From IMG/VR virus record IMGVR_UViG_3300029305_001816, positions 52,739-72,738 of that record: DNA of 20,000 nt; one strand, written 5' to 3'. Within the stretch, counting starts at the first letter, position 1. Each line of letters begins with the position of its first letter. The translations under genes were made by a program, and so were the position numbers. The notes beneath the pieces are model-generated. The model did not search any database. It had not been told where the DNA came from and saw only the letters and a program-made list of their open reading frames with translations. Source of the DNA: an uncultured virus (IMG/VR IMGVR_UViG_3300029305_001816) (lineage: Duplodnaviria > Heunggongvirae > Uroviricota > Caudoviricetes). Positions 1-20,000 of the stretch are shown in pieces.

Positions 1-1
1 G

Positions 2-1123
2 ATTTCAAGTGGTGCGGAATTGAATTTTGAAGTTGTTGGTGGCACGACAAAGCCTGCGAATCCTATTGAGAATACAATCTGGGTCAATACGGAGAATGAA
101 ATTACTAGCTGGATTTTCAGTGCCACAGAGCCGTATGGTAATTCTCTTGTAATATCTGCAAATCACAGTATCAATAGCAGTTCTACGAAAGTATCCATTG
201 TGGACAACAGTAATAATGCAATTATAGCTTCGCAGACAGTTACAGGCACAACCTATTATTCCGTATTCACCGATGTAGTAATTTCCTTCACAACTGCGGA
301 TGGTTCAAAAGGTACACTGACTTGCTCGGTAAGACAGAACACAACCCCGTTCTTCGTTGGCACGGTTGTTGTAGACGGTGTTGCTGTAGGTACTGTTAGT
401 ATAGGTACAGGTACAAACAGTTCCTATGCGTGGAACGGTGCACAGACAATTTCTTACACAAAAAACAGCGCAGAAGACGGTATGGTGTGGATTGTTACCT
501 CTGCTGTATCAGATTTCGAGTTCAATGCCCTGAAAAAGAATGCTGTTCAAGTTTATCCTAACTCATTGAAACAATATGTTTCAGGAGAATGGGTGGAAAA
601 GCCTACAGAGTTGTATCAGAACGGTGCATGGACTCAGTTTATCGATAAAGGATATCTGTATTATTACAGCCAGCAAAGTTATGAATGGGAAGCGGTAGCG
701 CAAAAATGTGTAAATGCCTCCAACAATGCCGCAGTTGCTCCCGTGCCCTATTATAATTCCGATGGTTCTGTAAAAATATCCTTTACTCCCCTAAGCGGTT
801 CTAGGTGCTCAGGTATTTTCTGGCTTGCCGAGGATTTTGATTTAACAAATTACTCTACATTGGAAATATCGTTAGGAGAATGCTACAAACCAAGTGTTCA
901 GATTATGCTGGTTGTTACCAAACGTAACACATACTGGGGAACTGACTCGACCTATAGCTCTGGAACAGCTTACGCATATCTTAATATTACCACTGCACTG
1001 TCCAATACAATCCAAACGCTTGATGTGTCTGGCATTTCCGGAGAAAAGTGTATCGGAATCGGATTCAATGAAGGCTCTGCATGTTACGCAACGATGAATT
1101 ATCTTAAAGCAAAATCTGATTAA
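2..1123 (+). CDS. Tail fibre / receptor-binding protein, C-terminal part (5'-truncated by window edge)
   Basis: The frame is open from position 2 (ISSGAELNFEVVGG...), upstream of the TTG at 20 used by the ORF track. Composition is S/T/G-rich and beta-strand-like, with 'P..ENTIWV' and 'EDGMVWI' motifs. It is followed by two small chaperone-sized genes. Confidence 0.6.
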   Translation: MSSGAELNFEVVGGTTKPANPIENTIWVNTENEITSWIFSATEPYGNSLVISANHSINSSSTKVSIVDNSNNAIIASQTVTGTTYYSVFTDVVISFTTADGSKGTLTCSVRQNTTPFFVGTVVVDGVAVGTVSIGTGTNSSYAWNGAQTISYTKNSAEDGMVWIVTSAVSDFEFNALKKNAVQVYPNSLKQYVSGEWVEKPTELYQNGAWTQFIDKGYLYYYSQQSYEWEAVAQKCVNASNNAAVAPVPYYNSDGSVKISFTPLSGSRCSGIFWLAEDFDLTNYSTLEISLGECYKPSVQIMLVVTKRNTYWGTDSTYSSGTAYAYLNITTALSNTIQTLDVSGISGEKCIGIGFNEGSACYATMNYLKAKSD

Positions 1124-1138
1124 GCGAGGTATATTATT

Positions 1139-1426
1139 ATGTTTTACATTGATTCTGAATATAAATGCCACGCAACAAATCCCAATGGCGAGTACAGAGC
1201 TATAGATAAGGAACTGTTTAATGGCATGAGCGACACCTTCATTGAGGGCTATCGGTATATCCCTGAAGGTGAAAGCTGGACACGCTCTGACGGTGTTACC
1301 TTCAAGGGCGAAATGGTTGCACCGTGGAAGCCCTACAATGAACTGGATACGGCACAGCGAGAATATGAAAGAGAAAAACTTACTGAATGCACAGAAGCGT
1401 TACAGGTACTGGGGGTAGAAGTATGA
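1139..1426 (+). CDS. Small tail-fibre-associated protein (possible assembly chaperone)
   Basis: 95 aa with a GAGGT RBS upstream, directly after the fibre gene. Function is inferred from position only. Confidence 0.5.
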   Translation: MFYIDSEYKCHATNPNGEYRAIDKELFNGMSDTFIEGYRYIPEGESWTRSDGVTFKGEMVAPWKPYNELDTAQREYEREKLTECTEALQVLGVEV

Positions 1427-1863
1427 CGATTTTAGAACAAGTTCAGGCAATTAGAGACGCTATGGATAAGGCAGGTATTTTTCTAACCTCTGCACAGGCT
1501 GCAAGTGTAAAATACTTATTCAAGCCTTGGAGAGCAATTGATGACAACGACGTTGCAATCCATTTTAACGTTGGTGATAGACGTAGATATGGCGAGTTTG
1601 TGTACGAGTGCCGTCAGGAGCATGATGCTGAAGCACACAACACTCCTGACATGATTCCTGCGTTGTGGTTGAAACTTGATGTTGAACACGCTGGCACTTT
1701 AGAAGACCCAATTCCATACTCTACTGGTATGGAGATTTTCAACGGTAAATATTATATTGAAAATGAGATTCTATATCTATGCAACAGAGATAGCGGTACT
1801 CCTCTTTATCACGACATGTCTGCATTGGTTGGTCTATATGTCGAAGTGGTCGTGGCTGAATAA
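1423..1863 (+). CDS. Tail-associated protein with carbohydrate-binding-module-like (CBM5/12-type) motif
   Basis: The ATG at 1423 overlaps the previous stop (ATGA). Motif FNVGDRRRYGEFVYECRQEH...P...PALW, followed by GTLEDPIPY...YY. Confidence 0.55.
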   Translation: MTILEQVQAIRDAMDKAGIFLTSAQAASVKYLFKPWRAIDDNDVAIHFNVGDRRRYGEFVYECRQEHDAEAHNTPDMIPALWLKLDVEHAGTLEDPIPYSTGMEIFNGKYYIENEILYLCNRDSGTPLYHDMSALVGLYVEVVVAE

Positions 1864-1907
1864 TATTTGTAAAATAGATTGATAACTAATAAATTAATAA
1901 AGTTATA

Positions 1908-1939
1908 AGGGTGGCATATTTAATGCCACCCTGTTTTTT
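1908..1939 (+). terminator. Rho-independent terminator
   Basis: AGGGTGGCAT-attta-ATGCCACCCT (10-bp stem) followed by GTTTTTT. Confidence 0.85.
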
Positions 1940-1987
1940 GTTAAAATAAAAGGCTTTGTTAAAAGTTTGAAAAGGAGTGTGAATTAA

Positions 1988-2473
1988 ATGCCTCGTTTAT
2001 ACGTAAATGAAGGAGAAGGTACAAAGGTCAAAGTCAAAAGAACATGGTCAAACCATAGTTATCACGAAGGTGGCTGGGGTACTAGCAATTTTTGTGATGG
2101 TATTATGTATAATGATGGCGAATATGTCAGAGATAACACAATTTGGTATGGAACAGACGTATTTATGTTTTATGTTGAAGCAAAAGAAGGATATGAGCTT
2201 GATTATTATAGCTTTGGATTACAAGAGTGGCCTTTTTTGCTTAAGAATTTTTCTTATGCTCCAAGTACGGACGGTTTAATAAGATATACATTGACATATG
2301 ACGGTGATGCTAGTATCACTACTAGTGCAACACCTATTGCAACTACTCGCATTTATGATGGGAATAGTTCTAGTTGGAATAGATATGCTATTTATATATA
2401 CGATGCAAGTTCTGGTTGGCAAAGATATACTCCATATGTTTATGATGGTTCTGATTGGAGTAGATATAGTTAA
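1988..2473 (+). CDS. Hypothetical virion/tail protein
   Basis: AAGGAG RBS. The C-terminus has three (I/V)YD...W.RY repeats, and the gene lies in the tail module. Confidence 0.5.
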   Translation: MPRLYVNEGEGTKVKVKRTWSNHSYHEGGWGTSNFCDGIMYNDGEYVRDNTIWYGTDVFMFYVEAKEGYELDYYSFGLQEWPFLLKNFSYAPSTDGLIRYTLTYDGDASITTSATPIATTRIYDGNSSSWNRYAIYIYDASSGWQRYTPYVYDGSDWSRYS

Positions 2474-2491
2474 GTAATCGAGGGTGTATAT

Positions 2492-2731
2492 ATGTTATTA
2501 ACAAAAATAACAAATTATATTAAACAGATGTTTTGTCGTCCTAAGTATTATAATGAAAAATATGGTTTGTATAATATTGTTGGCATCAAATATCGAATTG
2601 ATTATTTAAAGGCAGATGCATTAATCGTTACAGATGATGGAATATGGTATAAAGTACCTTATATTTGGTTAATAAAAAACTCAATGGATGAAAATGGACA
2701 TCCTGTTCAGATAAATAATAAATGGATTTAA
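2492..2731 (+). CDS. Hypothetical protein
   Basis: 79 aa with a GAGGGT RBS, co-directional with its neighbours. Confidence 0.5.
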   Translation: MLLTKITNYIKQMFCRPKYYNEKYGLYNIVGIKYRIDYLKADALIVTDDGIWYKVPYIWLIKNSMDENGHPVQINNKWI

Positions 2732-2824
2732 TTATTTATAAAATATAAATATATAACTAATAAAAAATGAAATTATGAAACTGCCATAAGCAAAACTATA
2801 AATAAAATGGAAGGGTGATTGATA

Positions 2825-3103
2825 ATGGCAGAGACTAAAGACAAAGTTGTTACTGTAGAATCTTTGTCAGTTTTACATGAACACAATAAAGGGACTTACA
2901 TGCCAATGGTTAACCCTGTTGGCAGTGGAACAATGACAATAGATGGTGATGGGAGCTTTTCTGGAAATTTAAATGTAAGCTCTATAACCATAAGTTCAAA
3001 TGTGAAATTAATTCCCAATGAAGATGGGATTGAAATAGTATTCTTAAATCAAAATACAACAACAGAAGAAACGTCTGAAGAAGAAATTGTAGAAGAAAGT
3101 TGA
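2825..3103 (+). CDS. Hypothetical tail-module protein with acidic C-terminus
   Basis: AAGGGTG RBS before the ATG at 2825; ends in EETSEEEIVEES. Confidence 0.55.
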   Translation: MAETKDKVVTVESLSVLHEHNKGTYMPMVNPVGSGTMTIDGDGSFSGNLNVSSITISSNVKLIPNEDGIEIVFLNQNTTTEETSEEEIVEES

Positions 3104-3115
3104 TGGTGATGTTTA

Positions 3116-4618
3116 ATGGCAACTGTTTCTAAGTGGACTCCATTTGGAGTTGCTTTAAATATTACTGCAACTGGCAGCACTGTAACTAGAAAATCTGCTA
3201 CTCAATATACAGTGAAAATTAATGTTTCTTGGGAGACTTATTGGGATGGAGCTAAAACAAATTACGGTATGACAGCTTCATCTGGTGGCGTTACTAAAAC
3301 TATAAGTGCATTTGATGGCACTAAAAGAAGTAGTGGAAGCAGTTCTTTTACAGGTACATATTCTATTAGCGGAAATGGTTCTGCAACAAAAACAATTACT
3401 GTTACTTTTAAAAACTTTAATACGGATAACGATGATTCAGCTACTAAGACCGTAAGTTTTAGCGTAGCCGTTCCTGCTTGGACTTCTTACACAGTTAAAT
3501 ACAACGCCAATGGTGGCTCTGGCGCTCCTTCTAGTCAAACAAAATGGAAAGACCAAACTCTTAAACTTTCAACTACTAAACCGACAAGAACTGGATATAC
3601 CTTTCAAGGCTGGGGAACTTCCACTAGCGATACAAGTATAGACTATGCTGCTGGTGCAAATTATACAACGAACGCAAGTATTACTTTGTATGCCATCTGG
3701 AAAGCGATTACTTACACAGTTAAATACAACGCCAATGGTGGCTCTGGTGCTCCTGCTAGTCAAACAAAAACATACGGTAAGTCCTTGACTTTAAGCACGA
3801 CAAAGCCAACAAGAACGTCTGTAGATGATAATGGTACTTTGACAACATACACATTTAAAGGTTGGGCTACTTCCGCTACATCAACTTCTGTCGCTTATAA
3901 AGCTGGTGCGAGTTATACAGCAAATGCCGCAATTACTTTATATGCTGTTTGGAGTAAAACAGTTTCTACAAGTACGTTCGATGTTTCATATAACACCAAT
4001 GGTGGCTCAGAAGTTATATCTCAAATAAAAATTAATGGAGAAACACTTGTATTAAGAAGTACGGTTCCTGTTAAAAATGGATATACATTTGTTGGATGGG
4101 GCTTATCTGCTGATTCTACCACTGTTTCTTATTCTGCTGGCGGAGATTATACGCTAGATGAAGACATTGTTTTATATGCTATTTGGACTCCTTGGAGTCA
4201 TACAGTTGCTTTCGATGCAAATGGTGGAACAGGAAGTTTGCCAGAAAGCTTTATTGCAACTACTGGAACAGACGATATAATAATTCCAAATTGTTCTCTT
4301 ACTAATGGAAATTATGTGTTTAAATATTGGTCTACTACCCCTAGTGGTTCTGGCGGAAAGAAGTATTATGTTGGCGACGGTTATACTGGTGTAAAAAATG
4401 GTGGAACAGTTACTCTTTATGCGGTTTGGGATGAAACCAATATCTATTTATATGCCAATGGACAATGTAAGGCAAGTGAATTCATTGAAGATAATTCGTA
4501 TAGTTTTAATAGTGATGGCACAATTCATTATGCCCAATTTATAGAGGGTAGTCCGTCTATTAATTTTAATTCAACGGCTTTTTATGCGGCAGAATTATTG
4601 GAGCGCATCATTGTGTAA
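3116..4618 (+). CDS. InlB B-repeat (Listeria-Bacteroides repeat / Flg_new) containing virion-associated protein
   Basis: Four repeats of the pattern (Y/F)(N/D)(A/T)NGG...Y.F..W...Y..G..Y......LYA(I/V)W. Confidence 0.85.
   Translation: MATVSKWTPFGVALNITATGSTVTRKSATQYTVKINVSWETYWDGAKTNYGMTASSGGVTKTISAFDGTKRSSGSSSFTGTYSISGNGSATKTITVTFKNFNTDNDDSATKTVSFSVAVPAWTSYTVKYNANGGSGAPSSQTKWKDQTLKLSTTKPTRTGYTFQGWGTSTSDTSIDYAAGANYTTNASITLYAIWKAITYTVKYNANGGSGAPASQTKTYGKSLTLSTTKPTRTSVDDNGTLTTYTFKGWATSATSTSVAYKAGASYTANAAITLYAVWSKTVSTSTFDVSYNTNGGSEVISQIKINGETLVLRSTVPVKNGYTFVGWGLSADSTTVSYSAGGDYTLDEDIVLYAIWTPWSHTVAFDANGGTGSLPESFIATTGTDDIIIPNCSLTNGNYVFKYWSTTPSGSGGKKYYVGDGYTGVKNGGTVTLYAVWDETNIYLYANGQCKASEFIEDNSYSFNSDGTIHYAQFIEGSPSINFNSTAFYAAELLERIIV
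3486..3769 (+). repeat. 59-bp near-identical direct repeat (3486-3544 and 3711-3769)
   Basis: CTTACACAGTTAAATACAACGCCAATGGTGGCTCTGG(C/T)GCTCCT(T/G)CTAGTCAAACAAAA with 2 mismatches and a 225-bp period; these are the starts of B-repeats 1 and 2. Confidence 0.95.
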
Positions 4619-4643
4619 TAATATATTTTATGGAGGTATATGA

Positions 4644-5096
4644 ATGGCGAATAAAAGAATAACAGATGTTGATTATATAGATAAATTAGACCCAAACGAT
4701 TCTATTTTTGTAAACTCAGATAATGCTATTAAACAGGTTCCCAGCGGAAGTATTATTATCCCTGTTGAGAACGGCGGAACTGGTGTCAGCACTACAGAAG
4801 AAATTATAGAAACGCTCGGTTTAAGTCCACTTGCTACTACAAACATTGTGCCTGTCACAAAGGGAGGTACTGGCGCTGTCAATGCTACTGCTGCCAGAGC
4901 TAATTTAGGATTAGGCCCTCTTGCCGCCATAGACGTAGTACCAGTTGCTAATGGTGGTACTGGTGCGGCTGAAGGAAACGTTGGTCTTGCAAATTTATTT
5001 GCTTCTGGCATTACAACTTTAACATATGGCTTGCAATATGGTGACACTCTCCCCTCTTCTGGTATTGAGGGGCAAATTTTCTTTGTGAAAATTTAA
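4644..5096 (+). CDS. Tail fibre shaft-like protein
   Basis: Three PV..GGTG repeats, the first two followed by LGL (e.g. PVTKGGTGAVNATAARANLGL), typical of phage fibre shafts. GGAGGT RBS. Confidence 0.7.
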   Translation: MANKRITDVDYIDKLDPNDSIFVNSDNAIKQVPSGSIIIPVENGGTGVSTTEEIIETLGLSPLATTNIVPVTKGGTGAVNATAARANLGLGPLAAIDVVPVANGGTGAAEGNVGLANLFASGITTLTYGLQYGDTLPSSGIEGQIFFVKI

Positions 5097-5116
5097 CTTA
5101 AAGAGGTGATTTGGCA

Positions 5117-5707
5117 ATGGCACAATTAAAAGATAGTATAATTGATGGAAACTTAGAAGTTACTGGTGAAGTAATTTTAAAAACAAATAACAATGGTATA
5201 AAAAGCATTCATCCTGATACTGGTGAAGTGCATAAATTGCTTCATATGAGTCAATTTGGCAATACAATACTTGGTTATGACGGATATGTCAATGCAAATG
5301 GAAACTCTCATATATATGGAAATGATATCGTTAATTATATTGCATCTGCTGGCAATGTAGAGTTTAGACCTTATTATAGAGCCGGGGATGTTTTAAGTTT
5401 TCAATATAGAGGCGCAGGATATGTTACTAATAGCGGAAAAAATGTAGTGTTTACAATTCCGATTACAAAGCCTGTAATTGGCGCTCCTACAGCAACTGCT
5501 GAAAGTGGCAGCGGTTTTGTGTTAAGACAGAATAATAATTATACTCATGGTTCTGCTGCGAGTACTTATGTGAAGCCTACGAGCTATTCTATAGATGCAA
5601 ATTATAATAGTGGATTTATCGTAACAGCAGTTTTTGATGATACGACAAATGTTATTAATAATAATGCTATCGGTATTTATTGGGATGGTACTATAACATT
5701 AAGTTAA
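5117..5707 (+). CDS. Hypothetical tail/structural protein (last gene of module)
   Basis: GAGGTG RBS 8 nt before the ATG at 5117; beta-rich composition; followed by a terminator. Confidence 0.55.
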   Translation: MAQLKDSIIDGNLEVTGEVILKTNNNGIKSIHPDTGEVHKLLHMSQFGNTILGYDGYVNANGNSHIYGNDIVNYIASAGNVEFRPYYRAGDVLSFQYRGAGYVTNSGKNVVFTIPITKPVIGAPTATAESGSGFVLRQNNNYTHGSAASTYVKPTSYSIDANYNSGFIVTAVFDDTTNVINNNAIGIYWDGTITLS

Positions 5708-5724
5708 AATTAAGATAAAATTTT

Positions 5725-5759
5725 AGGAAACATGATAATATTCATGTTTCCTTTTTTTT
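5725..5759 (+). terminator. Rho-independent terminator ending the structural operon
   Basis: AGGAAACATGA-taatat-TCATGTTTCCT followed by a T-run. Confidence 0.85.
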
Positions 5760-5886
5760 ACGATTTTTCATTTTGTTTATTTATGTTTTTCTCACCATAT
5801 TTTCTTGCAAAGTATTCAGCTAGTCTATTTATATTTATTTTTTTATTTTCTATAACTTTAATTGTTATTTCTCTTTCTTTTCGCAT
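5758..5886 (-). CDS. Small basic protein, 42 aa (absent from the ORF track)
   Basis: The minus strand reads GGAGAAGGACT-ATG...TAA and encodes MRKEREITIKVIENKKININRLAEYFARKYGEKNINKQNEKS. It is divergent from the recombinase. Confidence 0.65.
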   Translation of the reverse strand: MRKEREITIKVIENKKININRLAEYFARKYGEKNINKQNEKS

Positions 5887-5938
5887 AGTCCTTCTCCTTA
5901 TCCTCTCTTTATTTTATATAACCTTATTGGTTATGTAT

Positions 5939-5986
5939 TTAAGTAAATATCAGACATTGATTAACTTTTGTCGGATATTTACTTAA
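5939..5986. other. 48-bp imperfect palindrome, candidate attP or regulator site
   Basis: TTAAGTAAATATCAGACA-12 nt-TGTCGGATATTTACTTAA (17/18 paired), about 230 bp upstream of the serine recombinase. Confidence 0.45.
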
Positions 5987-6041
5987 GTGTGTATTTGTGA
6001 ATGTATGCATATTTATTATATTAAAATAATAATTTTATATT

Positions 6042-6077
6042 GTCAATATACGGGCTATAGTCAATATACGGGCTATA
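6042..6077. repeat. Perfect 18-bp tandem duplication
   Basis: GTCAATATACGGGCTATA x2, overlapping a minus-strand TTGACA at 6041-6046. Confidence 0.95.
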
Positions 6078-6218
6078 TTTTTATTTTTATCAGACCTTTT
6101 TATTTCTCTTATTGTGAATATTATGTTAATATTAAATTAAGCAATAGGAGGTGGTTATCATGTGATTATAACTAAGAAAGTTATAACTTATAACCATATT
6201 TATTAAAGGAGTGGTACT

Positions 6219-7859
6219 ATGGCAAGTATGACGAGAACAATAGAACGAGATAGGCGAAGAAAAGTTGCAGTTGCTTACGCTCGGTTCTCTTCCAACAATC
6301 AACGTGAAGAAAGTATTGACGCTCAATTAAGGGCAATCCGTGAGTATTGTGAAAAAGAGAATATCGAGTTAATAGCAGAGTTTACAGATGAAGCTCAAAG
6401 TGGTAAAACGGATAACCGTGAAGACTTCCAAAACATGATTAACAAATTGCTTAAAGGTCATATCCAAGCTGATTATGTTTTGGTTCATAAGTTTAATCGT
6501 TTTGCTAGAAACAAATTTGACAGTGCTTTATATAAGAAGAAACTAAGAGATATAGATGTTAAGGTTGTTTCTGTATCTCAAAAGATTGATGATACCCCAG
6601 AGGGCGAATTGCTTGAAGGTTTTCTTGAAACTATTGACCAATATTATAGTGCTAACCTTGCTGCTGAGGTAAGGAAAGGTCTTAGAGAAAACGCATTAAA
6701 AGGTAAACACGCTGGTGGTCAAGTGTTGTTCGGGTACTCTCTTGACAAAGATGGCTATTATGTTCCAAATGAAAATGCTAAGATTGTTAAACGCATTTTT
6801 GAAGAATATGTAGCTGGATATCCTAAAACAGAAATCTGCGAAAGACTTAATAAAGAAGGTTATCGCAATCAGCGTGGCAAGCTGTTTAATACTCGCACAC
6901 TATATGACCTTTTAAGAAATGAAAAGTATATTGGCAACTATGTGTATACAATAGACAAGAAAGAAACAGTTCGACTTGATGGGATTATCAAAGACCACCC
7001 TATCGACATGAAGCTTTGGAATGAAGCACAGGAATTGTGTAAAAACGCAAGTGAAAAAGCGCAAGCTAGACAAAGAACACAAAAGCGTTTTTACCATCTA
7101 ACTGGAAAAGCTTATTGTAAAGAATGTGGTAGCAAGATTTGTGCTAATGGTTCTAAACGTTCAAATGGCAATGGCAAGTTAAATTACTATTACCAATGCG
7201 TGGGAAAAGTAAAGCACAAGAATGGATGTAAAAATCCTGCGCTCAATAAAGACTGGGTAGAGCCAAAAGTTTTAAAGACAATTATGAATGTTGTTATGAA
7301 TGAAGAAATGGTCAAACAGATTGCTCAGGTTGCTTTTGAAGAAATTATTGCGATGAGAGATGCACCTGTTGTGACTACTGCTCAACTTAAAAAAGAGCTT
7401 GCTCAAATCGATAAGAAACAAGAGAGATTAAGAGATTTGTATATCGACGGAAATATGAGCAAAGAAATACTTGATGAAAAAAACGGTGAGTTGGCAAGAC
7501 GAAGATATCAAATCGAAGATGAGTTAGAAAAGAGAAAAAATATCTTTGAAGCTGAGGATATTTCACCAGAAGACATTGAAAAATTCATCATCCAATATGT
7601 CGAAGATATTCAAGAAGAATATGACCAATCAGATGATGAATTTAAGAGAATCATGATTAGTACTTTTGTAGAAAGGATTGATGTGAGCAGAGAGAAAGTA
7701 ACTGTTCATGTCCATACTCCATTTGGTCGTATGGACAGAAATTTTTTTGAAGACAGAGGTGATAAGCCGTGTTATACGGGAGTGATACACCGCTTATCAA
7801 CCGTCAAAGTAGAGCGGTCTTTCCCTCGCAAAAAGAATATTCACGGCAGATTAGACTAA
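6219..7859 (+). CDS. Large serine recombinase (phage integrase)
   Basis: N-terminal catalytic YARFSS...Q...SI..Q and NRFARN motifs; recombinase domain FGY...LRNEKYIG; Zn ribbon CKECG...YYQC...C; coiled coil; AAGGAG RBS. Confidence 0.95.
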   Translation: MASMTRTIERDRRRKVAVAYARFSSNNQREESIDAQLRAIREYCEKENIELIAEFTDEAQSGKTDNREDFQNMINKLLKGHIQADYVLVHKFNRFARNKFDSALYKKKLRDIDVKVVSVSQKIDDTPEGELLEGFLETIDQYYSANLAAEVRKGLRENALKGKHAGGQVLFGYSLDKDGYYVPNENAKIVKRIFEEYVAGYPKTEICERLNKEGYRNQRGKLFNTRTLYDLLRNEKYIGNYVYTIDKKETVRLDGIIKDHPIDMKLWNEAQELCKNASEKAQARQRTQKRFYHLTGKAYCKECGSKICANGSKRSNGNGKLNYYYQCVGKVKHKNGCKNPALNKDWVEPKVLKTIMNVVMNEEMVKQIAQVAFEEIIAMRDAPVVTTAQLKKELAQIDKKQERLRDLYIDGNMSKEILDEKNGELARRRYQIEDELEKRKNIFEAEDISPEDIEKFIIQYVEDIQEEYDQSDDEFKRIMISTFVERIDVSREKVTVHVHTPFGRMDRNFFEDRGDKPCYTGVIHRLSTVKVERSFPRKKNIHGRLD

Positions 7860-7990
7860 TATTAAGTTAACAAAGATTATAACACACCACAGCGTAAAAG
7901 GAAGTGAAAATATTTCACACAAAGTTATCGCAAGGTTTGACCCCTTGTGGTAACTTTGTATCATATCAAACTTTCAGGTAGGTGTAACTT

Positions 7991-8224
7991 ATGAAGAGCG
8001 AAAAAGAATTATTTGACCTTGCTAAAAGATATGCGCATTTAGAAGACCAGTTTCAAATAGCAGCCATAGAATTTGAGATAGAAGAAATCAAAGAAGCAAT
8101 GGAAGAAATATTGAATACTCTTTTAGAGAAAAGATATGACCCTGATAAATTTGTAGCCTATAAAAAGATGTACAAAGAAATGACTATCGGAGAATATTTT
8201 GAATTTATAAAAACACTTGAATAG
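7991..8224 (+). CDS. Hypothetical small acidic helical protein
   Basis: 77 aa with an AGGTG RBS, immediately downstream of the integrase. Confidence 0.65.
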   Translation: MKSEKELFDLAKRYAHLEDQFQIAAIEFEIEEIKEAMEEILNTLLEKRYDPDKFVAYKKMYKEMTIGEYFEFIKTLE

Positions 8225-8237
8225 GAGATGGAGCATC

Positions 8238-8615
8238 ATGGAAGCCACACAATATATTAGAAGGAACAAAAAAGAAAGAGCTGTAATTTATGTCCGAGGT
8301 GAAAATGAAGCAGCGCAAGAATTAAAGTGTAGAGCGTATGCAGCCGATAAAGGTTATAAGGTTTCATTTGTAACAAGACATATTGAAGATGTAAATCTTT
8401 GTGATGTACTGTTGGTTGCACATCCTACAAGAATTAGTCGTAAGCAAATGACATTTGTTAAGACTTATAAGTTGTTTAAGGCAAGAGGTATTAGAATAGA
8501 AAGTGCAAATGGATGTGATATCGGTTCTCTGTTTTCTGCAAAAGATATGTATGAACAAATTGAAAAATTAAAGAAAGAATATGCAGAACGAGAAAAGAAT
8601 AAGCAACAAGATTAA
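8238..8615 (+). CDS. Resolvase N-terminal-domain-like protein lacking the catalytic serine
   Basis: RAVIYVRG...AQ...CRAYA...G...DVLLV....RISR...L...GIRIES aligns by eye with the serine-recombinase catalytic fold. The YxRxS nucleophile position reads YVRGE. Start is the ATG at 8238 (GGAG RBS); alternative TTG at 8217. Confidence 0.7.
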   Translation: MEATQYIRRNKKERAVIYVRGENEAAQELKCRAYAADKGYKVSFVTRHIEDVNLCDVLLVAHPTRISRKQMTFVKTYKLFKARGIRIESANGCDIGSLFSAKDMYEQIEKLKKEYAEREKNKQQD

Positions 8616-8623
8616 AAAGGTAA

Positions 8624-8652
8624 TTGACCTTAAATTGTTATGCTAGTATAAT
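8624..8652 (+). promoter_or_regulatory. Sigma-A promoter
   Basis: TTGACC (8624-8629), 17 bp, TATAAT (8647-8652). Confidence 0.75.
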
Positions 8653-8658
8653 AAAAAC

Positions 8659-8726
8659 ACCCTTTTAAGTGCCTTTGGTATGGATATAGTTTTAGCCCTG
8701 TAGAACATTCTACAGGGCTATTTTTT
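8659..8726 (+). ncRNA. Candidate ~68-nt small RNA
   Basis: Bounded by the 8624-8652 promoter and the 8693-8726 terminator, with no RBS-led ORF between them. Confidence 0.5.
8693..8726 (+). terminator. Rho-independent terminator
   Basis: TAGCCCTGTAGA-acat-TCTACAGGGCTA-TTTTTT. Confidence 0.9.
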
Positions 8727-8797
8727 ACTATGACACTGGATGTACGAGCAGCCATGATGTCTAGTACTAGCTTATCCAGCGATTTAAATTTTATACA

Positions 8798-9061
8798 TTA
8801 ATCTACTGTCATTGTAAGCGCATTAAGATTTGCTCCGAAATGATACTTAATAAATTCACCGATTTCATCGATAGCAACATTTTCATTCGCAATCTGTTCG
8901 GCGTAATCAACAAACTTTAGACCATAGATTCCATAACATCTTGCCTTGTCAGCCATTGCAATAGGGTTCTTACAAACGACAGTCATATTGTTTTCTTTGG
9001 CTGCTACAAGCATTTTTCTTGTTTTGCCAGTACTATTTTTGTCAACAATGTATCCATTCAT
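8798..9061 (-). CDS. Very small protein with P-loop-like motifs
   Basis: 87 aa containing STGKT (Walker A-like) and VAIDE (Walker B-like); GAGGT RBS. Confidence 0.55.
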   Translation of the reverse strand: MNGYIVDKNSTGKTRKMLVAAKENNMTVVCKNPIAMADKARCYGIYGLKFVDYAEQIANENVAIDEIGEFIKYHFGANLNALTMTVD

Positions 9062-9159
9062 TTTCTTACCTCTTTATTAATTAGTCATTTAATGTATATA
9101 TTTATATGCATTAAGCGTAATTTTGTATATAATAATATACATTATAACTTTATTACTTG

Positions 9160-9432
9160 TTAATCACATAAGTTCTCTTCAAGTTCTTTTATCCTTCTGT
9201 CAATATACCATCTGGCTTTTTTGAGGTCATTAATTGCCTTTTCTTTATCGCTTTTATCAGCAGAATGTTTTTTGCCAGCTCTTGACACATACTTAATTAC
9301 ATTTCCGAGACAAAATCCCAAATTTTTATCCTCTATGTAATCTATTACTTCTATATTTGTGTCAGTATAGTGCTTAGGATTTTGAACATCGTCGTAAGTC
9401 GAATAAACTTTTTCAATAGCAATATCGCCCAT
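9160..9432 (-). CDS. DUF3310 family protein
   Basis: V.NPKHY...IEVIDYI...FCLGNVIKYVSRAGKK...DLKKARWY signature. Confidence 0.85.
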   Translation of the reverse strand: MGDIAIEKVYSTYDDVQNPKHYTDTNIEVIDYIEDKNLGFCLGNVIKYVSRAGKKHSADKSDKEKAINDLKKARWYIDRRIKELEENLCD

Positions 9433-9444
9433 ATTTACACATCC

Positions 9445-9642
9445 TTACAGTACATATAATCTAATGCATCCAGATTCTAGTTCAATCATTGTAACGTCTA
9501 ATTCTTTCATCTCATAAGGAAAGTTAAAATAAAAATTACCATAAAGTTCTTGGTTAGAACAGGCGCTAGTCAAAATTGTATACTTAGAATCGCCATCTTT
9601 AATATGAGACATTAGTTCTTTGACTGTTGTTAGAGTAGCCAT
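9445..9642 (-). CDS. Hypothetical protein
   Basis: 65 aa; its start overlaps the previous stop; GAGGAG RBS. Confidence 0.6.
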   Translation of the reverse strand: MATLTTVKELMSHIKDGDSKYTILTSACSNQELYGNFYFNFPYEMKELDVTMIELESGCIRLYVL

Positions 9643-10211
9643 TAGATACTCTCCTCTCCCAGAACCAATTCCTTAAAGTAAGGCAGTTGTTCAATCTGAG
9701 TGCAGAATTCACGCCATTCAGGAAGTCTGTGTGTTCTCCTCTGATAGTAAATTGTCTTAAGCTGTCTATAATTAGTTGTCATGGCGGCAGTCAGTTTGAA
9801 ACCACAAGGATTGGAATAAAGTAGTCTAAGATAATCTTCTTTATCTTTTGTTTCATTGTACTTATCCTTAAGCTCGTTCATTATCTCAATCATTCGTGGG
9901 TCAACATATTCGATATACTGATTACTTAAATCAAACTGACTAATTCTATGCATTGTAGACTGACTAGAAATGAAATCAAAGAAGTGATATCTTTCAGCTT
10001 CTGTCCATGCCTTTACTGTAAAAGTTAAATCGAATTGAACAATGATACCCGTAAGAAATTGGTCGTGAGCTGCACCAACAGGACTATTACCAAGCTTCTT
10101 TGTAGTCTTTGTAATTTCTGAATTCAGTGAAGTCACATCTGTAGCCATGGGAAATTTGCTTCCTCTGATTGCGTTCTCAAGTCCATAAACATGAATATTT
10201 TCAATTACCAT
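9642..10211 (-). CDS. Divergent ThyX/Thy1-like protein
   Basis: H..FL...VQFD...ERYH...SSQSTMHR...NYRQL..IY.QR..HRLPEW pattern resembles the ThyX fold; the canonical RHR-x7-S motif is altered. Confidence 0.55.
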   Translation of the reverse strand: MVIENIHVYGLENAIRGSKFPMATDVTSLNSEITKTTKKLGNSPVGAAHDQFLTGIIVQFDLTFTVKAWTEAERYHFFDFISSQSTMHRISQFDLSNQYIEYVDPRMIEIMNELKDKYNETKDKEDYLRLLYSNPCGFKLTAAMTTNYRQLKTIYYQRRTHRLPEWREFCTQIEQLPYFKELVLGEESI

Positions 10212-10232
10212 TTTACTCGTCTCCTTTAATGT

Positions 10233-10274
10233 TGGGGAACTTTATTGTCTTATTCAATGTAATAAAGTTCCCCA
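10233..10274. other. Intergenic hairpin
   Basis: TGGGGAACTTTATT-14 nt-AATAAAGTTCCCCA, a perfect 14-bp stem with no clear U-tract. Confidence 0.7.
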
Positions 10275-10281
10275 TATAACC

Positions 10282-10785
10282 TTAATAATCTATCGCTTCA
10301 AAAGGGATAAATGTAGAATAATAATTATTACTAACAATTACTTCATACTGTTCATCGCACTGTTCATCGCATTCATATCTATTAACTCCGACATATAAGT
10401 TGCCACATTCAGTTTCCCAATGATATTCATTTTTGTTCTTTCTAAAATATTCAATACCACGTTTAATATCATTTTTTATTTCTTCATTATTGCATCTATC
10501 AACAGCGCCGTTTTCCTTGCAAGTATGCCAGAAATGAGTAGGAAATTCTACGTTGTCGGCAGTTAAAGCAACACTATTCTCATTATCGTCAAGATAGTTA
10601 ACGCATCCGCATAAAGGACAGGTAATGGTTGCGCAGCCAAAAGCGCCCACTTCTAAGTCAGACTTTTCGTATTCAATTTCTGAATCGCATCCATCACAAA
10701 TAAGAATACGAGGATAGGGTTTTACATTCTTGACTTCTTTAACCACTTCTTCCTCATAATTATAATTATTCTTTAAAACTTTCAT
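10282..10785 (-). CDS. Hypothetical protein with Zn-ribbon
   Basis: CDGC...CPLC; GAGGT RBS; contains an in-frame 12-bp duplication at 10347-10370 (CDEQ x2). Confidence 0.7.
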   Translation of the reverse strand: MKVLKNNYNYEEEVVKEVKNVKPYPRILICDGCDSEIEYEKSDLEVGAFGCATITCPLCGCVNYLDDNENSVALTADNVEFPTHFWHTCKENGAVDRCNNEEIKNDIKRGIEYFRKNKNEYHWETECGNLYVGVNRYECDEQCDEQYEVIVSNNYYSTFIPFEAIDY

Positions 10786-10797
10786 ATTTTTACCTCT

Positions 10798-11148
10798 TTA
10801 ACATTTATCCCAAGTTTCATAATGGTTTGGTTTCATTTTTTCAAAAAATTCATCCATAAATTCCTCAACTTTTCCTAGCGTCCAACTAGAAAAGAAATGA
10901 AGATTTATCGGCCTCTCGTCTTCTCCCATTTCCACTTGCACCTCGTACTCATAAGAAAAAGGCTCATACCATTTACCTCTGTGAGACATTGGAATGAATT
11001 CATTTGACCACTTTACTACATCAATAAAGTATCGCTTTCCGATGCTATCATCAAAGCGCTTTTGAAATCTTGTAACAATATGTTCGCTATCAAGTGGAGT
11101 TGGAGAATATTCTTTATATCCACGCTCTAAAATATATTCGTCAGTCAT
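10798..11148 (-). CDS. Hypothetical protein
   Basis: 116 aa; ATGA overlap with the upstream gene; AAGGAG RBS. Confidence 0.7.
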   Translation of the reverse strand: MTDEYILERGYKEYSPTPLDSEHIVTRFQKRFDDSIGKRYFIDVVKWSNEFIPMSHRGKWYEPFSYEYEVQVEMGEDERPINLHFFSSWTLGKVEEFMDEFFEKMKPNHYETWDKC

Positions 11149-11702
11149 TTTTGTTCTCCTTTACAAAAACGTTCATAGCCGTAATCGGCAGGATTCAGAC
11201 CGTTTTCAATCATTGTATCGACTAACTGTTGCCGATAATATTCGTGCATCTTAAGATGGATTCCATCTACGGTTGCTTTTCTACCCTTTTCTTTTACTCT
11301 GATTGCAAGCTTTCTATAAGGCTCTTCATTCCACCCGTTAAAAGTCACTTCTTTAACTGCTTCATCTATGTCAAATTCAATCTTCTTACGCTTACAACGA
11401 TTGTAGATTTTAAGCAATTCTTTAAGGCAGAATTCAAGACTTTCTCGTTCTTCTCTATCTACAAAGGATTCAGAAGTAATATGTATACTTGCTTTACGCT
11501 CTGCATTGTCATGCCAAGATGTAGCGATAAGATGTGGGTAATAAGGAATCAAATCTTTATTACATTTAATGTCAAGTTTCTTTTGGTTCTCTCCGAAGCC
11601 CATATAAATATTCACATTGTTTGCCAGTTCTTCATCTGTGTATCTTTGTATTGCTACAAGAGAATCGTATACGTCACATTTTCCAGACCATTTACTACAC
11701 AT
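11145..11702 (-). CDS. Hypothetical protein
   Basis: 185-aa ORF in the co-directional operon. Confidence 0.7.
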   Translation of the reverse strand: MCSKWSGKCDVYDSLVAIQRYTDEELANNVNIYMGFGENQKKLDIKCNKDLIPYYPHLIATSWHDNAERKASIHITSESFVDREERESLEFCLKELLKIYNRCKRKKIEFDIDEAVKEVTFNGWNEEPYRKLAIRVKEKGRKATVDGIHLKMHEYYRQQLVDTMIENGLNPADYGYERFCKGEQK

Positions 11703-11716
11703 ATAAACTCACATCC

Positions 11717-12001
11717 TTACTTATTATTTTGCCAAGCTACCATAGCATTGTTGCAAAGCTCAATTTCATTATTCATAATTCTTCTTCTCTGTTCAAAATT
11801 ATCCCAAATAGATTCGGGTCTAATCATTTTAATTTTAATTGGTCTTTGGTCTCTTTGAATTTGTTGTGCGGTTTGAAGAAAGTTTGCAATTATCATTTCT
11901 TTTGGCGCTTCCATTTGTTGCCTATTAGTTAATTTGTCTTCTATATAGACTTCGAAAATTACTTGATACGATTCAAACATACCTCCAAAATTTACGAACA
12001 T
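11717..12001 (-). CDS. Hypothetical protein
   Basis: 94 aa with a GAGGGTG RBS. Confidence 0.7.
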   Translation of the reverse strand: MFVNFGGMFESYQVIFEVYIEDKLTNRQQMEAPKEMIIANFLQTAQQIQRDQRPIKIKMIRPESIWDNFEQRRRIMNNEIELCNNAMVAWQNNK

Positions 12002-12033
12002 AATATCACCCTCTTAAATTTGGATTTAGTTTT

Positions 12034-12089
12034 AAAGCGTAGTATATAGAATTTTAATTTGATTCACTATATACTACGCTTTGTTTTTT
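12034..12089. terminator. 16-bp inverted repeat, terminator-like or RNA-stabilising hairpin
   Basis: AAAGCGTAGTATATAG-17 nt-CTATATACTACGCTTT. The T-run is on the + strand side, opposite to the local genes. Confidence 0.5.
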
Positions 12090-12111
12090 ACTCTATATAT
12101 AATTTTATTTA

Positions 12112-12753
12112 TTAATGAATAAGTCTATTGGGATTTGACAGACAATTGTAATCGTCGCAATGAGCACAATCGTATTCTTCCTCAAATTCTTCCTCAAAAG
12201 GCTCGTCAAATTCACATTCTTCATCGCAAGGACAATCCTCACAATCTGCACAACCATAAGGACAATCATTCACTAGACTAGCTCTATACAGTTCTTCCTG
12301 AAGTCTGTAACCCTCAAGCTCCCAAATCTTATCTGCAATCTTATCAAAACAGATTTCAGCACCAGTATCTTCATCGTAATTCTCAGGGCTTACACAAGCA
12401 GAAGATTCAGTAATGACGAAACCATTAGGCAGTCTGCAAGAAACAATGGTACACTTGTCGAATACGGTATGGATTTCAAAATCGGAATTCTCCATAATTT
12501 CTGCAATGTATTCTTCTGTGATAGTAGGAGCGATTACGATATTAGGTTCTGGCTGAATCTTCTTAAAATGCTCATTGCAAGTATTGATGTCTACACAAGC
12601 CGTCTTCTTAAAATTATCTCCTTCGCTAAGCAGTGAAATCATGTTGGTTTCATTATTTACATCGGTAACTTCTACGATTTCACCCTCTTCAAAGAATCTA
12701 CTCAGACTCTTTGTTACAATCAACTTATCGCCTTTATTAAAATTATTAGACAT
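12112..12753 (-). CDS. Gp49-family (N4 gp49 / Sf6 gp66-like) protein with Cys/acidic-rich tail
   Basis: T.V...LPNGFVITESSACVSPENYD...G..IC...IWELEGY.LQ signature; the C-terminus is rich in C, D and E. Confidence 0.8.
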   Translation of the reverse strand: MSNNFNKGDKLIVTKSLSRFFEEGEIVEVTDVNNETNMISLLSEGDNFKKTACVDINTCNEHFKKIQPEPNIVIAPTITEEYIAEIMENSDFEIHTVFDKCTIVSCRLPNGFVITESSACVSPENYDEDTGAEICFDKIADKIWELEGYRLQEELYRASLVNDCPYGCADCEDCPCDEECEFDEPFEEEFEEEYDCAHCDDYNCLSNPNRLIH

Positions 12754-12815
12754 ATTAAGTTCTCACTTTCTTTTAGTTTTTGGTTGGTATTTTGGTTTTC
12801 ACTTATAAAGTGAAG

Positions 12816-12900
12816 TGGTACAAGCGATGAGATTTGAACTCACAAGGATTTCTCCGCTGCATTTTGAGTGCAGTGCGTTTACCAGTTTCGCCACGCTTGC
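12816..12900 (-). tRNA. tRNA-Leu(CAA)
   Basis: GCAAGCG/CGCTTGT acceptor, CTGCA-CTCAAAA-TGCAG anticodon arm, long variable arm, encoded CCA. Confidence 0.95.
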
Positions 12901-12994
12901 ATATGTGGCAGATTCAGATAGGGAAATTTAATCAATATAGGCAACGTCATTAACATTACCTATACAACCTCTTATCTGCCATGAGGTTTGATAA

Positions 12995-13086
12995 TGGCGG
13001 AAGCGGAGAATTTCGAAATCTCACACGACTTTCGCCGCTACTGCTGGTTTTCAAGACCAGTCCCTTGCCTTTAGGGTTACGCTTCC
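12995..13086 (-). tRNA. tRNA-Ser(TGA)
   Basis: GGAAGCG/CGCTTCC-GCCA, CTGGT-CTTGAAA-ACCAG, long variable arm. Confidence 0.95.
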
Positions 13087-13117
13087 GTATGAAGCTAGGA
13101 GTATTCCTAGCTATTAT

Positions 13118-13792
13118 TCAATTCATATACAGTTCATAGTAACTTTGATTTGCTTTTGGTTTTAAATTTGGATACTTTAAATATTTTTCGATAAAGACGA
13201 TTGTATTTTCTAATCCATATTTTCTTATATATTTATTAATTATATTTTTACCAAGACCAAGAATTTTTGACCAGTCTCTCCCAGAGTGAACTTCTCCGTT
13301 TACGTTGATTAAAGAAGTAGCAGATGTATATTTTGAATTAAATTCTTTAGTGACCCACCTACAATTTTCAGGACAATAATTTAATTTCGGGTTTTCTCTA
13401 TCGATTGTTAATGAATCGTCATATCCATTCTGTAAAGCCCACTCTTCAAACATTTTTGGATTATCCATCCATTCATCACAAACTTTGATGCCCTTAGCAC
13501 CATACCATCTGTAATTTTTGTCTTTTTCATTATAGCAACGTTGCTTCATGCCGTTAAAAATTACTTTAATACGTTCATTATCCCAGTTTGTTAAATTAGA
13601 TATCACTTTGCCATCTATTCGTACATGCACACATTTTGTACTTACCTTCAAATCATAATATCTTGCTATTCTTTTAAATCCACAATCATTACAGATACCC
13701 TTATACAACGCATGACCGTCTTCATCTTTGTATGGCATTAATTCGGTTATCGTAAATATACCAGCGGTTTCTCCTATGTGATTTTTGCTCAT
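13118..13792 (-). CDS. Free-standing HNH-type (homing) endonuclease
   Basis: MKQRCYN....NY.WYG.KGIKVCDEW...F..W...GY...LTIDR......Y.PENCRW motif, plus an N-terminal CxxC. Confidence 0.8.
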   Translation of the reverse strand: MSKNHIGETAGIFTITELMPYKDEDGHALYKGICNDCGFKRIARYYDLKVSTKCVHVRIDGKVISNLTNWDNERIKVIFNGMKQRCYNEKDKNYRWYGAKGIKVCDEWMDNPKMFEEWALQNGYDDSLTIDRENPKLNYCPENCRWVTKEFNSKYTSATSLINVNGEVHSGRDWSKILGLGKNIINKYIRKYGLENTIVFIEKYLKYPNLKPKANQSYYELYMN

Positions 13793-13822
13793 ATTACATC
13801 ATCTCTGTTGCTTAAAATATGT

Positions 13823-13896
13823 TGGAGCTTCCAGTCAGAATCGAACTGACAACTAGAAATTACAAGTTTCTTATTTTACCATTAAACTATGGAAGC
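13823..13896 (-). tRNA. tRNA-Thr(TGT)
   Basis: GCTTCCA/TGGAAGC-TCCA, AGAAA-CTTGTAA-TTTCT, TTCGATT T-loop. Confidence 0.95.
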
Positions 13897-13900
13897 ATAT

Positions 13901-13991
13901 TGGCGGAGGCGGAGAAATTCGAATTCTCGCATCAGTTTCCCGACCTATTCCCTTAGCAGGGGAACCCCTTAAGCCACTTGGGTACGCCTCC
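13901..13991 (-). tRNA. tRNA-Ser(GCT)
   Basis: GGAGGCG/CGCCTCC-GCCA, TTCCC-CTGCTAA-GGGAA, long variable arm. Confidence 0.95.
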
Positions 13992-14040
13992 GTATTCGCC
14001 TAGTTAGTCAACAGTAATCGACTAGCTAGACTTTATTAAA

Positions 14041-14178
14041 TTAACCTTCTGATTCTAGCTTACGCAGCTTGCGTTTCAGTTTACGAATGATATTACCGTT
14101 CATAACTGGGTCTTTTACGGTCAGAAGATGAATTCTATTCTTGAGTAGAGCAATATTAGTTTCATTTGTATTTGTCAT
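14041..14178 (-). CDS. Small basic protein, 45 aa (absent from the ORF track)
   Basis: GGAGGT RBS; MTNTNETNIALLKNRIHLLTVKDPVMNGNIIRKLKRKLRKLESEG. Confidence 0.7.
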   Translation of the reverse strand: MTNTNETNIALLKNRIHLLTVKDPVMNGNIIRKLKRKLRKLESEG

Positions 14179-14356
14179 AATTTACCTCCAAATAATTTGA
14201 TTGTGCAGTTCCCGTTTAATTATCACATCGTTAGCGAATTGATTAAACCGCTACCAGTACAACAGCATCAATTAACCACGCAGTTTTCAACGAGCATTGT
14301 CAATTTCTCTGAGGTGTCCTGCTCTCGCTCAGTTTATTCGGGCGCTACCCGACCTC

Positions 14357-14431
14357 TGGCTGTCCCGACTGGATTTGAACCAGTGAATGTCAGAGTCAAA
14401 GTCTGATGCCTTACCGCTTGGCTACGGGACA
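14357..14431 (-). tRNA. tRNA-Gln(TTG)
   Basis: TGTCCCG/CGGGACA-GCCA, TCAGA-CTTTGAC-TCTGA. Confidence 0.95.
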
Positions 14432-14558
14432 ATATTTATTATTTACTGGCTGTTACAGTGCGCCCAAAGGTGGACACGCTACGAATTCCACGCATATGAT
14501 TAACTTCTGTCTCTACAAGTGTTAATCGACTCAGCCGCTTTCTATGTGTCGGCACACA

Positions 14559-14637
14559 TGGCACACCGTATTGGACTTGAACCAATGACCTACTGCTTAG
14601 AAGGCAGTTGCTACATATCCAACTGAGCTAACGGTGC
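14559..14637 (-). tRNA. tRNA-Arg(TCT)
   Basis: GCACCGT/ACGGTGT-GCCA, ACTGC-CTTCTAA-GCAGT; slightly enlarged D-loop. Confidence 0.93.
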
Positions 14638-14642
14638 ATGTT

Positions 14643-14867
14643 TTAATCTTTAACTTCCCAAGGAATTATCTTATCGAAATCTAGCGGATTCTTAGAAGTT
14701 GAGATTCTTTCAAATCCACCACCTTCATCTTCAAGGCACTTCCAAAGAGTGAATTGTTCTTTTAAAGGATTCTGAGTAATAAGATATTTACCATTCATAC
14801 AATCTACCCCTGTACCGTTTTCGGTACTTGGAATAGATTTTACGATTTTAGAGGATGTTCTTGCCAT
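14643..14867 (-). CDS. Hypothetical protein
   Basis: 74-aa ORF between the HPr-like gene and tRNA-Arg. Confidence 0.6.
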   Translation of the reverse strand: MARTSSKIVKSIPSTENGTGVDCMNGKYLITQNPLKEQFTLWKCLEDEGGGFERISTSKNPLDFDKIIPWEVKD

Positions 14868-14876
14868 AATTCTTTT

Positions 14877-15119
14877 TTAAAGAGTGTTAGGATTTTCACG
14901 GAAGAACTTCAAGAATCTTTCTTCGTCTTCTCTCAAGGCACAGAACAATTCAAGATTCTCACCTTCAATGCTGATTAGAGCGGAGATTGCAATGTACTGG
15001 GAGAGCTTAGACTTGAGATTAATTTTGTCGCCTTCAGGGGATTCCAGCCAAACAGCACCACGACATTCATCTGCTGTCTTAAGGAATTCGTTTACTTCCT
15101 TGATGTTTGCAAGCTTCAT
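14877..15119 (-). CDS. HPr/Crh-like small protein (no His15, Ser46-type NLKS motif kept)
   Basis: FLKTADECRGAVWLESPEGDKINLKS aligns by eye with Firmicute HPr [31 protein letters not shown] RBS. Confidence 0.6.
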   Translation of the reverse strand: MKLANIKEVNEFLKTADECRGAVWLESPEGDKINLKSKLSQYIAISALISIEGENLELFCALREDEERFLKFFRENPNTL

Positions 15120-15164
15120 ATTTTGTTACTCCTTTTTTTATTTGTGTTTTATTTTGTTTTTTGT

Positions 15165-15240
15165 TGGAGCGGTATATCGGACTTGAACCGACGACATCCT
15201 GCTTGGAAGGCAGGTGTTCTACCAACTGAACTAATACCGC
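15165..15240 (-). tRNA. tRNA-Gly(TCC)
   Basis: GCGGTAT/ATACCGC-TCCA, CCTGC-CTTCCAA-GCAGG. Confidence 0.95.
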
Positions 15241-15243
15241 ATA

Positions 15244-15317
15244 TGGTGGAAAATGTCGGTGCTGCCCCGCTACTCCTCGCCCCAAACGAGGTGTGTTACT
15301 GTTACACTACATTCTCC
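15244..15317 (-). tRNA. Atypical tRNA-Pro(TGG)
   Basis: CCTCG-TTTGGGG-CGAGG anticodon arm, 8-bp acceptor GGAGAATG/CATTTTCC-ACCA, T-loop GGCAGCA, D-loop without GG. Confidence 0.8.
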
Positions 15318-15320
15318 AAG

Positions 15321-15405
15321 TGGTACAAACAATGAGACTTGAACTCATACGCCTTTCGGCACAAGGGTCTAAACCTTGCGTGTCTACCTATTCCACCATG
15401 TTTGC
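15321..15405 (-). tRNA. tRNA-Leu(TAG)
   Basis: GCAAACA/TGTTTGT-ACCA, CAAGG-TTTAGAC-CCTTG, long variable arm. Confidence 0.95.
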
Positions 15406-15410
15406 ATATT

Positions 15411-15485
15411 TGGTGGTTCCGCACAGTCCTGACCTGTGACCGCCTCGGTTATGAGCCGAGTGTACTTCCATTATACGACGGAACC
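15411..15485 (-). tRNA. tRNA-CAT (Ile2 or elongator Met), atypical T-loop
   Basis: GGTTCCG/CGGAACC-ACCA, CTCGG-CTCATAA-CCGAG, T-loop GTCAGGA. Not an initiator (1:72 paired, no GGG/CCC stem). Confidence 0.85.
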
Positions 15486-15488
15486 ATT

Positions 15489-15581
15489 TGGTAGGGGTGG
15501 AGGGTAACGCTCCCTACACACGGCACTAATCTGGTGCGCTCTGGTTTATAAGACCAGCGATGCTCTTTACATTACACCCCC
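15489..15581 (-). tRNA. Atypical long-variable-arm tRNA with TAT (Ile-AUA-reading) anticodon
   Basis: GGGGGTG/CACCCCT-ACCA, CTGGT-CTTATAA-ACCAG, ~24-nt variable region with GCAC/GTGC stem, T-loop AGCGTTA. Confidence 0.8.
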
Positions 15582-15672
15582 ATATATCGTGTCAACTCAA
15601 AACCTCATTAGTTGACTTTTGCTGACCACAAACTTTTCAGCTTTCCATTTTTATTATGTATAAATTTATTAG

Positions 15673-16392
15673 TTAATTCATGTATAATTCGTAATAAGAT
15701 TGATTATGCTTTCGATTTTTATTTGGTTCACTTGTAAATTTTTTAATAAATTCAATAGTGTTTTCTAAACCATGCTTCCTTATGTATTTATTTATCATAT
15801 TTACATTAAATCCTAAAATTCTTGACCAGTCTTTACCAGTATGTTTCTCACCATCTATATCTATTATAGAAGTAGTAGATTTATACTTAGCATTTTCAAC
15901 ATTCTCAATCCATCTACAGTTGTCTGGTGAATAGTCTTTGTCTTCGTCGATTCTATCAATTGTTAGATTATCTTCGTAGCCATTCTGTAGTGACCATTCT
16001 TCAAATAATAGTGGATTATCAAGCCACTCATTGCAAATTTTTATACCTTTTTCTCCATACCATCGATATGTTTTGTTATTCTTGTTGTAACAACGTTGTT
16101 TCATATCACTAAAAATACTTCGAATTCTACGGTTATTCCATTTTATTTGTTGCACATATCTGCCATCAGGAGACACATGCTTACATATTGTAGCTATATG
16201 CGATTTTCCAGTAATTTCACCATAAGTTGAATATTTTTTATATCCGCATTCTTTGCACTCAGCTACATAAATGTAGTGTCCATACTTATCTTTTTCATCG
16301 AGCATATCTACTATCGTGTAGATTCCGTGTTGTTCTCCTATGTGAGAACGTGGGTCAAAATTACTTTTCTTACTTCTTTTGTTTCTTGCCAT
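15673..16392 (-). CDS. Free-standing HNH-type (homing) endonuclease, paralogue of 13118-13792
   Basis: MKQRCYN...YRWYG.KGIKIC.EW...LTIDRID....YSPDNCRW; same terminal NQSYYELYMN; GAGGAG RBS. Confidence 0.8.
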   Translation of the reverse strand: MARNKRSKKSNFDPRSHIGEQHGIYTIVDMLDEKDKYGHYIYVAECKECGYKKYSTYGEITGKSHIATICKHVSPDGRYVQQIKWNNRRIRSIFSDMKQRCYNKNNKTYRWYGEKGIKICNEWLDNPLLFEEWSLQNGYEDNLTIDRIDEDKDYSPDNCRWIENVENAKYKSTTSIIDIDGEKHTGKDWSRILGFNVNMINKYIRKHGLENTIEFIKKFTSEPNKNRKHNQSYYELYMN

Positions 16393-16505
16393 ACTTGTTA
16401 CTCCTCTGTATCAAAAGTGTTAATTGTTTTCATTGTGTGCGAATAGCAGGATACAGCTACTATTCGCTAAATATAATGTTTGTACACACATTATAACCAC
16501 AACGC

Positions 16506-16592
16506 TGGTACGGATGATGAGCCTTGAACTCACACGGTATTTCTACCGACAGATTTTAAGTCTGTTGCGTCTACCTATTCCGCCACATCCGC
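16506..16592 (-). tRNA. tRNA-Leu(TAA)
   Basis: GCGGATG/CATCCGT-ACCA, ACAGA-CTTAAAA-TCTGT, long variable arm. Confidence 0.95.
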
Positions 16593-16625
16593 ATATTTTG
16601 CTTTTTTAATTGGAAAGCTAACCAA

Positions 16626-16703
16626 TGGGGGATGCAGAGAGACTCGAACTCTCGAAATTCCTACATTAAAAGTGTAGTGCCTTACCAACTTGGCCATGCA
16701 TCC
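16626..16703 (-). tRNA. tRNA-Lys(TTT) with C73 discriminator
   Basis: GGATGCA/TGCATCC-C-CCA, CTACA-CTTTTAA-TGTAG, TTCGAGT T-loop, 7-nt variable loop. Confidence 0.88.
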
Positions 16704-16767
16704 ATATTTTATATAACTTTATCAGTTATATTGTTTACTAACTTTCATTCATCTCTGAACTGTATGT

Positions 16768-16823
16768 ATTATATCATACTTTGTTTTGTTTGTCAAGAAC
16801 TTTTTTTGATTTTTCTGAAATCT
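16768..16823 (-). promoter_or_regulatory. Sigma-A promoter P1 with CodY-like box
   Basis: TTGACA (16791-16796), 17 bp, TATAAT (16768-16773) with TGn extension. Box ATTTTTCTGAAATCT at 16809-16823. Confidence 0.85.
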
Positions 16824-16878
16824 TTTTTAAGTTTTCCAAATCAAATCCCTCAACAACTCACTCGGTTTTTACATGAAT

Positions 16879-16933
16879 ATTATATCATATCTTCGTCACC
16901 TTGTCAAGAACTTTTTTCGAATTTCTGAAAATA
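16879..16933 (-). promoter_or_regulatory. Sigma-A promoter P2 with CodY-like box
   Basis: TTGACA (16902-16907), 17 bp, TATAAT (16879-16884) with TGn. Box GAATTTCTGAAAATA at 16919-16933. Confidence 0.85.
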
Positions 16934-16998
16934 ATTTTTGATTTCCCAATCGTTTAATTCTCATCAATTATCATCTGCTTCGCTCATTGACTGTAGGT

Positions 16999-17053
16999 AT
17001 TATATCATATCTAAAACCAAATGTCAAGTACTTTTTTGAATTTTCTGAAAGTT
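16999..17053 (-). promoter_or_regulatory. Sigma-A promoter P3 with CodY-like box
   Basis: TTGACA (17022-17027), 17 bp, TATAAT (16999-17004) with TGn. Box AATTTTCTGAAAGTT at 17039-17053 (14/15 to AATTTTCWGAAAATT). Confidence 0.85.
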
Positions 17054-17124
17054 TTCGTTTTATCCTAATCCATTATATCTACCTATGTCGGAGGTCAATA
17101 GCCAATTGCCTTACCGACATAGGT

Positions 17125-17172
17125 ATTATATCATACTGGAAATTAAATGTCAAGCACTTTTTTCAGAAATTT
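17125..17172 (-). promoter_or_regulatory. Sigma-A promoter P4 with CodY-like box
   Basis: TTGACA (17148-17153, containing the phosphoesterase stop codon), 17 bp, TATAAT (17125-17130) with TGn. Box TTTTTTCAGAAATTT at 17158-17172. Confidence 0.85.
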
Positions 17173-17746
17173 CAATAATTTCTTTTAATGTTCTAGGAGT
17201 ATAATTCATATAGGGTAGCATACATCCAACATTATACGCTCTCGCCGGAGGACAGTCGGTATAACCCTTCATAGTCTTATCCTTGAAAAAGTTATTCACA
17301 TAATTAAGACAGTGTTTATAGACTTCCCACTCGTCCGACATGTGTAAATGCCCATATAGCAAAACAGACCCCTTGTGTTGATTTGCCCAGAACAGTTCAG
17401 GAGAATGTAACAGCACTAATTTATGATTCATGCCATTATAATTATCTATGATTTCTTTGCGGTCACACACTTCTGTAAAAAGCTGTCTTAGTCTGATATC
17501 TTTTAGGTCGCCGTCATGATTTCCAAGTACTGCTACACGCTTACCTTTTAACACAGACAAGCATTTACACAGATATTCATTATCTTTATTACTACCAATT
17601 CTGCCAATATCACCAAGAATATAAACTGTATCTGCATTAGTTACAACACGATTCCAATTGTCTATAATCAACTGGTCGTGTTTCAATGTACGATTTTCGA
17701 AATTATTTTGGCATCCGAAGTGCAAATCTGATATATAGTAATTCAT
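17150..17746 (-). CDS. Calcineurin-like metallophosphoesterase
   Basis: DLHFG, LGD, GNHD and GHLH metal-binding motifs. Confidence 0.9.
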   Translation of the reverse strand: MNYYISDLHFGCQNNFENRTLKHDQLIIDNWNRVVTNADTVYILGDIGRIGSNKDNEYLCKCLSVLKGKRVAVLGNHDGDLKDIRLRQLFTEVCDRKEIIDNYNGMNHKLVLLHSPELFWANQHKGSVLLYGHLHMSDEWEVYKHCLNYVNNFFKDKTMKGYTDCPPARAYNVGCMLPYMNYTPRTLKEIIEISEKSA

Positions 17747-17759
17747 ATAATTACCTCAA

Positions 17760-18050
17760 TTAGCCAACAGCCTCTTCGTCAACACGATTAGCCGCTTCTG
17801 CCAGCTTTCGCTTATCATACTTATTTCTATTCTTTCTTCGTCTGGAAAGTTCCTTATGGAAATTGGCAGCATATTCAGTCTGACGATAAGGATGTAGACT
17901 GCCATTTCTATTTACGAAGAAAACGGTATGATTATCCTCCTTGTCCATCAGATAAAATGCTTCAGTGTCATTATGAGAAATGTAAGTAAACTTAGCATTA
18001 TTTTCTTCGCAATACTTGATTCCCAGATTTCTAACTTCTGCTAACTTCAT
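17760..18050 (-). CDS. Hypothetical protein (96 aa, basic C-terminus)
   Basis: A GAGAGGT RBS precedes the ATG at 18050, so the 18113 start in the ORF track is probably too far upstream. Confidence 0.7.
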   Translation of the reverse strand: MKLAEVRNLGIKYCEENNAKFTYISHNDTEAFYLMDKEDNHTVFFVNRNGSLHPYRQTEYAANFHKELSRRRKNRNKYDKRKLAEAANRVDEEAVG

Positions 18051-18107
18051 ATAATTTACCTCTCTTGTTTTGTTAGATAATAAAATCAGAGTTTTAAGTG
18101 GTTTAGA

Positions 18108-18155
18108 CCACAATATATAGTATTTTATTTATAGTTATACCACTATATATTGTGG
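18108..18155. promoter_or_regulatory. Tandem NrdR-like boxes
   Basis: CCACAATATATAGTAT (18108-18123) and CCACTATATATTGTGG (18140-18155) match acaCwAtATaTwGtgt with starts 32 bp apart. They lie within an 18-bp perfect inverted repeat (18104-18121 / 18142-18159). Confidence 0.7.
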
Positions 18156-18189
18156 TCTATTTTTTACTTCTTTTCATTTATATATAGAT

Positions 18190-18729
18190 TTACTTGTTAC
18201 TGCTTCCTAAAGCGCCCATACCACGTTCAGATTCAATTTCTTTTAGCTCATCATAAGAAAGCTCTTCTACATTTGTCTTAGGCACAGGAACTACAAGGGC
18301 TTGTGCAATTGCCTTTGTATATGGATAAACAATCATTTCAGATTCATACTGCATTGCATCTACAATATCCATACTTGTATGCTTCATAATAGTTTGAAGA
18401 GATTTCAACTTTGAAATGAACATAACTTTATGAGTCGTATTAGTCAAACCAATAAACCATTCATTACGGTATCCAGAATCAATAACGCCACATCTTCTTG
18501 CAATGCCCTTAGAGCCAGTGCTGCCACGCTCGAATACCAAGAAGCCATAATCAAGGTCACAAGCACTGGCAATACCAGTAGGAATCAACTTGGTTTCATG
18601 TGGATTAATTACAATATAGTCTTCGTCAAAACAAGCATAGATATCAAATCCCATATCTTCGTCTCTCTTAGACGGAATAATTGCGTCAGGACGCACTTTT
18701 GCAAACTTAATATTTACTGTTTCTTTCAT
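18190..18729 (-). CDS. dut: Trimeric dUTPase
   Basis: Motifs GFDIYA, RGSTG, GVIDSGYRNEW, IAQAL and RGMGALGSS. Confidence 0.93.
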   Translation of the reverse strand: MKETVNIKFAKVRPDAIIPSKRDEDMGFDIYACFDEDYIVINPHETKLIPTGIASACDLDYGFLVFERGSTGSKGIARRCGVIDSGYRNEWFIGLTNTTHKVMFISKLKSLQTIMKHTSMDIVDAMQYESEMIVYPYTKAIAQALVVPVPKTNVEELSYDELKEIESERGMGALGSSNK

Positions 18730-18748
18730 TCACTTTTCTCCTATAACC

Positions 18749-19999
18749 TTATAAGTCACACTTGCTCCAACCACATGCTTTACAACTATTACAACCGCCC
18801 TCAAACACTAATTCTTCGCCACAATTAGGGCATAAAATTTTACTCTTTATAGCAGTTTCAACAACCTTTTCTTCTACATCGGGAATAGCTACTCCATTTA
18901 CAAAGCAATCATTAAACTGCTTATGCATATCTTTTAGAGCATATCCAATTGCCATAGGACAACAGGAACCCTTGCTCTTACCACGCTTTGCATAACTAGG
19001 ACAAGCACCAGTAGACATCAACTGGTCTACAATATCATCAAGAGATACGCCAGCTCTAGCAGCAGCAGAAATCATTCTGGAAAGACCAATCATAAAGTTG
19101 TTACATCCACCAGTAGAACCCTTACTAAGATAAATCTCTCTGAGTTCTCCATTACTAGGGTCAAAGAATGCTTGACAATGCAAAGAACCACAACCAGTCA
19201 TTAGCTTACGCTTCAGACCCACAATATTATCATCGGTAGCAATAATCTCTCCACGCTGTAATTCGCTTGCTACTTCATTTTTACTTTCATTGGTTTCACT
19301 TGTAGTCAAAATGCCAGTTCTCTTACATCCATCACGGAAGATGGTAACTCCCTTTAGACCAGCTTTCCATGCAAGCATATAAAGATTTTCTGTATCTTCT
19401 ACGGTAAATGAATTAGGTACGTTTACAGTTGAGCTAATAGAAGCATCAATATGTTTCTGCCAAACAGCTTGCATTTTAATTCTGTCTTTATAATCTAAAT
19501 CTTGTGCGGTTACAAAGAAATCAGGCAGCATAGCATCATCTGTAATATTGTGTTCCTTCATATACTTCTCTACAATAGGAGTGTATACTTTGTAATATTC
19601 ATCATGACCATGAAGAGATTCTGTCTTTCTTGTATAGTAATTCGCAAAGATAGGTTCAATGCCGCCAGATACACCAAGCATAGAAGATAAGCTGCCAGTA
19701 GGAGCAATTGTTAGCAACTGAGAATTATTGATACCGCTCGTTGTAACTTTTCTGTATGTAGAACTCGTAACATTTTCTCTTAAATATTGAGATGTATTGA
19801 TTGCACGAGAATTATATTTTGGATATACACCGATATTTTCTGCCATATCACTAGATGTATAAATTGCTTGGTCTGCCATTACATATCCAATTTTGTCACA
19901 TAGAGCAATAGATTCTTCACTTCCATATGGAATATTCATTTTGATAAGCATATCAGCCAATCCAAAAATACCAAGTCCAATCTGTCTCCAATCTCTTAC
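18749..19999 (-). CDS. nrdJ: Class II (adenosylcobalamin-dependent) ribonucleotide reductase, C-terminal part (5'-truncated)
   Basis: The frame is open to the window end (RQIGLGIFGLADML). Motifs TIAPTGSLS, SGGIEP, QKHIDASISSTVN and GLKGVTIFRDG, a TSCPD-like domain, and a terminal CPNC...EGGC..C..CGWSKC. Confidence 0.9.
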   Translation of the reverse strand, partial: VRDWRQIGLGIFGLADMLIKMNIPYGSEESIALCDKIGYVMADQAIYTSSDMAENIGVYPKYNSRAINTSQYLRENVTSSTYRKVTTSGINNSQLLTIAPTGSLSSMLGVSGGIEPIFANYYTRKTESLHGHDEYYKVYTPIVEKYMKEHNITDDAMLPDFFVTAQDLDYKDRIKMQAVWQKHIDASISSTVNVPNSFTVEDTENLYMLAWKAGLKGVTIFRDGCKRTGILTTSETNESKNEVASELQRGEIIATDDNIVGLKRKLMTGCGSLHCQAFFDPSNGELREIYLSKGSTGGCNNFMIGLSRMISAAARAGVSLDDIVDQLMSTGACPSYAKRGKSKGSCCPMAIGYALKDMHKQFNDCFVNGVAIPDVEEKVVETAIKSKILCPNCGEELVFEGGCNSCKACGWSKCDL

Positions 20000-20000
20000 A

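Follow-up and report, generated by a model that had tools for sequence, protein, structure and literature searches.

Here, we describe a tRNA gene of an uncultured phage that, judged from its sequence and its relatives, is a tRNA-Ile(UAU) variant in which an additional arm resembles the Ile anticodon arm. With tRNA-Ile(UAU) it shares a UAU anticodon in a loop with U33 and A37, an A73 discriminator and a class I core, while the short variable loop usual in these tRNAs is absent. The architecture is widespread and apparently undescribed, the tRNA-Ile(UAU) of lactic acid bacteria having been compared by title only. We suggest, with about even confidence, that this tRNA is a TilS-independent reader of AUA codons that is charged by the host IleRS through a GAU loop on the second arm. 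The gene lies in a 20,000-nt stretch of DNA (the window) that forms the end of a 72.7-kb virus record of 52% completeness.

A preliminary description of this DNA had noted a UAU anticodon, a G1.U72 pair, A73, an encoded CCA, the T-loop AGCGTTA and a D-loop lacking GG, all of which we confirm at 15581-15489 (Table 1). The D-stem, given there as 3 bp, has 4 bp, the fourth pair being U.G here and U-A in the homologues L071 and L149. The variable region was rightly called long and measures 23 nt (15540-15518) instead of about 24; it holds a covarying hairpin that had been seen as a class II arm, and its GAU-bearing, second anticodon-like character had been overlooked. The decoding arm stands in canonical register to the D-arm save for one extra linker base, and the T-stem bulge is also present in L126. 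ARAGORN misses the gene at its default score and finds it at a lowered score, the Rfam tRNA model gives 24.4 bits against a cut-off of 29, and the single-sequence fold is no better than that of shuffles (z -1.3). Contigs of public DNA runs, one of which may be the source sample, span the gene in overlapping pieces with zero differing letters. The pairs G4-C69 and G29-C41 are unlike the minor Ile determinants C4-G69 and C29-G41 of E. coli (Giege and Eriani 2023), and both positions are variable across long- and short-arm UAU tRNAs.

Table 1. The UAU tRNA gene, its parts and neighbouring features, in positions of the window
Feature	Position	Strand	Remarks
tRNA gene, 93 nt, five-helix cloverleaf, anticodon UAU	15489..15581	-	7-bp acceptor, 5-bp T-stem with one bulge, A73, encoded CCA
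D-arm: 4-bp class I-type stem, 5-nt loop AAAGA, no GG	15560..15572	-	
Decoding arm: 5-bp stem, loop C32-U33-UAU-A37-A38	15541..15557	-	anticodon 15550-15548
Extra arm: 4-bp covarying stem, 7-nt loop CA-GAU-UA	15523..15537	-	GAU 15531-15529, 11 nt upstream of the T-stem; candidate second anticodon arm, for identity
Unpaired stretch: base 43 plus normal 4-nt variable loop (44-46, 48)	15518..15522	-	
T-arm, non-canonical loop AGCGUUA (A54/U58, G55)	15500..15517	-	loop common to other A18-subgroup members
CAU-anticodon tRNA	15411..15485	-	3 nt downstream of the UAU tRNA; Met or Ile2
Free-standing ORF, AUA-rich (11/23 Ile codons)	15673..16392	-	upstream of the UAU tRNA within the tRNA cluster
Four sigma70/sigmaA-type promoter matches, 12/12 consensus with TG	16768..17153	-	directed into the tRNA cluster; consensus matches only

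The gene belongs to a minus-strand cluster in which ARAGORN finds 11 tRNAs, and elsewhere in the window are genes for a serine recombinase, a dUTPase and a ribonucleotide reductase. The gene content, together with the faecal runs, leads us to guess at a Clostridia-type host. The adjacent CAU tRNA has a non-canonical T-loop and an arm with C29:G41 and A37-A38, features that we take to fit, possibly, Ile2 rather than Met; many carrier contigs likewise have a CAU tRNA directly beside the long UAU tRNA. A Pro-like tRNA with a UGG anticodon (15244-15317, minus strand) also escapes ARAGORN at its default score; its T-loop is non-canonical, and it reaches 29.6 bits with Rfam. The AUA-rich ORF, which we presume to be HNH-like, is similar to a second ORF that is also free-standing in the cluster (13118-13792, minus strand; AUA in 8/18 Ile codons); neither has a match in Pfam, and in S-CRM01, Semele and 3-521 the long UAU tRNA has annotated HNH genes as neighbours. 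The four promoter matches stand in tandem, 111-126 nt apart. At 13950-14600, a candidate location of a further RNA, the Rfam matches all overlap tRNAs.

Several observations indicate that the gene is real and maintained. BLAST found a homologue (78.5%) in Synechococcus phage S-CRM01, unannotated in that genome. A close-family pattern that left the anticodon free gave 72 matches in viral, metagenome and GTDB contigs; UAU is present in 70, and the remaining 2 are not cloverleaves, as their stems do not pair. The single match in GTDB is not a cloverleaf. The preliminary description had proposed a search for homologues with covarying stems, and this yielded 30 distinct homologues in which 98.7% of cells pair and two-sided changes occur in 18/25 pairs (acceptor 7/7, anticodon stem 4/5, extra arm 3/4, T-stem 4/5), the D-stem being nearly invariant. 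These pairing and covariation values were reached by 0/500 shuffles, slid controls were far lower, and RNAalifold, unaided, gave the same fold for the family. The anticodon arm varies within the close family, A73 is present in 30/30 members, and the tertiary positions change in concert: 18:55 is G:U in 20/29 and A:G in 9/29 (the A18 subgroup, with the window tRNA), 54:58 is U:A, A:U or G:G, and these two change together, while 19:56 is G:C in 29/29 and 15:48 is A:U in 10/29. In L071 and L149, G22 changes to A together with G46, a co-change expected for the 13-22-46 triple of class I tRNAs. From the covariation, the compensated loops and the 22/46 co-change, we conclude that the gene is, on comparative grounds, a conserved and maintained 7/5 tRNA with a class I core and that its odd D- and T-loops are compensated rather than decayed, which contradicts a pseudogene. 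With two patterns that left the arm free, 24/31 and 27/31 matches were true members (7 and 4 rows dropped), and all true members of both have GAU in the middle of a 7-nt loop, except for one lineage of this family with GAC.

The tRNA differs from the known types of long-arm tRNA. Allo-tRNA(UAU) resembles it in the UAU anticodon, the long extra region and the bacterial or mobile origin (Mukai 2017, PMC5389517); however, allo-tRNAs fold as 8/4 or 9/3 with G73 or U73 and a Sec-like long D-stem with a tetraloop (PMC5389517), whereas the window class is 7/5 with A73, and the window tRNA, with its 4-bp D-stem and 5-nt loop, lacks the Sec-like D-arm. An 8/4 fold was rejected on the 7 acceptor and 5 T-stem pairs, of which 7/7 and 4/5 covary, in agreement with the preliminary description. 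In the supplementary tables of Mukai 2017 (PMC5389517), the loop and D-arm motifs of the window class had no matching tRNA. The anticodon arm is indeed the same, outside the anticodon, as that of the tRNA-Ser(TGA) at 12995-13086. Phage tRNAs(UAU) with a short arm and no extra arm exist, and 19/23 viral matches to the anticodon arm are such ordinary short-arm tRNAs; the Ser-like anticodon arm is therefore uninformative, and the link to tRNA-Ser, as well as Ser ancestry, was rejected.

Assignment to the Leu/Ser class II tRNAs likewise fails on arm geometry and, for Ser, on the discriminator. Like class II Leu, Ser and Tyr tRNAs, the window tRNA has an additional stem-loop between its anticodon arm and its T-arm, and like those for Leu and Tyr it has A73. 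Yet the class II arms of the same loci mostly have 4-nt loops (Leu, Ser) and 1-3 unpaired bases on their 3' side (2 in 37/52 Leu, 1 in 37/48 Ser), in contrast to a 7-nt loop of fixed sequence and mostly 4-6 unpaired bases in the UAU class, where the D-stem has 4 bp in 96/103 long-arm tRNAs among the matches listed. Specifically, tRNA-Ser has G73 (42/48 in the same loci) and a variable arm abutting position 48, whereas the window tRNA has A73 and 5 unpaired nt after the arm. It is like tRNA-Leu in A73 and A15:U48, both LeuRS elements, while Leu tRNAs also have G18G19 and A20a in a long D-loop (Giege and Eriani 2023); the window tRNA has a 5-nt D-loop with A18 and an arm with a 7-nt loop and 5 unpaired nt, against a 4-nt loop and 2 nt in Leu. 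In the wider class, 15:48 is A:U in 60/103 among the matches listed. The nematode nev-tRNA-Ile(UAU) also places UAU on a long-arm body; it is eukaryotic, derives from tRNA-Leu and is charged with Leu in vitro, and mistranslation was not observed in vivo (Hamashima 2012, 2015; PMC3333845, PMC4300185), whereas the phage class has a class I-like core and an arm that would mimic the Ile anticodon.

The GAU hairpin is the constant feature of a wider class. Viral contigs were scanned for UAU tRNAs whose D- and T-loops are canonical and whose arm is long, with no constraint placed on the arm itself. This gave at least 112 distinct matches, and 108 were left after 4 had been dropped as non-cloverleaves. 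Among the matches listed, the arm contains GAU in 104/108 (shuffles: mean 38, maximum 56), and in 100 of these 104 the GAU occupies the centre of a 7-nt loop with 3 or more closing pairs (shuffles: mean 1.3, maximum 6) with the consensus Y-A-G-A-U-W-R. Other long arms from the same loci contain GAT in 22/103. Also among the matches listed, A73 is present in 106/108 and the sequences have a median identity of 60%. When they are clustered at 75% identity, GAU is present in all members of 35/39 clusters and in none of the other 4; on these sequences, the long-arm UAU tRNAs are not one recent clade. A reciprocal scan, which fixed the GAU loop and T-arm and left the anticodon open, yielded at least 117 distinct matches, and among those listed 105/117 are long-arm UAU tRNAs (102 by script, 2 mis-called by the script and 1 cut by a contig end). 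Twelve named phages with such tRNAs were found by likeness and are not an unbiased set; GAU is present in 10 of them (S-CRM01, S-SKS1, S-SRM01, SynMITS9220M01, Vibrio Luma, Aeromonas 1233, Sinorhizobium Phosso, LpeD, Lpa804 and ENFP1), whereas the extra-arm loop has GAA in Semele and GAC in 3-521. With one representative as query, the search returned no named phage. The named carriers infect Vibrio, Aeromonas, Sinorhizobium, Synechococcus and lactobacilli; of the five phages of lactobacilli with the arm, two have GAA or GAC (post-hoc p 0.02).

Individual loci show further variety. L097 carries three different long-arm UAU tRNAs within 1.5 kb (2483-3918), all with GAU in the arm and two with U73; two of its long UAU tRNAs have other bodies than the window type. 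The tRNAs of L460 (S-SKS1) and L001 (S-CRM01) have the same extra-arm hairpin on two different D-arm bodies, and there are hints in these sequences that the extra arm moves as a module. L307 and L328 combine a UCC (Gly) anticodon loop with a variable region of about 20 nt that contains CAGAUAA and has no closing stem. A second type of long-arm UAU tRNA, without GAU, occurs in the viral L262 and in two Planctomycetota genomes (G232:C70:4643-4688 and G338:C119:750-794).

The GAU hairpin also keeps a fixed spacing to the T-stem. Among the matches listed, GAU lies 11 or 12 nt before the T-stem in 103/104, which equals the canonical distance from position 36 to 49 in standard numbering, and its distance to the UAU arm ranges from 6 to 14 nt. 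Counted from GAU, the linker is 4 nt in 56 and 5 nt in 47 of the matches listed. In the set of 103 used for arm geometry, which includes matches selected for GAU, the three loop-adjacent pairs form in 101-103 of those listed, the loop closes with C.A in 75, and the stem usually has 4 bp, with 5 bp in 27. GAU arm and linker together are thus sized like the anticodon arm and variable loop of an ordinary tRNA, and the loop of L229, CUGAUAA, is that of an ordinary phage tRNA-Ile(GAU). The UAU loop keeps U33 and A37, whereas the GAU loop does not, having A at '33' in 95/104 and U at '37' in 60/104 among the matches listed. On this geometry, we regard the UAU arm as being in register with the 5' half of the tRNA and the GAU arm with the 3' half.

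The class was seen here only in viral and unassigned metagenome contigs, GTDB as a whole having been covered with the close-family pattern, and we regard it as provisionally phage-specific. Plasmids and E. coli genomes contained no full-length match. With a looser pattern, 43 of 401 Planctomycetota genomes matched, and the matches listed are short-arm UAU tRNAs and a different long-arm type, with no GAU hairpin; one of these genomes, G164, has 28 loose UAU/T-loop matches, and those listed resemble one dispersed repeat. The matches of model R1 in one bacterial genome were Leu and CAU tRNAs of the ordinary kind. Among the carriers, several have an ordinary tRNA-Ile(GAU) gene as well. IleRS and TilS genes were found in 0/5 carrier records, one of them 29% complete and the record of the window outside this set. 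A full-text literature search, with most subscription papers out of reach, returned no description of a GAU-bearing extra arm, and the accessible parts of Giege and Eriani 2023, PMC8007984, PMC10688831, PMC11571807 and bioRxiv 614032 do not mention one.

The preliminary description had also considered that the tRNA is charged with Leu or Ser and recodes AUA, and had proposed comparing AUA codons with Leu and Ser columns in homologous proteins. We aligned a tail protein (residues 1-700) and the ORF at 15673-16392 with 119 homologues each, which gave 38 non-redundant AUA columns from two proteins (46 if the paralogue is included). The mean composition of the AUA columns is Ile 0.62, Leu 0.11 and Ser 0.004, against Ile 0.67 and Leu 0.05 at 46 AUU/AUC columns and Leu 0.93 at UUA columns; 12/38 AUA columns are at least 90% Ile and 0 at least 90% Leu. 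Reassignment of AUA was therefore rejected on these 38 columns of two proteins. The difference between Leu at AUA and at AUU/AUC has a p value of 0.055 in a column test that is blind to low-level ambiguity, and it would fit single-base exchange between AUA and UUA. AUA makes up 21% of Ile codons here, 29% in Luma and 6% in 17 S-CRM01 genes. Among the roles offered by the preliminary description, that of a TilS-independent AUA reader is left as the likeliest.

In the mechanism that we propose, the ribosome would read the UAU loop and the host IleRS would read the GAU loop, so that Ile is loaded. The UAU anticodon, being of the unmodified type, would read AUA with no need of host TilS; in B. subtilis, an unmodified UAU reads AUA strongly and AUG weakly (Kohrer 2014). 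The UAU arm connects to the core through its 5' side, which follows the D-stem, and the GAU arm through its 3' side, from which a normal variable loop of 4-5 nt leads to the T-stem, so that either could occupy the anticodon position. Expression, Ile charging, a contact between IleRS and GAU and a switch of conformers between the arms would all be steps of this scheme, and the prevalence of A in place of U33, together with the frequent lack of A37, would bar decoding by the GAU loop. Whether these tRNAs form a two-anticodon class, with decoding by the UAU arm and identity in the GAU arm and the arms alternating in the anticodon position, we rate slightly below an even chance. A handle for IleRS would be of use because E. 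coli-type IleRS charges UAU poorly, LAU being preferred over UAU 360-fold (Taniguchi 2013, PMC3575796). Mycoplasma mobile solved UAU charging in the enzyme (Taniguchi 2013, PMC3575796); a phage cannot alter the enzyme of its host and may instead have added the triplet preferred by IleRS on a second arm, and recognition of G34 is key for bacterial IleRS2 (PMC13752280). The diversity of hosts infected by carriers suggests a universal host partner, and the near-constant A73 on acceptor pairs that vary freely is consistent with IleRS in this role.

Other findings count against GAU as the handle for IleRS. The mimic is imperfect, as S. aureus IleRS1 uses a U33-U36 contact (PMC13752280) and t6A37 is a strong determinant for bacterial-type IleRS (Giege and Eriani 2023), whereas the GAU loop mostly has A33 and U37. 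The stem usually has 4 bp, UAU tRNAs with short arms exist, and in many carriers the CAU tRNA next to the gene may already be an Ile2 tRNA. The arm occurs in phages of lactobacilli, whose IleRS may accept UAU, being said to have a UAU-permissive Arg (PMC3575796). AUA use is low in S-CRM01, and the LeuRS elements A15:U48 and A73 are present.

The most serious alternative, which we nevertheless consider unlikely, at about one chance in four, is an Ile-charged AUA reader whose UAU is recognised by IleRS, the GAU hairpin having another partner: it could serve ribosome binding or discrimination between AUA and AUG, make a tertiary contact or lure an anticodon nuclease off the decoding loop. Such a reader would fit the alignment of AUA codons with Ile columns, the fact that U34 tRNA-Ile is functional in B. 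subtilis and M. mobile, and the retention of U33 and A37 in the UAU loop and not in the GAU loop. But it leaves an exact Ile anticodon at the exact anticodon spacing unexplained. No conserved internal complement was seen, since D-stem sequences differ between subfamilies, and a nuclease common to hosts of several phyla seems a less likely partner than IleRS. Improbable by comparison is a role outside translation, in which the tRNA would bind IleRS, or some other reader of GAU such as the Ile T-box in Firmicutes, as a decoy or ligand and so disturb the Ile metabolism of the host. A decoy would be compatible with the low demand for AUA in S-CRM01, with the possible Ile2 neighbour, which may make a UAU tRNA redundant, and with the apparent inactivity of allo-tRNA(UAU), six variants of which gave no suppression in E. 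coli (Mukai 2017, PMC5389517). It would, however, have no need of UAU, and the UAU loop is invariant and canonical in 70/70 true close-family matches, the elbow contacts are kept by compensation, and the gene stands among ordinary tRNA genes and often encodes CCA.

Still less probable is a mistranslator that inserts Leu, or with much lower likelihood Ser, at AUA in the manner of the nematode nev-tRNA-Ile(UAU). The long arm, A73, A15:U48, the in vitro precedent (Hamashima 2012) and the slight Leu excess at AUA columns point in this direction; by contrast, the 4-bp D-stem, the 7-nt arm loop and the 4-6 unpaired bases are unlike Leu and Ser tRNAs, Ser tRNAs mostly have G73, Ile makes up 62% and Ser 0.4% of the AUA columns against 93% Leu in the UUA columns, and a mistranslator offers no reason for GAU. 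We give little credence to a two-way decoder in which the UAU conformer reads AUA and the GAU conformer reads AUC and AUU. The canonical 3' register of the GAU arm would suit it, as would L301 and L342, tRNAs of normal length in which an A33-type GAU loop is the sole anticodon loop. A33, a pyrimidine at 37 in most members and the 4-bp stem speak against decoding by this arm, as does the ordinary tRNA-Ile(GAU) encoded by several carriers. Finally, a decaying pseudo-tRNA or a chance fold might be read from scores that fall short of the thresholds of ARAGORN and Rfam, the non-canonical loops of the D- and T-arms, the T-stem bulge and the z-score, and is scarcely credible given that four of five helices covary, that 18:55 and 54:58 co-change and that the bulge is common to L126.

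The tRNAs-Ile(UAU) of M. mobile (PMC3575796) and of a B. subtilis suppressor (PMC3919564) are the closest functional parallels to the tRNA of our preferred reading, having UAU in a canonical loop and likely reading AUA without lysidine. In M. mobile it is the synthetase that accepts U34 (Arg865; PMC3575796), and the accessible text of PMC3575796 does not mention an extra arm on the tRNA, whereas in the phage class the tRNA itself bears an additional GAU hairpin, and the phages that carry it infect unrelated hosts. In Lactobacillus, a tRNA-Ile(UAU) is reported alongside a lysidine system (Tomikawa 2018, PMID 29092074; Uesugi 2022, PMID 35122395), and phages of Lactobacillus carry the GAU-arm class.

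The class would account for many phage genes of 90-95 nt that are labelled tRNA-Ile or left unannotated (S-CRM01, LpeD, S-SKS1 and S-SRM01), and its presence in cultured phages makes it open to direct testing. Most synthetases, IleRS among them, find their main identity element in the very triplet that decodes the codon, which is why the reading of AUA in bacteria depends on lysidine and why tRNAs with a plain UAU are uncommon. If identity sits in a second loop, this would be a new answer to the AUA/AUG problem and a new tRNA architecture, and an arm acting as the IleRS identity element would represent a new principle of tRNA design. It would amount to a portable identity module that frees the decoding anticodon, and would permit recoding designs in which any anticodon is combined with Ile identity. 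For the phages themselves, it would mean that they read AUA with the IleRS of the host while bypassing TilS.
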